Shown: positions 1 through 64,000 of the stretch, piece by piece
Layout: the number at the start of each line of letters is the position of its first letter
How positions within the stretch are numbered: the first letter of the stretch is position 1
DNA from: Kofleriaceae bacterium
GTDB taxonomy: Bacteria > Myxococcota_A > Polyangia > Haliangiales > Haliangiaceae
Reading direction: 5' to 3'
Assembly: GCA_965215005.1 (NCBI GenBank)
Contig: CBDCCZ010000006.1
Coordinates: 96,001 to 160,000 of the forward strand
Length of the DNA stretch: 64,000 nt
Notes under the pieces: model-generated
Database searches by the model: none
Told to the model about the DNA's origin: nothing
What the model saw: the letters and a program-made list of their open reading frames with translations, nothing else
Made by a program: the position numbers and the translations under genes

Positions 1-1
1 C

Positions 2-814
<813 letters not shown>

Positions 815-825
815 CTGCCAGCCGC

Positions 826-1308
826 TTACTGGCCGCTCGTGCCGATCGCCAGTCGCGTCAAGCCAACCCGTTTGGCCTGCTCCATGACGCCCACGACGCG
901 GCCATGCTGAACACCCTTGTCGGCCTTGAGCACCACCTGCGTGGCTTTATCGCGGACGAACGCGCTCTGAAAGATCTGCTGCAAGTCCGCCGGGTCGATC
1001 GGCTTGTTGTTGACCACCAGCTCACCCGACTGAAGGATCGTGACCACCAGCGACGGCTTCGAAGGATCGATTTCCTGCGCTTCGCCGCTCGGTAGATTCA
1101 CCTTGAGGCCCGCGCGCTCTTTCTGCGCCGCCTCTTCCTGAACTTCGCGCCGCTGATCCTTGGCGTGCTCGATCGAAGCCGACGAGGCGACCATGAAGAT
1201 GATCAGCACCACCAAGATCACATCGGTGAGCGGGGTGATGTTGATCTCGGCGAAGATGGCTTCTTCGGCGCCCTCGAGGTCGGCTTCAGGCAGCTGTCCG
1301 ATCGCCAT
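826..1308 (-). CDS. exbD: ExbD/TolR family biopolymer transport protein
   Basis: EINITPLTDVILVVLIIFMV TM motif and LKADKGVQHGRVVGVM. Start moved to the ATG of MAIGQ, which overlaps the end of the upstream exbB-like gene. Confidence 0.9.
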   Translation of the reverse strand: MAIGQLPEADLEGAEEAIFAEINITPLTDVILVVLIIFMVASSASIEHAKDQRREVQEEAAQKERAGLKVNLPSGEAQEIDPSKPSLVVTILQSGELVVNNKPIDPADLQQIFQSAFVRDKATQVVLKADKGVQHGRVVGVMEQAKRVGLTRLAIGTSGQ

Positions 1309-1978
1309 GCGAGCCCTCCGCGGTGCTTGCGGTGGTGAGCGCGCCGCGCGTCGACCCCGGCCCCGACTCCTCGAGAAGCTCGAGAAACTCGTCGGTGAGC
1401 ATCTTGAGCTCGAGCGCAATACGCGCGAGCCGCTGATTGAAGAAGTTGTAGATGATCACCGCCTCCACGGCGACGAAGATACCCGCCGCCGTCGCCCATA
1501 GCGCCTCCGAGATACCTGGAGCAACGACCTCGAGACCGCCGCCGCCAACCTCGGCGATGTCTGCGAAGGCGAACATGATGCCGATGACGGTGCCGAAGAG
1601 GCCGACGAACGGCGCCGTGGCACCGATGGTGCCTAGGATCCAGAGCCGCTTCTTGAGATCCGCGGCAACCCGCACCCGCTCGCGATGCACCGCGCTGCCA
1701 AGCTTCTCCGGCTTGGTGCGCCCCAGCCGCTCATAGCCAACCAAAAACACGTCGGCGAGCGGCGATGCTGAGCGCTCACACGCCGAACGCCCCTCGTCGA
1801 GCGCGCCTCGGGTGAGACAACGAGTGACGGTATCGGCGAGGGCCTGCGCGCGCGCAGTGAACTTCCACTGCACGATGAGGCGCTCGAGGGCGACGGCCAC
1901 CGCCAAGACGGACATGGCCAGAATCGCCCACATGGCGAGACCGGCGCCGTTGAGGATTTCCCAGATTGTTAAGTTCAT
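1286..1978 (-). CDS. exbB: MotA/TolQ/ExbB proton channel family protein
   Basis: LGTIGATAPFVGLFGTVIGIM and APGISEALWATAAGIFVA motifs. Start at MNLTIWE. Confidence 0.9.
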   Translation of the reverse strand: MNLTIWEILNGAGLAMWAILAMSVLAVAVALERLIVQWKFTARAQALADTVTRCLTRGALDEGRSACERSASPLADVFLVGYERLGRTKPEKLGSAVHRERVRVAADLKKRLWILGTIGATAPFVGLFGTVIGIMFAFADIAEVGGGGLEVVAPGISEALWATAAGIFVAVEAVIIYNFFNQRLARIALELKMLTDEFLELLEESGPGSTRGALTTASTAEGSHGDRTAA

Positions 1979-2186
1979 GGAAGGACTTCTGCAGGGGCGA
2001 GCGAAAACGTGACGCTCATTGTGGACTGAGTGGCCGCTGCGAGCCACTCGCCTGAGTTTGCATCCGCTGCTCGGAGCCTACGGTCACGTCTGCCGCGGTC
2101 CGATTGCCACATTGCCTAGGGTGAGTGTACCGCTACTGTGGGCGAGCGTTCTCCCTCTTACTGAACGATTTCATCTAGATTCCAAA

Positions 2187-2202
2187 CGGTATCGAGTTTG
2201 CT
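2187..2202 (+). promoter_or_regulatory. Putative sigma-54 (-24/-12) promoter
   Basis: CGGTATCGAGTTTGCT has GG-N10-GC spacing with TTGC at -12, ending 17 nt before the ATG at 2220. Confidence 0.5.
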
Positions 2203-2219
2203 AAATTCCCCGCACAACG

Positions 2220-2684
2220 ATGCGCTGTCTCATCATCGACGACGACGAATCACCGCGGCTGCTGATGGAGCGGTTGATAGAGCTGGCCGGTCACAAGGCC
2301 ACGGCGGTCGCCAGCTGCCGGGAGGCGGTGAAAGTGATGGTTCAAGATGGCTTCGACGTCGCCATCGTCGATATGGAGATGCCGGGACAAAACGGCACCG
2401 ACACCATCGACGCGCTGCGCGGTATCGATCCCCAGCTGCGGGTGCTCGTGGTGTCGGGGCATGGCGATCGGCGACACGTGATGGCGGCGCTGCAAGCAGG
2501 AGCCGACGGCTACATCCTGAAAGATGACCTCAGCGATTCGTTGGCGGCCTCGCTCATCGATGTACGCGCGGGAAACACGCCACTGAGCCCCCGCGTCGCG
2601 ACAATCATGCTCAATCAGCTGCGGCAGGCGCTCGGTTCGCACGTGGTGGCCACGCGCCCGGTGGCGCGGATCAAGCGCAACTGA
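2220..2684 (+). CDS. Stand-alone response regulator receiver (NarL-like REC, no output domain)
   Basis: IIDDD, phosphoacceptor D in AIVDMEMP, GADGYILK, then the LSPRVA linker. The ORF ends before any LuxR HTH. Confidence 0.85.
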   Translation: MRCLIIDDDESPRLLMERLIELAGHKATAVASCREAVKVMVQDGFDVAIVDMEMPGQNGTDTIDALRGIDPQLRVLVVSGHGDRRHVMAALQAGADGYILKDDLSDSLAASLIDVRAGNTPLSPRVATIMLNQLRQALGSHVVATRPVARIKRN

Positions 2685-2778
2685 GCCCGAGCGCCCCGCG
2701 AAGCAGCAAAGGTCTACATGAGGCTCGCGGGGCAGCGCCGTGGGGCGCGGCTCCGCGAGCGGGGGAGATGCGGCAGGG

Positions 2779-5700
2779 CTATTTCGGCGTGGCGCTGGCG
2801 GCGCCGGCAATTACCGGCTCGGCGGAGGGCGCACGCGCCGCTGCCGGCTTGCGCTGCCAGCGGACGCCGGCGAGGGCGCGCCAGTCAGGGGTGCCGTAGC
2901 CCTCATCGGCGCCGAGGCCGCCGGCGATGAAGGCCGTCACCGAAGCGTCGATGGCGTAGCTGGCGCCGGCGAGGAGCTCGAGGTGATTGCGGTTGAACCG
3001 ACGCCACAGACGATCGGCCTCGGTGGCTCCCGCCAGGCTGGCGCTCAGCTCGATGGGCGGTCCGCCGCGGTCCTCGAAGCGGTAGCCCACGCCGAGATGC
3101 CAGAACAGCTCGTCATCGACGGTCAAGTCGATGAGCTGGCGCTGCCGACGCAGGCGGTAGCCAAGGTTGACCGCGGTGCGGACCGCGCCAAACCGGCGAC
3201 CGATGGCCAACTCCGGCGCCAGGCTGACGCCATCGCCGCGGAAGTCGCTCGCCGAGCCGAGCGGCGCGGTGACGCCGACGATGAGCGCCAGGTCGGCGCG
3301 GTGGCGCTGCTGCCGCAGGAATTGCACTTTGCTAACCAGGCGCAGATCTCCGAAGCCGCCACTCAGCTCATTCATCGGCGCGCCGGCGATGTCATCGGAG
3401 CCCTGCGATAGCACGACCGGTAGCTCGAGGCCGAGCTGCAGGCGGTCCCACAGCGCCACCGCACCGACTAAGCTGGCGGTGGTCCGCTGCCCGACCAGCG
3501 CGCCCGCGCGGACACGCTCGCCGGCGCTGCCGTCGTAAAGGACCAGTGGATCATTGGCGGTGCCGAGCCACAGACCGAGATTCCAGTGCAGATGCTCAGG
3601 AACCGCGGCCCACTCGACATCGAGCACGCCGTCCCGATCCATGGCCAGACGAAAGCGCTCCACCGAGAACGCATCGCTCTGTTGCGCCTTTGCCGGCGTG
3701 GCCAGTGCCATCACGAGCAGGGCCGCAGCGGCAATGGCCGCACTCCGCCGGCTTCTCAGGACCAGCAGCGCCAGCGCCAGCGCCACGGCCAGGCTCGAAG
3801 GCTCCGATCCGCCGGTGGAGCAACCGCCGCCGGTGACGCCGAAGCGGTCGTGGTAGCCGTCGCCGTTGGCGTCGTCGTCGCAGATGTCGCCGAGGCCATC
3901 GCCATCGAGGTCCTGCTGCGCGCCGTTGTCGGCGCTGGGGCAGTTGTCGAGCGCGTCCGGCACGCCGTCGGCATCGCTGTCCGCGGAGGACTCGTCCCCA
4001 GCATCGCAAGCGTCGCCGACTCCGTTCCGATCGCGGTCGCTCTGGTCCGGGTTGGCGACGTCGACGCAGTTGTCTACGTCATCCTCGATGCCATCGCCAT
4101 CGGCGTCTGGCGTCTCTACCGGCTCCTCGCCGTCGGGATCGCTCGGTTGATCGTCGGACGCGTCGTTGGGATCCCGCTCACCGGCGTCGACGCGGCCGTT
4201 GCGGTTGACGTCCTCGTCGCCATCGGTGACGCCGCCGCCATCGGTGTCGGCGCGGACCGCGCTGGTGGTGGTGCTCGCATGGCGATCGGACACGAAGTAG
4301 CCCGCCGCCAGATTGGTGTCAGCGCTGGGCACGGTCACGCCTCGCTCGGTGCCGTCGAACACGAGATCGTCGTCGCTGTCCGGGTCGAGCACGTTGATCG
4401 CGCCGTCGCCATCGGTGTCCTGGTTCCAGTTCGGCTCCTGGCCATCGATCACGCCGTCATCATCGCTGTCGCCATCCCGCGGGTCGGAGCCGGCGGCGAG
4501 CTCCTCGGCGTCACTGAGCCCATCGCCGTCGCTATCCTCCGGCGGCACGTCATCGTTGGGATCGTTCGGGTCGGTCTCGTGCGAGTCGACCGCGCCATCG
4601 TGGTTGGCGTCTTCGGCGCCATCGGCAACGCCGCCGCCATCGCTGTCGGCGGTGAGTGGATCGGTGGTGGACGCCGGGTCGGCATCCGCGACGAAGGTGC
4701 CTGCCAACAGGTCGGTGCCACGATCCGGCAGGGTGAGGCCGACTTCGGTGCCGTCGAACAAGCCGTCGTTGTCGCTGTCGGCATCGAGCGCGTTGCCGAG
4801 GCCATCGCCATCGCTGTCGGCGGCGGGCGCGGGCTCTTGACCGTCGATGATGCCATCGTCATCCGAGTCGCGGTCGAGTCGGTTGGTGCCGAGCTCGGCC
4901 TCGAAGGCATCGCTGGCGCCGTCGTCGTCGCTGTCGGTGTCGAGGTAGTCCGGGGTGCCGTCGCCGTCGGTATCGACTGGCGGTGTGCTGAGGTCGTCGT
5001 CGCCCGCCTCGATGCGATCGCTTATGCCATCGCCATCGGCGTCGGTGTCGAGGTAGTCGGGGATGCCGTCGCCGTCGTGGTCGCCGGTGCCCTCGTCGAG
5101 GTCGGCGATGCCGTCGCCGTCGGTATCGATGCGCCCGTCGTCAGCGGCGCGATTGGGATCGGTCTCGGCGCCGTCGACTCGGCCGTTGCGATTGGTGTCT
5201 TCGTCACCATCGGGCACGCCGCCGTTATCGCTGTCACGGTCGACCGGGCTGGTGGTGGTCGTCGGATCGCTGTCGGCGCGGAAGTTGCCAGCGCCGAGGT
5301 CGGTGCCCGGCGCCGGCGCGGTGAGGCCGAGCTCGGTGCCATCGCGCAGGCCGTCGCCGTCGGCGTCCGCGTCGAGCGCGTTGATCGCGCCGTCGCCGTC
5401 GGTGTCGTGGTTCCAGTTCGGCTCGTCGCCGTCGATGACGCCATCGTCGTCGCTATCGGCGTCGGTCGGCGAGGTGCCAAACCGGGTCTCCTCGGCGTCG
5501 GACAGGCCATCGCCATCGGTATCGACGGGCGGGGCGTCATCGGCGGCCACCGTGGGATCGGTTTCGCCGGGGTCGCGGGCGCCGTTCTTGTTGGTGTCCT
5601 CGGTGCCGTCGGCCACGCCGCCGCCATCGCTGTCGCGCAGCAGTGGGTTGGTGGTGCGACGCGGATCGGCGTCGGCGACGAACGCGCCAGCGCCGACGTC

Positions 5701-8700
5701 GGTGTCTGCGTCCGGCTCGGTGAGGCCGAGCTCGGTGCCGTCGAGCAGCCCGTCGTCGTCGGCATCCGGGTCGCGGGCGTTGATGAGGCCATCACCGTCG
5801 GTGTCGCTGCTCCAGTTGGGCTCGCGGCCGTCGAGAACACCGTCGTCGTCGCTGTCGGCATCGTGGGGATCGGTGCCGGCAGCGTGCTCTTCCGCATCCG
5901 AGAGGCCGTCGCCGTCGCTGTCGGTGGGCGTCGTGTCATCGCTTGAATTGTTCGGATCGGTGTCGCCGGCGCTGATGGCGCCGTCGTGATTGGGATCTTC
6001 GGCGCCATCGTCGACACCGCCGCCATCGCTGTCGGCGCGGGTCGGATCCGTCGTGGTCGACGGGTCGGCGTCGGCCACGAACGCGCCGACGCTGAGGTCG
6101 GTATCGGGATGCGGGCTGGTGAGGCCGACCTCGGTGCCGTCGAAGATGCCGTCGCCGTCGCTGTCGACATCGAGGGCGTTGATGAGGCCGTCGCCGTCGG
6201 TATCAGTCGTGGCGCCGGGCTCGGCACCGTCGGCGAGGCCATCGTCGTCGCTGTCGCCGTCGCGCGGATCGGTGCCGACGCGTGCCTCGTCGACATCGCT
6301 CATGCCGTCACCGTCGTCGTCTCGATCCCCGGCGTCGCATAGGCCGTCGCTGTCGAGGTCGGGTCCGTCGTTTCGCGGCTCGCTGCGACCCGAGAGGCAA
6401 TCCTCGCAGCCGTCGCGATCTGCGTCGCCGCAGACGAATCGATTGCGCGGATCGGAATCCAGGTCGTCGGCGACACCGTCGCCATCGGCGTCGACCTCGC
6501 CGGCATCGCAGATGCCATCGCCGTCGGTGTCGAGGCCATCATTGGCCGGCTGCGGGCTCCCGGTCATGGCGCAGTCGTCGCACGTGTCGGCGTCGGCGTC
6601 GCGGCAGACCAGCGGATTCGCAGGATCGCGGTCGAGAGCATCGGGGACCGTGTCGCCATCGTCGTCCGGGTCGCCGGCGTTGCACAGACCATCGAGGTCC
6701 GGGTCGTAGCCGTCGTTGTGCGGCGCGGGAGCGCCTTCGATTGCGCAGTCATCGCACAGGTCGGCGTCGCTGTCGCGGCAGCGGAGACGATCGAGCGGGT
6801 CGGAATCGAGCGCGTCGATGACGGTGTCGCCGTCGTCGTCATCATCGCCCGCATCACAGGTGCCATCGCTGTCGGTGTCGAGTCCGTCCATCGCCGGAGC
6901 GCTGGCGCCAGTGACGCTGCAATCGTCGCAGGAGTCGGCGTCGCTATCGCGGCACGCGAAGCGATTCAGCGGGTCGGAATCGCTGGCGTCGACGACATCG
7001 TCGTTGTCGTCATCGGCGTCGCCGAGGTCGCAGAGCCCGTCGCTATCGAAGTCGTCGCCATCGCTGGCCGGCGCGAAGACGCCGCCGACGGCGCAGTCGT
7101 CGCAGGTATCGCCGTCGCTGTCTCCGCAGCGCGAGGCCTGGGTGCGGTCGGTATCGACGTCGTCGGTGACGCCATCGCCGTCGGAATCGAGATCGAGGTA
7201 GTCGGGAGCGCTGTCGCTATCGGTGTCGACTTCTCCCTCGCTGCTGTCGGCGATGCCGTCGCCATCGGAGTCGACGTCGTACCAGCTGTCATCGCCATCG
7301 CCATCCGGGTCGCTGTTGCCGAGCGCCAAGCCGTCGGCGAGCTCGGTCGCGGTGTCGATGCCGTCACCATCGTCGTCCTGATCGCGCCAGTTGCCGATCA
7401 TGTCGAAGTCTGGATCGACGACACCCTCGACCTGGTCGAAGAGACCGTCATCGTCGCTGTCATCATCGAGGGCGTCGATGGTGCCGTCACCATCGGTATC
7501 GGTGCGGAAACCGCCGTCGGTCTCGACGAAATCGTCGATGCCATCGGCGTCGGTATCCGGATCGAACGGGTCGGTGCCGATGGAGCAGGACTCGTCGAAG
7601 GTCGCCAGGCCGTCGAAGTCATCGTCGACCGCCAGCGACAGGGCGTCGACCGACGCGCTGGTGCTGACCGTGGTCTTGACGGCGGCGTAGGTGTCGAGGA
7701 AGGACTCGTTGCCCTTGCCGTCGCCGTCGAAGTTGCCCCAAGCGCGGGCGTTGACGTTGGCGTCGGCCGGATCGGCCGGATTGCCGGCGCTAAGGCCATT
7801 GACGCCGGAGGCGGTGAGGCTCATCTCGCCGTTTGGCATGGGCTCGGCGTCGGCGGCGATCAAGCTGTCGTCCCAGTACATTTTCAGGCCGGTTCGCACG
7901 CCGTTGGCGGCCACCGAGAAGATGCGCATGCCCTCGAAGCTGGTCTCGATGTCGTTGCCGACGAAGTGGAACTCACCGACGTTGACGTAGACGACGCAGT
8001 CATACGACCCGTCCGGAACCGGCGCGCCGCTGTTGTCGGTACCGTTCCACGGCACCGCGTTGGCACCGGCGCTAACCGTGCCAACGATGAGCAGATCGTC
8101 CGGATCGGTGCGGTCGTAGACCGTGTCGCGATCGAGGTCGCAGACCAGGTTGTAGGTGCCGGCGACGTTGGAATCGAACTCGAACTGGCCGGTGCTCACG
8201 CCCGGCACCACGGCGTTGCAGCCGGTGGGTCCACCACGGAAGGCAAAGCCCGTTACCACCGGCGTGAGGGTGCCGTAGCGCGCGATCGCCGGCGGGTTGA
8301 GATACATCGGGTAGTACGGCGTGACCGCGTTACCGGCCACTGGGACGCTCTTGCCGGCCTGAGCGCCATCGACGCCGGTGGCGTTGCTGTTGATGGAGTA
8401 GCCATGGCCGGCCATGCCGTTTAGATCGAGCTCGACCACCGCATCGGTGGTCGGGCTGCCGCCGGGAACCAGCGCAAAGAAGCTGCCGTCGGAGGCGGCC
8501 TCGGCGCCGAAGCTGCCGGCGCTAAACTTCCAGTCGAGCGAGTAGAGGCGGCCCGGCTGAGCCGCGCCGGCGCCGGCGCAGCTCGAGCCGAGGACCGCGA
8601 TGTCCCAGCCGGTGAAGGTCTGCGTCGTGGAAAAGCGCAGCTCGTACGCGCCGGGCAGTCCGGCGGTCGGCGCGACCCGATCGCCCGAGGCAAGAGTGGC

Positions 8701-8973
8701 GATCAAGGTCCCGTCCGGAGCGGTGACCGCCATGGTGCCGGTGCCGGTCCAGGCGATGCACTCGTTGTCGGCGTCGAGGATGTCGACGTAGGCCACGGTG
8801 TTCACCTGCAGGCGCTGCCGAGCGCCCAGCTCCGCGGAGCCTTCCGCATGAGCGCTCGGTTGCCAGCTCATGACGGTGACGAGAGCCGAGGCGACGGCGG
8901 CGCTCAAGGTGCAAGTATGCAGATGCCTGCGAGGTCGATGCGGTCGCGTGGGCTTGTGCGCTGCGATGTTCAT
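2779..8973 (-). CDS. Giant Asp-rich (DxDxDG / thrombospondin type-3-like) surface protein with internal MYXO-CTERM-like tag and C-terminal outer-membrane beta-barrel-like domain
   Basis: N-terminal signal (...WQPSAHA|EG), FlgD-Ig-like WNGTDNSG motif, dozens of DxDxDG repeats, DNC-containing TSP3-like repeats, GGGCSTGG plus TM plus RSRRS, a second hydrophobic stretch ending AKA|QQ, then ~290 aa of alternating beta-strand pattern. Start chosen at MNIAAHK (uncertain). Confidence 0.85.
4130..7620 (-). repeat. Intragenic tandem coding repeats (long DGDG/GTELGLT modules and Cys-containing CDDC modules)
   Basis: About five long units containing DTDGDGxINALD...DGTExGLT...DSDGGGVxDG...TDPN, and about five shorter units containing CxDxDxDxCxDC...DGxCDxG, visible in the translation. 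Confidence 0.85.
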
Positions 8974-9246
8974 GGGGGTCCTCGGCTCGATACCAGCTCG
9001 ATTAGCGTTTGCTCGACCAGCGCTCGTCGGCCCCGCGGTCGTCGTGCGGGGGATATAGGCACGCGTGGTCAGGGTGGGCGGATCCAACCGCCGGAATCGG
9101 CCGCAGGGGCGGCCAGCTGTACAGGCGGCCGCGCTTTTTTCATCGAGGGTGGGGAGCGTGGGGTACCGCAACCCTTGCGCTATCGCTGCGGCATTGGTTG
9201 ACTACCTGGTCCGCCTCTCTCCCACGGTTCCATGGAGGTCGCTGCG

Positions 9247-9522
9247 ATGAGTCGAATGGTTCAATGTGCAAAGCTTCAACGCGAGGCGCCCGGCCTCTCC
9301 TATCTGCCGTTCGACGATGAGCTCGGGCAGCGCATCTATGAGGAGGTTTCCGAGGAAGCCTGGCGCATGTGGCTCGAGCACTCAAAGATGATCGTCAACG
9401 AGTATCGGCTCGACCTAACCAGCGAAAAGGCCCACGAGCTGCTACGTGAGCAGTGCGAGTCGTTCTTCTTTGGTGAAGGCGCGGCGCTGCCGCCCGACTT
9501 CACCGCGCCGCCAGCAAAATGA
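9247..9522 (+). CDS. yggX: Fe(II)-trafficking / oxidative damage protection protein (YggX family)
   Basis: MSRMVQCAKL...ELGQRIYEEVSEEAWRMWLEHSKMIVNEYRLDL; GGAGG RBS before the ATG at 9247; its stop overlaps the next ATG (ATGA). Confidence 0.9.
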   Translation: MSRMVQCAKLQREAPGLSYLPFDDELGQRIYEEVSEEAWRMWLEHSKMIVNEYRLDLTSEKAHELLREQCESFFFGEGAALPPDFTAPPAK

Positions 9523-10964
9523 CGGAAGGTCTGGACACGACGGGGCCTCTAGCAGAGCCGGGCGCGATCGTGCTGGTGTCCTGCTATGAGCTCGGTCACC
9601 TGCCGCACGGCGTGGCCATGGCGGCAGGCTTTCTGCGGCGCGCAGGCTTTGCGCCGGTAACCGTCGACCTGTCCATCGAGAAGCTCGATGACGAAGCCGT
9701 TCGCGGCGCCTCGCTGGTAGCCATTTCGGTGCCCATGCACACGGCGCTGCGCCTCGCAGCGCCACTCATCGAACGCGTGCGTGCGCTCGCACCGGCGGCA
9801 GTCGTATGTTGCTACGGGGTTTACGCGCCGCTCAATGAAGCGTGGCTGCGACAGCTGGGCGTCGACTACGTCATTGGGGGAGAAGCCGAAGACGAGCTGG
9901 TCGCGCTCGCCACGGCTCTAGCCCAAGGTCGGCAGCCAACACCGCAGCTGGTCTCACTCGACAAGGTGCGATTTGCCGCGCCGCATCGCGAGCCGCCCGC
10001 ACTGCTGCAACGCCGCTTGCACAAGCACGCCCAGCTCGACCTCGGCAATGGCCAGCGGCGGCTCGTGGGCTACACCGAGACCACGCGCGGCTGCCTCGAT
10101 ACCTGCCGCCATTGCCCGATCCCGGCCGTGTATGGCGGGCGATTTTTCGCGGTTCCGCGCCAGGTGGTGTTGGCCGACATCGAGACCCAGCTCGCCGCTG
10201 GTGCCGAGCACATTACCTTTGGAGATCCAGATTTCTTGAATGGGCCCGGGCACGGGCTGGCCATCGCCGCCGAGCTTCATCGCCGCTGGCCACACGTCAC
10301 GTTCGACTTCACGGCGCAGGTGACGCACCTACTGCAGCAGCGTTCGCGGCTCCAAGAGCTGCCGGCGATGGGCTGCGCGTTCGTCGTGAGCGCGGTGGAA
10401 TCCCTAAGCGATACAGTGCTGGCTGCGCTGAAGAAGCGCCACCGTCGCGCGGCCGTCGAGGAATTGTTCGCTCTGGCTGACCAAGCGCATCTGGTGGTGC
10501 GGCCCACCTTCGTGACGTTTACGCCATGGACCAGCTTGGATGACGTGCGCGAGCTGGCTGAGTTTCTGGCTTGCTGGGGACTGGTCGATCACGTCGACCC
10601 CGTGCAGCTCTCGATTCGCTTGCTGGTGCCGCCGGGGTCGCTGCTGCTCAAAGCCGACGACACCCGCGGCGCCTTTGGGCCGCTCGACTCCGCCGCTCTC
10701 ACGCATCGATGGGTTCACGAGGATCCGCGCGTGGATGCGCTACAGCGCGCCATCGCGGCGCGGGTGGCGCTCGCTGCGCAGCGAGGCGATGACGCCCTCG
10801 ATGATAGTCACGCCGTGTTTTCCGCGATTCATGGGCTGATCTACGAGGCCCTTGGACAATCGCCACCAGAGCTGGTGATCCCGCGGCGCCGGGTGCCGCG
10901 GGTCACCGAGCCGTGGTTCTGTTGAAGCGAGCCCACCGAGAGCCAGTTCGGCTCTCTCGTTTGA
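9519..10964 (+). CDS. B12-binding-type radical SAM protein with probable C-terminal selenocysteine (CUAEP/CCAEP-tail family; tail here is C-U-S-E-P)
   Basis: CxxxCxxC (TRGCLDTCRHC) and N-terminal SCYELGH region. The ORF track stops at TGA 10923-10925 after EPWFC, but read-through gives U-SEPTESQFGSLV with a stop at 10962-10964, and a hairpin follows the UGA. The radical SAM call is firm; Sec recoding is inferred. Confidence 0.82.
10926..10961 (+). promoter_or_regulatory. Putative bacterial SECIS element
   Basis: Upper stem GAGAGCC (10938-10944) / GGCTCTC (10950-10956) with loop AGTTC (G at position 2) starting 19 nt after the UGA; lower stem AGCGA/TCGTT. Confidence 0.65.
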
Positions 10965-10965
10965 T

Positions 10966-12210
10966 CTACAAGAGTGGCGCAATGAAGAACTCGAGGGCGG
11001 CCGCGGCGCGGCGCAGCGCGTGGGTCACCGCGGCGCTGTCCGCGCCGTCGGCGAACACAAAGCCCATGTACGTGTTTCCTTCCGGCAGCGGCACGACGTG
11101 CTCCCCCAAACGCGCCGTGAGCACGACGTCGCGGATGAGCGGCATCACGGCCGCCGCGTCGATGCCGTCGATGCCGCGCAACACCCCGGCTTTCGGCACC
11201 GGCAGCATGTAAACGCCGCTGGCCCCGGAGCGCCGGCCCGCGAGAAGCTCGCCCACGTCGCGCCCAATGGCGTGGGCCAACAGGACCTCCGGCAGCGAAA
11301 CGCCCGCGAGCTCGAGAGTGCGGCCGCACAAGCCACCGATCGGCCGCGCCGCTAGCTCCAGGACCACCGGCTGCCCGCGATGCAGGCGCAGCTCGGCGTG
11401 AATGGGACCATTGACGACTCCAATGGCGCGGGCCGCCGCGGCCACCGCAGCAATGATCGCGGCTTGCTCGGGCGCGGAGCGCTGCGACGGCGTGACGTAG
11501 ATGGTTTCTGCGAACACCGGCCCCTCCAGCGGATCTGGTTTATCGAAGACGGCAATCGGCACCAGCCGCTCATGGTCTACCAGCGCCTCCACCGCGACCT
11601 CGTCGCCGTGCAAATATTCTTCGATCAAGATCAGCGCCGCGGCAGCTGGATTTTTGGCCTCGAGCTCTGGGTTTTCGAGCAGCTGACAGAGCCGCTGCAT
11701 GCGCGCCGCGAGCTCGCTGGAGTCATCAGCGCGCATCACGCCACGGCTGGCCGACAAATGCAGCGGCTTGATGACCACCGGAAAGCGCAGTGCCTCGGGC
11801 AAGCGACGGCTCTGACGCGGCACCACCGCAAACCGCGGCTGCGCGCATCCCGCTGCCGTGAGCGCCTGCCGCAGGCGCTGCTTATCGGCAGCCGCGCAGG
11901 TTGCCGCGACGGTGCCGTACCCGAGCCCCAACACCTCGGCGGCGCCAGCGGCGATGACTGCCGCATCCTCATCGAGGGCCAGAATTCCGGCCAGCGGTTT
12001 GGCGCTCGCGTGCTCGACGATCTGCTTCACGGCGCGCGTGGGATCGCGATAATCGAGCGGCCACGCGCCCTCGGGCCACAGCTCGGCCAGCTGATGACAG
12101 CGATCGGTGCCCACTGCCAATTCAATCTGCAACTGCGCCGCCGCACGTTCGAAGTCGCCAAGCGCATAGGCGCGCTTGGACGCGAGCAACAAAGCGACAG
12201 GCGCTGGCAT
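10966..12210 (-). CDS. ATP-grasp ligase (amino-acid-ligase-like)
   Basis: DKQRLRQAL, FPVVIKPLHLSASRGV, LIEEYLHGDEVAVE, HAELRL, LELAARPIGG. Start at MPAPVALL. Confidence 0.88.
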   Translation of the reverse strand: MPAPVALLLASKRAYALGDFERAAAQLQIELAVGTDRCHQLAELWPEGAWPLDYRDPTRAVKQIVEHASAKPLAGILALDEDAAVIAAGAAEVLGLGYGTVAATCAAADKQRLRQALTAAGCAQPRFAVVPRQSRRLPEALRFPVVIKPLHLSASRGVMRADDSSELAARMQRLCQLLENPELEAKNPAAAALILIEEYLHGDEVAVEALVDHERLVPIAVFDKPDPLEGPVFAETIYVTPSQRSAPEQAAIIAAVAAAARAIGVVNGPIHAELRLHRGQPVVLELAARPIGGLCGRTLELAGVSLPEVLLAHAIGRDVGELLAGRRSGASGVYMLPVPKAGVLRGIDGIDAAAVMPLIRDVVLTARLGEHVVPLPEGNTYMGFVFADGADSAAVTHALRRAAAALEFFIAPLL

Positions 12211-12236
12211 TGCCGCTGGTTTACCATCGCCGTTGC

Positions 12237-13319
12237 ATGCTGTCGCCCGGTGCCGAGTCGGTGGCGCTATTCCGGCAATTCCCAACGCTGTGCTCGCGTC
12301 TGCCGTGGGTGCATCTGGGCGCGTGGCCCACGCCGGTCGAGCCGCTGCGTCTGGCCAGCGGCTGCCAGCTGTGGGTCAAACGCGACGATGCCTGCAGCAG
12401 CCTCTACGGCGGCAACAAAGTGCGCACGCTGGAGGCAATGCTCGGCGTTGCCCGCGCATGCGGCGCGCAACGCATCTGGGCCACCGGCGCCTACGGCTCG
12501 AACCACGCGGTTGCAACCCTGGCGCACGCGCCCCGCGCCGGTCTGCAGGCCGGGGCCATCCTATTTCCGCAGCCAAGCTCGCCGCCGGCGCGTGCCAACC
12601 TCTCGGCCGCGCTCAGCCTTCGCCCTCACCTGCTCGCGCTCGCCAGCATTCTCGAGCTGCCCCTGGCCATGCATCGCGTTCGCCGAAATAGCCACGACTA
12701 CGTCATGCCTCCCGGTGGCGCCACGACCGAAGGCACCTTCGGCGCTCTCTCCGCGGCCTTCGAGCTCGCTACGCAGGTCGCCGCGCGCGAGTGCCCCCTG
12801 CCTCGTCGAGTCGTTATCGCGGTCGGCTCGACCTGCACCACGGCCGGTCTCCTTGCTGGACTTCACGCCGCTGCTCGCATGGGAGTGTGGCCGGGCGCGG
12901 TGCCCATCGTGCACAGCGTGCGGGTGACGCCGTGGCCAATCACCAGCCGCGCGCGCATCGCCTGGCTCGCGCAGCGCACGCTTCATCGACTCGAGCGGCT
13001 CGTCGGCGTCACGCTCGGTGTGAGCTACCGCGCCTTGCTGGCCAACCTCGTCGTCGATCGCCGCTTCATCGGCCGCGGCTACGGCCGTGCCACCCAAAGC
13101 GGTCGCCGCGCCCTCGCCCGGTTCGCCGACAGCGGCGCGCCCCCATTGGACTTGGTGTATTCGGCAAAATCCGCGGCCGCGCTACTCGCTTTGGCCAATC
13201 GCTCCCGCGGCCCACTCCTATATTGGGCAACCAAGTCGTCGGCCCCTCTGCCCATTGCAAGCGCCGCTGATGTCGCCGTCGCACCGGCGCGCGCCCGCCA
13301 TTGGCTCGAGCAGCCGTAG
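12237..13319 (+). CDS. PLP-dependent ACC deaminase / D-cysteine desulfhydrase family enzyme
   Basis: PTPVEPL, LWVKRDD, YGGNKVRTLE (PLP lysine), GAYGSNH, AVGSTCTTAG, LDLVYSAK. Confidence 0.85.
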   Translation: MLSPGAESVALFRQFPTLCSRLPWVHLGAWPTPVEPLRLASGCQLWVKRDDACSSLYGGNKVRTLEAMLGVARACGAQRIWATGAYGSNHAVATLAHAPRAGLQAGAILFPQPSSPPARANLSAALSLRPHLLALASILELPLAMHRVRRNSHDYVMPPGGATTEGTFGALSAAFELATQVAARECPLPRRVVIAVGSTCTTAGLLAGLHAAARMGVWPGAVPIVHSVRVTPWPITSRARIAWLAQRTLHRLERLVGVTLGVSYRALLANLVVDRRFIGRGYGRATQSGRRALARFADSGAPPLDLVYSAKSAAALLALANRSRGPLLYWATKSSAPLPIASAADVAVAPARARHWLEQP

Positions 13320-13431
13320 AGCGAGGGGCTGCGTGCGGCGGGCGCACTGGAGAAGCCACCGTTCGCGTCGCAGTGGAGCTCAACACCTGTCGGCTCGATC
13401 GCGCGCGCCGTCTTCGCAGGGCCTTGGCGGG

Positions 13432-13781
13432 CTCGAGCTGATCATGACGGCGCCTATGGTTGTCGCGAGCTGGATCACCCTGCAGTATTTAGGGCTCCAC
13501 CGTCGACCCCGGCATCTTCGGGTCGGGCAACAAAACCCTTCACAATGTCGTCGGAGGTAGTCTAGGTGTATCTCAACGTGATGATCGAAGCACCGGTCGA
13601 ACCCATGAGTACGATAATAGAGAAACACGATACCGTCCGACAGCTCGTCGACAATGGTTGGATTCACCTGTTCGCGATGGACGCGAACGGGCGCGTTAGC
13701 CACAAGCACGCCGGTGACTCGTCGTGGTCGGCCATCGAGCATCCCCTTCAGGAGAACCAGGCGTGCGCCCAGGTCTCGTAA
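13432..13781 (+). pseudogene. dabA: Degraded 3' fragment of a DabA/DUF2309 inorganic-carbon transporter subunit
   Basis: Three frames join into LELIMTAPMVVASWITLQY / GSTVDPGIFGSGNKTLHNVVGG / LNVMIEAP...VRQLVDNGWIHLFAMD, matching the C-terminal motifs I recall for DUF2309. Frame breaks lie near 13492 and 13571, and no N-terminal part was recognised. Confidence 0.75.
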
Positions 13782-14989
13782 AGCGCCTTGGAATCTTGGG
13801 AGGCGGGCAGTTGGCGAAGATGCTCGCAGAAGCGGCGCTGCGGCAGGGAATCGCGCCAACAGTGCTCGTGAGTGAGGCCTCCGACCCCGCGGCCATCGAC
13901 GGGGCCACCCTCATCGTCGGGTCGCTGGATGCGCCTGCCGCACTGTCTGAGCTGGCAGCTAGCTCAGACGTGCTCACGCTCGAGAACGAGTTCATGGACC
14001 TAGACCAACTGGGGCGAGTCCTAGAGCAACATTCTGGGACGGTATTGCGACCGGGCGTCGAAAGCATCGCTACCGCCCAGGACAAGCTTGCGCAGCGGGG
14101 ACTGTTTCAGCGTCTGGGAATTGCGACGGCGGAGTTCGATCTCGTCCGCGCTGACTCTCTAGCGAGCGATCTCCAGCGAGTGCGAAAACGCTTTCCGAAC
14201 GGGTTCGTGCTCAAGTGGTCGCGCTTTGGCTATGACGGCCGCGGCAACCTGTTGGTTCCTTCCGGTCGAGAGGTCCCGCTGGAAGAGCTGGAAGAGTTTT
14301 GCCGCCTTGGCGAAACCCGAGGAGCCACCATCTACGCGGAGCGGATGGTGGACTTCGAGTGCGAGCTAGCCATGGTGTCGACGCGCGCGGCCGATGGCGA
14401 TCAAGTCTATTACCCTCTCGTGATCAGTCGACAAGAGCGCGGCGTGTGCAGGGAAGTCTACGGCCCCGCATCGGCCGCCGGCTACGATGAAGACCTCGAA
14501 CGAGCCGCCCGCGCGACCATTCGCTCAATCGCCACCGAGCTCGACCTCACGGGCACCTTGGCAGTGGAGTTCTTCCTAGAGCGCGATGGGCGTCTTCTGG
14601 TGAACGAAATGGCTCCACGAGTGCATAACAGCGGGCACTACACGCTCTTTGGCCAAACCCCGAGCCAGTTCGACCTCCACGTACAAGCGGTGATCGGCGC
14701 GCCGTTGTCGAGACCGGAGCTGCGCGGCCTCGGCGTCATGCGAAACCTCTTGGGCCCGTGGACAACACCACAGAACGTTACTTGCACCGCCCCCGCCGAG
14801 GCGCCACCCGAAGGCACCACGTTGACGTGGTACGGCAAGCAGCAGGTGTCGCCCGGTCGTAAGATGGGTCATCTGAGCGGACGAGCTACCTCACTTCAAG
14901 CCGCAATGGACTTGCTGGAGGCCATGGCGAGCTATGAAGCGCGATTTTGGAGCACCGTGAGCAGCTCCAACGAGGAGACCTCGCCATGA
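13763..14989 (+). CDS. purK: N5-carboxyaminoimidazole ribonucleotide synthase
   Basis: [40 protein letters not shown]...GRKMGH. GTG start with a GGAG RBS; directly upstream of purE. Confidence 0.93.
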
Positions 14990-15516
14990 CCATTGAGCCA
15001 CCCCGCGTAGCCATCATCATGGGCTCCGACTCCGACTGGCCAGTGATGAGAGCCGCCGCCGAAGCGCTGCGTGAGCTTGACGTGAGCTATGAGACAGCAG
15101 TGATCTCGGCTCACCGCATGCCGCAAGAGATGGCCGAGTTTGCCTCCAACGCAGCGGCCCGGGGCATCGCGGTGATCATCGCGGGTGCTGGCGGCGCGGC
15201 TCACCTGCCGGGAATGGTCGCGGCACACACCGAGCTGCCGGTGGTCGGAGTGCCCGTGCCGATTGGCCATCTACAGGGCATGGATGCGCTGCTATCTATC
15301 GTTCAGATGCCCAAAGGAGTTCCCGTTGCGAGCGTCGCCATCGGCGCGGCGTTTAACGCCGGTATATTGGCCGCGCAGATGCTTGCCTCTGGCGGCGTCG
15401 AGCCCGATCGGGCGCTATCGGAGCGGGTGCTAGCCTATAAGGCAAGACTGCGACAGGCCGCGGCCGCAAAGACGCTTCCGCCGATCTCGAGTGTCGAGGA
15501 GGACGCAACAGGATGA
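14986..15516 (+). CDS. purE: N5-CAIR mutase
   Basis: [47 protein letters not shown] overlap with purK. Confidence 0.96.
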
Positions 15517-16412
15517 GACTGAGTCATCTGCGCGCACTCGAGGCCGAAGCCGTTCGCATCTTGCGTGAAGTGGCTGCCGAGTGCGAGCGTCCCGTGTTGC
15601 TCTTCAGCGGCGGGAAAGACTCGATTGCCCTCTTGCGCCTCGCAGTCAAAGCGTTTCGGCCAGCGCGGCTGCCCTTTCCGATCTTGCACGTCGACACAGG
15701 GCACAACTTCCCCGAGATCATCGAATTTCGTGACCGCCTGGTGGAAGCTCTGGGGGAAACGCTCATCGTCGCGAAGGTGCAAGATCGGATCGACCAAGGC
15801 TTACTGACCGATGAGACCGGCCCCGGAGCGAGTCGCAATCGACTCCAGATACCCGTGCTTCTCGAGGCGATCGCTACTCATCGGTTCGATGCTGCCATCG
15901 GCGGCGCTCGACGAGATGAGGAGAAAGCGAGGGCAAAGGAGCGGGTTTTTAGCCACCGGGATCGACATGGCCAGTGGGATCCTAAAAATCAACGCCCGGA
16001 GCTTTGGTCGCTCTACCACGGCAAACTTCGCCGAGGCGAGCACTTACGAGTCTTTCCGCTGAGCAACTGGACCGAGCTCGATGTCTGGGAATACATCGCC
16101 GCGGAAGAGATCGAAGTTCCCGAGTTGTATACCGCAAGAATCCGAACCGTGTTCGAACGAAGCGGTCTTCTCTACTGTCCTGCGCCGTTCGTCCACCGAC
16201 TGCCATCAGAGACTCTATTTGAGACAAAGGCTCGGTTTCGCACTGTTGGAGACATGACTTGCACCTGCGCAGTTCGGTCCCACGCCGAGACACTCGAGGA
16301 GATCATCGCCGAAGTGCGGTCCAGCCGGATCACCGAACGCGGCGCCACTCGTGCCGATGACCGTATGAGTGATGCAGCAATGGAAGACCGCAAGCGCGAG
16401 GGCTACTTCTAA
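15513..16412 (+). CDS. cysD: Sulfate adenylyltransferase subunit 2
   Basis: [59 protein letters not shown]. Confidence 0.96.
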
Positions 16413-16419
16413 ATCCGCC

Positions 16420-18474
16420 ATGACCACTTCTCCGCTAGACCCGAGCACTCAAGCTCCTGCGAGCCTGCCCGATCAGCTGCGGCTCGTCACCGCGGGAAGC
16501 GTGGACGATGGCAAATCCACGTTGATCGGTCGCCTGCTCTTCGACAGCAAGGCGATCTTCGACGATCAGTGGGAACAAGTTCGGGAGGTGAGCGCGCGCC
16601 GCGGAGACGAGCGCGTCGACCTGGCCCTCGTGACAGATGGTCTCCGCGCTGAGCGCGAGCAGGGCATCACCATCGACGTCGCGTATCGATACTTCTCGAC
16701 CTCCAAGCGCAAGTTCATCATCGCAGATGCGCCGGGGCACGTTCAGTACACGCGAAACATGGTCACCGGCGCGAGCACTGCCGATTTAGCGATCGTGATC
16801 ATTGACGCGCGCAACGGGTTCGTCGAACAGAGCAAGCGCCACATGTTCTTGGCGAGCTTGCTCGGAGTTCCCCATCTCGTAATTGCCGTAAACAAGATGG
16901 ATCTCGTCGGCTACTCGGAAGCTGTTTTCGAAAGGATCAAGCTAGACGTATCCTCATGGTCGGCAAAGCTCGAAGTGCGCGACCTCACGTTCATCCCGAT
17001 TAGCGCGGTAGTGGGCGACAACGTCATCGAGCGGAGCGCGAACATGCCCTGGTACGGTGGGAGTAATCTGCTGCACCACCTCGAGACCGTTCACATCGCG
17101 TCCGACCACAATCTGATCGATCTCCGATTTCCTGTGCAGTGGGTAATTCGCCCCCAGTCAGACGCCTACCGAGACTATCGCGGTTACGCCGGCGTAGTGG
17201 CTAGCGGCGTCATGCGACCGGGCGATGAAGTTGTCATCCTGCCAAGAGGAACCACCACCCGCATCACGCGAGTGGAAACATTCGATGGACCACTCGCCGA
17301 GGCATTTCCTCCAATGGCCGTCACGGTGCACTTGAAGGATGCAGTAGACGTGTCCCGCGGAGACATGCTGTGCAGACCGCAAAATCTACCGCATATTGGA
17401 ATGCGACTCGATGCCATGGTGGCTTGGATGAGCCGTAACCCTCTCTCTATTGGGAAAAGTTATGCCCTGAAGCAGGGCACCAGATGGACGAAGGCCACCG
17501 TATCGAGCATTCAGTACGAGCTCAACGTCAACACGCTGCATCGCGAAAGTGCGCAAACGCTGGCGCTCAATGGTATTGGTCGCGTTCAGCTGCAAGCCAC
17601 AGCACCCATTCCCTATGACGCCTACACGCGCAATCGCACGACGGGATCATTTATTCTGGTGGACGAGGCCTCCGGCGAAACTGTCGGCGCTGGAATGCTC
17701 CTTCAGCCACACACCGAAGAAGTCTTGGCGTTACCGGCTAGCGCGGAAACCGACAGGAGCGCAGGGGACGGTCGCCCTGGACTCTTCGTCACGGGTACTG
17801 ACACCGGAGTCGGAAAGACTGTGGTGAGTTGCGCTCTCGTCACAGCGCTCCGCAAGCAACAAGTTCGTGCCGTCGGCATGAAGCCCATCGCTTCCGGATG
17901 CGAAGCGACCCCCGAAGGACTGCGAAACGACGACGCAAGACTACTGCAGGCTGCCAGTGGAGTTAACGACTATGACCTCGTCAACCCCATTGCGTTCTTG
18001 CCGCCAATCGCGCCGCACATCGCGGCGGAACAAGTTGGGCAATCGATCTCGCTGGCCGCAATCGAGGTTGCCTTCCAGCGCCTCGCCGAGGATGCCGAAT
18101 TCATCGTCGTGGAGGGCGCAGGAGGCTACCGCGTGCCGCTTGCGACCGGCGGGCCGACCATCGCCGAGATTCCCAAGCGCTTGGGCCTCGGGGTGCTACT
18201 CGTCGTGGGCATCCGTGTTGGCTGTCTGAGCCACGCGATCTTGACCGCAGAGGCCATTCGCGCAGATGGATTAGAGCTCGTGGGATGGGTGGCGAACTGC
18301 CCAGACTCAACCGTTCTCGAAATAGACCGGCAAATCGCCACGCTCGCGGCCCACCTGGCCGCTCCGCTGCTGGGCGTCATCCCTTCACTAAAGCTCCGCG
18401 ACGAGAGAGACGCAAGCGTGGCGCATTCGTATCTGCACCTGCAACCGCTACTGTCGCGCCTAAAGGCGAAGTAA
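16420..18474 (+). CDS. cysN: Fusion of sulfate adenylyltransferase subunit 1 (CysN GTPase) and dethiobiotin synthetase (BioD)
   Basis: CysN part: GSVDDGKSTLIGRLL, EREQGITIDVAYRYF, DAPGH, NKMD, GSFILVD...TVGAGM (to ~17703). In frame BioD part: FVTGTDTGVGKT, MKPIASG, PIAPHIAA, VEGAGG, VGCLSHAILT (from ~17770). Confidence 0.9.
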   Translation: MTTSPLDPSTQAPASLPDQLRLVTAGSVDDGKSTLIGRLLFDSKAIFDDQWEQVREVSARRGDERVDLALVTDGLRAEREQGITIDVAYRYFSTSKRKFIIADAPGHVQYTRNMVTGASTADLAIVIIDARNGFVEQSKRHMFLASLLGVPHLVIAVNKMDLVGYSEAVFERIKLDVSSWSAKLEVRDLTFIPISAVVGDNVIERSANMPWYGGSNLLHHLETVHIASDHNLIDLRFPVQWVIRPQSDAYRDYRGYAGVVASGVMRPGDEVVILPRGTTTRITRVETFDGPLAEAFPPMAVTVHLKDAVDVSRGDMLCRPQNLPHIGMRLDAMVAWMSRNPLSIGKSYALKQGTRWTKATVSSIQYELNVNTLHRESAQTLALNGIGRVQLQATAPIPYDAYTRNRTTGSFILVDEASGETVGAGMLLQPHTEEVLALPASAETDRSAGDGRPGLFVTGTDTGVGKTVVSCALVTALRKQQVRAVGMKPIASGCEATPEGLRNDDARLLQAASGVNDYDLVNPIAFLPPIAPHIAAEQVGQSISLAAIEVAFQRLAEDAEFIVVEGAGGYRVPLATGGPTIAEIPKRLGLGVLLVVGIRVGCLSHAILTAEAIRADGLELVGWVANCPDSTVLEIDRQIATLAAHLAAPLLGVIPSLKLRDERDASVAHSYLHLQPLLSRLKAK

Positions 18475-18750
18475 GCCGCCTCGGAGGCTCCGTCCACCCT
18501 CCCCGCGAGTGGTGCACGAACCACGTTCTTCCGCGGCGTGAGAAGCGCTGGCACTCTGTGCGGGTGGATGAGCAGATGCTAACGAGCGCGAGAGGTTGGC
18601 TATTGCGGCGCCGGAGAGATCATCGACTAACGCGGCCGCTCGGCAGCGGCCTCGGTCGGCGCATCACGGGGTCGGCGAATCTTTGTAGTTGCGCGGCCGC
18701 CCAGAGGCGCTCGAGGAGGGCGCCGTCGAGGCGGCGCCACACCGCACTAC

Positions 18751-20196
18751 TTAGTTACAAATGCCTTCTGCAGAGTCGAAGCAGGCGCGCCCGCCTTGAT
18801 AGCAAACACAGGTGAATGCGCGATCGATGTTGCAGGTCTTCCTGAACGATGGGTAGTTGCCGCAAAGGGGCTCGCCATAGCGTTGCGTATCGGTGAGGCA
18901 GGTCTTGCCGCCGCCGCTACGAATGCAGGCTGCGATGGCTCGATAGTTATTCTTAAGGCCTGCCACGTTGCACTTGGTCGAGCCAAGCTTTGGCCCTTCG
19001 ACGGCGTGACGCTCGCAGCTACTACTCGTGACCTTCTGATAGATGGTCCAGACGTCTTTGCTAAAGAGCTCAAGGAGCTGATAGCGAATCGGGATCTGCC
19101 GTCCGAACAGCTTGAAGAAGTTCACGGCCGCGCCCACCGTTGCGTTGATGTTCACGCCCAGCTTGATGCCCACTTCCTGATTGGCTTGATGACGTCGCAA
19201 GAACAGGTTGGGGCCCGCATCTATATATAATCCGGCAACGCGAAACGGCGCGACGGTGACGCGGGGCTTGACGAATATCTTGCCCTCGAGCTGGAAATCA
19301 CTATCGGCAGTTATGCGTGGCGAGCCGCCGCGGCTTCGCGGCAGGTGCGCTCCGAGACGGGCCTGCCAGCCGCCGCCGCGGGTGTGGCTCGCCGAGCCTT
19401 CGATCCGCTCGCTGATCGTGACCGGCAGCGTCACCGCGATGTCGCCATCGTAGGTGGCCTGCACGCCAGCGATGAGCTCAACGGTGATGACCACGGGCAC
19501 CCATCCCGCAGAGACGACGAATTCACGCTTCATTCCCGGAATAGGTGTCTCGAAGCGCGAACTGGCTTTGCCGTGGGCTTCGAATACCAAGTCGAAGCGG
19601 GCGGCGATATCGATTGCATAGTCGGCGTGAAAATATTCATTCACCAGGTTCATCGACACCGCGATATCGGGTGTCACCGTGAGCTCGGCGTTGGCGACCG
19701 CAGCGCTTAGCGGTCCAACTTTGAGCAATGAGCGATCACCGAGGGGAAAGCGGATTCGCGGCCCGGCCCGCAGGTTGTTCAATGCAGGAGCGAAGCGCAC
19801 CGAGAAATCGAGCTCGGCGAACGCATCTTCCAGCGCAGCGGGCTCGGTTTTCACGATGATTGCATCATCATCCATAGGATCGATCGCAAGCACCCGACGG
19901 ATGCCGTCATCGGCGATCAAGATGGAGCCCAGCTGAATCGGCGACTCAGCTCCGTCATAGAGCAGCGTCATCGACTGGTCGGCAGCATCAAGTACTTCGA
20001 ATTCAGTCCCCGGTCCGACTCGCACTGCCTCCGGCTTGAGCTCTACCGAGCGCAGCTCCGAATCGACTGCCGTCGCGTCGAGCTCGCCCTCTGCGGGCGC
20101 TGTCGTGCATCCCGTGCCACCGACCAACATCGAGATCGCACCTAGAACCAAGGCTCTCCCAACACCAATGCCCCCGAGCTGCGCAGTTTCTGTCAT
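18751..20196 (-). CDS. Hypothetical lipoprotein with beta-rich core and Cys-rich C-terminus
   Basis: Hydrophobic N-terminus with a lipobox-like GTGC; 10 Cys in the last ~90 aa; no family recognised. Confidence 0.7.
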   Translation of the reverse strand: MTETAQLGGIGVGRALVLGAISMLVGGTGCTTAPAEGELDATAVDSELRSVELKPEAVRVGPGTEFEVLDAADQSMTLLYDGAESPIQLGSILIADDGIRRVLAIDPMDDDAIIVKTEPAALEDAFAELDFSVRFAPALNNLRAGPRIRFPLGDRSLLKVGPLSAAVANAELTVTPDIAVSMNLVNEYFHADYAIDIAARFDLVFEAHGKASSRFETPIPGMKREFVVSAGWVPVVITVELIAGVQATYDGDIAVTLPVTISERIEGSASHTRGGGWQARLGAHLPRSRGGSPRITADSDFQLEGKIFVKPRVTVAPFRVAGLYIDAGPNLFLRRHQANQEVGIKLGVNINATVGAAVNFFKLFGRQIPIRYQLLELFSKDVWTIYQKVTSSSCERHAVEGPKLGSTKCNVAGLKNNYRAIAACIRSGGGKTCLTDTQRYGEPLCGNYPSFRKTCNIDRAFTCVCYQGGRACFDSAEGICN

Positions 20197-20208
20197 GCGC
20201 ACAGCCTA

Positions 20209-20224
20209 AGCAACACCGATACCA
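20209..20224 (-). promoter_or_regulatory. Putative sigma-54 promoter
   Basis: Minus strand reads TGGTATCGGTGTTGCT (GG-N10-GC, TTGC), just upstream of the lipoprotein start. Confidence 0.55.
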
Positions 20225-20545
20225 TCGGGTCCAGAGCCAGAAATCCAGCCACACGACCCGGCGCAACGACCTCCGACCGCCCTGCGCTGGCCTGCAGCGG
20301 CTGCTAGAGCGCCAACCGCGGCCGAATCCGTCGCAGGCTACTGCAGTTGCCGGCACCTCTACATTGCACAGCATGGCCAGCGACTGCACACAACCAACAT
20401 CACTAGCGGATCATCCGCGTACATCTCCAAATGAGACATCGAAATGGTATTCGAGATTCGCCTGCCCTCGCCGCGCATTAGGCGGGCGAGATCGCGCCAT
20501 GCCTCCTGCGGCGGACGGCTATGTGACGGCTATGAGCCCGCGACT

Positions 20546-21610
20546 CTAATTCTTCTGCTTGCTCGAACGTTGGGTACCGAGGATCTCGCGGCGGCACGGC
20601 TCGATGAGCTCGGCCGTGACGCGGGCCCGATAGACGATGGGAGTGCGGTCGCGAAGCTGGCGCGCGATGCGAGCCGCTTCGACGCAGCGGCGGGCGGTGA
20701 GCGCAGCGCGCAGCGCTTGCAGCTGGGCCTCGCTCCAGCTGGCGTCTTCGTCGCCAGCTTCCTCGGCTTGCTCGCTGTACAAAGGCGCGGACGTGGCAAC
20801 GGGCGCAGCCGGCGCGGCCTCAGCAGACGACGTAACCGACCCAGACGCAGGCGCAGAATCGGTAGCCTCCGGTTTGGCGCTGCGCGCGGCTGCTCGCCGC
20901 TCGCGCTGAGCCCTTCCGGCGCCGGCCGCCTCGTCGGCCATCGCCGCCGCCTGCGGCTCGGCGGCTCGACGGCTCGGCGCTCCGCGGGGTTTCTGTGACT
21001 CTACCGCCGCCTTCTCGGTCCGCTCTTCGCGCTTGCCGATCGCTCGGTCAGCCGCAGCCGACGGCGCATCGTCACTTCCAGCCTCGAGGGCCGCCTCGAG
21101 CTCGAGCGCCATGGCCTCGTCGGCCAACCCTGCTGAGCGCGACAAATCACCGCCCACCACCGCCTCCCCTGCGGCGCTCGCACCGCCTCCCACGCTCTCG
21201 AGCGACGCAGGAGCTGCAGCGATGCGCGGCTCGGCGACTCGGTGCTCGCCGCGGATCAGCAGCGCGCCCGCGACCCCGGCGACGACCACCAAGGTGGCCA
21301 CGGCGGCGGCGGCAGGGTGTGCGGTGAGCGGAGCCAAGAAGTCGCGCATCCGCTCCCACCAAGAACCCGCTGCGGGGGTGCTGGGAGCTCGCTTGCCGGC
21401 TTCATGGAGCAGCCGCTGACTGAGCGCCGCAGGCGGCTCCAGCGCCGGCACTTTGTGCAGCTCCTCGCGGGCTTCGGCCATGCGGGCCAGAGCACCTCGA
21501 TCCTCAGGATGAGCCTCGAGGTGCCTCTCGAGCTCCGCCGACTCGACGTCGTCGAGCTCACCGTAGAGCCGGCCGACGAGGAGCGCGTCAATGGATTCGT
21601 TCTGCGACAT
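20546..21610 (-). CDS. Anti-sigma-factor-like membrane protein
   Basis: N-terminal LYGELD...LERHLEAHPED resembles a zf-HC2 anti-sigma domain without its Cys ligands; one TM (AAAAVATLVVVAGVAGALLI); Ala-rich extracytoplasmic tail. Confidence 0.65.
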   Translation of the reverse strand: MSQNESIDALLVGRLYGELDDVESAELERHLEAHPEDRGALARMAEAREELHKVPALEPPAALSQRLLHEAGKRAPSTPAAGSWWERMRDFLAPLTAHPAAAAVATLVVVAGVAGALLIRGEHRVAEPRIAAAPASLESVGGGASAAGEAVVGGDLSRSAGLADEAMALELEAALEAGSDDAPSAAADRAIGKREERTEKAAVESQKPRGAPSRRAAEPQAAAMADEAAGAGRAQRERRAAARSAKPEATDSAPASGSVTSSAEAAPAAPVATSAPLYSEQAEEAGDEDASWSEAQLQALRAALTARRCVEAARIARQLRDRTPIVYRARVTAELIEPCRREILGTQRSSKQKN

Positions 21611-21789
21611 GGCGAGCTCGGGGCATCTTAGCGTTGTTGGGCGCCGCCGGCGAATCCTTGCGCGGGACGGCTGCGCGGCGGGGCCTACAGCGTTGCACGC
21701 CCCAGCGGCGCGCTTGGTCTAACCCCGGCGAATTCAAACCCCGAAGCCCCGGCCTTGCCCGCCGACGAGCCTCGGCCGATGCTCCATTC

Positions 21790-22575
21790 ATGAGTGTTTT
21801 TCGACCCGACATCCTCGCTGGCCACGTCGCGCTCATCACCGGTGGCGGCAGCGGCATCTGCAAAGGCATCGCGCATGCTTTCGCCGCCCATGGCGCCAAC
21901 GTCTGCATCACCAGCCGTAAGCAGGAGGCGCTCGATGCTGCCGCCGCCGAGATCGCCGCCGCGACGGGTGGCCAGGTGTTAGCGGTGGCCGCCGACGTTC
22001 GTGAGCTCGAAGCTCTGCAGAACGTGGCGGCGAAAACCATCGAGCGCTTTGGCCGCCTCGATACCTTGGTCAATGGCGCGGCTGGCAACTTCTTGGCGCC
22101 GGCGGCAGCACTTTCCTCCAATGCTTTCAAGACGGTCGTAGACATCGACCTCATCGGCACGTTTCACGGGTGCAAAGCAGCGTTCGAAGCGCTGCAAGCC
22201 AGCGGCGACGCGCTGATTCTCAACATCAGTGCCACCCTGCACTACCACGGCACGCCATTGCAGCTGCATCCCTCCGCCGCCAAGGCAGGCGTCGACGCGC
22301 TCACGAAGAACCTGGCCGTCGAGTGGGGGCCGATGGGCATCCGCGTCAATGGGATCGCGCCGGGGCCGATCGGCGACACCGAGGGGATGCGTCGGCTCGC
22401 CCCGGGCGAGGTTGGCGACAAGCTGCGAAAGCACATTCCGCTCGGTCGCCTGGGCCGCATCGATGAGATTGCACAAGCCGCGGTTTACTTGCGCTCGGCC
22501 GCCGCGAGCTACATCACCGGTGCGGTTTTGGTCGTTGATGGTGGCCAGTGCATCGCGGCGCCGTCATTCATGTAG
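21790..22575 (+). CDS. SDR oxidoreductase, 2,4-dienoyl-CoA reductase-like
   Basis: ITGGGSGI, NGAAGNF, NAFKTVVDIDLIGTF, SAAKAGVDALT, IAPGPI. Start at MSVFRPD. Confidence 0.88.
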   Translation: MSVFRPDILAGHVALITGGGSGICKGIAHAFAAHGANVCITSRKQEALDAAAAEIAAATGGQVLAVAADVRELEALQNVAAKTIERFGRLDTLVNGAAGNFLAPAAALSSNAFKTVVDIDLIGTFHGCKAAFEALQASGDALILNISATLHYHGTPLQLHPSAAKAGVDALTKNLAVEWGPMGIRVNGIAPGPIGDTEGMRRLAPGEVGDKLRKHIPLGRLGRIDEIAQAAVYLRSAAASYITGAVLVVDGGQCIAAPSFM

Positions 22576-22589
22576 CTTGAGAAACAGCA

Positions 22590-23852
22590 TCAGGACATCC
22601 GCACCCAGCGAATCAGCTCGCGCAGCGAGGGCCGCTTGCCATGCATGAGGATGCCCACGCGGTAGATGCGCGCCGCGAGCCACACCACTGCAACGGTTGC
22701 AACGAGCAACAGCGCGAGCGAGAGCACGACGTCGCCGGCGGTGGCGCCGCCCATGAGCCAACGCATCGGCATCAGCACCGGAGAGGAGAATGGGATGAGC
22801 GTGAGCAGCTCAGCGGAGCTCGAGCGTGGATCGTTGGCCACAATTTGCACGCAAAGCACCGGAATGAGCAAGAACAGCATCACCGGTGTCTGTGCCTGCT
22901 GCGCTTCCTGGTCGCTGTTGACCATCGCGCCAACGGCAGCATAGAGCGACGAGTAGAACGTATAGCCGGCAAAGAAGTAGGCAAGAATCACCGCCACGTC
23001 GACGACGCCGAGCGCGGGCAGGTCAAAGCCACCGCCGCTCACGCCAAACAATCCGAGAATGACGTCTTGATAGCGCACCAACACCGCGGCAATCAGCGCC
23101 CAAATGCCCAGCTGAAACAATCCCACAGCGCCGACGCCGACGATCTTGCCGAGCATCAGCGCGTGCGGCTTGATCGCGCTAACGAGGATCTCGACGACGC
23201 GGCTGGTTTTCTCCTGCACCACGCTGCGCAGAACGTTTACGCCGTACAGCAGAATCGCCATGTAGAGGATGAACATCACCACGTAGCCGGTGATGAACAG
23301 AGCAGCGCCAGAGGTAGCCTGGGCGCGGCCGGTGGTGTGGCGCGGGATGACGAGCACCGGCTCGAGCACCTTGCGCGCGACCGCTGCGGAAACGCCGGCG
23401 TGGGTGGCGCGCACGCGCTGCACCGCGAGCACGACCTGGCGCTCGAGGAGCGTCATGATCATGAGGCTCGTGGCGTTGTCGCCGCTATAGATGACGTTGG
23501 GGAAGTCGCTCGTTAGAAGATTCTCGGGCACGACGAGAAATCCATCGATCTCTTCGGACGCGATCTGCGCGAGCAAGTCCTTCTCCGGCGTCTCCGTGGC
23601 CACCAGCTCGGCGTGGATGCGGACCTCGGCGAGCGAGTCGATTAGCTCAACGCCAACTTGGCCGCTGCGATCGATGATGCGCACCTCGGTGGCGTCTTTG
23701 GCAGCATCGGCGGCAAGCAGAGCCGGCACGACGATGACGCCGACCATTCCAATCGGCCCAAGTATGGTGACGATGACAAACCAAATGGTGCGGACGCGCT
23801 CGCGAAATTCGCGCCGCGCGATCACCATCCAAGGAGCACGCCTGCCTGTCAT
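22590..23852 (-). CDS. ABC-2 type exporter permease (NatB-like)
   Basis: IARREFRERVRT, EKTSRVVEILVS, GKIVG, IPFSSPVLMPMR, ARIYRVGILMHGK. Confidence 0.9.
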   Translation of the reverse strand: MTGRRAPWMVIARREFRERVRTIWFVIVTILGPIGMVGVIVVPALLAADAAKDATEVRIIDRSGQVGVELIDSLAEVRIHAELVATETPEKDLLAQIASEEIDGFLVVPENLLTSDFPNVIYSGDNATSLMIMTLLERQVVLAVQRVRATHAGVSAAVARKVLEPVLVIPRHTTGRAQATSGAALFITGYVVMFILYMAILLYGVNVLRSVVQEKTSRVVEILVSAIKPHALMLGKIVGVGAVGLFQLGIWALIAAVLVRYQDVILGLFGVSGGGFDLPALGVVDVAVILAYFFAGYTFYSSLYAAVGAMVNSDQEAQQAQTPVMLFLLIPVLCVQIVANDPRSSSAELLTLIPFSSPVLMPMRWLMGGATAGDVVLSLALLLVATVAVVWLAARIYRVGILMHGKRPSLRELIRWVRMS

Positions 23853-23888
23853 CCGGGTCCTCTCGTTGCTCCGCAGCAAGCTTCGCAC

Positions 23889-24857
23889 TCAGCGCGCCGA
23901 CTTCACGGCGTGACGCGCTTTGTCGGAGCCGACTCTGTCGACGAAGATCTGGTGCAGGCTCGGCTCGACACGCTCGAAGCGACGCACCACCAACCCCTGC
24001 CGCACCAGCTCTTCGAGCACCGCCTGCGGACGGACCTCGGTTGCGAGCTCGAGCTCGTCATAGCCGTTTCGCGCCCGCAGCACCGCCACCAATCTGGGAT
24101 CGTCGAGCACCGTCTGTCGGGCTCGCGTCGCTTCGGCCTCGGTCTCGAAGGCAACCGCGAGCAGCCGCTCCCCCGCGGCCTCGCGCTTGACCTCGGCGAG
24201 CGCCCCTTCGACCACTTTGCGACCGCGCGCGATGATGCATACGTAGTCGCAGATCTTTTCAGCTTGCTCCATGAGGTGGGTCGAAAACAGCACCGTGCGG
24301 CCGAGGGCGCGTTGCTCGAGAACGATCTCCCGCAACACCTCGGCATTGATGGGATCGAGACCGCTCCAGGGCTCGTCGAGAATCACCAGCTCGGGCTCGT
24401 GGATCAGCGCGGAGGCAAACTGCACCTTTTGCTGCATGCCTTTAGACAGGTCTTGCACCTTGTTGCGCGCCCAATCGTCCAGGCCTAGCTTGGTGAGCCA
24501 ATCGCCCGCGCGCCGCATGGCATCACGAGTGCCAATGCCCCGCAGCTCGGCGAAAAACGTCAACGTCTCACCTACACGCATCTTGGGATACAGGCCGCGC
24601 TCCTCGGGCAAATAGCCGATTCGCCGCGCCGCCTCGCGCCCCGGCGAAAGCCCTTCCAGCAGGGAAATATCGCCTTCATCCGGCGCCGCGATGTCATTGA
24701 TCATCCGCAGCGTGGTGCTCTTGCCGGCGCCGTTGGGACCTAGCACTCCATAGATGACGCCCGTCTTCACCTCGAATGACAGCGAGTCGACCGCCAGGTG
24801 ATCGCCGTAGCGCTTGGTGACGCCACGCAAGCGCAGGCTGTAGGGTTCATCGTCCAC
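23889..24857 (-). CDS. ABC transporter ATP-binding protein (NatA-like)
   Basis: GPNGAGKST, GYLPEERGLY, LSKGMQQK, ILDEP, STH. Confidence 0.93.
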   Translation of the reverse strand: MDDEPYSLRLRGVTKRYGDHLAVDSLSFEVKTGVIYGVLGPNGAGKSTTLRMINDIAAPDEGDISLLEGLSPGREAARRIGYLPEERGLYPKMRVGETLTFFAELRGIGTRDAMRRAGDWLTKLGLDDWARNKVQDLSKGMQQKVQFASALIHEPELVILDEPWSGLDPINAEVLREIVLEQRALGRTVLFSTHLMEQAEKICDYVCIIARGRKVVEGALAEVKREAAGERLLAVAFETEAEATRARQTVLDDPRLVAVLRARNGYDELELATEVRPQAVLEELVRQGLVVRRFERVEPSLHQIFVDRVGSDKARHAVKSAR

Positions 24858-24872
24858 GGCCAGCGGAGCTTA

Positions 24873-25850
24873 TCAGCTCGACGGGTCGGTTTTCGCGCCT
24901 CCGCCGAGGAGGTAGAGGATTGCCATCCGCACGGCCACCCCATAGGTGACCTGATCGAGAATGACCGAGCGATCGCCGTCGGCGATGTCGGGCATCATCT
25001 CCACGCCGCGATTGATAGGACCTGGGTGCATCACGATGGCGTCGGATTTGGCGTACTCGAGGGTGCGGGCCGAGAGCCCAAAGTAGCGCGCATACTCGCG
25101 AGTATTGGCAAAGCGCGAGGATTCGCCAGCCATACGCTCGTTTTGCACCCGCAGCATCATCACCACGTCGGCCCCTTCGAGCGCTGGCTCGAGCCGATGG
25201 TGCACCGTGACGCGCTCCCGGGTGGCCTCGCCGCCGATCCCCGCAATCCCCGCAGGAATCAGCGACAGGGGCGCGCAGAGGCGCACCCGCGCGCCGAGCT
25301 TAGTGAGCGCGTGAATGTTGGAGCGCGCGACGCGTGAGTGGTCGATATCGCCGACGATGGCGACTTCGAGGCCCTCGATCTGTCCTTTGTGGCGACGAAT
25401 CGTCGCGCAGTCCAGCAGCGCCTGAGTGGGATGCTCATGGGTTCCATCGCCGGCGTTGACCACAGCAGCGTCCAAATGCTTGGCAATGAGCGCGGGTCCA
25501 CCGGAGGCGCCTACCCGAATGACGACCACGTCGGGGTTCATCGCCATCAGGTTGCGAGCGGTGTCGAGAATGGTCTCGCCTTTGGAGGCCGAGGACCCCG
25601 AGCCGCTGATGTTGATGGTGTCTGCCGATAGCCGCTTACCAGCGATCTCGAACGAGGTGCGAGTGCGGGTGGAGTTCTCGAGGAACAGATTGATGATAGT
25701 GCGGCCGCGCAGCGTTGGAACCTTCTTGATCGAGCGCTCGCTGATCGCCAAGAACTGCTCCGAGAGCTCGAGAATCTGCAGCAGGTCGATCGGCTCGAGC
25801 GGCGCGATGGCGAGCAAATGACGATGCGGAAAGGCGCGCACTTCACTCAT
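24873..25850 (-). CDS. pyrB: Aspartate carbamoyltransferase catalytic subunit
   Basis: [46 protein letters not shown]. Confidence 0.96.
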
Positions 25851-26470
25851 GGCTCTTCCCCTCGGATGCGCACCACGACGCTGTCATCGTGACCGAGCTC
25901 TCGCAGGAGCACCTTTACCGACTCCTGGGCTTCGGTATCGGCGCCCAAGCCGACATAATCGGGCCGAATGGGCAGCTCGCGGTGGCCGCGATCGACGAGC
26001 ACCGCCAGCTCGACCGCCTTGGGGCGACCGAAGTCGGTCAACGCATCGAGCGCGGCTCGCACGGTGCGGCCGGTGTAGAGAACATCGTCGACCAACACCA
26101 CGCGGGTTCCCTCGAGCGCGAACGGCAACTCGGTGGGCCCGATTTCTGGCCTGGGCAATCCCTCGAAGACGTCGTCGCGGTAGAGCGTGATGTCGACGGC
26201 TCCCAGCGGCGGCGCCTGGCCCTCGATGGACTCGATGAGCGCCCGCAGGCGCTCGGCCAGGTGCAGCCCGCCGGTGCGGATCCCGACCAGCGCGACGCCG
26301 GCGACACCGCGGTGCCGCTCGACGATCTCATGAGCAATTCGACGGAGCATGCGCGCAATCGCGCTGTCGTCGGCGAGCACGCGCCGGACCACGAGGGCTT
26401 CGTCTCGCGCGGCGGGCGGTTTGTTGGCGGCCACGGCTCCCTGCCTAGCGAAACCCGCGGCCGCGGTCAA
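25847..26470 (-). CDS. pyrR: Pyrimidine regulatory protein / uracil phosphoribosyltransferase (start uncertain)
   Basis: [51 protein letters not shown]. Confidence 0.93.
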
Positions 26471-26522
26471 GCGACTCGTGGTCGTTCGCGCCGGCAGGCG
26501 GTGCAGCAGTGGGGTATCTTAG

Positions 26523-27392
26523 GTGCGGGTGAATCCTTCGGAGCGACTGGGAGCGGTCCTCGACGGCCGATACAAGCTGGTGCGGCTCATCGGACGCGGC
26601 GCGATGGCCGATGTCTATAAGGCCTTCGACCGGCTCACGGGTCGTGAGGTGGCGGTGAAAATCCTGCGGTTGTCGTTGGCGCGCGACACCGAAGCGGTGC
26701 AGCGGTTTCAACGTGAGGCGCGAGTACAGGAGATGGTGTCGCACCGCAACGTCGCTGCGTTGCACGGCGGCGGCGTGACTCCGGCACGAGAGCCGTACCT
26801 GGTGGTAGAGCTGCTGGTCGGACGGTCGCTGCGCACCGTGGTCAAAGGCGAGGGGCCGGTGGCGGTGGAGCGCGCCGCTAGCTACGCCTGGCAGGCACTG
26901 CAGGGGCTAGCGGCGGTCCATACCATGGGCGTGCTCCATCGCGATCTCAAGCCCGCCAATTTGATGCTCGAGCCCTCCGAGGGGCCGGTCGAACGGGTGG
27001 TGCTCATCGACTTTGGCTTTGCGGCGCTACACGGCGGCTCGCGACTCACCGCGCAAGGGCACGTGGTGGGCAGCTTGTCGTACTTGAGCCCGGAGCGCCT
27101 CACCGGAGAGAGTGGCGACGAGCGCTCCGACCTCTACGCGATGGGCGTGATCTTCTATGAGCTGGTAGTCGGCGCGCCGCCGTTCGATGCCACCGACGAC
27201 TACGAGCTCATCAACGCGCACCTGCAAACGCCGCCGGTGGCGCCGCGCGCTGCCAATCCCGCCGCGCGCATACCCGAGGCGGTGGAAACGCTGATCTTGC
27301 GGGCGCTTGCCAAGCAACCCGCGCAGCGCCCCGCCAACGCCAGCGCCATGGCTGCGGAGCTCGAACGCGCGATGATTGGCGTGGGGAGCTGA
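26523..27392 (+). CDS. Ser/Thr protein kinase (catalytic domain only)
   Basis: IGRGAMADVY, VAVK, HRDLKPAN, DFG, YLSPE. Confidence 0.92.
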   Translation: MRVNPSERLGAVLDGRYKLVRLIGRGAMADVYKAFDRLTGREVAVKILRLSLARDTEAVQRFQREARVQEMVSHRNVAALHGGGVTPAREPYLVVELLVGRSLRTVVKGEGPVAVERAASYAWQALQGLAAVHTMGVLHRDLKPANLMLEPSEGPVERVVLIDFGFAALHGGSRLTAQGHVVGSLSYLSPERLTGESGDERSDLYAMGVIFYELVVGAPPFDATDDYELINAHLQTPPVAPRAANPAARIPEAVETLILRALAKQPAQRPANASAMAAELERAMIGVGS

Positions 27393-27396
27393 GGAG

Positions 27397-28299
<903 letters not shown>

Positions 28300-28383
28300 G
28301 GTGGCGGCATCTTTGCCAACCCGCGGTGACGCAGTCAACTCGACCCCTGCGAATTGCCCCGCTGGCCGCCATGACGTAAGGCA

Positions 28384-29151
28384 TCAGCGGGTGAGCATCT
28401 CGCACTGGCCGCGCATGTCGATGAAGTCGGCCGCGAAGCTGGTTCCGCGATCTCCACCGCCGCTCCAATCGGCGCGCGCAACCAGCAGCACGTCGCCATC
28501 GAGCTCATACGCGACGATTTCCGCCGCGACGTAGGGATTGTCGTAGGGGTCGGCGAGGCCCAAGTCGACCCATTGGTCACCGCAGCGCAGCTCGATGCGA
28601 TCTTCTTCCACCGCGTCCTCGCCGGCGTCGCCAAAGGCAAAGCTGCCATCACCCTGGCGCTCGCGCCGCAGCGCCCCGCCGGCGAGCTCGATGGTGGCGC
28701 CCGGCGCCAAGACCGCGCCCTGCTCCGCGGGCAGAAGCGCAAACTCGTGGTCAACCAGCTGCTGACGCGCCGTCGCGAGCGCGCTGGCATCGATGCGCGC
28801 CACGTCGACCGCGCCTTCGCCGGGCGCATAGCCGTAAACCGATACCGATCGCCCCTCTTCTCCGACGAACAGCACAAAGTAATCGCCGCCGCCGATTCGC
28901 GACACGTCGGGACCAACGCAGGCGACGGTCTTGGCCGCAGGGGCGTAGGCAAAACATTCACCAGGTCCGAGCTCGCCTTGTGCCAAGGCCTGCAAGCGAG
29001 CATCGATGGCCGCCGGTAACCCATCGGCGGCAGGCGCTGACGTCGCTGGCGGACCTTCTCTTGGCGCGGTCGCCGGTTGCGCGGCAGGCGGACTCTGGGC
29101 GCACCCCGCCGCCGCCGCGAAAAAAATCATCAGCCCGGAAACGATGCGCAT
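28384..29151 (-). CDS. Hypothetical lipoprotein
   Basis: MRIVSGLMIFFAAAAGC lipobox followed by a Pro/Ala linker; no family recognised. Confidence 0.7.
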   Translation of the reverse strand: MRIVSGLMIFFAAAAGCAQSPPAAQPATAPREGPPATSAPAADGLPAAIDARLQALAQGELGPGECFAYAPAAKTVACVGPDVSRIGGGDYFVLFVGEEGRSVSVYGYAPGEGAVDVARIDASALATARQQLVDHEFALLPAEQGAVLAPGATIELAGGALRRERQGDGSFAFGDAGEDAVEEDRIELRCGDQWVDLGLADPYDNPYVAAEIVAYELDGDVLLVARADWSGGGDRGTSFAADFIDMRGQCEMLTR

Positions 29152-29363
29152 CGAATCGATTCTCGCCGTCCGCTGCGCACCTGTCGAGGTAGGCAAATGC
29201 CGCTGAGGAAGGACGTGGGCAGCGCTTTGCGGCCGAAACAGGCGGCGCGAAAGCCGCTCTCGTTGACACCGCATGAACTCGAATCGAGCACAGAACTGAA
29301 TTCAAATTCATGTTTTTTCATAAACGAAAACAGTTATTTACGTACACATCGGGCAACGATTTC

Positions 29364-29392
29364 TTGACTTTAACTGGTCGATTGACCAGTTT
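29364..29392 (+). promoter_or_regulatory. Putative TetR operator overlapping a sigma-70-like promoter
   Basis: Perfect inverted repeat AACTGGTC-gatt-GACCAGTT (29372-29391) just after TTGACT (29364-29369) and 7 nt before the tetR ATG. Confidence 0.7.
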
Positions 29393-29398
29393 GTCGCC

Positions 29399-30073
29399 AT
29401 GGCGAAAGCCCGCGCCAACCGCAGCCCCCGTGCTCGCGATCCCGAGAAGACCAAGGCCAAGATCCTTCGGGCTGCCACCGATCTGTTCACTCGCCTAGGG
29501 CTCAACGGCGCCAGCCTCGATGACATCTCGAAGAAGGCCGGCGTCAACCGCGGCCTCATCTACCACTATTTCAAAACCAAAGAGTCGCTGTTCGATCACG
29601 TGCTCGCGCGGCCGCTCGCGGCGTACGTGCAGACCCACCTCGAGTTCCTCCAGCACCGCGAGCTCGACTTGGTTGGGCTGCGCGAGTCGACCGCGAGCTT
29701 CTTTCACTTCCTCCGCGAGCACCCGGAGCTGGTGCGCCTGCTCGGCTGGACGCTCGCGATGCGCCGTCTGGCGATCGACGTAGCGCAGCTCGAGCTCACA
29801 CGGGTGCTATTTGCGCGCGCTGTGGAGCGCATCGAAGAAGCCCAGCGCAGCGGCGCGATCCGCCGCGAGCTCGATGCTCGTCACCTCCTGGTGACCATCA
29901 TCGACCTCTGCGTCGGCTGGCACTTGGGCAAGATTGAATGGGCGGAAAAGCTTTCGTGGACGCAACGCGATGCGCGCGAGCTCGATGACGAACGCCTCGC
30001 CGCCATTCTCGACGTGCTGGAAGCAGCGGTTCTGCCGCGACCCACACCGGCGAATACAGGAGAAGAGACATGA
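29399..30073 (+). CDS. TetR/AcrR family transcriptional regulator
   Basis: ILRAATDLF...ASLDDISKKAGVNRGLIYHYFKTKESLF HTH. Confidence 0.93.
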   Translation: MAKARANRSPRARDPEKTKAKILRAATDLFTRLGLNGASLDDISKKAGVNRGLIYHYFKTKESLFDHVLARPLAAYVQTHLEFLQHRELDLVGLRESTASFFHFLREHPELVRLLGWTLAMRRLAIDVAQLELTRVLFARAVERIEEAQRSGAIRRELDARHLLVTIIDLCVGWHLGKIEWAEKLSWTQRDARELDDERLAAILDVLEAAVLPRPTPANTGEET

Positions 30074-30711
30074 ATCGATGGCTCGCACTTTCCGTTGCGG
30101 TGCTTGCGGCCCTGGTAGGCTGCGCGACCGATGAGCCACCTGCGGGAGGCGACGTGTCGCTGCATGCGCGTCTGGCGACCCGCGCCTTCTTGACGCTGGA
30201 GCCCTCGAGCGCCGTTGGGCTCGCCGCGTATGACCTCGATGGGACGACTCTGGAGTGCGCGCAACCGGCGCTCACCGGCGGGCAGGCGATTCTGCGCAGC
30301 AGCGAGGAGCTGCTTCTGGTCGAAAAGCTTGAGATTGACCTCTCGGACGTGGTCATCACGCCTGCCGCGACCAGCGCGAGGCTCGCGCTCACCGACGTGA
30401 GGCTGCGCCTCGGCACTCAGCTCGTGATCGAGCCGACGTGGGCCGCGGACGGACATGCAGTGCGCGGCGGGGGCACCGCCGACGTGCTCCTAGACTGGGC
30501 GCTCGTGACGCCCGCGGGGCCATCACCACTCGCCACGCAGCGGCTCCGCGACGTCGAGCTCTACGTGGACGTAACCCGTGGCGACGACCACACGGTGACG
30601 GCCACCGTGACCGCTGAGGTCGCCGGTTTCGTTGACCGCGTCGAGGTTCATGACTTCCGCCTCGCCGTCAGCGCAACCTCCACCGAGGTCGCCGCGGTCG
30701 AAGTGCGTTAG
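30070..30711 (+). CDS. Hypothetical lipoprotein
   Basis: MNRWLALSVAVLAALVGC lipobox; ATGA overlap with tetR. Confidence 0.72.
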   Translation: MNRWLALSVAVLAALVGCATDEPPAGGDVSLHARLATRAFLTLEPSSAVGLAAYDLDGTTLECAQPALTGGQAILRSSEELLLVEKLEIDLSDVVITPAATSARLALTDVRLRLGTQLVIEPTWAADGHAVRGGGTADVLLDWALVTPAGPSPLATQRLRDVELYVDVTRGDDHTVTATVTAEVAGFVDRVEVHDFRLAVSATSTEVAAVEVR

Positions 30712-30809
30712 CCCCACGAAGGTCCTCGCCGCACCTACTGCATCACCCCTGGGCGCGGCGTTGCTATCATCAAGGATTGCCGCGCTCGGCCGATTGCTTG
30801 CTTGGACGC

Positions 30810-32669
30810 ATGATTGGCACGCACATCGGCAACTATCGGATCGTGTCCAAGCTTGGCGGCGGGGCGATGGGCGACGTGTACTGCGCCGAACACTCCACCA
30901 TCGGGCGACGGGCGGCGGTCAAAGTTCTCAAAGACTCCATTGCGCTCGATCCCGCGCTGCTCGCGCGATTCTTCGATGAAGCGCGCGCCGTCACTGAGAT
31001 TCGCCACCCCAACATCGTCGACATCACCGACTTCGGAACGGTGGATGGACGGCACTACATCATGATGGAGCTACTCGAGGGCGAGACGCTCGAAGCGCGG
31101 CTCAGTCGAACTCGTGCCATGGGTCCCGAGGTGGCGGTCTCGATCGCAGCGCAAGTGGCCTCGGCGCTCGGCGCCGCGCATGAGCACTCGATCGTCCACC
31201 GCGATCTCAAACCCGAGAATCTCTACATAACCGAGCATGCAGACTATCCAGACTGGGTAAAGGTGCTCGATTTCGGCATCGCCAAGCTCACCGGCGGGAT
31301 GCCGCAAGGACGCGAGCGCACCCAGGTGGGGATGCTCCTCGGCACCCCGGCGTATATGTCACCCGAGCAGTGCCGCGGTGCCGAAGAGCTCGATCATCGC
31401 AGCGACATCTACTCGCTCGGGGTGGTGCTGTATCAAATGGTGGTAGGCCGCCTGCCGCACGACGGCGGCAGCATCGCCGAGCTCTTGGCAGCGCACCTGC
31501 ACGATGAGCCGGTCCCGCCCAAGAAACTCGTCAAGTCACTGCCAGATGCTCTCGATGCCGTCATCGTCAAAACGATGGCGAAGGACCCGGCGCAGCGCTT
31601 TCAAGACATGCGCAGCCTCCGCCAAGCGCTCGATGCCATCTATCGCACCCCCAACAAGTTTCGTCGCGAGACACCGGTGGCCGCCATCGTAGCGGCTCCT
31701 CGGCGGGCTGAGGGTCCGGCTGTCGATACCAACATCTTGCGCCAAATCAAAAATCGGCCGCGCCCGAGCAAGCCGGCGCCAAAGCGGCGGAGCAAGCCGG
31801 TAGTCGATCGCCTCGCTGTCGGTACCTTCTCGACCGGCCGGGTCGGCGAAGAGCTGGCGCGCATCATTCTCGAACGGGTTCGTGAAGGCCGTCTGGTGTT
31901 GCCGGCGATGCCGCAAACCATCGCTAAGACGATGGAGCTCATCAACAACACGGATCTCAGCTTTGCCGACCTAGCAGCGGTGCTCGAGACTGATCCGCTG
32001 CTGGCGCCGCAAATCCTGCGGGTCGCAAACAGCCCTGCGTACATGGGCAGCGCCAAGGCGGTCAACCTGATGCAAGCGATTGGCCGGGTGGGTCTGCAGC
32101 AGCTGCGCGTCTTGATGTTAGAAGTGTCTGCGCACCAGCTGTTCCAATCGCGCAACCGCAAGATTCGCCGCGCCTTCGCGAGCCTTTGGGATTATTCTCT
32201 GGCCGTCGCGTCGCTAAGCCGCGAGCTCTGCAAGGCGGTAGGCGGTTCCATCGATCCCAGCACCGCCTACCTGGCGGGGCTGCTTCACGAGGTTGGCAGG
32301 CCGGTGGCGGCGACGCTGCTGCTCGAGGCCGAAAAGCACCTGCCGGGCGCCAAGCAGGCGTGGATGAACGACTCGATCTGGTTCGGTATCGTCGAGTCGT
32401 GCCAGCGCGATGTCGGCGCAGCGCTCGCGCGCACGTGGGAGCTCTCCGCCGAGGTCGTGGCGTCGATAGAGTCTCTCGAGTACGACCTGGCGTTCCCATG
32501 CTCGTGCGCCAACGTGGTGCGACTGGCGTCGGCGATGGCGCGCAAGCAGGGGCTGTTGGCCACCAACACCATGGGTGACGGCGGCCTACAAGACACCATC
32601 GATACCGGCCGGCTGGTGATGCAGCTCAGCGACGATACTCTTACCGGTGTTGCAGCCACTCTGCCGTAA
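30810..32669 (+). CDS. Ser/Thr protein kinase fused to an HDOD domain
   Basis: Kinase motifs LGGGAMGDVY, HRDLKPEN, DFG, YMSPE; C-terminal LPAMP, DPLLAPQILRVANSP, AYLAGLLHEVG typical of HDOD. Confidence 0.88.
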   Translation: MIGTHIGNYRIVSKLGGGAMGDVYCAEHSTIGRRAAVKVLKDSIALDPALLARFFDEARAVTEIRHPNIVDITDFGTVDGRHYIMMELLEGETLEARLSRTRAMGPEVAVSIAAQVASALGAAHEHSIVHRDLKPENLYITEHADYPDWVKVLDFGIAKLTGGMPQGRERTQVGMLLGTPAYMSPEQCRGAEELDHRSDIYSLGVVLYQMVVGRLPHDGGSIAELLAAHLHDEPVPPKKLVKSLPDALDAVIVKTMAKDPAQRFQDMRSLRQALDAIYRTPNKFRRETPVAAIVAAPRRAEGPAVDTNILRQIKNRPRPSKPAPKRRSKPVVDRLAVGTFSTGRVGEELARIILERVREGRLVLPAMPQTIAKTMELINNTDLSFADLAAVLETDPLLAPQILRVANSPAYMGSAKAVNLMQAIGRVGLQQLRVLMLEVSAHQLFQSRNRKIRRAFASLWDYSLAVASLSRELCKAVGGSIDPSTAYLAGLLHEVGRPVAATLLLEAEKHLPGAKQAWMNDSIWFGIVESCQRDVGAALARTWELSAEVVASIESLEYDLAFPCSCANVVRLASAMARKQGLLATNTMGDGGLQDTIDTGRLVMQLSDDTLTGVAATLP

Positions 32670-32671
32670 CG

Positions 32672-34066
32672 TCAGTCATACCGCAGCCCCTCGACTGGGC
32701 GCAGAGAAGACGCTCGCAGCGCGGGTAGCAACGTGGCGACGAAGCTGATGACCATGGTGATGACGGCTACCAGCACGACCTCGCGCGGCTCGACTTGAAT
32801 CGGCAGGCGATCGATCAGATAGACCTTGGGATCGAGCCGATAGCCATACCCAGCCACCACATGGCAAACCACCAGCCCGATCGTGAGCCCGAGCGTGGTA
32901 CCAACTGCGCCGATCGCGGTTCCAACGATCAAGAAGATCGTGCCAATGCCTCGGGAGGTCGAGCCCATCGACTTGAGGATGGCGATCTCACGGGTCTTGT
33001 CGGTGACCATCATCGTGAGCGCGGAGATCAAATTGAAGGCGGCAACAGCGATGATTAGCGTCAAGATGACGAGCAGCACCAGCTTCTGCAGCGTGAGTGC
33101 GGCGAACAGGTTGCGGTTCAGCTCGTTCCAGTCCTGCACCATGTAGGGTGAGCCGCCGAGCTCTGCTTCGAGACGATCGGCGATGATTGCCGCGCGCTCG
33201 ACATCCCTCACTTTCATCTCGACGCCCATCACCTGATCGCGTTGCTGAAGGATCTCTTGCGCCTCAGCGAGGCTGATGTACATGAGCCGGCGGTCGTACT
33301 CATCAAAGCCGCTGTAAAAGATGCCGCGGATGATGAAGTCGCGCGTGACCGGCGCTTCGGCTTTGGCGGTCCAGCTCTCGAGATCGATGTTCGACAGCGG
33401 CGCGACCAGCGTGACCTTATCGCCAACGCTTGCGTGCAGCTTTCGCGCGAGCTCCTGCCCCAAGATGATTGGCGCGGGACCATCGGCCGGACGGTCGCTC
33501 AGAACGCGCACATCGCCCTCGATCATGTGTTTCTGTAGGTCGAGCACGTCCGTGACGCGTTCGGGATCCACTCCCTTGACGGCCACGCCGGAGAGCTCTC
33601 CTTGGCCACGCGTCACCAGCATCTCCACAAAGATGAACGGCTGGACCGATAGCACGTCGGGGTCGATGTTGCGCGCCGTCTCCAACACCTCGCGATATTC
33701 GCTGAAGTCCGCCGTGTTCTTCATGACCAGGACGTGCGCGTTGACGCCAAGCACCTTCTCGCGAAACTGCTCTTGAAAGCCGGTAGTCACCGCCAACACT
33801 GTCGTAAGTGCTGCAACCCCCAACACCACGCCCAGCACCGACACGGTGGTGAAAACCGAGAACAAGCTCAGCAAGGCAAATAGCGTCGTGCCGATCATGC
33901 CGGCCACCAGCAAGATGACGCCGCCGGGCGAGCTACCATCCGAGGTGAGGAGCAGATAGATCGCCAGCGCGATGGTGGCACCGCTCGCCGCGAGTCCGAG
34001 CAGTGCCCGGGGCGATCGATCACCGCGATACAGGTAGCGAAGGCCTATCAAGAGCTCATACGACAC
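32672..34066 (-). CDS. LolC/LolE (FtsX-like) lipoprotein-release permease
   Basis: SVLGVVLGVAALTTVLAVTTGF, VAAFNLISALTMMVTDKTREIAILKSMG, PVEGLRYD. Confidence 0.9.
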   Translation of the reverse strand: MSYELLIGLRYLYRGDRSPRALLGLAASGATIALAIYLLLTSDGSSPGGVILLVAGMIGTTLFALLSLFSVFTTVSVLGVVLGVAALTTVLAVTTGFQEQFREKVLGVNAHVLVMKNTADFSEYREVLETARNIDPDVLSVQPFIFVEMLVTRGQGELSGVAVKGVDPERVTDVLDLQKHMIEGDVRVLSDRPADGPAPIILGQELARKLHASVGDKVTLVAPLSNIDLESWTAKAEAPVTRDFIIRGIFYSGFDEYDRRLMYISLAEAQEILQQRDQVMGVEMKVRDVERAAIIADRLEAELGGSPYMVQDWNELNRNLFAALTLQKLVLLVILTLIIAVAAFNLISALTMMVTDKTREIAILKSMGSTSRGIGTIFLIVGTAIGAVGTTLGLTIGLVVCHVVAGYGYRLDPKVYLIDRLPIQVEPREVVLVAVITMVISFVATLLPALRASSLRPVEGLRYD

Positions 34067-34278
34067 GAGGCGGCTATCTTGTCAGCTGGCGGCGGCGTCG
34101 GCACCACCGCGGGAGCGAATTCGCTCGGCGTCGCGGGATTTGCCGCCGGAGCGAAGGAGGTTGCGCACGGGCGGCGAGGTCAGTCACGCGGCCTGCACGA
34201 GGCGTGAGCCCGAAACGCGGCGCGCCCCGGAGCCATGAAAGCACCGGGGCGCGCCGAGAGGCAACGGTTTGCGTATCG

Positions 34279-36348
<2,070 letters not shown>

Positions 36349-36899
36349 CGTAGATGCACCTCCGAGAGCCGCCGTTGTACTCGGCGACCCTGACGCTCGC
36401 GCCTGACAAAGGGTCCAGCAGGCGGCCGGTCTACTTCACCAAAGGTGCGGATCGCAAGCGTTTAGGGGCTGATTCGCGTCCGGCACGCAACCTGGCGCTG
36501 CGCGGCGTGCTCCGAGCGGGCGCTACAACAACGCCAAAGCGGCGACCACGGCGGCAACCATTCCAGCGCTGGCGGCGAGCGCCGCGCGCGGTTGCCAACG
36601 CCGGGCGGGCACTATCGCCCTGGCCTGCGCCGCTGGCAGCGAACGCCGGATAGGCCGCCTCGAGCTCATCCTGGCCGCCTCGAGGTAGCGGCGCTGGAGG
36701 GCAACGGTTGCGCTTCGGGTGCGGCGCCCGGGCCGGGGAATTACAGAGTGGCTCGCGCTGGATACCGCCATGGCGGCCGATGGAAGCACGGCCCATGCCA
36801 CCGCTATGACGCCGTCTTTGCGCCGTTCTACGCGGCTGGCTCGGCCTGCACCGGAGCCCCCGCACCTCGCTGCGCCGCTGGGAGTCTCGGGCTCGCCCG

Positions 36900-37688
36900 C
36901 TAGCGACCTTTCCAGTGCGGTTGGCGCTTTTGAAAAAACGCGCTGATTCCTTCCGCGGCGTCTTCGAGGGCCAACACTTTCCCTAGCTCGGCTTCTAAAT
37001 GACCGAGCGCCGGCTCGTGCGGCTGGTCCTGCGTGTCATAGAACGCGCGGAGACCGAGAGCCATGGCCGCGGGACTCTGCTCGGCGAGCTGGTGCGCCAG
37101 CTTCATGGTGGTCTCTTCGAGCGCCTCGTGCGCGACGCAAACGTTGATGAGCCCGATGGCCTCAGCCTGCCGGGCCTCGATGCGCTTGCCGGTTAGCATC
37201 AGCTCGAGCGTCTTCTTCCGACCGATGTTTCGCACCAACTCGGCGGTGATCATCATGGGCCAGAGGCCGACCTTGATCTCGGTGGTACCAAAGCTGGCTT
37301 GGTCACTGGCGACGACCAAGTCGCATGCGACCATGAGCCCGAGGCCACCAGCCAACGCGTGACCGTTGACCATCGCGATAATCGGCTTGCCGAGCGCGTG
37401 CATGAACGGCAACAACTCGGCCAGTCGTCGCGGCGGCGCCGGCGAAGAGCTCGCAGAGGCGCCTTGACCCGCCATCATGCCGAGATCGCCGCCGGCCGAA
37501 AATACCGAGCCCGCTCCAGTCAACACCACCACCCGCACGCTTGGCTCCTCACGCGCAGCAGCGAGCGCATGCATTAGCTCGCCGATGACTTGTGGGCCGA
37601 TAGGATTGCGCTTCTCGGGGCGATTGAGAGTGATGCGCGCGATGGGGGTGCTAGCGTCAAACAGGATGGTCGCGTAGTCGATACCCAT
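36900..37688 (-). CDS. Enoyl-CoA hydratase/isomerase family protein
   Basis: ITLNRPEKRN, FSAGGDL, NGHALAGGLGL, GTTEIKVG. Confidence 0.92.
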   Translation of the reverse strand: MGIDYATILFDASTPIARITLNRPEKRNPIGPQVIGELMHALAAAREEPSVRVVVLTGAGSVFSAGGDLGMMAGQGASASSSPAPPRRLAELLPFMHALGKPIIAMVNGHALAGGLGLMVACDLVVASDQASFGTTEIKVGLWPMMITAELVRNIGRKKTLELMLTGKRIEARQAEAIGLINVCVAHEALEETTMKLAHQLAEQSPAAMALGLRAFYDTQDQPHEPALGHLEAELGKVLALEDAAEGISAFFQKRQPHWKGR

Positions 37689-37755
37689 GCTGCCTCATAC
37701 CATGGACAGTCGGCTCGATTAACCGACTCCTTAGGTATCAGGTTGCGAGCGGCAC

Positions 37756-38730
37756 CTACGTCGCCTCGCCAACGGTATCGGCCACGTAGGCGCCGCGCTC
37801 GCCCATCGGCGAGGGCTCGCCTTGCGTGGTGTCCTCGCAGGTTTGATGCTCGAGCTCGCTGTTGATTTCGGCGCCTAGCAGCACCACGAACGCGCTCAAC
37901 CACAGCCACAACATCAACACCACCACCGCACCGAGCGAACCGTAGGTCTCGCCATAGCTGCCGAATCGGCCGGCGTAGAGCGAGAATGCCAACGACAGCG
38001 CAACCCACAGGACGGTGGCTACAGCGGTTCCCCAGGTGACCCAGCGCCAACGCGGATCGTCGCGATACGGCGCCACGCGGTACACGACGCTCAGACCACC
38101 GACGAACAGTCCGATTAGCAGTGGCCAGCGCGCCAACGACACCAATGTCTGCACCGTTTCCGAGAACCCGAGACGACCCAGCAACACCGGAACTACCGCG
38201 ATAGCAGCGATGCAGATGACTGCCGTGACCACTCCGCCTACCGTCAACAGCAAAGACAGGGCGTTTGAGCGCACGAAGCTGCGGGTGTCGTTTTCGTCGT
38301 AGGCGATGTTGATGGCGCGAATGAGCGCTTTGGTACCCTTGTTTGCGCTCCACAAGCTTGCCAGGACGCCAAATACCGCGCCAAACGAGAGCGCCCCGGG
38401 CGAGCGATCGATTGCGTGGGTGAGCTGCTCGAGAAGCAGCTCCCGGGCCTGGTTTGGCAGCACGCCAGCCAGCGAGGCGAGCTGCCGCTGCACCTCGGCC
38501 GGGTCGGCGAACAGCCCATAGATTGCAACTGCAGCGAAGACCGCCGGGATGATCGCCAATAGTGAGTAGAACGCCACTCCAGCGGCCACCAAGGCCAAGT
38601 CGTCGCGGCCGACCTCGCGATAGGTTCGCACAGCCACGTCCCGCCATCCGCGCAGGGGAATTTCTCTTGGTGCTTGGGCACGACGTCCGCGAGCCTCATC
38701 GGTGTCGTTAGGTTGCGATGGTTCCGCCAC
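37756..38730 (-). CDS. YihY/BrkB family membrane protein
   Basis: AAGVAFYSLLA, YGETYGSLGAVVVLMLWLWLS, LLGAEIN; GTG start after an AGGAGG RBS. Confidence 0.9.
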   Translation of the reverse strand: MAEPSQPNDTDEARGRRAQAPREIPLRGWRDVAVRTYREVGRDDLALVAAGVAFYSLLAIIPAVFAAVAIYGLFADPAEVQRQLASLAGVLPNQARELLLEQLTHAIDRSPGALSFGAVFGVLASLWSANKGTKALIRAINIAYDENDTRSFVRSNALSLLLTVGGVVTAVICIAAIAVVPVLLGRLGFSETVQTLVSLARWPLLIGLFVGGLSVVYRVAPYRDDPRWRWVTWGTAVATVLWVALSLAFSLYAGRFGSYGETYGSLGAVVVLMLWLWLSAFVVLLGAEINSELEHQTCEDTTQGEPSPMGERGAYVADTVGEAT

Positions 38731-38755
38731 TGACAATCCTCCTCGTCGGTGGCTA

Positions 38756-38771
38756 AGCAAGGCCAGTGCCG
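38756..38771 (-). promoter_or_regulatory. Putative sigma-54 promoter for the yihY-like gene
   Basis: Minus strand CGGCACTGGCCTTGCT is close to the consensus YTGGCAC-N5-TTGC, with the RBS ~12 nt downstream. Confidence 0.65.
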
Positions 38772-39011
38772 GCACTATCAGGAGCGAGGCGGCGCTGCCC
38801 CCCTCGACAGGTTCAGCGTGTCCTGTTGTTCGGCAGCAGCGTCACCGGGGGGCGCGACGCCAACTGCGCCGCACACTCGCGCCACCGCCTCGCTGTGACC
38901 ACACCGCTCACCCCAACGCCTCGGCGTTGCGCTTGTCGGTGGCTCAGGAGCGGTCTGCGGCCATCGCCGCATCATGCTTGAGATCGATGATGACCGCAGG
39001 CTGCAACCGCC

Positions 39012-39773
39012 TCAGGTCTGCTCGCTCGGCTCCCTCGGGCCGTGAGAATCTGACTCGGGCGCAGCCGGTTCGGGCGCAGCCGGTTCGGGCGCAGCCTGTT
39101 GCGGGGACTCGGCTTCAGGAGCGTCGGGCGCGCGGTCCGTCGCACGTGGATCATGATTATCGGCGATGGAGGAAAGCTTCTCCTCGAGCTCGGCGATGCG
39201 CGTGGACAGCGCTCTCACATCCTTTTGCAAACCGGCAAACGGAGTGATCGCATCCACCGCCGTGCGGATCCGACCATCGACCCGCCGCTGCCACTCATCG
39301 ACCGCCCGCTGACTCTGCTGCAGCCACTCGCGAAACTCGAGCAGCGGCGCCAACCCTTCGCGATGGCGACGACCCGCGTAGGTCTCGTCGTCCTCGACCT
39401 TGAGCTCTGCCTCGGGCAGCTCTTCCGCTTCCTCGTCCAGCTCTTCGCCGTCTTCCGGGCGCTTCTTCGGCAAGATACTGGTGACCCGCCGCTGCGCCTC
39501 GGTTACCAGATGGGCAAACGACTCGCCGCCATTCTGGATAATGTTGCGCATCGCCTGCAGCGGCAAAAAACTGCGCTGTTTTTTCTCTTCTTCAAAGATG
39601 ATCTGCGCAAGAGTGACCGAAGTAAGATCTTCTTTGCTCTTGTTGTCGATGATCTTGACGTCGTCGCCATCGCGAATCATCTCGGAGATCTGATCTAGCG
39701 TCACGTAGCGGCTATGCTGCGTGTCGTACAGTTTACGATTTGCGTAACGCTTGATGATTCGCGCCTCAGACAT
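39012..39773 (-). CDS. PhaR-like DNA-binding-domain regulator
   Basis: IIKRYANRKLYDTQHSRYVTLDQI...EDLTSVTLAQII matches the PHB-accumulation regulator N-terminal domain; AAGGAG RBS. Confidence 0.85.
   Translation of the reverse strand: MSEARIIKRYANRKLYDTQHSRYVTLDQISEMIRDGDDVKIIDNKSKEDLTSVTLAQIIFEEEKKQRSFLPLQAMRNIIQNGGESFAHLVTEAQRRVTSILPKKRPEDGEELDEEAEELPEAELKVEDDETYAGRRHREGLAPLLEFREWLQQSQRAVDEWQRRVDGRIRTAVDAITPFAGLQKDVRALSTRIAELEEKLSSIADNHDPRATDRAPDAPEAESPQQAAPEPAAPEPAAPESDSHGPREPSEQT
39055..39096. repeat. 15-bp tandem repeat (~2.8 copies) encoding AAPEP
   Basis: TCGGGCGCAGCCGGT twice, followed by a 12-nt partial copy. Confidence 0.85.
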
Positions 39774-39838
39774 ACTCGAGTTCTCCTTACGGTCCAACAA
39801 CCTGCGCGTCTAGCATTGGTATCACGCAATGCGTCACC

Positions 39839-40672
39839 GTGACAACACGCCGGTTGTGGCACAATGGACAACTGGCGGGGGTTCCAGTGGTCAACGATCG
39901 GCGCGTAATCGAGTTGGTGCGACGGCTAAACAGTGTTCCTGCCTCCCGAATGCGCCGGGTGCTCTTCGCGGAGCATCTCGCGGAGTCCAACATGGACGAA
40001 GCGGTCGCAACGATCGCTACTATCGTTGACCATGCCGCGCTCACCGCCGAGCCCGCGTATCAGCACGCACTCGACGCCCTCGTAGCCACGCTCAGCGACC
40101 CGGAGCTCGTGCGTTATCCGGTACGGCAAGACCTCTACGCCGCTGCCAAAGAACGTAGCCGCGATGACGTCGCTCGGCTGTTCTTCGAGGCCTCGCCGGC
40201 GCCGCCGTCCGATCCCCGTCGCAAAGCCAGAGCACTCGACCCGGAACGAGCGGTGGTGCCGCGCGGTAGAAACATGACGCTCGGAGAGCGCAAATCCTTG
40301 GCTCGAGGCCATCGCCGCGAGCTCTTGCAACATGTCCTTCGCGACCCCCATCCCGACGTCATCGCGGTCCTGCTCGACAACCCACACTTGACCGAGCGCG
40401 ACGTGGTCACGCTGGCCGCGCGCCGCCCGACGCAACCGAGCGCTCAACAGCTCATTGCCGCCAGCGAGCGCTGGGCGGTGCGCTATGCGGTCAAACGGGC
40501 ACTGGTGCTCAATCCACACACGCCGCTACACCTGGCGCTGCGCGTCGCCACGACCTTGCGGACCACGCACCTACGCGAGTTGGCGGCTGACGCCGCGCTC
40601 GCCGCGCCGCTTCGCGAGCAAGCGGCGATGCTGCTGTCGCGCCGTCGAAGCGCCGCGGGCTCAATGCGATGA
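39839..40672 (+). CDS. Hypothetical helical-repeat protein (start uncertain)
   Basis: LTLGERKSLAR-like segment, DPHPDVIAVLLDNPHLTE, ALVLNPHTP (LxNP helical repeats); fills the gap between genes. Confidence 0.65.
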   Translation: MTTRRLWHNGQLAGVPVVNDRRVIELVRRLNSVPASRMRRVLFAEHLAESNMDEAVATIATIVDHAALTAEPAYQHALDALVATLSDPELVRYPVRQDLYAAAKERSRDDVARLFFEASPAPPSDPRRKARALDPERAVVPRGRNMTLGERKSLARGHRRELLQHVLRDPHPDVIAVLLDNPHLTERDVVTLAARRPTQPSAQQLIAASERWAVRYAVKRALVLNPHTPLHLALRVATTLRTTHLRELAADAALAAPLREQAAMLLSRRRSAAGSMR

Positions 40673-40746
40673 CCGCGGGCCGCGGCGGCGCCCGCGGTGT
40701 CCAATCCTGGCGAGGCAGCCGAGGGCGAGGGCGCGGGCTTACCGAA

Positions 40747-41010
40747 TCACGACTCGCGCGGCGCGACCTTGGCCGCTGGGTCAGCGGTAGAAGACTCGGC
40801 CTCGCCGCTCGCTCTGCCGGCAACTTCGCTGCGGCGACTATCCGCCAGCTGGGAGGTCTTCGCGACCTCGATCTCGTCGTCGCCGGCGGCCGAACGGCGA
40901 AAGTTCTTGATGCTTCGCCCGAGTGAATCACCGATAGCCGGCAGCTTACCGGCGCCGAACACGAGCATCACGATCACGAGAATAACGAGCAGCTCGCTCA
41001 TTCCGGGCAT
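40747..41010 (-). CDS. tatA: Twin-arginine translocase TatA/E subunit
   Basis: [38 protein letters not shown]. Confidence 0.9.
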
Positions 41011-41153
41011 ACGGGTACTCCTGGGGTGCTTGCGGCAGTCTAGCACCGGCTAACCAATATCGGCACTACCGGCGCACGTGGTGCGTCATCTCAACGCCGG
41101 CAGCCTACCGAAAAACTTGGATAGGTAGCCCAGACACCACTATCTTTGTACGG

Positions 41154-43112
41154 GTGATTCGATCCCGAGCAGCTCTCGTCGTCGCCCTCTGCGGTATGGC
41201 CGTGGCGAGCTCCGCGACCGCCGACTCCAGCACCCCGCGCGGCGCCGGCGTGCAATCGGCGCCGCCCGGTCCCGACGCGCTCACGCCGCCGCCGCTGGTC
41301 GCAAACGATGGCCAACGGCGCGCGATTCGCGGCTGCCCCGCGCCGGGCCAATGCCGCGTCGACATCCGCGGCTTGCGCGAGTTCGAGCGCGAGACCTTCC
41401 CTCGTGCGGGGAGCCGCTCGCCGTGGGTCGAAGGCGACGATCGCTACGGCCATCGTATCGGCAGCCGACGCGGACGCTCGCCCCGAGGAACCCGCGGTGG
41501 TGCCGCCAACCCGCTCACGCTGCGCCCCGATCTGCCGTGGTTGGCCAAGCTCGAGCTTCCCGATCTGCCGTTCCGGTGGAACGAAAAGCTCATCAGCTAC
41601 CTCGAGTTCTATAAAGACGATCCTCGTGGACGCCAGATCATGGCGGGCTGGTTGCGTGCGCAAGGCGCCTACAAAGACATGATTCTCGAGCAGCTGCAGC
41701 AAGCGCGACTGCCCGATGACCTGCTTTACGTGGCGATGATCGAGTCTTCGTACGATCCGCACGAGTATTCGCGCGTGGGCGCCAGCGGGCTTTGGCAGTT
41801 CATGCCGGCGGGAGGCTCGATTTATGGCCTCGAAATGAATCGCTGGCTCGATGAGCGCAACGATCCGGAGCGTTCAACGGCCGCTGCGGTGCAGTACTGG
41901 CTCGACCTCTACGAGCGGTTCGGCGATTGGGCGCTAGCAATGGCCGCGTACAACTGCGGCTACGGCGCGGTGCTAAACAGCATTGCCAAGTACAACACCA
42001 ACGACTTTTGGCTACTGAGTGAGTACGAAAATGGCCTTCCTTGGGGGGCCTCGCTGTATGTACCCAAAGCGGTTGCAGCGGCCATCGTCGGCCACAACCG
42101 CAAGTTCTTCGGCTTCGATGATGTCAACGTTGCCGAGCCGATTCGCACCGACCACGTCAGCGTACCCAAGTCGGTCTCACTGGCGGTGGTAGCGCGAGCC
42201 GCTGGCGTGTCGGAACATGCTATCGAGGCGCTCAACCCGCAGCTGCGCAAGCACCGCACACCGCCCGGAATCGCCGACTACGTGCTGCGGATTCCTCGCG
42301 GCACCCGCGGCATGTTCGCCGAGCGTTTCCCGCAGCTCTCCGGCGATTGGCAGGCCTACGATGCGTACGTGGTCGCCCATGGGCAGCGCTTCGAGGATGT
42401 CGCCACGATGTTTGGGATCAGTCTGCGCGAGCTGCGCGAGCTCAATGGTATCGAGCACGAGTCAGAGGTGCGCGGGGGGACGGTGCTGGTGGTGCCGCGG
42501 GTGAGCGCCGAGGAGCGCAACGCCAATCTCGAGGTGGCCGAGGAGTCGCTTTATGCTGCTGGCGAGCCTGAGGGTGGTCTGGGCGAGCCGCTCGTCGTCG
42601 CGGTACCGGATAGAGAGTTTGACGTTCCTGGCAAGCGGCGCGTGTTCTATCGCGTTGTCACCGGCGATACTCAATACGGCATTGCCCACGCCTTTGGCGT
42701 CGAGCGGGCGGCGCTCGCCGAGTGGAATGGCCTCGATCCAACCGCTTATCTGCATCCACGCATGGTGATGCAGGTATTCGTAGACGAAGACTTCGACGCT
42801 TCAGCGCGAACGATCAAGCTGCTGGACCCGCGGCGCATCTTGGTAGTGACCCGCGGCTCGCAAGAGCATATCGATGTCTCGGAGCAGCGAATGGGCCGCC
42901 GCCGAGTCGTCTATAAAGCATCGGGACGTGAGTCGTACGAGAGCATCGGCAAGCGCTACGGCCTCACCTCACGGGATCTGGCTCGCATCAACAATGAGCC
43001 CCACGACACCGTCCTCGATGCCGGTCAAGAATGCATCGTCTATGAGGTGGTCGATCGCTCGCGCTCCGACCGCGCCGCTGCGCAAGGCAAGAAGGCGCGC
43101 GCGCGTCGTTAA
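41154..43112 (+). CDS. MltD-like lytic transglycosylase with LysM repeats
   Basis: Signal peptide; AMIESSY (catalytic E), GLWQFM, AAYNCG; several LysM-like units (ALNPQL, LRELNGI, LAEWNGL). Confidence 0.9.
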   Translation: MIRSRAALVVALCGMAVASSATADSSTPRGAGVQSAPPGPDALTPPPLVANDGQRRAIRGCPAPGQCRVDIRGLREFERETFPRAGSRSPWVEGDDRYGHRIGSRRGRSPRGTRGGAANPLTLRPDLPWLAKLELPDLPFRWNEKLISYLEFYKDDPRGRQIMAGWLRAQGAYKDMILEQLQQARLPDDLLYVAMIESSYDPHEYSRVGASGLWQFMPAGGSIYGLEMNRWLDERNDPERSTAAAVQYWLDLYERFGDWALAMAAYNCGYGAVLNSIAKYNTNDFWLLSEYENGLPWGASLYVPKAVAAAIVGHNRKFFGFDDVNVAEPIRTDHVSVPKSVSLAVVARAAGVSEHAIEALNPQLRKHRTPPGIADYVLRIPRGTRGMFAERFPQLSGDWQAYDAYVVAHGQRFEDVATMFGISLRELRELNGIEHESEVRGGTVLVVPRVSAEERNANLEVAEESLYAAGEPEGGLGEPLVVAVPDREFDVPGKRRVFYRVVTGDTQYGIAHAFGVERAALAEWNGLDPTAYLHPRMVMQVFVDEDFDASARTIKLLDPRRILVVTRGSQEHIDVSEQRMGRRRVVYKASGRESYESIGKRYGLTSRDLARINNEPHDTVLDAGQECIVYEVVDRSRSDRAAAQGKKARARR

Positions 43113-43918
43113 CGGTACGGCGCCGCTGCGCGCAGTGCCTGCTTGGCGGCCAAAGAAACCGCCGCGTCGCCGCGATGCGTCGCGCGTTCGGCGAGCTGCT
43201 CGACCTCGCGGCGATGCTGCTGCGCTGCCAAATCGCCGAGCAGCATCGCTGCGTCTTGCGTGCGCCCGCTGCGGGCGAGAAGGCGCGCGCGCAACAGCAA
43301 CAGGTCGCGCCGCGCGCCGCGGGCGAGTCGCCGGGTCGCTAGCGCGCGGTCGACGTGCTCGAGCGCCGGCGACAGCTCGCCAGCGGCTTCACCGACACAC
43401 GCCGCCGCGTAGCCGACAATCGGCGCACGCGGCCGGGACGTGAGCAGCGCGGCGACGAGCTCGCGAGCCTCCCCGAGCCGGCCGAGCTCGGCCAACGCCA
43501 CCGCACGCAACGCATCGGCGGTAATGTCGCTGCCGATGCGCGTGTAGATCGCGTCGATGCTGAGGAAGTCGACCACCTCGCGCGAATCTTCGAGGCGATC
43601 GCACTCGACCAACGCCAGCAACAGCGAGCGCGCTGTCCAGCCAGTGCGCGGGCTTCCGAGCTGGCGCTCACGGTGGAAGCGGCGCTCGAGCAGCCGCGCC
43701 CGGGCCCACGCCGCCCGCGGATCCCGCGCAAAGCCGCCCCAGCCATCGCGTTTGCGCGCGATCCCGAAGTAGTCAACGACCAGCGCCGCAGCGGTGAGCA
43801 CCAGCGTCGCGGCGGCAAGCGGCGGAAACACCAGCATCGGGCTGATGAGGCACGCCAAGACCACGGCAAACAGCCCGAGAATGACGAGAACCGCGGTCCA
43901 AAGGCGCCAGAACGCCAT
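43109..43918 (-). CDS. Hypothetical membrane protein with TPR-like helices
   Basis: Two N-terminal TM segments and Ala/Leu/Arg-rich helical repeats. Confidence 0.6.
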   Translation of the reverse strand: MAFWRLWTAVLVILGLFAVVLACLISPMLVFPPLAAATLVLTAAALVVDYFGIARKRDGWGGFARDPRAAWARARLLERRFHRERQLGSPRTGWTARSLLLALVECDRLEDSREVVDFLSIDAIYTRIGSDITADALRAVALAELGRLGEARELVAALLTSRPRAPIVGYAAACVGEAAGELSPALEHVDRALATRRLARGARRDLLLLRARLLARSGRTQDAAMLLGDLAAQQHRREVEQLAERATHRGDAAVSLAAKQALRAAAPYR

Positions 43919-43966
43919 CGCTCGAGCTTACCCCAGCGAGGTCATCGAAGCTGGTAATTTCCCTGG

Positions 43967-45157
43967 ATGCTCTCCGTTGCCCAAGCATTCGCGCGCATTC
44001 ACGAGCGAGTGCGCCTGCTGCCCACAGAGACCGCGCCCCTGCGCGCCGCTGCGCATCGCGTCCTGGCGACCGACGTCGTAGCAGCGCGCGCGCTGCCGCC
44101 TTACGACAACTCGGCGATGGACGGCTTTGCGGTGCGCGCTGCGGACGTGCCAGCGACGCTGCCAATCGCCGGAACCGTCGCCGCCGGCGACGCCCCCGAT
44201 GCGGTGCTGGGCGCGGGAACGGCGCTGCGCATCATGACGGGCGCGCCCATGCCGCGCGGCGCTGACTGCGTGATCATGCGCGAAGACGTCGAAGACCTGG
44301 GAGATTCGGCGCGGTTTCCCGCAGCCGCGGCGGGCCGCCACATCCGCCGCGCGGGCGAAGATATGGCAGTGGGTGCGCTCGCGGCGGCGCGCGGTACCCG
44401 CCTCGATGCCGGCACCATGGGGCTGCTCGCCGCCCTCGGCGCCGCCAACGTGTCGCTGTCGCGGGCGCCGCGCGTTGCCATCCTCTCGACGGGCGATGAG
44501 CTGGTGGAGGTCGACGTCGAGCCTCGTCCTGGGCAGATCGTTAGCTCGAATGAGCACGTATTGGCGGCGCAAGTAACCGAGGCCGGCGGAGTCGCACTCT
44601 GCAAAGGCATCGTGCGCGATGATCGTCGTGCGGTGGTCGCAGCGCTCGCCGAAGCGCTGCATGATACCGACGTCCTAGTGACCTCCGGTGGCGTGTCCGT
44701 TGGCGACTACGACTTCGTCAAAGAAGCCTTGAGCGACCTCGGGATCGAGCTCGATTTTTGGAAGGTGGCAATGAAGCCCGGCAAGCCGCTGGCCTTCGGC
44801 GTCTCCGGCGGCGGCACGCTGGTGTTCGGACTTCCGGGCAACCCGGTCTCGTCGATGGTGGTGTTCGAGCTGTTCGTGCGTCCGACGTTGCTGGCGATGC
44901 AGGGGGCGCGGCGTCTACAGCGGCCGCGCGTTCGGGCCGTGTTGCCGCAGGGCTACCGCAAGAGCCCCTCGCGCGCGCATTTCGTCTGCGCGACGCTGGA
45001 TTGGAGCGGACCAGAGCCAATGGCGCAGCTGCGCACCCAAGGCTCGGGCTCGTTATCATCGATGGCGGGAATCGACGCGCTGGTCGAGATTCCCGCCGAG
45101 GTAGAGCAATTGCCGCCGGGCGCCACCGCCTTGGCATTGCTCGTCCGCCACGCATGA
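43967..45157 (+). CDS. moeA: Molybdopterin molybdenumtransferase
   Basis: PPYDNSAMDGFAV, IMTGAPMP, STGDEL, TSGGVSVGDYD, MKPGKP, GLPGNPVS. Confidence 0.95.
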   Translation: MLSVAQAFARIHERVRLLPTETAPLRAAAHRVLATDVVAARALPPYDNSAMDGFAVRAADVPATLPIAGTVAAGDAPDAVLGAGTALRIMTGAPMPRGADCVIMREDVEDLGDSARFPAAAAGRHIRRAGEDMAVGALAAARGTRLDAGTMGLLAALGAANVSLSRAPRVAILSTGDELVEVDVEPRPGQIVSSNEHVLAAQVTEAGGVALCKGIVRDDRRAVVAALAEALHDTDVLVTSGGVSVGDYDFVKEALSDLGIELDFWKVAMKPGKPLAFGVSGGGTLVFGLPGNPVSSMVVFELFVRPTLLAMQGARRLQRPRVRAVLPQGYRKSPSRAHFVCATLDWSGPEPMAQLRTQGSGSLSSMAGIDALVEIPAEVEQLPPGATALALLVRHA

Positions 45158-46071
45158 GCGACCGCGGTAACGCGATCATCGAGTTGATCGTCGAGAGCGG
45201 CGAAGCAGGTCGCGTCGATCGGTTGCTCGCGGCTCGTTTTCCGGCCATCGGGCGTCGCGCGCTCGCCGCGGTGTTTGCCGCCGGTGAGGTGCGAGTCAAC
45301 GGCAGGCGCGCCAAGAAAGGCATGACTGTCGCCGCGGGCGATCGCATCGCGCTGCGCCCGCCAGAGCCGCCGGCAAAGACACCAATCACGCCCCAGCCCG
45401 GGCCGCTCGAGATTCTCTTCGAAGATGACGAGCTGGTCGTGGTGAACAAGCCGGCGGCAATGCCGAGCCATCCGCTGCGCGTCGGCGAGCTCGACACGCT
45501 GGCAAATCGGCTCGTAGCCCACTATCCCGCCATGGCCACCGTCGCCGAGGATTACCGGGAAGCGGGGCTGGTCCACCGACTCGACACCCCCACCTCTGGA
45601 TGCTTGGCAGCCGCCAAATCTCGCGCGGCATGGCTGGCGTGGCGCGCGCGGCTGAGCAACGGATCGCTCGAGAAACACTACCTAGCCGCCGTTTGCGGCC
45701 CGATAGCCGATCAAGGCGAGTGCCGCGCTGCGCTCGCCCATCGCGGCGATCGCATGGTGGTGGTGCCAGACACTGCTGCAGATGGTCTCACCGCAGTGAC
45801 GCGCTGGTCGGTCATCGACCGATGCGGCGAGCACGCGCTGGTGCGGGTGGTCATCGACCGCGGCCGCCGCCATCAAGTTCGCGCGCACCTGGCAGCGAGC
45901 GGCGCCGCCATCGTTGGCGATCCCATCTACGGCGGTCCGCAGAACGCTGATGGCCTGTTCTTGCACGCAAGCGAGCTGGCCAACAGCCACGGCACGCCTT
46001 GGCGCGTTCACGCGCCGCTTCCCGGGCAGCGCCTGATGACGCTGCGCGCGCTCGGCTTACGCCAGCCATAA
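45154..46071 (+). CDS. RluA-family pseudouridine synthase with S4 domain
   Basis: RVDRLL...GEVRVNG (S4), VVNKPA, VHRLDTPTSG, GRRHQVRAHL, IVGDPIYG; ATGA overlap with moeA. Confidence 0.92.
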   Translation: MSDRGNAIIELIVESGEAGRVDRLLAARFPAIGRRALAAVFAAGEVRVNGRRAKKGMTVAAGDRIALRPPEPPAKTPITPQPGPLEILFEDDELVVVNKPAAMPSHPLRVGELDTLANRLVAHYPAMATVAEDYREAGLVHRLDTPTSGCLAAAKSRAAWLAWRARLSNGSLEKHYLAAVCGPIADQGECRAALAHRGDRMVVVPDTAADGLTAVTRWSVIDRCGEHALVRVVIDRGRRHQVRAHLAASGAAIVGDPIYGGPQNADGLFLHASELANSHGTPWRVHAPLPGQRLMTLRALGLRQP

Positions 46072-46098
46072 CGGCGCGAAGAACCTAAAGCTTTTGCG

Positions 46099-48351
46099 TT
46101 AGCCTACGAGCTGCACGAGCTTGGTCTGGGCGAACAGGTAAAGAATCCGCAAAAAGCGCTGGCGCTGGCTTTCAGCAGTGAAGCGATCGCTGAGCTCGGC
46201 GAGGGTGCGGCTGCCATCGAGACCATTCCAGATGTCGCGGATATCGGGGCCGAGCTCGAACTCTTCGGGGCGAAGGCCGGCGGTCTTGTCCGAGCGCGGG
46301 CGCGCGTCGAGCCGGGCGCGCGTCCAGCCATCGATGACCGCCGCGGGCAACGCCATGGCGCCAGCGCCAAGCACCTCGAAGGCGTTGAGATCGAGCGGGA
46401 ATGCATCGCGCTGATTCTCGCGGCCTCCATACCAAGAAAAGCTGCCTTTGGTCCAAGTACACACATCGATGAGCTTGTGGCGCACCTGGCGAGTCAGCTG
46501 CCGAAACACGTCGAGCGGCTTCATGAGTCCCAGCCCCACCAAAGTATCGCCGAGCTTGCCGCTGTAGTGCGGCATCATCGCCAGTGCCATCGCCAACTCA
46601 CCCGCGGAGATCACCCCGCGGCTCACCAAGTACTCGCCAAACAGCTCGTGCGCCACGTTGGAGGTAACGAACTCGGGCACGCCGTCGCGAACGAAGATTT
46701 CTTTGCGAATCGCCCCCACCGACACGACCAACAGGCCGGTCGCGCGGGTTACCGCCAACCGATACAGCACTGCAATGGAAGGCGTGCTGGTGAAGTCGCC
46801 GCGGTCGTCGGGCTCCCCCGATACCGGCTCGAGCGGCGGGGGGGTTGGTTGATCTTCGAGCGAGATGTTGAGCGGCCTCTGCACCACTGGCCGCTTGCCG
46901 CTGCCGACGCGTTTGTCGTCGAAGTCGACAGTGGACGGATCGGGCACGTGTTGCGAGAGCGAGGTTACCGCCGCTTCGATCGAAGCGTAGCGAGCTGAGC
47001 CGCTGCTGGTGACTTGCTCTGGCACCGGCTCACCTTTGCGACTCATCGAGAACACACCGCTGCGCTGCCCGGCGCGAGTATCACTGAGATCGACGACGAT
47101 GCTGCCAGACTCGGTCGCGTTGCGCGGTCGCTCGGTTCCGGCGCGTGGTCGCGTCATCACCGGCGTCGGGGCGTCCTCATCGCTCTCTTCGGGATCGTCG
47201 GCGGTCTCGATAGAGATGAGAGGCATGCTGTCGCTCGCGCCCTCGCCCGCTGGAATGCCCTCGATCTGGCCTCGTACCCCAGGCCGCGGCGCGGCCACCA
47301 GCTCGCCGGCCGTCGCCTGCGCCACGCCCTGTGACTGTGCCGAACCCAGTGACTGCACCACTTGCTTGAGCTCTTCGGCGCGCGCGTCGCTCTCGCTCAG
47401 GCCCTGTTTGCGGCGCGTCCAGGCGTCTTCATAGAGCGTCTCGACGATGTCTGCGATGTGCCGCGGCGTTACTCGATGGCGATTGTGAAACAACCACTCG
47501 CCGAGCTCGTCGCGCATCTCGGCAGCGGACTGAAAGCGTTCATCGGCGTTCTTGCGCAGCGAGCGGCGAAGCAACTGGGCAAGCTCCGGGTTGAGATCGC
47601 CGCCGTACTTGTCGAGTCGATCGAGGCGCGCATCGCGAACCATGAGGAGCACATCGAGCTCATTGGCAGCGGCGAATAGCCGCCGGCCCGTGAGCAGCTC
47701 AGCCAGCACGATTCCCACAGCGAACAGGTCCGAGCGATTATCGACCTGCCCCTCGAGCACCTGCTCGGGCGCCATGTACCCATACTTGCCTTTGAGCGTA
47801 CCGGCTTGGGTTAGATGCTCGCGTTCTGCAGCGCGCGCAATGCCGAAGTCGACCAGCTTGACGTCGCCGCGACGCGACAACAACACGTTCGAAGGCGAGA
47901 TGTCGCGATGCACGATGTTCATCGGCCGGCCTTCGGTATCGAGCTGGTTGTGCGCGAAGTCCAGCGCGTCGAGAACCTCGTGAGCGATGTACACCGCGAT
48001 GTGCGGCGGCACTCGCGAGCGGCGATGAGCGCACTCGCGGAGCAGCGATAGCGCATCGAGCCCATCAACGAGCTCCATCGCGATGTAGAGCTGATCGTCG
48101 TAGCGACCGAGCTCGTAGGTTTGCGCGATCTTGGGGTGAACGAGACGCGCGGTGAGCTTGGCCTCGTCCACGAACATCGCGTTGAAGTGCGGATCTGCCG
48201 CCAGGTGCGGGAGTAGCCGCTTGATAACGATGGTCTTGGCGAAGCCGTGCGCGCCACTCACCTCGGCCAAGAACAGCTCAGCCATGCCGCCGATAGCCAG
48301 CCGCGAGAGCAACTGGTAGCGACCGAACGGTATGGGGTAGCGCCCGGACAA
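46099..48351 (-). CDS. Ser/Thr protein kinase with C-terminal DUF4388-like domain
   Basis: LAIGGMAEL, HRDISPSN, DFGIA, GKYGYMAPE; C-terminal RATGLL...KEIFVRDG...FGEYLV...KLGDTLVGLG pattern. Confidence 0.88.
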   Translation of the reverse strand: MSGRYPIPFGRYQLLSRLAIGGMAELFLAEVSGAHGFAKTIVIKRLLPHLAADPHFNAMFVDEAKLTARLVHPKIAQTYELGRYDDQLYIAMELVDGLDALSLLRECAHRRSRVPPHIAVYIAHEVLDALDFAHNQLDTEGRPMNIVHRDISPSNVLLSRRGDVKLVDFGIARAAEREHLTQAGTLKGKYGYMAPEQVLEGQVDNRSDLFAVGIVLAELLTGRRLFAAANELDVLLMVRDARLDRLDKYGGDLNPELAQLLRRSLRKNADERFQSAAEMRDELGEWLFHNRHRVTPRHIADIVETLYEDAWTRRKQGLSESDARAEELKQVVQSLGSAQSQGVAQATAGELVAAPRPGVRGQIEGIPAGEGASDSMPLISIETADDPEESDEDAPTPVMTRPRAGTERPRNATESGSIVVDLSDTRAGQRSGVFSMSRKGEPVPEQVTSSGSARYASIEAAVTSLSQHVPDPSTVDFDDKRVGSGKRPVVQRPLNISLEDQPTPPPLEPVSGEPDDRGDFTSTPSIAVLYRLAVTRATGLLVVSVGAIRKEIFVRDGVPEFVTSNVAHELFGEYLVSRGVISAGELAMALAMMPHYSGKLGDTLVGLGLMKPLDVFRQLTRQVRHKLIDVCTWTKGSFSWYGGRENQRDAFPLDLNAFEVLGAGAMALPAAVIDGWTRARLDARPRSDKTAGLRPEEFELGPDIRDIWNGLDGSRTLAELSDRFTAESQRQRFLRILYLFAQTKLVQLVG

Positions 48352-48724
48352 AGCTAACCAATTCTATCGCGAGGCGCCGCGGCTTGCGAGGCGCCGCGGC
48401 ACGTGATGGCAGCGCCGACGTAGGCACAAACGCGACCGGCGTGGGAGCAGCCGCGACTTGCCCTGCGCTCTCCCACCTCTGGATCACTCGCTCCTGGGGC
48501 ACGCGTGCGTCGCTCATAAGCGATGGTTTCTTGCTGCGCGGGTTGCCCTGCCGACCGTTGGTGGGCTCCTATCGCCGCACCGAATTGCGCGCGAGGACCT
48601 TGCAGAAATGCCCACACCGATCGCCCGCGGTCACCAGCCGCAAAGCGAAGTAACGCGCTCACGCTGCACGCCCCAGCGCCAATGCCCTAGCTCGCGGACG
48701 ATACGACCGCAGGCGGACGCTTCG

Positions 48725-49666
48725 TTGCAGCGCAACACGAAGGCAACCCGCTTCCTCACCATCGTTTGCTTGCTCGCAACCGGCCACGGATGCAGCAACG
48801 GCACGCAGGCGACGTCGCGCCTCGCAGCCGCGGAGGACCCTGCCGTGATAGACACTCCAACACATGAAGCTGACGCAGCGCACGAGGCTGCGGCGCGTGA
48901 GCTACTTGCGGCGCTGAGCGGCGGCTCCTTTGCCGAAGCAACGGCGATGCTCAGCGACGAGCTCCTCGCGAAACTGCCCCCAGAAGCGCTCAAAAACGGC
49001 TGGCGCAGCCTGGCGACGCAAGTTGGCGAGCTGCAGGACGTGGTCGCCACCAAAGCAGAACCATCTGCCGCGGGAGAGGTGGTGACACTGACTCTCGCGA
49101 TGGAGCGTAGCCGCATCAACATGGTCGTCGCCTTCGATGCGCAGGGGCGAGTGAGCGGCCTCCATCTAGTGCCCGCTCCAGCTGCGACACCCGCGCCATC
49201 GAGCGGCCCGAGTTATGCCGACGCGTCTTCCTTCATCGAGTCTGCGATGCAGCTCGAGGGGCTGCCGGCCGATGCCGTCGAACAGGTGAAGCAACTCAGT
49301 GCCGAGCTCCAAGCGCTGGAGGACCCACAATTTTCAGTCAAGAGCGAACCGGTGATGGGCGTGCCTGCAAGCTATTGGGTGGACTTGCTCGAACACGACG
49401 TGGTCGAGCTAGCCGCCACGCAAGAGCTTCCGATGCTCATCTTGCAGGGCGAGCGCGACTATCAAGTCACCAAAGCAGACTTCGCTCGCTGGCAACGCGG
49501 GCTCGCAAGCCGCAAGGGTGTCACCTATCGGTCGTACCCAGACTTGAACCATCTGTTCATGGTTGGCAGCGGCCCACCCTCGCCCGCAGAGTATGATCGG
49601 CCCAATCACGTTGCGGTCGCGGTGATAGACGACATCGCGCAATGGATTCAAACCCACGCGCGTTGA
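48725..49666 (+). CDS. DUF3887-like lipoprotein with only the C-terminal part of an alpha/beta hydrolase (internally deleted; start uncertain)
   Basis: Lipobox-like CLLATGHGC; DUF3887-like ...VAFDAQGRVSGL; then LILQGERDYQV and YPDLNHLF but no HGSG or GxSxG segment. Confidence 0.65.
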   Translation: MQRNTKATRFLTIVCLLATGHGCSNGTQATSRLAAAEDPAVIDTPTHEADAAHEAAARELLAALSGGSFAEATAMLSDELLAKLPPEALKNGWRSLATQVGELQDVVATKAEPSAAGEVVTLTLAMERSRINMVVAFDAQGRVSGLHLVPAPAATPAPSSGPSYADASSFIESAMQLEGLPADAVEQVKQLSAELQALEDPQFSVKSEPVMGVPASYWVDLLEHDVVELAATQELPMLILQGERDYQVTKADFARWQRGLASRKGVTYRSYPDLNHLFMVGSGPPSPAEYDRPNHVAVAVIDDIAQWIQTHAR

Positions 49667-49705
49667 GGCGCACGGCACGAGCGCGCCGCCGATGGCCGAC
49701 GTGAG

Positions 49706-50551
49706 CTAGCGACGGCGATGGAGGTCGTAGCCGCAGCACTCGAGGCCGCGGGCGACGGCATCATCGAAGCGGTCGAAGTGAACGATGGCGCAGCCCCGAG
49801 CGGCATCGTTCCACTGCGGGTGCGACGGCTCAGTGGCCCCAACGATAAGCGCCTCGACGGCCGCGAGCTTGGGATGCTGAAACAAGCCCGAAGCCGCGGT
49901 TAACAGCCCCGGAACCACGGTATCGGGCACACCGGCAACGTCGACGATGACGGCGCGTGCGTCGACGCGCACGACCATCAGCAACAAACGGCCAAACAGA
50001 GTATCGAGAGTCCGGCCGTCGAGCTCGCCAAGCATGATCAACGCCGGCAACTCAGGGGCGATCCGCAGGATCTGGATGCCGTTTTCCAGTCGTTCGAGCT
50101 GGCGCTCGTCGGCTGCTTTGGCACCAGCGGCGCTGTAGGAGTCGAGCGCCAGCACCACGAGCCAATCAAACAACACGGACACAGCAGTGCGCGCGTCGGC
50201 GGCTTGCAGCTCCTGGAGCAGCACGTCGCGCAGACTCAAGAGCGCGGCGCCGACATCGAAGCCCGATCCCGTCGTCGCCGCCGAGGTCGCGCCGAGAAAA
50301 GCAACGCCACGCTCGAGCTCGCGCACTGCTACCGCCCCCGGCTCGAGCGCCGGGGGCTCACCGGCCGCAGGCAACGCGCAACGCAGATGGTCAATCAATC
50401 CCGCAACTTGCGCAGCGAGGGCGGAGGCCGCTGCAGGATCGGGCACGCGCATCGGCGAGGCGGCATACCGCTTGGCCCACCGCTCGACGAGCTCCTCCGC
50501 ACGAAGCGATAGCGCCGCCGACAGCGGTGCGAAAATTTCGTGAGTGCTCAC
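49706..50551 (-). CDS. RsbR-like protein with STAS (anti-anti-sigma) domain (start uncertain)
   Basis: Helical N-terminus, then LIMLGELD...RAVIVDVAGVPD STAS pattern and FDDAVARGL end. Confidence 0.6.
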   Translation of the reverse strand: MSTHEIFAPLSAALSLRAEELVERWAKRYAASPMRVPDPAAASALAAQVAGLIDHLRCALPAAGEPPALEPGAVAVRELERGVAFLGATSAATTGSGFDVGAALLSLRDVLLQELQAADARTAVSVLFDWLVVLALDSYSAAGAKAADERQLERLENGIQILRIAPELPALIMLGELDGRTLDTLFGRLLLMVVRVDARAVIVDVAGVPDTVVPGLLTAASGLFQHPKLAAVEALIVGATEPSHPQWNDAARGCAIVHFDRFDDAVARGLECCGYDLHRRR

Positions 50552-50646
50552 CAGCGCGAAGGGTAGCTCGAAAGCTCGGCAGCGGAAACTCGCCATTGCG
50601 CTGCGACAGGAGCGGTGGTGGCGCCGCTGCGTCCTTTGCACGTAGT

Positions 50647-51423
50647 ATGAGGCACATGCGCGCTCGATCGGTTGGCGTCTCAGATAGAGGTCGCAAGCGC
50701 GTGATGAATGAGGATGCGTTCTTCGCCGATGATGCGCTGCGATTCTACGTGGTCGCCGATGGTGTCGGCGGGCACTCCAAGGGCGAGATCGCCAGCCGCG
50801 AGACCGTCGAGCAGCTACATATGTGGGTGGAGCGCGCCGCTATCGAGTTCGACACACTCGGCCGACAGTGCGAAGCGGGACACGCCGAGTCGCGTTGGGA
50901 GATCCGCAAGCTGCTTGAGAGTGGCCTGCAGGCGGCTTGCTACATGGTGTTTGGCATGGCCGAGCTCGATCCCGACAAGCGCGGCATGTCGACGACCTGC
51001 AGCGCGCTGCTGCTACGCGGTGGCTTGGCGTTCGCAGCGCACGTGGGCGACAGCCGCGTCTATCGGATGCGCAATCGCGAGATCTTGCAGATCACGGAAG
51101 ACCACACGCTCATCAACTACAAGCTCAGGCACGGGCTCATCAGCGCCGAAGAAGCCAAGACTTCCAAAGGCAAGAACGTCATTACCCGCGCCGTGGGTCA
51201 TAAAGACTACGTGCAGGTGGACACTGCCGACGTCGACGTTGCAGCGGGCGACAGGTTCCTTCTGTGCAGCGATGGCATGCACGGCTACGTCCGCGGCGAT
51301 GAGGAAATCGTTGAGCTCTTAGTGGGCGACTCCATCGACGCGTCGGCGCACGCAGCGGTGGCACTGGCCAATCAGCGCGGTGGGCGCGACAACATCACGG
51401 TCGTTGTCGTCGACGTCGGGTGA
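50647..51423 (+). CDS. PP2C-family Ser/Thr phosphatase
   Basis: SDRGRKRVMNED, VADGVGGH, HVGDSR, LLCSDG, GGRDNIT. Confidence 0.93.
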   Translation: MRHMRARSVGVSDRGRKRVMNEDAFFADDALRFYVVADGVGGHSKGEIASRETVEQLHMWVERAAIEFDTLGRQCEAGHAESRWEIRKLLESGLQAACYMVFGMAELDPDKRGMSTTCSALLLRGGLAFAAHVGDSRVYRMRNREILQITEDHTLINYKLRHGLISAEEAKTSKGKNVITRAVGHKDYVQVDTADVDVAAGDRFLLCSDGMHGYVRGDEEIVELLVGDSIDASAHAAVALANQRGGRDNITVVVVDVG

Positions 51424-51436
51424 TCGCCAGAGACCA

Positions 51437-52054
51437 TCAATACCAGCTCAGCGCCGCCACCAGAGAGAGCATCGCCGCACCGTCATCACCGTCGACCGCG
51501 TCGCCATCGTCTTCGTAGCGAGCCAGCGCCAGCGTCGACTCAAGGTCAAGCACCCAGCGGCCGCGGCGGAAGACGTCGTAGCCGACCGAGCCCACCATCG
51601 CAAGCCCGCCGAGCGGCTCCTTTGCGGGGATGTTTGGCTGCTCACGATCGACGAGTCGGGCGGTGCCCAGCAGCGCCTTCACCCAGATGACTTGCCGCAG
51701 ATACACCTGAACGCCAAGCGCCAACACGCTTTGGCTGGCGATGGAGGCGTCATTGACAGCGATGATGTCGGCATCGCTGGTGTTGCGCGAGAATGTCAGA
51801 TGATCGAGCTGAAGGACGAACAGCCAGTTATCGCCTGCCGTGGTGCCAACGCGAAGGGTTGCCGCGCCGCTCGCATGAACCCCTTCGAAGTCGCCGCCGG
51901 TGATCAAGGCGGGTCCCACGCCCGCGCCCACCATGAAACCGCTGCGCCGAAGGGGCGGCGACCGATGCAGGTAATCGCCCGGACGCTCGGCGGCGGCTGG
52001 CAACGCCCACGCAATCACCGCCACGATGACGATGCAACTAGCGCCGCGGCGCAC
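51437..52054 (-). CDS. Hypothetical outer-membrane beta-barrel-like protein
   Basis: Signal peptide (…VIAWALPAAA), alternating beta-strand pattern, aromatic C-terminus (ALSWY). Confidence 0.6.
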   Translation of the reverse strand: MRRGASCIVIVAVIAWALPAAAERPGDYLHRSPPLRRSGFMVGAGVGPALITGGDFEGVHASGAATLRVGTTAGDNWLFVLQLDHLTFSRNTSDADIIAVNDASIASQSVLALGVQVYLRQVIWVKALLGTARLVDREQPNIPAKEPLGGLAMVGSVGYDVFRRGRWVLDLESTLALARYEDDGDAVDGDDGAAMLSLVAALSWY

Positions 52055-52349
52055 GCCAACCCTGTTGTATGGGTGGGACCGACGCGAGAGATTGCCACTC
52101 CACCGCGCTCGCAGCGGCAGCATCGGGTGGCAGCGCCGGAGCATCGATGGCTTGCGCATCCAATGGCGCAGCGGCGTCCGGCGCAGCGCTATCGACCACA
52201 GCGGCGTCCACCGGAGGTGGTGCATCGACGAAGATCAACGCGTCGATGGGGGTGGCGTCGGGCAGCTTGGCGACGATGTCGCTACCGACATCGGTGCAGG
52301 CGGCCACCGCTAAGACGGCTAGCGCCGCACATGTGCGCCTCAAAAACAC
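52038..52349 (-). CDS. Small Asp/Ala/Pro-rich lipoprotein
   Basis: LAVLAVAAC lipobox and repeated xDA motifs; overlaps the start of the downstream gene. Confidence 0.55.
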   Translation of the reverse strand: MFLRRTCAALAVLAVAACTDVGSDIVAKLPDATPIDALIFVDAPPPVDAAVVDSAAPDAAAPLDAQAIDAPALPPDAAAASAVEWQSLASVPPIQQGWRAPRR

Positions 52350-52410
52350 GACCCTCAGAATAGCACTCGCTGTTGTCGAGCACGTAGCCGCTCTCCTACT
52401 CTAAGGAAGG

Positions 52411-54195
52411 ATGAGCACCGGTGCCGCCATACGCTTCGTGGCCCTGCTCGGGTTGGTAGCGATGGGATGTCGCAGCGACAATCGCGACCGCTCATCGGTG
52501 CGTGCCGCGGAGCGTCCCGCGACTCCGCGGATCCTTTCGCCTGCTCACGGCCATCACACCGGCAGCGTCCGCAGCGATGCCACCGCGTTGCGACCGGTAT
52601 TTACATGGACGCCCATCGAAGCATCCAGCGTCACCTACGACCTCGACATCGATGATGGCTGTAGCCCCGGGGCGCTGCCCGTGTGTCCCTTCACGCGCCC
52701 CTTGATCCGTCAACGCGGAGTCAGCGATGACCACTGGCAACCAGACGAGCCGCTGCCGGTCAACGCTGAGTTACCAATTGGACGGCGCTACTTCTGGCGT
52801 CTACGCGCGTGCATCAAAGCGAGCTGCTCACCGTGGACCCGCGTGCGGTCGCTGGAGGTCGGTCGCACGCGTGGCGACCTCAATGGCGACGGCTATTCCG
52901 ACGTCGTAGTGAGCGCGCCACTCATCGACAACGGCGGCCGCGATCGCGGCAGCGTCTTCGTCTACTACGGTACGTCTACGGGGATTGGGATCAGCCGACG
53001 CCTCGATGAGCCTGGCGATGGCGACGAAGCGACCTTTGGCGTATCCGTGGCGATCGCCGGCGATGTTGATGGCGATGGGTTTGCGGATCTGCTTGTTGGT
53101 GCCGCCGGTGCCCGTGAGGCGCGTGGCGCCGTCCACGTCTTCTACGGCTCGGCAACTGGCGTGTCACCGCAGCGCACCACGCGGCTGGCCGACCGCGCAG
53201 GCGTCACCGCCGATTGGTTCGGCGCTGCAGTGGCCAGCGCTGGCGATGTCGACGCCGACGGCTTTGCAGACATTCTCGTCGGTGCCAGCGGCACTGATCG
53301 TGCGGCGACCGATGTCGGGGTTGCCCACGTGTACCGCGGCGGACCCGAGGGCATTGATCGTGAACCATTGATGATTGCCGTGCCTTCACCGAGCGACTTC
53401 GACCACTTCGCCTTCGCCCTTACCGGCGCCGGTGACGTCGATGGCGATGGCTACGACGACATCGCCATTGGCAGTCCGGGAATCGACGTTGCGGGCGAAA
53501 TTCGCGGCGTCGATCGCGGCGCTGTGTACATTTTCTACGGCTCTAGCGACGGCGTGCTTCGCACCGCCGCGCGCCGTCTCGAGGCTCCGGTTCCACTCGA
53601 TGATGACCACTTCGGCTATGCGGTCGCCGGTGCCGGCGATCTCGACGCCGACGGGTTCGCGGACGTCGTCGTAGGCGCGCCGGGCTCCGATGAAGCGCTC
53701 TCCGATAGCGGCACGGTCTATGTGTTTCGCGGCGGCCCGCGCGGCGCCGCCGAAAGCGCCACCGTGCTCCACGACTTGCGGGTCGAGCTCTACGATCGCT
53801 TTGGTACGGCAGTGGCTGGCGTGGGAGACGTTGATCGCGACGGCTACAGCGACATCGCGGTGGGCACCAGCGGCTCTAACCGTGGCCGCGGGCTGATCTA
53901 CCGTGGCGGGCCCGAGGGCGTCGCGGGGCGACCGACCTCGGTGCTCATCGATCCCCTGGGAAACGGCCGCAATGGCTTCGCCGCGGCTTTGGCGGGGGCA
54001 GGCGACGTCAACGGCGACGGCTACGACGACCTCGTCGTAGGTGCCGCTGGCGCCGCAAACGGCGGCGTGTTCCGCGGCAGCGTGCTGCTCTATCCCGGCC
54101 ATCCCACCGGCATCGATCACCGCTCGCCGCTGCGCCTCGACGATCCCGACGAGGGCCATCACGATCACTATGGTCGCAGCGTCGCTGGACGCTGA
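52411..54195 (+). CDS. FG-GAP (integrin-alpha-like beta-propeller) repeat lipoprotein
   Basis: LVAMGC lipobox; FN3-like YFWRLRAC; seven GDxxxDG(Y/F)xD repeats with FG and GAP-like motifs; AAGGAAGG RBS. Confidence 0.88.
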   Translation: MSTGAAIRFVALLGLVAMGCRSDNRDRSSVRAAERPATPRILSPAHGHHTGSVRSDATALRPVFTWTPIEASSVTYDLDIDDGCSPGALPVCPFTRPLIRQRGVSDDHWQPDEPLPVNAELPIGRRYFWRLRACIKASCSPWTRVRSLEVGRTRGDLNGDGYSDVVVSAPLIDNGGRDRGSVFVYYGTSTGIGISRRLDEPGDGDEATFGVSVAIAGDVDGDGFADLLVGAAGAREARGAVHVFYGSATGVSPQRTTRLADRAGVTADWFGAAVASAGDVDADGFADILVGASGTDRAATDVGVAHVYRGGPEGIDREPLMIAVPSPSDFDHFAFALTGAGDVDGDGYDDIAIGSPGIDVAGEIRGVDRGAVYIFYGSSDGVLRTAARRLEAPVPLDDDHFGYAVAGAGDLDADGFADVVVGAPGSDEALSDSGTVYVFRGGPRGAAESATVLHDLRVELYDRFGTAVAGVGDVDRDGYSDIAVGTSGSNRGRGLIYRGGPEGVAGRPTSVLIDPLGNGRNGFAAALAGAGDVNGDGYDDLVVGAAGAANGGVFRGSVLLYPGHPTGIDHRSPLRLDDPDEGHHDHYGRSVAGR

Positions 54196-54236
54196 GCGCC
54201 GGCGCGACACGATCGCGCCGGTCACCAACGGCGGAG

Positions 54237-55259
54237 CTACTCGAAGGGCTGCTCAATGGCAGGCTCGCCCGCGAGCGCCTCGATGTGCTCCCAGTAATTC
54301 TCGCCGAGATCCACGGTGCCACTGGTGCCGCCGCGCTCCCCGACGATGAACGTCTGCTCTTTGGGAATTTGCGCGCGCTCGTACGCCTCGATGTCGGTGG
54401 CAGCATTGCCGTAGGCAGCTTCGAGCTGATAGCCGCGCGCTGTGACTGAGGCCAGATAGTTGGCCTTGTAGTCAGCATTGGCACCTGGCCACAACACGTC
54501 TTCTACCCGGTCATTGACGTGAAGCGTGCCGCGCGGAAAGCCGAGCTCACTCAGCCACTCACGCGTCACCTCGGTGAGCAAGTACGAGCGCGCGGTGAGG
54601 TAAATGATCTCGTAGTTCTGCCCGTAGTGACGCGCTTCGGTGACCTCCAGCGCCCCAGCCCGCGCCTGCGGCACGTAATCGCCGTTGAAGATATCGACGA
54701 CGACCTGGCCGACCACCTCGAGGTCGCTTTGCGTGAGGGTCGCGTCGATGTCGAAAACAACGAACTTCGTGCCCTCGGGATAGACTCGCAGCACCGATCT
54801 CGCCGCCGTGTTGTCGCCCATCACCCGCAGGTAGAGGTTGTATTCGCCCACGGCAGGCAGCTCGGTGAGCGGCAGGTCGACGCGGCCGTCGCCATTGGTG
54901 CGCGCGTAGCCTAGAAGCGCGTAGCCGCCCGCGCAATCGTCGATCGAGATCTCGATCCACTCGCCTTCGAGATCTTTCGAGAAGATGCCGTAGGCAAACT
55001 TTCCGGGCACTACCGCGGCTTGTCCAGGCACCGCTAGAACATCCTGGGCCGAGTGACCGGCCTCTGCCGCCGCGACCAGGTAGTTCCACCAGTGACGCCA
55101 ACGGACCGTCGGCCCCGCCGCCGGCAGCGGCGCATCGGTGCAGGACTGAAAGACCGGCTTGCCGTCAACGCCGCGGTCAGCAGAGGTGAGATCGAGCTCT
55201 TCGGCCGCGCAGCCACCAACGAACAGCGCAAGGCACATCCATAGCTTGAGACGTTTCAT
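54237..55259 (-). CDS. Lipoprotein with LNS2/PITP-type HAD domain
   Basis: FVGGC lipobox; VVFDIDATLT, IYLTAR, WLSELGFPRG, AAYGNAATDIEAY. Confidence 0.78.
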   Translation of the reverse strand: MKRLKLWMCLALFVGGCAAEELDLTSADRGVDGKPVFQSCTDAPLPAAGPTVRWRHWWNYLVAAAEAGHSAQDVLAVPGQAAVVPGKFAYGIFSKDLEGEWIEISIDDCAGGYALLGYARTNGDGRVDLPLTELPAVGEYNLYLRVMGDNTAARSVLRVYPEGTKFVVFDIDATLTQSDLEVVGQVVVDIFNGDYVPQARAGALEVTEARHYGQNYEIIYLTARSYLLTEVTREWLSELGFPRGTLHVNDRVEDVLWPGANADYKANYLASVTARGYQLEAAYGNAATDIEAYERAQIPKEQTFIVGERGGTSGTVDLGENYWEHIEALAGEPAIEQPFE

Positions 55260-55328
55260 GATTCCCTTCCCTCGCACGCCCAGCTGCGCGCGTGCCGGTG
55301 ATGTACGACGAAGGGCTCAAAAACTCAC

Positions 55329-55363
55329 CGCAACTTTGGCAACAACTTCTTGCCAAAGTTGCG
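55329..55363. promoter_or_regulatory. Perfect 14-bp inverted repeat (operator or terminator)
   Basis: CGCAACTTTGGCAA-caacttc-TTGCCAAAGTTGCG. Confidence 0.6.
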
Positions 55364-55407
55364 ACTGACGCTCCGTACGTGTGGTTGCCGAAGCGACGAT
55401 GTAGGAC

Positions 55408-56550
55408 TCAATGGCGAATCGAGTCGAGCTCGCGGAAGAAGAGCTCGATCTCTTCGTCTTTGGTATAGAAGTGCGGCGCGATGCGAATGCCAGCACGCGG
55501 CCGGTGGTCGCAAAAGAACCGCCGGCGATTGAGCTCGCGGGCGATGTCCGCGGCGCCGATGAAATCGAAGACTACGGAGCCGCCGCGGCGCTCGGGCTCG
55601 CGGGGACTGTTGAGCGTGAAGCCGCGCGCATCAATCGCCTCGAGGATCGCGCTGGTTTGGCGAAGACTCTTATCGCGAATCCTGCTGGCTCCGATCGTCG
55701 CAACGATCTCCTGCCCGGCACGGGCCTGATACAGAGCCGACACCGCCGGCGTGCCGTTCATGTAGCGCCAAATGCTCTCTGCGTAGGTCTGCTCTGGCAT
55801 CGTGAAGGCAAAGGGAGCCTCGCTGGCAAACCAGCCGGTGACCCGCGGCGAAAACTTCTCGATCAAGTCTTTGCGCACATAAAGGTAGGCTGCGCCGGCG
55901 CCGCCGCAGAGGTACTTCACCGAGCCGCCGCACGCGAACGAGGTTCCCAGATCGACGACATCGACCGGAATGGTGCCCACCGATTGATAACAATCCAGGA
56001 TCACGTGAGCGCCCACAGAGGCTGCCTTTTGGCAAATCGCCTTGGCGTCTTGGATGTAAGCGCTGGAGAAGATCACGTGAGATACCGGCACTGCCACCGT
56101 GCGCTCATCGATCGCCGCCAGCAACGACTCTGTGTCGATGGTGATACCGTCTTTCGACGGCACGATCTCGCACACCGCGCCGCGACGCTCCTCCGCCTTC
56201 CACACATACGAAACCGTGGGGAACTGGAGCGCGGAGTAAACGATCTTGTTGCGCTCGGGGGTGTACTCGAAGCACGAGGCGAGTACCGCCTGCACCTGCG
56301 ACACGTTGGTGTGCATGATGACGGTGCCGCGAGGCGCGCTGAGCAACTTCTCGATGCGGCCGGCGGCGCGGTCGACTTCAGGAAGCCACTCGTCCCACGC
56401 GGTGATCGACCCCTTGGCCCACAACTCGAGGAGCTCGTTCATGTCCTCTCGGGTGCGGTCGGGCATGCACCCTAGCGAATGAGAGATCAGATGCACGCAG
56501 CTCTCCAGCGCGGAGAATTGCTTGCGCCACTCGAGGAGCTCGTCGGTCAT
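55408..56550 (-). CDS. Kynureninase-like class V aminotransferase
   Basis: HLISHSLGCMP, ILDCYQSVG, GGSVKYLCGGAG (PLP lysine), GWF, RIAPHFY. Confidence 0.85.
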   Translation of the reverse strand: MTDELLEWRKQFSALESCVHLISHSLGCMPDRTREDMNELLELWAKGSITAWDEWLPEVDRAAGRIEKLLSAPRGTVIMHTNVSQVQAVLASCFEYTPERNKIVYSALQFPTVSYVWKAEERRGAVCEIVPSKDGITIDTESLLAAIDERTVAVPVSHVIFSSAYIQDAKAICQKAASVGAHVILDCYQSVGTIPVDVVDLGTSFACGGSVKYLCGGAGAAYLYVRKDLIEKFSPRVTGWFASEAPFAFTMPEQTYAESIWRYMNGTPAVSALYQARAGQEIVATIGASRIRDKSLRQTSAILEAIDARGFTLNSPREPERRGGSVVFDFIGAADIARELNRRRFFCDHRPRAGIRIAPHFYTKDEEIELFFRELDSIRH

Positions 56551-56704
56551 GTCGCGTCCTTTTGCGGAGAGGAGGTCCCGGCGCCGAGCGCCGCGGCTCG
56601 GCCCCGAGCGCGCCTCAGCTCGTGTATCACATCCATTGCAGCCAATTCACGGTTGCCGACCGCGAATCGGAAGTAACCGTAAAAATTGCCAAATACGGCA
56701 ATTC

Positions 56705-56754
56705 TTAGCACTCTGCTCACAGGGGTTGCCAAGCCAGCGCTGCGTGGCTATGTA
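56705..56754 (+). promoter_or_regulatory. Degenerate CIRCE-like element overlapping a sigma-70-like groES promoter
   Basis: Perfect left arm TTAGCACTC (56705-56713), imperfect right arm GGTTGCCAA after 10 nt; TTGCCA-17nt-TATGTA. Confidence 0.55.
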
Positions 56755-56820
56755 GAGGGCCACTTCTCACCAAGCAGCAAGTTTTTGACTCGACACCCTG
56801 TGAACCACGGGAGGTAACCC

Positions 56821-57111
<291 letters not shown>

Positions 57112-57126
57112 GGAAGGATCCTACCG

Positions 57127-58791
<1,665 letters not shown>

Positions 58792-58813
58792 GCCCGCACC
58801 CTCATCGCTCAAC

Positions 58814-58849
58814 GAAGGCCGGAGGCGCTGTCTCCGGCCTTTCCTATTT
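58814..58849 (+). terminator. Rho-independent terminator after groEL
   Basis: AAGGCCGGAGGC-gct-GTCTCCGGCCTT stem followed by a T-rich tail. Confidence 0.75.
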
Positions 58850-60009
58850 GCGCGTTTTGCTCACAGCAAAGGTCCTGCCCTTCTGCTGCTCGAGCAGAGG
58901 CGCTCGCTCATCCATCTCTGTGGTAGGGTGCCGGCGTTGACGCAGCGAGTATCGCCAGAGCCGGCCGAGGTTGCCGCCCGCGTCGTAGCTCACTATCGCG
59001 CCATGCAGCGTGATCTGCCGTGGCGACGCGGCGTCGATCCCTACGCCACTTGGGTCTCAGAGATCATGCTGCAGCAGACGCGCGTCGCTGCGGTCGTGCC
59101 GTATTTCGAGCGCTGGCTGGCTCGCTTTCCCACCGTAACCGCGCTCGCCGAAGCGCCGCTCGACGACGTGTTAGGCCACTGGGCAGGTCTTGGCTATTAC
59201 TCGCGCGCGCGCAATTTGCACAAAGGCGCCCGCGAGGTTCTCGCCCGCTACGGCGGCGAGCTGCCGGCCGCGGCAGAAGACCTCCAGTCCCTTCCCGGCA
59301 TCGGTCGCTACACCGCCGGCGCAATCTCCTCCATCGCCTTTGGCCGGCGCGCGCCGCTCGTCGATGGCAACGTCGCACGCGTGCTCGCGCGGTTCTATGT
59401 CATCGACGACGACATCAAGTCGAGCAGCGCACAAAAACGCCTCTGGGCACTCGCGGACGAGCTCGTTCCCGCCGACGCGCCAGGCGACTTCAATCAAGGA
59501 CTGATGGAGCTCGGAGCCACCGTCTGCACGCCAACGCGACCGGCTTGCATCGCGTGTCCCCTCCAGGACATGTGCGCTGCACGTGCGCAGGGACGGCAAA
59601 CCGAGCTCCCCGTCATGCCGGCGCGCAAACGACGCCAAGATAAGCCCCTTCTCGAGCTTCACGCGGCGTGGGTCGAGCGCGACGGCATGCTGCTCATGGC
59701 GCGGCGCCGGCAGGAAGGGCTGTATGGCGGCCTCTGGGAGCTTCCTGCCGCAGTCGACATTTCGGCTCTGCAGCAGCTCGTGGATTGCGCGGAGGCGAGC
59801 GCGGCGGCGCCGGTGTGGGAGCACCACCAGGAGCTCAGTCACCGCCGGCTCGTCATCGTGGTGCACGTGATCGGCGCTGGTCAACCGTCGCTCGGCGCCG
59901 ACCACAGCATCTACGAAACGCTTGCCTGGCAACCGATCGACCCGAAGACGCGGCTCGGCATCTCCTCAGCCACCGCCGCGATCATTGTGCAGTACACGGA
60001 GCAACGCGG

Positions 60010-60615
<606 letters not shown>

Positions 60616-60755
60616 GCGGCTACCGGGGCCGCGGGGATCGCGGCTCACACGCGCAAGCTCGCTCACGTCGCTGCGTGCAACCCGCGAAGGCGCCTCGTTG
60701 TTCCCACTGCAGCGCCTTTCTGAGGTAGCGTCCGACTCGGCAGCCGAGATACTGC

Positions 60756-62441
60756 ATGAAGGAATCGTTCATTCAGCTGCAGCGCCTGGCGCGGAGCTTC
60801 GACGATGCAGCACGCGCTGCTCTTGGCCAACGTCAAGAAGAGCGTATGCTGCGCTTCATCGACCAGCTCGGCCCTGTGGCTCTCCCGCTTTGCCTCCGCG
60901 AGCTCGGTGCTGGTGAAGCGCGAGCGGCATGGGCGGCACGACTATTGGCTCACCTCGCCAAGCGCCATCACGAGCGCGTTGTCGCGGCGCTGCACCAGCT
61001 GCTTCAATCGCCCGCTCAACCTGCAGAGCCGCAGCTGCACGCGGTCGCGCTCCTGGTCGAGTTGGTCACCGCCGATCACACCAAGCCGCAAGCGATCAGC
61101 ATTGAGTCACTGGCAGAGCAGCTTCAGCATGCCCAGGACGCTGCAGCAATTGCCGGCGCGTTTCTCGACCAGCTCGACGACGATGAGCTGCTCGCAATGC
61201 TCGACGCGTTTTCGTTGCGCGCACCGCGCAAGGCCCTGGCACTGCTCGACGAATTCCTTCTTCGCGACCAACTTTCCGAAGACTGCCGCAGGGCGATGCG
61301 CCACTTAGCTGCGCCGTTGCGCGTGCGCGGTCGCAGCTCGCGCTTGCCGTCCTGCCGCGCGGCTCGCCCCATCGACGTGCGAATCGGCCGACACCCAAGC
61401 GGTCGCTCCTTGGTGGTAGCATTGCGGGGCGGCGCGCGGCGCGCGTTGTGCGTGCTCATGAGTCGCGAGGGTTTGCTCCTCGATGCGCTTTACAGCAGCA
61501 CCTTGCCGCTCGCGAGCATCGAGCGCGAGATTCTCATCCCGCTCGCCGCGGAGGGCTACATCATTGCTGCAGCGCCACCTGCCGAAGGCGCCGCCACCGT
61601 AGCCAGCGCAAGCCTGGCCACCAGGCGAGCAGGACGGCCACTGCCGCCCGCCTACTTTCTTGGTCGCGACCTGCTCGGCCTCTACGACGAGCACATGCTC
61701 CTCGCTCACCGACAGCTCGAGACCGCCCACGAGGCGCTTCTGGCGCGCGGCATCGAGCTTCTCAGCCGCGGCGAAGCGCTTCGCGCGCAACCGGTGCTCG
61801 AGCGCTACTCCGCAGCGTGCCCGAGCGATGCCGAAGGCGCCGCAGCGCTCGCGGCCTGCTTACTGGTACAAGGCCAACACTCTGCGGCCACGCCCCACCT
61901 TCGCCGCGCCGTGAGTCTGGAACCGACCGAGCCCGCGCATCGCTGGAATTTGGCCGCGGCCGCGCACAAAGAAGCGCGGCTCGGCGGCTGCTACTTGGCG
62001 TTGTGCGAGTTTCTTCGCCTCAGCCATCGCGCTCACGAACAAACCGCCGAGCATCGCGAGCGACGGGCGATGGCGCACGCCGTGGTGCGTGAATACGAGC
62101 GCCTCGCCCGGCTCGAGCACTGCGGCGCCGCTCCATGCTCAGTCGCCCACGCCGACGAGCACGTTCACCGAGCGCGCGACGCGCATCGCGCCGGCCGAGT
62201 CGACGAAGCGGAGCACGCACTTCGCGCCGCGCTCGCGCTCGTTCCCGAGCATGCCACCGCATGGAGCCAGTTGGCGGCCGCGCGGTTATCGGCGGGCGAC
62301 GTCGAGGCCGCCTCGAGTGCTGCCGAGCGCGCGCTAGTGCTGCGTCCAACCGACGCCCTCGCCCACCGCGTTTGCCTCGAGCTAGCCAGCCTGGTATCGG
62401 GTGAGGGCACCGCCCCCACAGCCGGGCCCGCTCACGGTTGA
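60756..62441 (+). CDS. TPR-containing hypothetical protein
   Basis: TPR-like units (LRRAVSLEP...WNLA; ALALVPEHATAWSQLA; ALVLRP). Confidence 0.65.
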   Translation: MKESFIQLQRLARSFDDAARAALGQRQEERMLRFIDQLGPVALPLCLRELGAGEARAAWAARLLAHLAKRHHERVVAALHQLLQSPAQPAEPQLHAVALLVELVTADHTKPQAISIESLAEQLQHAQDAAAIAGAFLDQLDDDELLAMLDAFSLRAPRKALALLDEFLLRDQLSEDCRRAMRHLAAPLRVRGRSSRLPSCRAARPIDVRIGRHPSGRSLVVALRGGARRALCVLMSREGLLLDALYSSTLPLASIEREILIPLAAEGYIIAAAPPAEGAATVASASLATRRAGRPLPPAYFLGRDLLGLYDEHMLLAHRQLETAHEALLARGIELLSRGEALRAQPVLERYSAACPSDAEGAAALAACLLVQGQHSAATPHLRRAVSLEPTEPAHRWNLAAAAHKEARLGGCYLALCEFLRLSHRAHEQTAEHRERRAMAHAVVREYERLARLEHCGAAPCSVAHADEHVHRARDAHRAGRVDEAEHALRAALALVPEHATAWSQLAAARLSAGDVEAASSAAERALVLRPTDALAHRVCLELASLVSGEGTAPTAGPAHG

Positions 62442-62456
62442 CCGCTCACGCTTAAA

Positions 62457-64000
62457 TCAATACGGCGCATCCTCGAGGTGGCCCCAGGCCGGATCTCCGA
62501 AGGCGATGGGCGCCGACAGCGCGACCTCAGGAATGCCGAATGCCTCGACCAGCGCGATTGCCTCTTGGGCGACCTCGGCGCACAGCAATTCGACCTCCTT
62601 GCGTACGCCGCGCGCTTTGCGCGCTTCGAAGTAGCCATTCTCGAGAAACCAGGCAGCGTGCTCTTCGAGCCGACTGAGGCCGTATAGATCCACCAACCGC
62701 TCGAGAGCCGCACGCTCGGCGCCCTCGGCCAGCTCAGCCACGCCTTCGCAGAACGACTCGAAGATGAAGTGATCGACGTGGGCGCGCGCCATCGCGAGCA
62801 GATGATTTTGCACCGCGCCAGCCGCTTCGAAGGTGGTGGCGCCGTCGGCGACCCGCCGCCGGATGCGCCGCGCCGCCGACTCCAGCAGCGAGGTGGCGCG
62901 ACGTTCGATGAGACCACCGACGAAGTCTCGATCGCGTAGGTGCTCACCGTCTGAGCGGCGCACACGCAGCGGATTGCGATCGACGAGCGAGGTGGCTCGC
63001 TGCGTCACCAGGCGAATCAGTGAGCTCACTGGCGCATCTTCGAATTGGCTCTTGAAATCCGACAGCAGCGACTTGGCGACCAGCTGCAAAAGCACGACGT
63101 TGTCCCCTTCGAAGGTGGCAAATACATCGCAGTCGGCGCGCACCACGCCGATGCGATTCACGGCGAGATAGCCCTGGCCGCCGCAAGCTTCCCGGCAGGC
63201 TTGCAATGTGTCATTGGCGTGCCAGGTACTCGCTGTCTTGATTCCCGCTGCCGTCGCTTCGGCGCGACGCGCGTTGTCTTCGTCTCCGCGCACCAAGAGC
63301 TGCTCTCGGGCGCGGCTGACGGCAAAATGCATGGCGTAAGTCGCCGCCAAGCGCGGCATCAGGCGCCGTTGATGTGCGGGGTAGTCGAGCAAGCGCTGCT
63401 CCGCGACGCCTGGCGGGCCAAACTGTCGCCGAGCGGCAGCGTAGCGCAAGGCGACAGTCATGCCGACCTTGGCGGCGCTCACCGCCGCGGCTGCCACGCT
63501 CACGCGCCCCCACACTAGATTGCCGAGCATCGTGAAGAAGCGTCTCGAGGCGCTGGGGATGTCGCTGTGATAGCCGGCGTCGTCGATCATGGCATAGCGC
63601 CCGAGTAGCCTATCGCGCGGCACGCGCACCTTATCGAACCAAAGGCGCCCGTTATCCACTCCATGGAGCCCGAGCTTTTCACCGTTGTCGACCGCCCGCA
63701 CCCCCGGCAGCAGCTCACCCTCAGAATCTCGAATCGGCACTAAGATCGGATGAACACCGTGATTCCGGCCGTCCACCTCGAGCTGGGCGAATACGGTGGC
63801 CATTCGGGCATCACGGGCGGCGCCGCCAACGTAGTCTTTGCGAGCGCCCTCGCTCGGAGTCTGGATTTCGAGCTCCTTGGTTTGAGGCAGATATCGCGCC
63901 GTAGTCTCGAGCTCTGCCACGTTGGAGCCGTGGCCGGTCTCGGACATCGCAAAGCAGCCCAACAGCTCGCCATGCGCCACCGCATCTAGCAGCTCGCGAC
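62457..64000 (-). CDS. Acyl-CoA oxidase/dehydrogenase, 5'-truncated by window edge
   Basis: GCFAMSETGHGSNV, KLGLHGVDNG, RRQFG, CREACGGQGY, TFEGDNVVL. Confidence 0.92.
   Translation of the reverse strand, partial: RELLDAVAHGELLGCFAMSETGHGSNVAELETTARYLPQTKELEIQTPSEGARKDYVGGAARDARMATVFAQLEVDGRNHGVHPILVPIRDSEGELLPGVRAVDNGEKLGLHGVDNGRLWFDKVRVPRDRLLGRYAMIDDAGYHSDIPSASRRFFTMLGNLVWGRVSVAAAAVSAAKVGMTVALRYAAARRQFGPPGVAEQRLLDYPAHQRRLMPRLAATYAMHFAVSRAREQLLVRGDEDNARRAEATAAGIKTASTWHANDTLQACREACGGQGYLAVNRIGVVRADCDVFATFEGDNVVLLQLVAKSLLSDFKSQFEDAPVSSLIRLVTQRATSLVDRNPLRVRRSDGEHLRDRDFVGGLIERRATSLLESAARRIRRRVADGATTFEAAGAVQNHLLAMARAHVDHFIFESFCEGVAELAEGAERAALERLVDLYGLSRLEEHAAWFLENGYFEARKARGVRKEVELLCAEVAQEAIALVEAFGIPEVALSAPIAFGDPAWGHLEDAPY

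Follow-up and report, generated by a model that had tools for sequence, protein, structure and literature searches.

The in-frame TGA at positions 10923 to 10925 of the window, a 64,000-nucleotide stretch of DNA from a Kofleriaceae bacterium, is read here as a selenocysteine (Sec) codon, with a probability of roughly 85%. The gene would then encode a 481-residue radical SAM protein of the family NF040546 carrying a vicinal Cys-Sec pair in its terminal region. The predicted full-length selenoprotein gene occupies positions 9519 to 10964 of the forward strand (481 residues plus the stop codon), with Sec as residue 469. Cys468 (TGT, 10920 to 10922) and Sec469 (TGA, 10923 to 10925) make up the C-U pair that defines the tail (10920 to 10925, forward strand). 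The ordinary ORF (9519 to 10925, forward strand, 468 amino acids) ends with EPWFC followed by this TGA, and the database copy of the protein (P0002) likewise contains 468 amino acids, i.e., it is truncated. Reading through the TGA yields U-SEPTESQFGSLV, followed by a TGA at 10962 to 10964 on the forward strand, the true stop codon of the selenoprotein gene as read directly from the sequence. A single nucleotide (10965) separates this codon from the TAG stop (10966 to 10968) of a convergent ATP-grasp gene. The first-pass annotation had already proposed the readthrough and the truncation of the gene by standard ORF calling, and all of its coordinates for the end of the ORF, the readthrough residues, the downstream stop, and the 1-nt gap hold. 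Five lines of evidence carry the assignment: membership in NF040546, the alternation of Cys and TGA at the codon, conservation downstream of it, a covarying hairpin at a fixed spacing, and a complete set of Sec machinery in the genome. From these sequence features we infer that selenium is incorporated into the radical SAM protein.

The readthrough protein matches NF040546 with 593.3 bits (cutoff, 500), with residues 17 to 478 aligned to profile positions 1 to 467 of 468. A search of the organism's own genome with the same profile gives 586.8 bits, with one TGA within the match. Besides the score and coverage, the protein has the C-[U/C]-x-E-P tail, with Ser for Ala, and the CX3CX2C motif. NF040546 corresponds to the radical SAM family with a CUAEP or CCAEP tail that the first-pass annotation had pointed to, a (seleno)protein family named but uncharacterized in bioRxiv 10.1101/2022.07.06.499078. 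The family is large and is spread across many phyla.

The codon at the Sec469 position was compared across 87 homologous loci, where it is TGA in 62 and Cys (TGC or TGT) in 22, with 3 loci cut off. Thermogemmatispora carries a natural CCAEP form. The conserved stretch past the codon reads [A/S]-E-P-[T/N/S]-x-x-Q (xEPTxxQ), so that conservation runs through xEP, the pattern that the first-pass annotation had proposed to look for. Among 36 aligned sequences, the Cys468 and Sec469 columns are invariant when U is read as C, Glu471 and Pro472 are also invariant, and the Ala470 and Gln476 positions are at least 90% conserved. At residue 470, at least 90% of these sequences contain Ala, and the window protein contains Ser. 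The resulting CUSEP tail is found in 5 of the 61 readable Sec tails, only in the window protein and its four nearest relatives (loci L022, L024, L026, and L082); CUSEP for CUAEP is a minor variant, differing in one residue and limited to the clade to which the window belongs. A single base change converts TGT or TGC to TGA, and Cys forms account for four of the seven radical SAM loci within the window's phylum, as would fit a decayed allele in which a mutated Cys codon leaves a truncated enzyme in the window lineage. Such a decay is scarcely credible, since TGA, found in 62 of the 84 assessable loci, is the majority form across many phyla, never occurs without the covarying hairpin or without an intact frame downstream, and is shared together with the CUSEP tail by all four nearest relatives.

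The hairpin downstream of the UGA is a candidate SECIS element. Folding and covariation place the predicted bacterial SECIS upper stem-loop at positions 10938 to 10956 of the forward strand, inside the coding tail. A stem of 7 bp is formed by GAGAGCC (10938 to 10944) and GGCTCTC (10950 to 10956), enclosing the loop AGTTC (10945 to 10949; AGUUC in RNA), which begins 19 nt past the UGA. The stem, the 5-nt G-containing loop, and its spacing agree with the description in the first-pass annotation. The lower stem added there also forms in the single-sequence fold of the window (minimum free energy [MFE] of the hairpin region, −16 kcal/mol) but is only 53% paired across 60 sequences; it is not conserved in the family and is left out of the proposed element. 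Taken singly, the hairpin of the window lies within chance (z = −1.58, with equal folding in 15 of 200 shuffles), and its significance comes from the comparison among homologues. Across 60 homologues of the Sec form, 90.5% of the cells of the 7-bp helix are paired, compared to 72.9% in shuffles, none of which (0 of 500) reaches as high a value. Helix cells altered on both sides number 73, compared to 22.4 expected, compensatory changes are found at 6 of the 7 pairs, and slid registers of the helix pair at just 44 to 53%. The compensation extends to the nearest relatives, with GAGAGCC/GGCTCTC in the window, GCGGACC/GGTTCGC in L022, and GAGCGCC/GGCGCTC in L024. The median folding energy of the hairpin segment is −10.6 kcal/mol in 61 Sec forms, compared to −4.8 kcal/mol in 22 Cys forms.

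The bSECISearch consensus, as outlined in PMC13188914, comprises a loop of 3 to 9 nt with a G within the first two positions followed by G or U, a stem of 4 to 16 bp, a spacing of 16 to 37 nt, and an MFE of at most −7.5 kcal/mol. The window hairpin agrees with this model in every point, with its AGUUC loop (G at position 2, then U), 7-bp stem, 19-nt spacing, and −16 kcal/mol, and like the model, it sits directly 3′ of the UGA within the ORF; the likeness does not extend to the lower stem, which lacks conservation in the family. Features of a bacterial SECIS element are present, joined by covariation among homologues. An Rfam scan of positions 10700 to 11200 at E values of up to 10 returned chance-level matches only and no SECIS family. 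In the predicted recoding, the hairpin at 10938 to 10956 would serve as the binding site for SelB with Sec-tRNA(Sec) and hold off termination at the UGA.

Profile searches of the genome detect selA (541.5 bits), selB (313.1 bits), and selD (299.6 bits), all above the cutoff, and a tRNA-Sec (selC) with 75.1 bits compared to a gathering score of 47 and the anticodon TCA as assigned by ARAGORN. All four genes, for which the first-pass annotation had proposed a search, are thus found; they lie on contigs other than that of the window, in an assembly of 62 contigs with 92.8% completeness and 2.2% contamination. With the TGA as a genuine stop, Cys468 would be the last residue of the protein, and the two convergent genes would share the hairpin as a transcription terminator. 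Ordinary ORF calling and the 468-residue database copy agree with a stop, and the hairpin does lie between convergent genes and is singly within chance. This explanation is nevertheless very improbable in view of the coding conservation past the codon in 61 readable Sec tails and 22 Cys forms, the alignment of the NF040546 profile through the tail, and the Sec machinery in the genome. The hairpin itself also argues against a terminator, as its register to the UGA is kept where the next gene is codirectional and no U-run follows it. Homologues, hairpin, and Sec machinery together support the prediction of a Sec-bearing CUSEP variant with a vicinal Cys-Sec pair.

The radical SAM protein contains a B12-binding-like (Rossmann) domain at its N terminus (residues 18 to 130; positions 9570 to 9908, forward strand; PF02310, 36.8 bits; cutoff, 32.1) and a radical SAM core (residues 187 to 350; positions 10077 to 10568, forward strand; PF04055, 40.5 bits). 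The CX3CX2C cluster motif is formed by Cys192, Cys196, and Cys199 (positions 10092 to 10115, forward strand; codons checked), none of which varies among the 36 aligned homologues. Besides the three cluster ligands and the two residues of the tail pair, no Cys or Sec is invariant in this alignment, Cys286 being at least 90% conserved; this restriction leaves the NF040546-type protein without an auxiliary cluster site. The AlphaFold model has a mean pLDDT of 91.2 and a pTM of 0.90, with the pLDDT dropping toward the tail to 83 for residues 461 to 470 and 58 for residues 471 to 480. Foldseek searches with this model point to a general class-B-like fold, with AprD4, MgmA, TsrM, OxsB, and MiaB as the top matches and CysS and TokK also among them; matches of such generality do not discriminate among the chemistries considered below.

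The second-best NCBIfam match of the protein is ArsL (NF040542), with 263.9 bits, an E value of 2.9e−78, and alignment to profile positions 2 to 407 of 423. All named NCBIfam families other than NF040546 and NF040542 score at most 65 bits, and for the named B12-radical-SAM families, this best score compares to a cutoff of 360. Judged by these profile scores, ArsL is the closest characterized relative of the radical SAM protein; it is a relative and not a fellow member, as the ArsL score stays below the NF040542 cutoff of 450 bits. The alignment from profile position 2 onward indicates that ArsL shares the N-terminal domain of the window protein. A PDB sequence search with the protein returned no ArsL structure, with MgmA (9ccb; 36 bits) as the best match. 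ArsL acts in arsinothricin biosynthesis and is described as having three cluster Cys residues and three As(III)-binding Cys residues in an RCCLKC tail, forming the carbon-arsenic bond in a noncanonical radical SAM reaction (bioRxiv 10.1101/2024.02.01.577332; 10.64898/2026.04.29.721666). According to the ArsL literature, cleavage of SAM at the Cγ-S bond gives methylthioadenosine and a 3-amino-3-carboxypropyl species. Only the vicinal pair of the RCCLKC tail, with its three As(III)-binding Cys residues, recurs in the WFCUSEP tail of the window protein. Neighbor clusters were collected from the 87 loci, those in fewer than 6 loci being left unannotated, and the annotated clusters include no arsM, arsQ, or other arsenic genes. 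An arsenic-specific role of the window protein was considered and finds no support in the gene context.

The convergent gene (positions 10966 to 12285, reverse strand; stop codon TAG at 10966 to 10968) encodes an ATP-grasp enzyme of the L-amino-acid-ligase type, with 98.6 bits for PF13535 and 54.1 bits for LAL_C2 (PF18603). Its true start is probably the ATG at 12208 to 12210 (Met26), as suggested by the point from which homologues align. Among solved structures, the L-amino acid ligase BL00235 is the best relative (PDB 3vot; 108.5 bits), and BacD (PDB 3vmm) scores 52 bits; all NCBIfam matches of the ligase lie below their cutoffs. Residue 320, in an IGGLCGR loop (positions 11326 to 11328, reverse strand), is Cys in 38 of 39 homologues and encoded by TGA in the remaining one, which makes Cys320 a subfamily-specific feature. 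The radical SAM gene and the L-amino-acid-ligase-type ATP-grasp gene co-occur strictly: the two orthologues are found in the identical 7 of the 401 genomes of the phylum, and where a radical SAM locus lacks the ligase, the ligase is found elsewhere in the genome (5 of 5 genomes). The gene order of the module varies among phyla.

Upstream lies a gene for a YggX-like protein of Fe(2+) trafficking and oxidative damage protection (positions 9232 to 9522, forward strand; NF003817, 118 bits, with a cutoff of 74; PF04362, 117.8 bits). Its TGA stop (9520 to 9522) overlaps the ATG of the radical SAM gene (9519 to 9521) in the sequence ATGA. Of the 86 other loci, 38 have a YggX homologue close to the radical SAM gene, an NfuA-like gene lies directly upstream of it in 11 loci, and Nfu-type genes adjoin the unlinked ligase in 2 of the 5 genomes. 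The adjacency of YggX is weaker evidence than the co-occurrence of the ligase, as YggX is single copy and widespread (129 of 401 genomes). A PLP-dependent neighbor at 12210 to 13319 was considered as a pathway member and left out, being conserved in the nearest relatives only (3 of 86 loci).

By analogy, an ArsL-like mechanism can be proposed tentatively for the radical SAM selenoprotein. The enzyme would use its one CX3CX2C [4Fe-4S] cluster to cleave SAM, as ArsL does; SAM's 3-amino-3-carboxypropyl group would then go to a soft acceptor atom that the flexible Cys-Sec tail holds, paralleling the acceptor role in which the RCCLKC tail of ArsL is described to hold As(III). The unusual amino acid so formed would go on to the ATP-grasp ligase, which has an invariant Cys of its own (Sec in one relative) and would make a dipeptide-like product. 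Supply or repair of the Fe-S cluster would fall to the nearby YggX protein or, in other phyla, to an NfuA-like protein. The ArsL score below the cutoff, the two-ligand tail, the absence of arsenic neighbors, and the fold likeness to cobalamin-dependent methylases and the methylthiotransferase MiaB count against such a mechanism.

Selenocysteine is mostly found at redox sites, and this usual placement favors a selenoprotein with canonical 5′-deoxyadenosyl radical chemistry, possibly a cobalamin-dependent alkylation of a small molecule or peptide, with the Cys-Sec pair as a redox-active selenenylsulfide, either donating electrons or resolving an intermediate. The presence of a B12-binding-like domain and the identity of the closest solved folds (AprD4, MgmA, TsrM, OxsB, CysS, and TokK) point in the same direction. 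We consider this chemistry somewhat unlikely: the named B12-radical-SAM families reach at most 65 bits, compared to 264 bits for ArsL, the N-terminal domain has its match in ArsL, and cobalamin goes unmentioned for ArsL in the available part of bioRxiv 10.1101/2024.02.01.577332.

A selenoprotein acting as a sulfur/selenium relay would form C-S or C-Se bonds from a tail persulfide or perselenide or from a sacrificed cluster, which an Nfu or YggX protein would rebuild. NfuA rebuilds the clusters that LipA and MiaB sacrifice, the structural neighbors include MiaB, and genes for Fe-S carriers recur around the module in the three forms described above. A relay is nonetheless decidedly improbable, as the family has no extra Cys residues for an auxiliary, sacrificial cluster and sequence relatedness favors ArsL over MiaB and LipA.

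Extending the ArsL-like mechanism to the whole module gives a speculative and rather unlikely picture of a widespread two-enzyme pathway in soil bacteria of at least 10 phylum-level lineages, as judged from record titles. Here, a new 2-amino-4-X-butanoate-type amino acid would arise by formation of a carbon-heteroatom bond on the Cys-Sec clamp, the product would be transferred to the Cys or Sec of the ligase for ligation into a dipeptide, and YggX or NfuA would keep the cluster alive in aerobes.

The recognition of the radical SAM gene as a selenoprotein gene is a rediscovery that chiefly corrects a truncated annotation. The interpretation in the first-pass annotation is supported, but its novelty was overstated, the family being already curated by NCBI as a selenoprotein and named in the 2022 preprint. 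The correction matters, as the residue lost by truncation would be the most reactive one of the enzyme. New in this analysis are ArsL as the closest characterized relative, the strict co-occurrence with the ligase, the Cys or Sec residue of the ligase, and the neighboring Fe and Fe-S helpers. The kinship with ArsL is of importance because of the rare noncanonical radical SAM reaction of that enzyme, and the strict ligase pairing, the ligase residue, and the helpers make the function of the CU-tail radical SAM proteins directly testable as a two-enzyme system.

Compared to known systems, the ligase resembles BL00235 and BacD in its ATP-grasp_4 and LAL_C2 domains, whereas the Cys at position 320 is absent from both and specific to the subfamily of the window ligase. 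The radical SAM protein differs from ArsL in its C-U-x-E-P tail in place of R-C-C-L-K-C, in the presence of Sec, and in having two instead of three chalcogen ligands; the tails do not align, and the likeness is known from profile comparison. Common to the two proteins are the arrangement in two domains, one canonical cluster motif without an auxiliary cluster, and a Cys-rich C-terminal tail with a vicinal pair. Apart from Ser in place of the usual Ala after Sec, the window protein is like NF040546 in its B12-binding-like domain, its CX3CX2C core, its W[F/Y]C[U/C]xEP tail, and the alternation of Sec and Cys at one codon.

The radical SAM gene on the forward strand (9519..10964) is a predicted selenocysteine-containing member of a family already recognized by curators. 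As called, its open reading frame (9519..10925) encodes 468 residues ending in RVTEPWFC, followed by a TGA at positions 10923 to 10925. Read as Sec469, this codon opens the tail U-S-E-P-T-E-S-Q-F-G-S-L-V (10923 to 10964), which closes with a second TGA at 10962 to 10964, leaving one base before the stop (TAG, 10966 to 10968, reverse strand) of the convergent ATP-grasp ligase gene. These gene ends, on which the first-pass annotation had built its proposal of a hidden selenoprotein, are all reproduced from the sequence. The radical SAM family with a CUAEP/CCAEP tail that it named is real and corresponds to NF040546. In the NCBIfam profile search, the read-through protein scores 593.3 bits against a curated cutoff of 500, and the alignment spans profile positions 1 to 467 of 468 and thus takes in the extension past the TGA. 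Within its own genome, the model matches a single gene, with one TGA inside the match. The database entry for the protein (P0002) is the truncated 468-residue form; close relatives from Haliangium and Kofleriaceae carry the NCBI name "CUAEP/CCAEP-tail radical SAM (seleno)protein."

Homologues were examined at 87 loci, 7 from 401 genomes of the same phylum (own genome included) and 80 from a one-genome-per-species scan. The codon of Sec469 is TGA in 62 of them (61 readable beyond the codon and 1 masked after it) and TGC or TGT in 22, with the remaining 3 cut off by contig ends. Conservation continues through the xEP motif: across 36 aligned sequences, the columns of C468, U/C469, E471, and P472 do not vary, and those of A470 and Q476 are conserved at 90% or more. 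CUSEP is a trivial variant of the CUAEP tail, restricted to this gene and four close relatives. Of the 61 Sec tails that can be read, these are 5 and the remaining 56 have CUAEP; CCAEP is found in every one of the 22 Cys forms. Eight Cys forms (L038, L043, L049, L059, L074 [Thermogemmatispora], L020, L021, and L025) show a longer C-terminal extension with more cysteines, added as a CC pair (e.g., ...CCGVGH, ...ACCPGS, or ...NCCPV) or, in L021, as two single residues. These additional thiols may make up for the absent selenocysteine.

Downstream of the TGA, the predicted hairpin is found with the 7-bp stem, 5-nucleotide G-containing loop, and 19-nucleotide spacing from UGA to loop originally described (GAGAGCC, 10938 to 10944; loop AGTTC, 10945 to 10949; GGCTCTC, 10950 to 10956; forward strand). 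It lies within every published constraint on bacterial SECIS elements in the accessible text of a 2026 review of prokaryotic selenoproteomes, namely, a loop of 3 to 9 nucleotides with a G within the first two positions and, most often, G or U next to it, a stem of 4 to 16 bp, a UGA-to-loop distance of 16 to 37 nucleotides, and a minimum free energy of ≤−7.5 kcal/mol (PMC13188914). The hairpin including its lower stem reaches −16 kcal/mol, a fold that by itself is unremarkable (z = −1.58; 15 of 200 shuffles fold equally well). Since the fold of the single sequence is within chance, its significance must rest on comparison. In a gap-free alignment of 60 Sec-form sequences over 42 nucleotides from the TGA, the helix formed by columns 16 to 22 with columns 28 to 34 is paired in 90.5% of cells, compared to 72.9% in column shuffles, none of 500 being as high. 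Cells with both sides changed number 73, with 22.4 expected, and compensatory changes occur at six of the seven pairs; sliding one arm by 1 to 3 columns lowers pairing to 44 to 53%. C22, the stem-closing base, and A23, G24, and T26 are invariant, giving a loop of A-G-[G/U]-U-N. Over the same 27 nucleotides, the median folding energy is −10.6 kcal/mol for the 61 Sec forms and −4.8 kcal/mol for the 22 Cys forms (p = 2.6e-8 by the Mann-Whitney test, overstated because the sequences are related). Because the Sec forms fold better, the hairpin goes with the TGA and not with the peptide. The lower stem noticed earlier forms in this sequence but is not conserved, being 53% paired in the family. An Rfam search of the hairpin region returned no matching family. 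Where the SECIS would lie, five Cys forms (L059, L038, L043, L049, and L050) still have a well-folding hairpin, reaching −13.7 kcal/mol in L059 (L059:7393+12..+39) and −8.9 kcal/mol in L050, which would fit a recent Sec-to-Cys replacement.

The genome assembly (62 contigs, 92.8% completeness, and 2.2% contamination) contains the Sec machinery, with selA (541.5 bits), selB (313.1 bits), selD (299.6 bits), and tRNA-Sec (75.1 bits; anticodon TCA by ARAGORN) above their thresholds and all on contigs other than that of the radical SAM gene. With downstream conservation and Sec machinery both found, the selenoprotein reading is upheld. The selD match (G000:C11:57587-58495, L010) lies inside an open frame of 774 residues, far longer than SelD alone, which could be a fusion or a mere long open frame in GC-rich DNA.

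Clustering of the neighborhoods at the 87 loci, combined with tblastn, identifies two recurrent partners, an ATP-grasp enzyme with an L-amino-acid-ligase C-terminal domain and an Fe(2+)-trafficking protein of the YggX type. For 49 loci, at least 3 kb of sequence is available on each flank; of these, the ligase is present in 30, YggX in 23, both in 23, and neither in 19. Three gene orders occur: yggX followed by the radical SAM gene with a convergent ligase, as here, where the start and stop codons overlap in ATGA at 9519 to 9522; the radical SAM gene followed by the ligase, with yggX further along; and ligase, NfuA-like gene, and radical SAM gene at 11 loci, mostly of Methylomirabilota/NC10 by record title. 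As general background that carries no weight here, NfuA restores the sacrificial clusters of LipA and MiaB. Of the 401 phylum genomes, the 7 that hold a ligase orthologue (E ≤ 1e-30) are precisely the 7 that hold the radical SAM gene, with the ligase on a different contig in two of them, and all five genomes picked from the class with neither neighbor encode the ligase elsewhere (E of 3e-56 to 8e-86). The link is close to obligate. In two of these five, the unlinked ligase stands beside Nfu-type Fe-S carrier genes (L125:2744-4249 and L123:2870-3502); in L125, the ligase also adjoins a gene for cobalamin-independent methionine synthase. YggX is found in 129 of the 401 genomes, mostly as a single copy, and looks like a housekeeping gene beside which the module sits. 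In the genome of L027, the ligase orthologue (G401:C16:66489-67759, L127) gives two separate matches, broken at query residues 302 and 304, perhaps through a frameshift or faulty assembly. At seven loci (L039, L045, L052, L057, L069, L070, and L078), assigned by record title to Vicinamibacteria, Vicinamibacterales, and unclassified Acidobacteriota, a gene for a peptide transporter of the POT family lies upstream of the radical SAM gene in divergent orientation, a weak hint at a peptide product or else lineage synteny.

Divergent from the ligase, and overlapping the 5' end of its open reading frame, lies a gene for a PLP-dependent enzyme of the D-cysteine desulfhydrase/ACC deaminase/cysteate sulfo-lyase family (12210 to 13319, forward strand; all NCBIfam matches below cutoff), whose place next to the module is conserved in none but the closest relatives (L026 and L082 and, in part, L022). 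A 2,130-residue open reading frame (2779 to 9171, reverse strand) shows a signal-like start, aspartate-rich repeats with many DxDxDG-like units, and a hydrophobic segment ahead of the C-terminal domain.

The ligase carries Cys320 in an IGGLCGR loop (codon 11326 to 11328, reverse strand). Of 39 homologues, 38 have Cys at this position and one, the Tectomicrobia locus L042 (L042:7428-8651), has a TGA in frame; judged by this codon, some lineages probably make the ligase as a selenoprotein. BL00235, a solved L-amino acid ligase, favors Met or Leu as the N-terminal substrate, a preference given no weight here.

By Pfam, the radical SAM protein combines a B12-binding-like domain (residues 18 to 130) with a radical SAM core (residues 187 to 350). 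Its confident AlphaFold model (pLDDT of 91.2 and pTM of 0.90, less certain over the final 20 residues) is nearest to the solved folds of AprD4, MgmA, TsrM, OxsB, MiaB, CysS, and TokK, a modeled comparison that settles architecture and not chemistry. Canonical radical SAM or cobalamin chemistry is a rival reading, rated only slightly less probable than the ArsL-like scheme given below. The closest characterized family is that of ArsL (NF040542; 263.9 bits, E of 2.9e-78, profile positions 2 to 407 of 423), and all other named NCBIfam families score ≤65 bits. A literature search on family name and accession returned no function for NF040546; within the searched literature, a single preprint mentions either, and its accessible part calls the family uncharacterized (bioRxiv 10.1101/2022.07.06.499078). 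The review of selenoproteomes lists, in its accessible text, other radical SAM selenoproteins, TIGR04167 and TrsS (PMC13188914). It gave no match to CUAEP, CCAEP, or NF040546, so the NF040546 family is apparently unlisted there.

As described in the accessible text of two preprints, ArsL has a canonical CX3CX2C motif, cleaves SAM into methylthioadenosine plus a 3-amino-3-carboxypropyl species, and couples the latter to As(III) bound by three cysteines of its RCCLKC tail; without the tail, SAM cleavage stays and product formation is lost (bioRxiv 10.1101/2024.02.01.577332; 10.64898/2026.04.29.721666). By analogy, the enzyme would transfer an aminocarboxypropyl group onto an acceptor held by the Cys-Sec tail, and the ligase would then ligate the product. 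Relatedness and co-occurrence suggest this tentative scheme, to which a probability of roughly 35% is assigned. A relay of sulfur or selenium is regarded as improbable. In 36 sequences of the NF040546 family, invariant Cys/Sec residues are limited to the tail pair and the three ligands of the cluster, with C286 conserved at 90% or more; since no further residue of this kind is invariant, an auxiliary cluster has no site to occupy. The family follows the same logic as ArsL, with cluster cysteines and a Cys/Sec tail. On the side of the ligase, the L-amino acid ligases BL00235 and BacD have residues other than Cys aligned with Cys320, so that each member of the enzyme pair has a thiol or selenol missing in its ordinary relatives.
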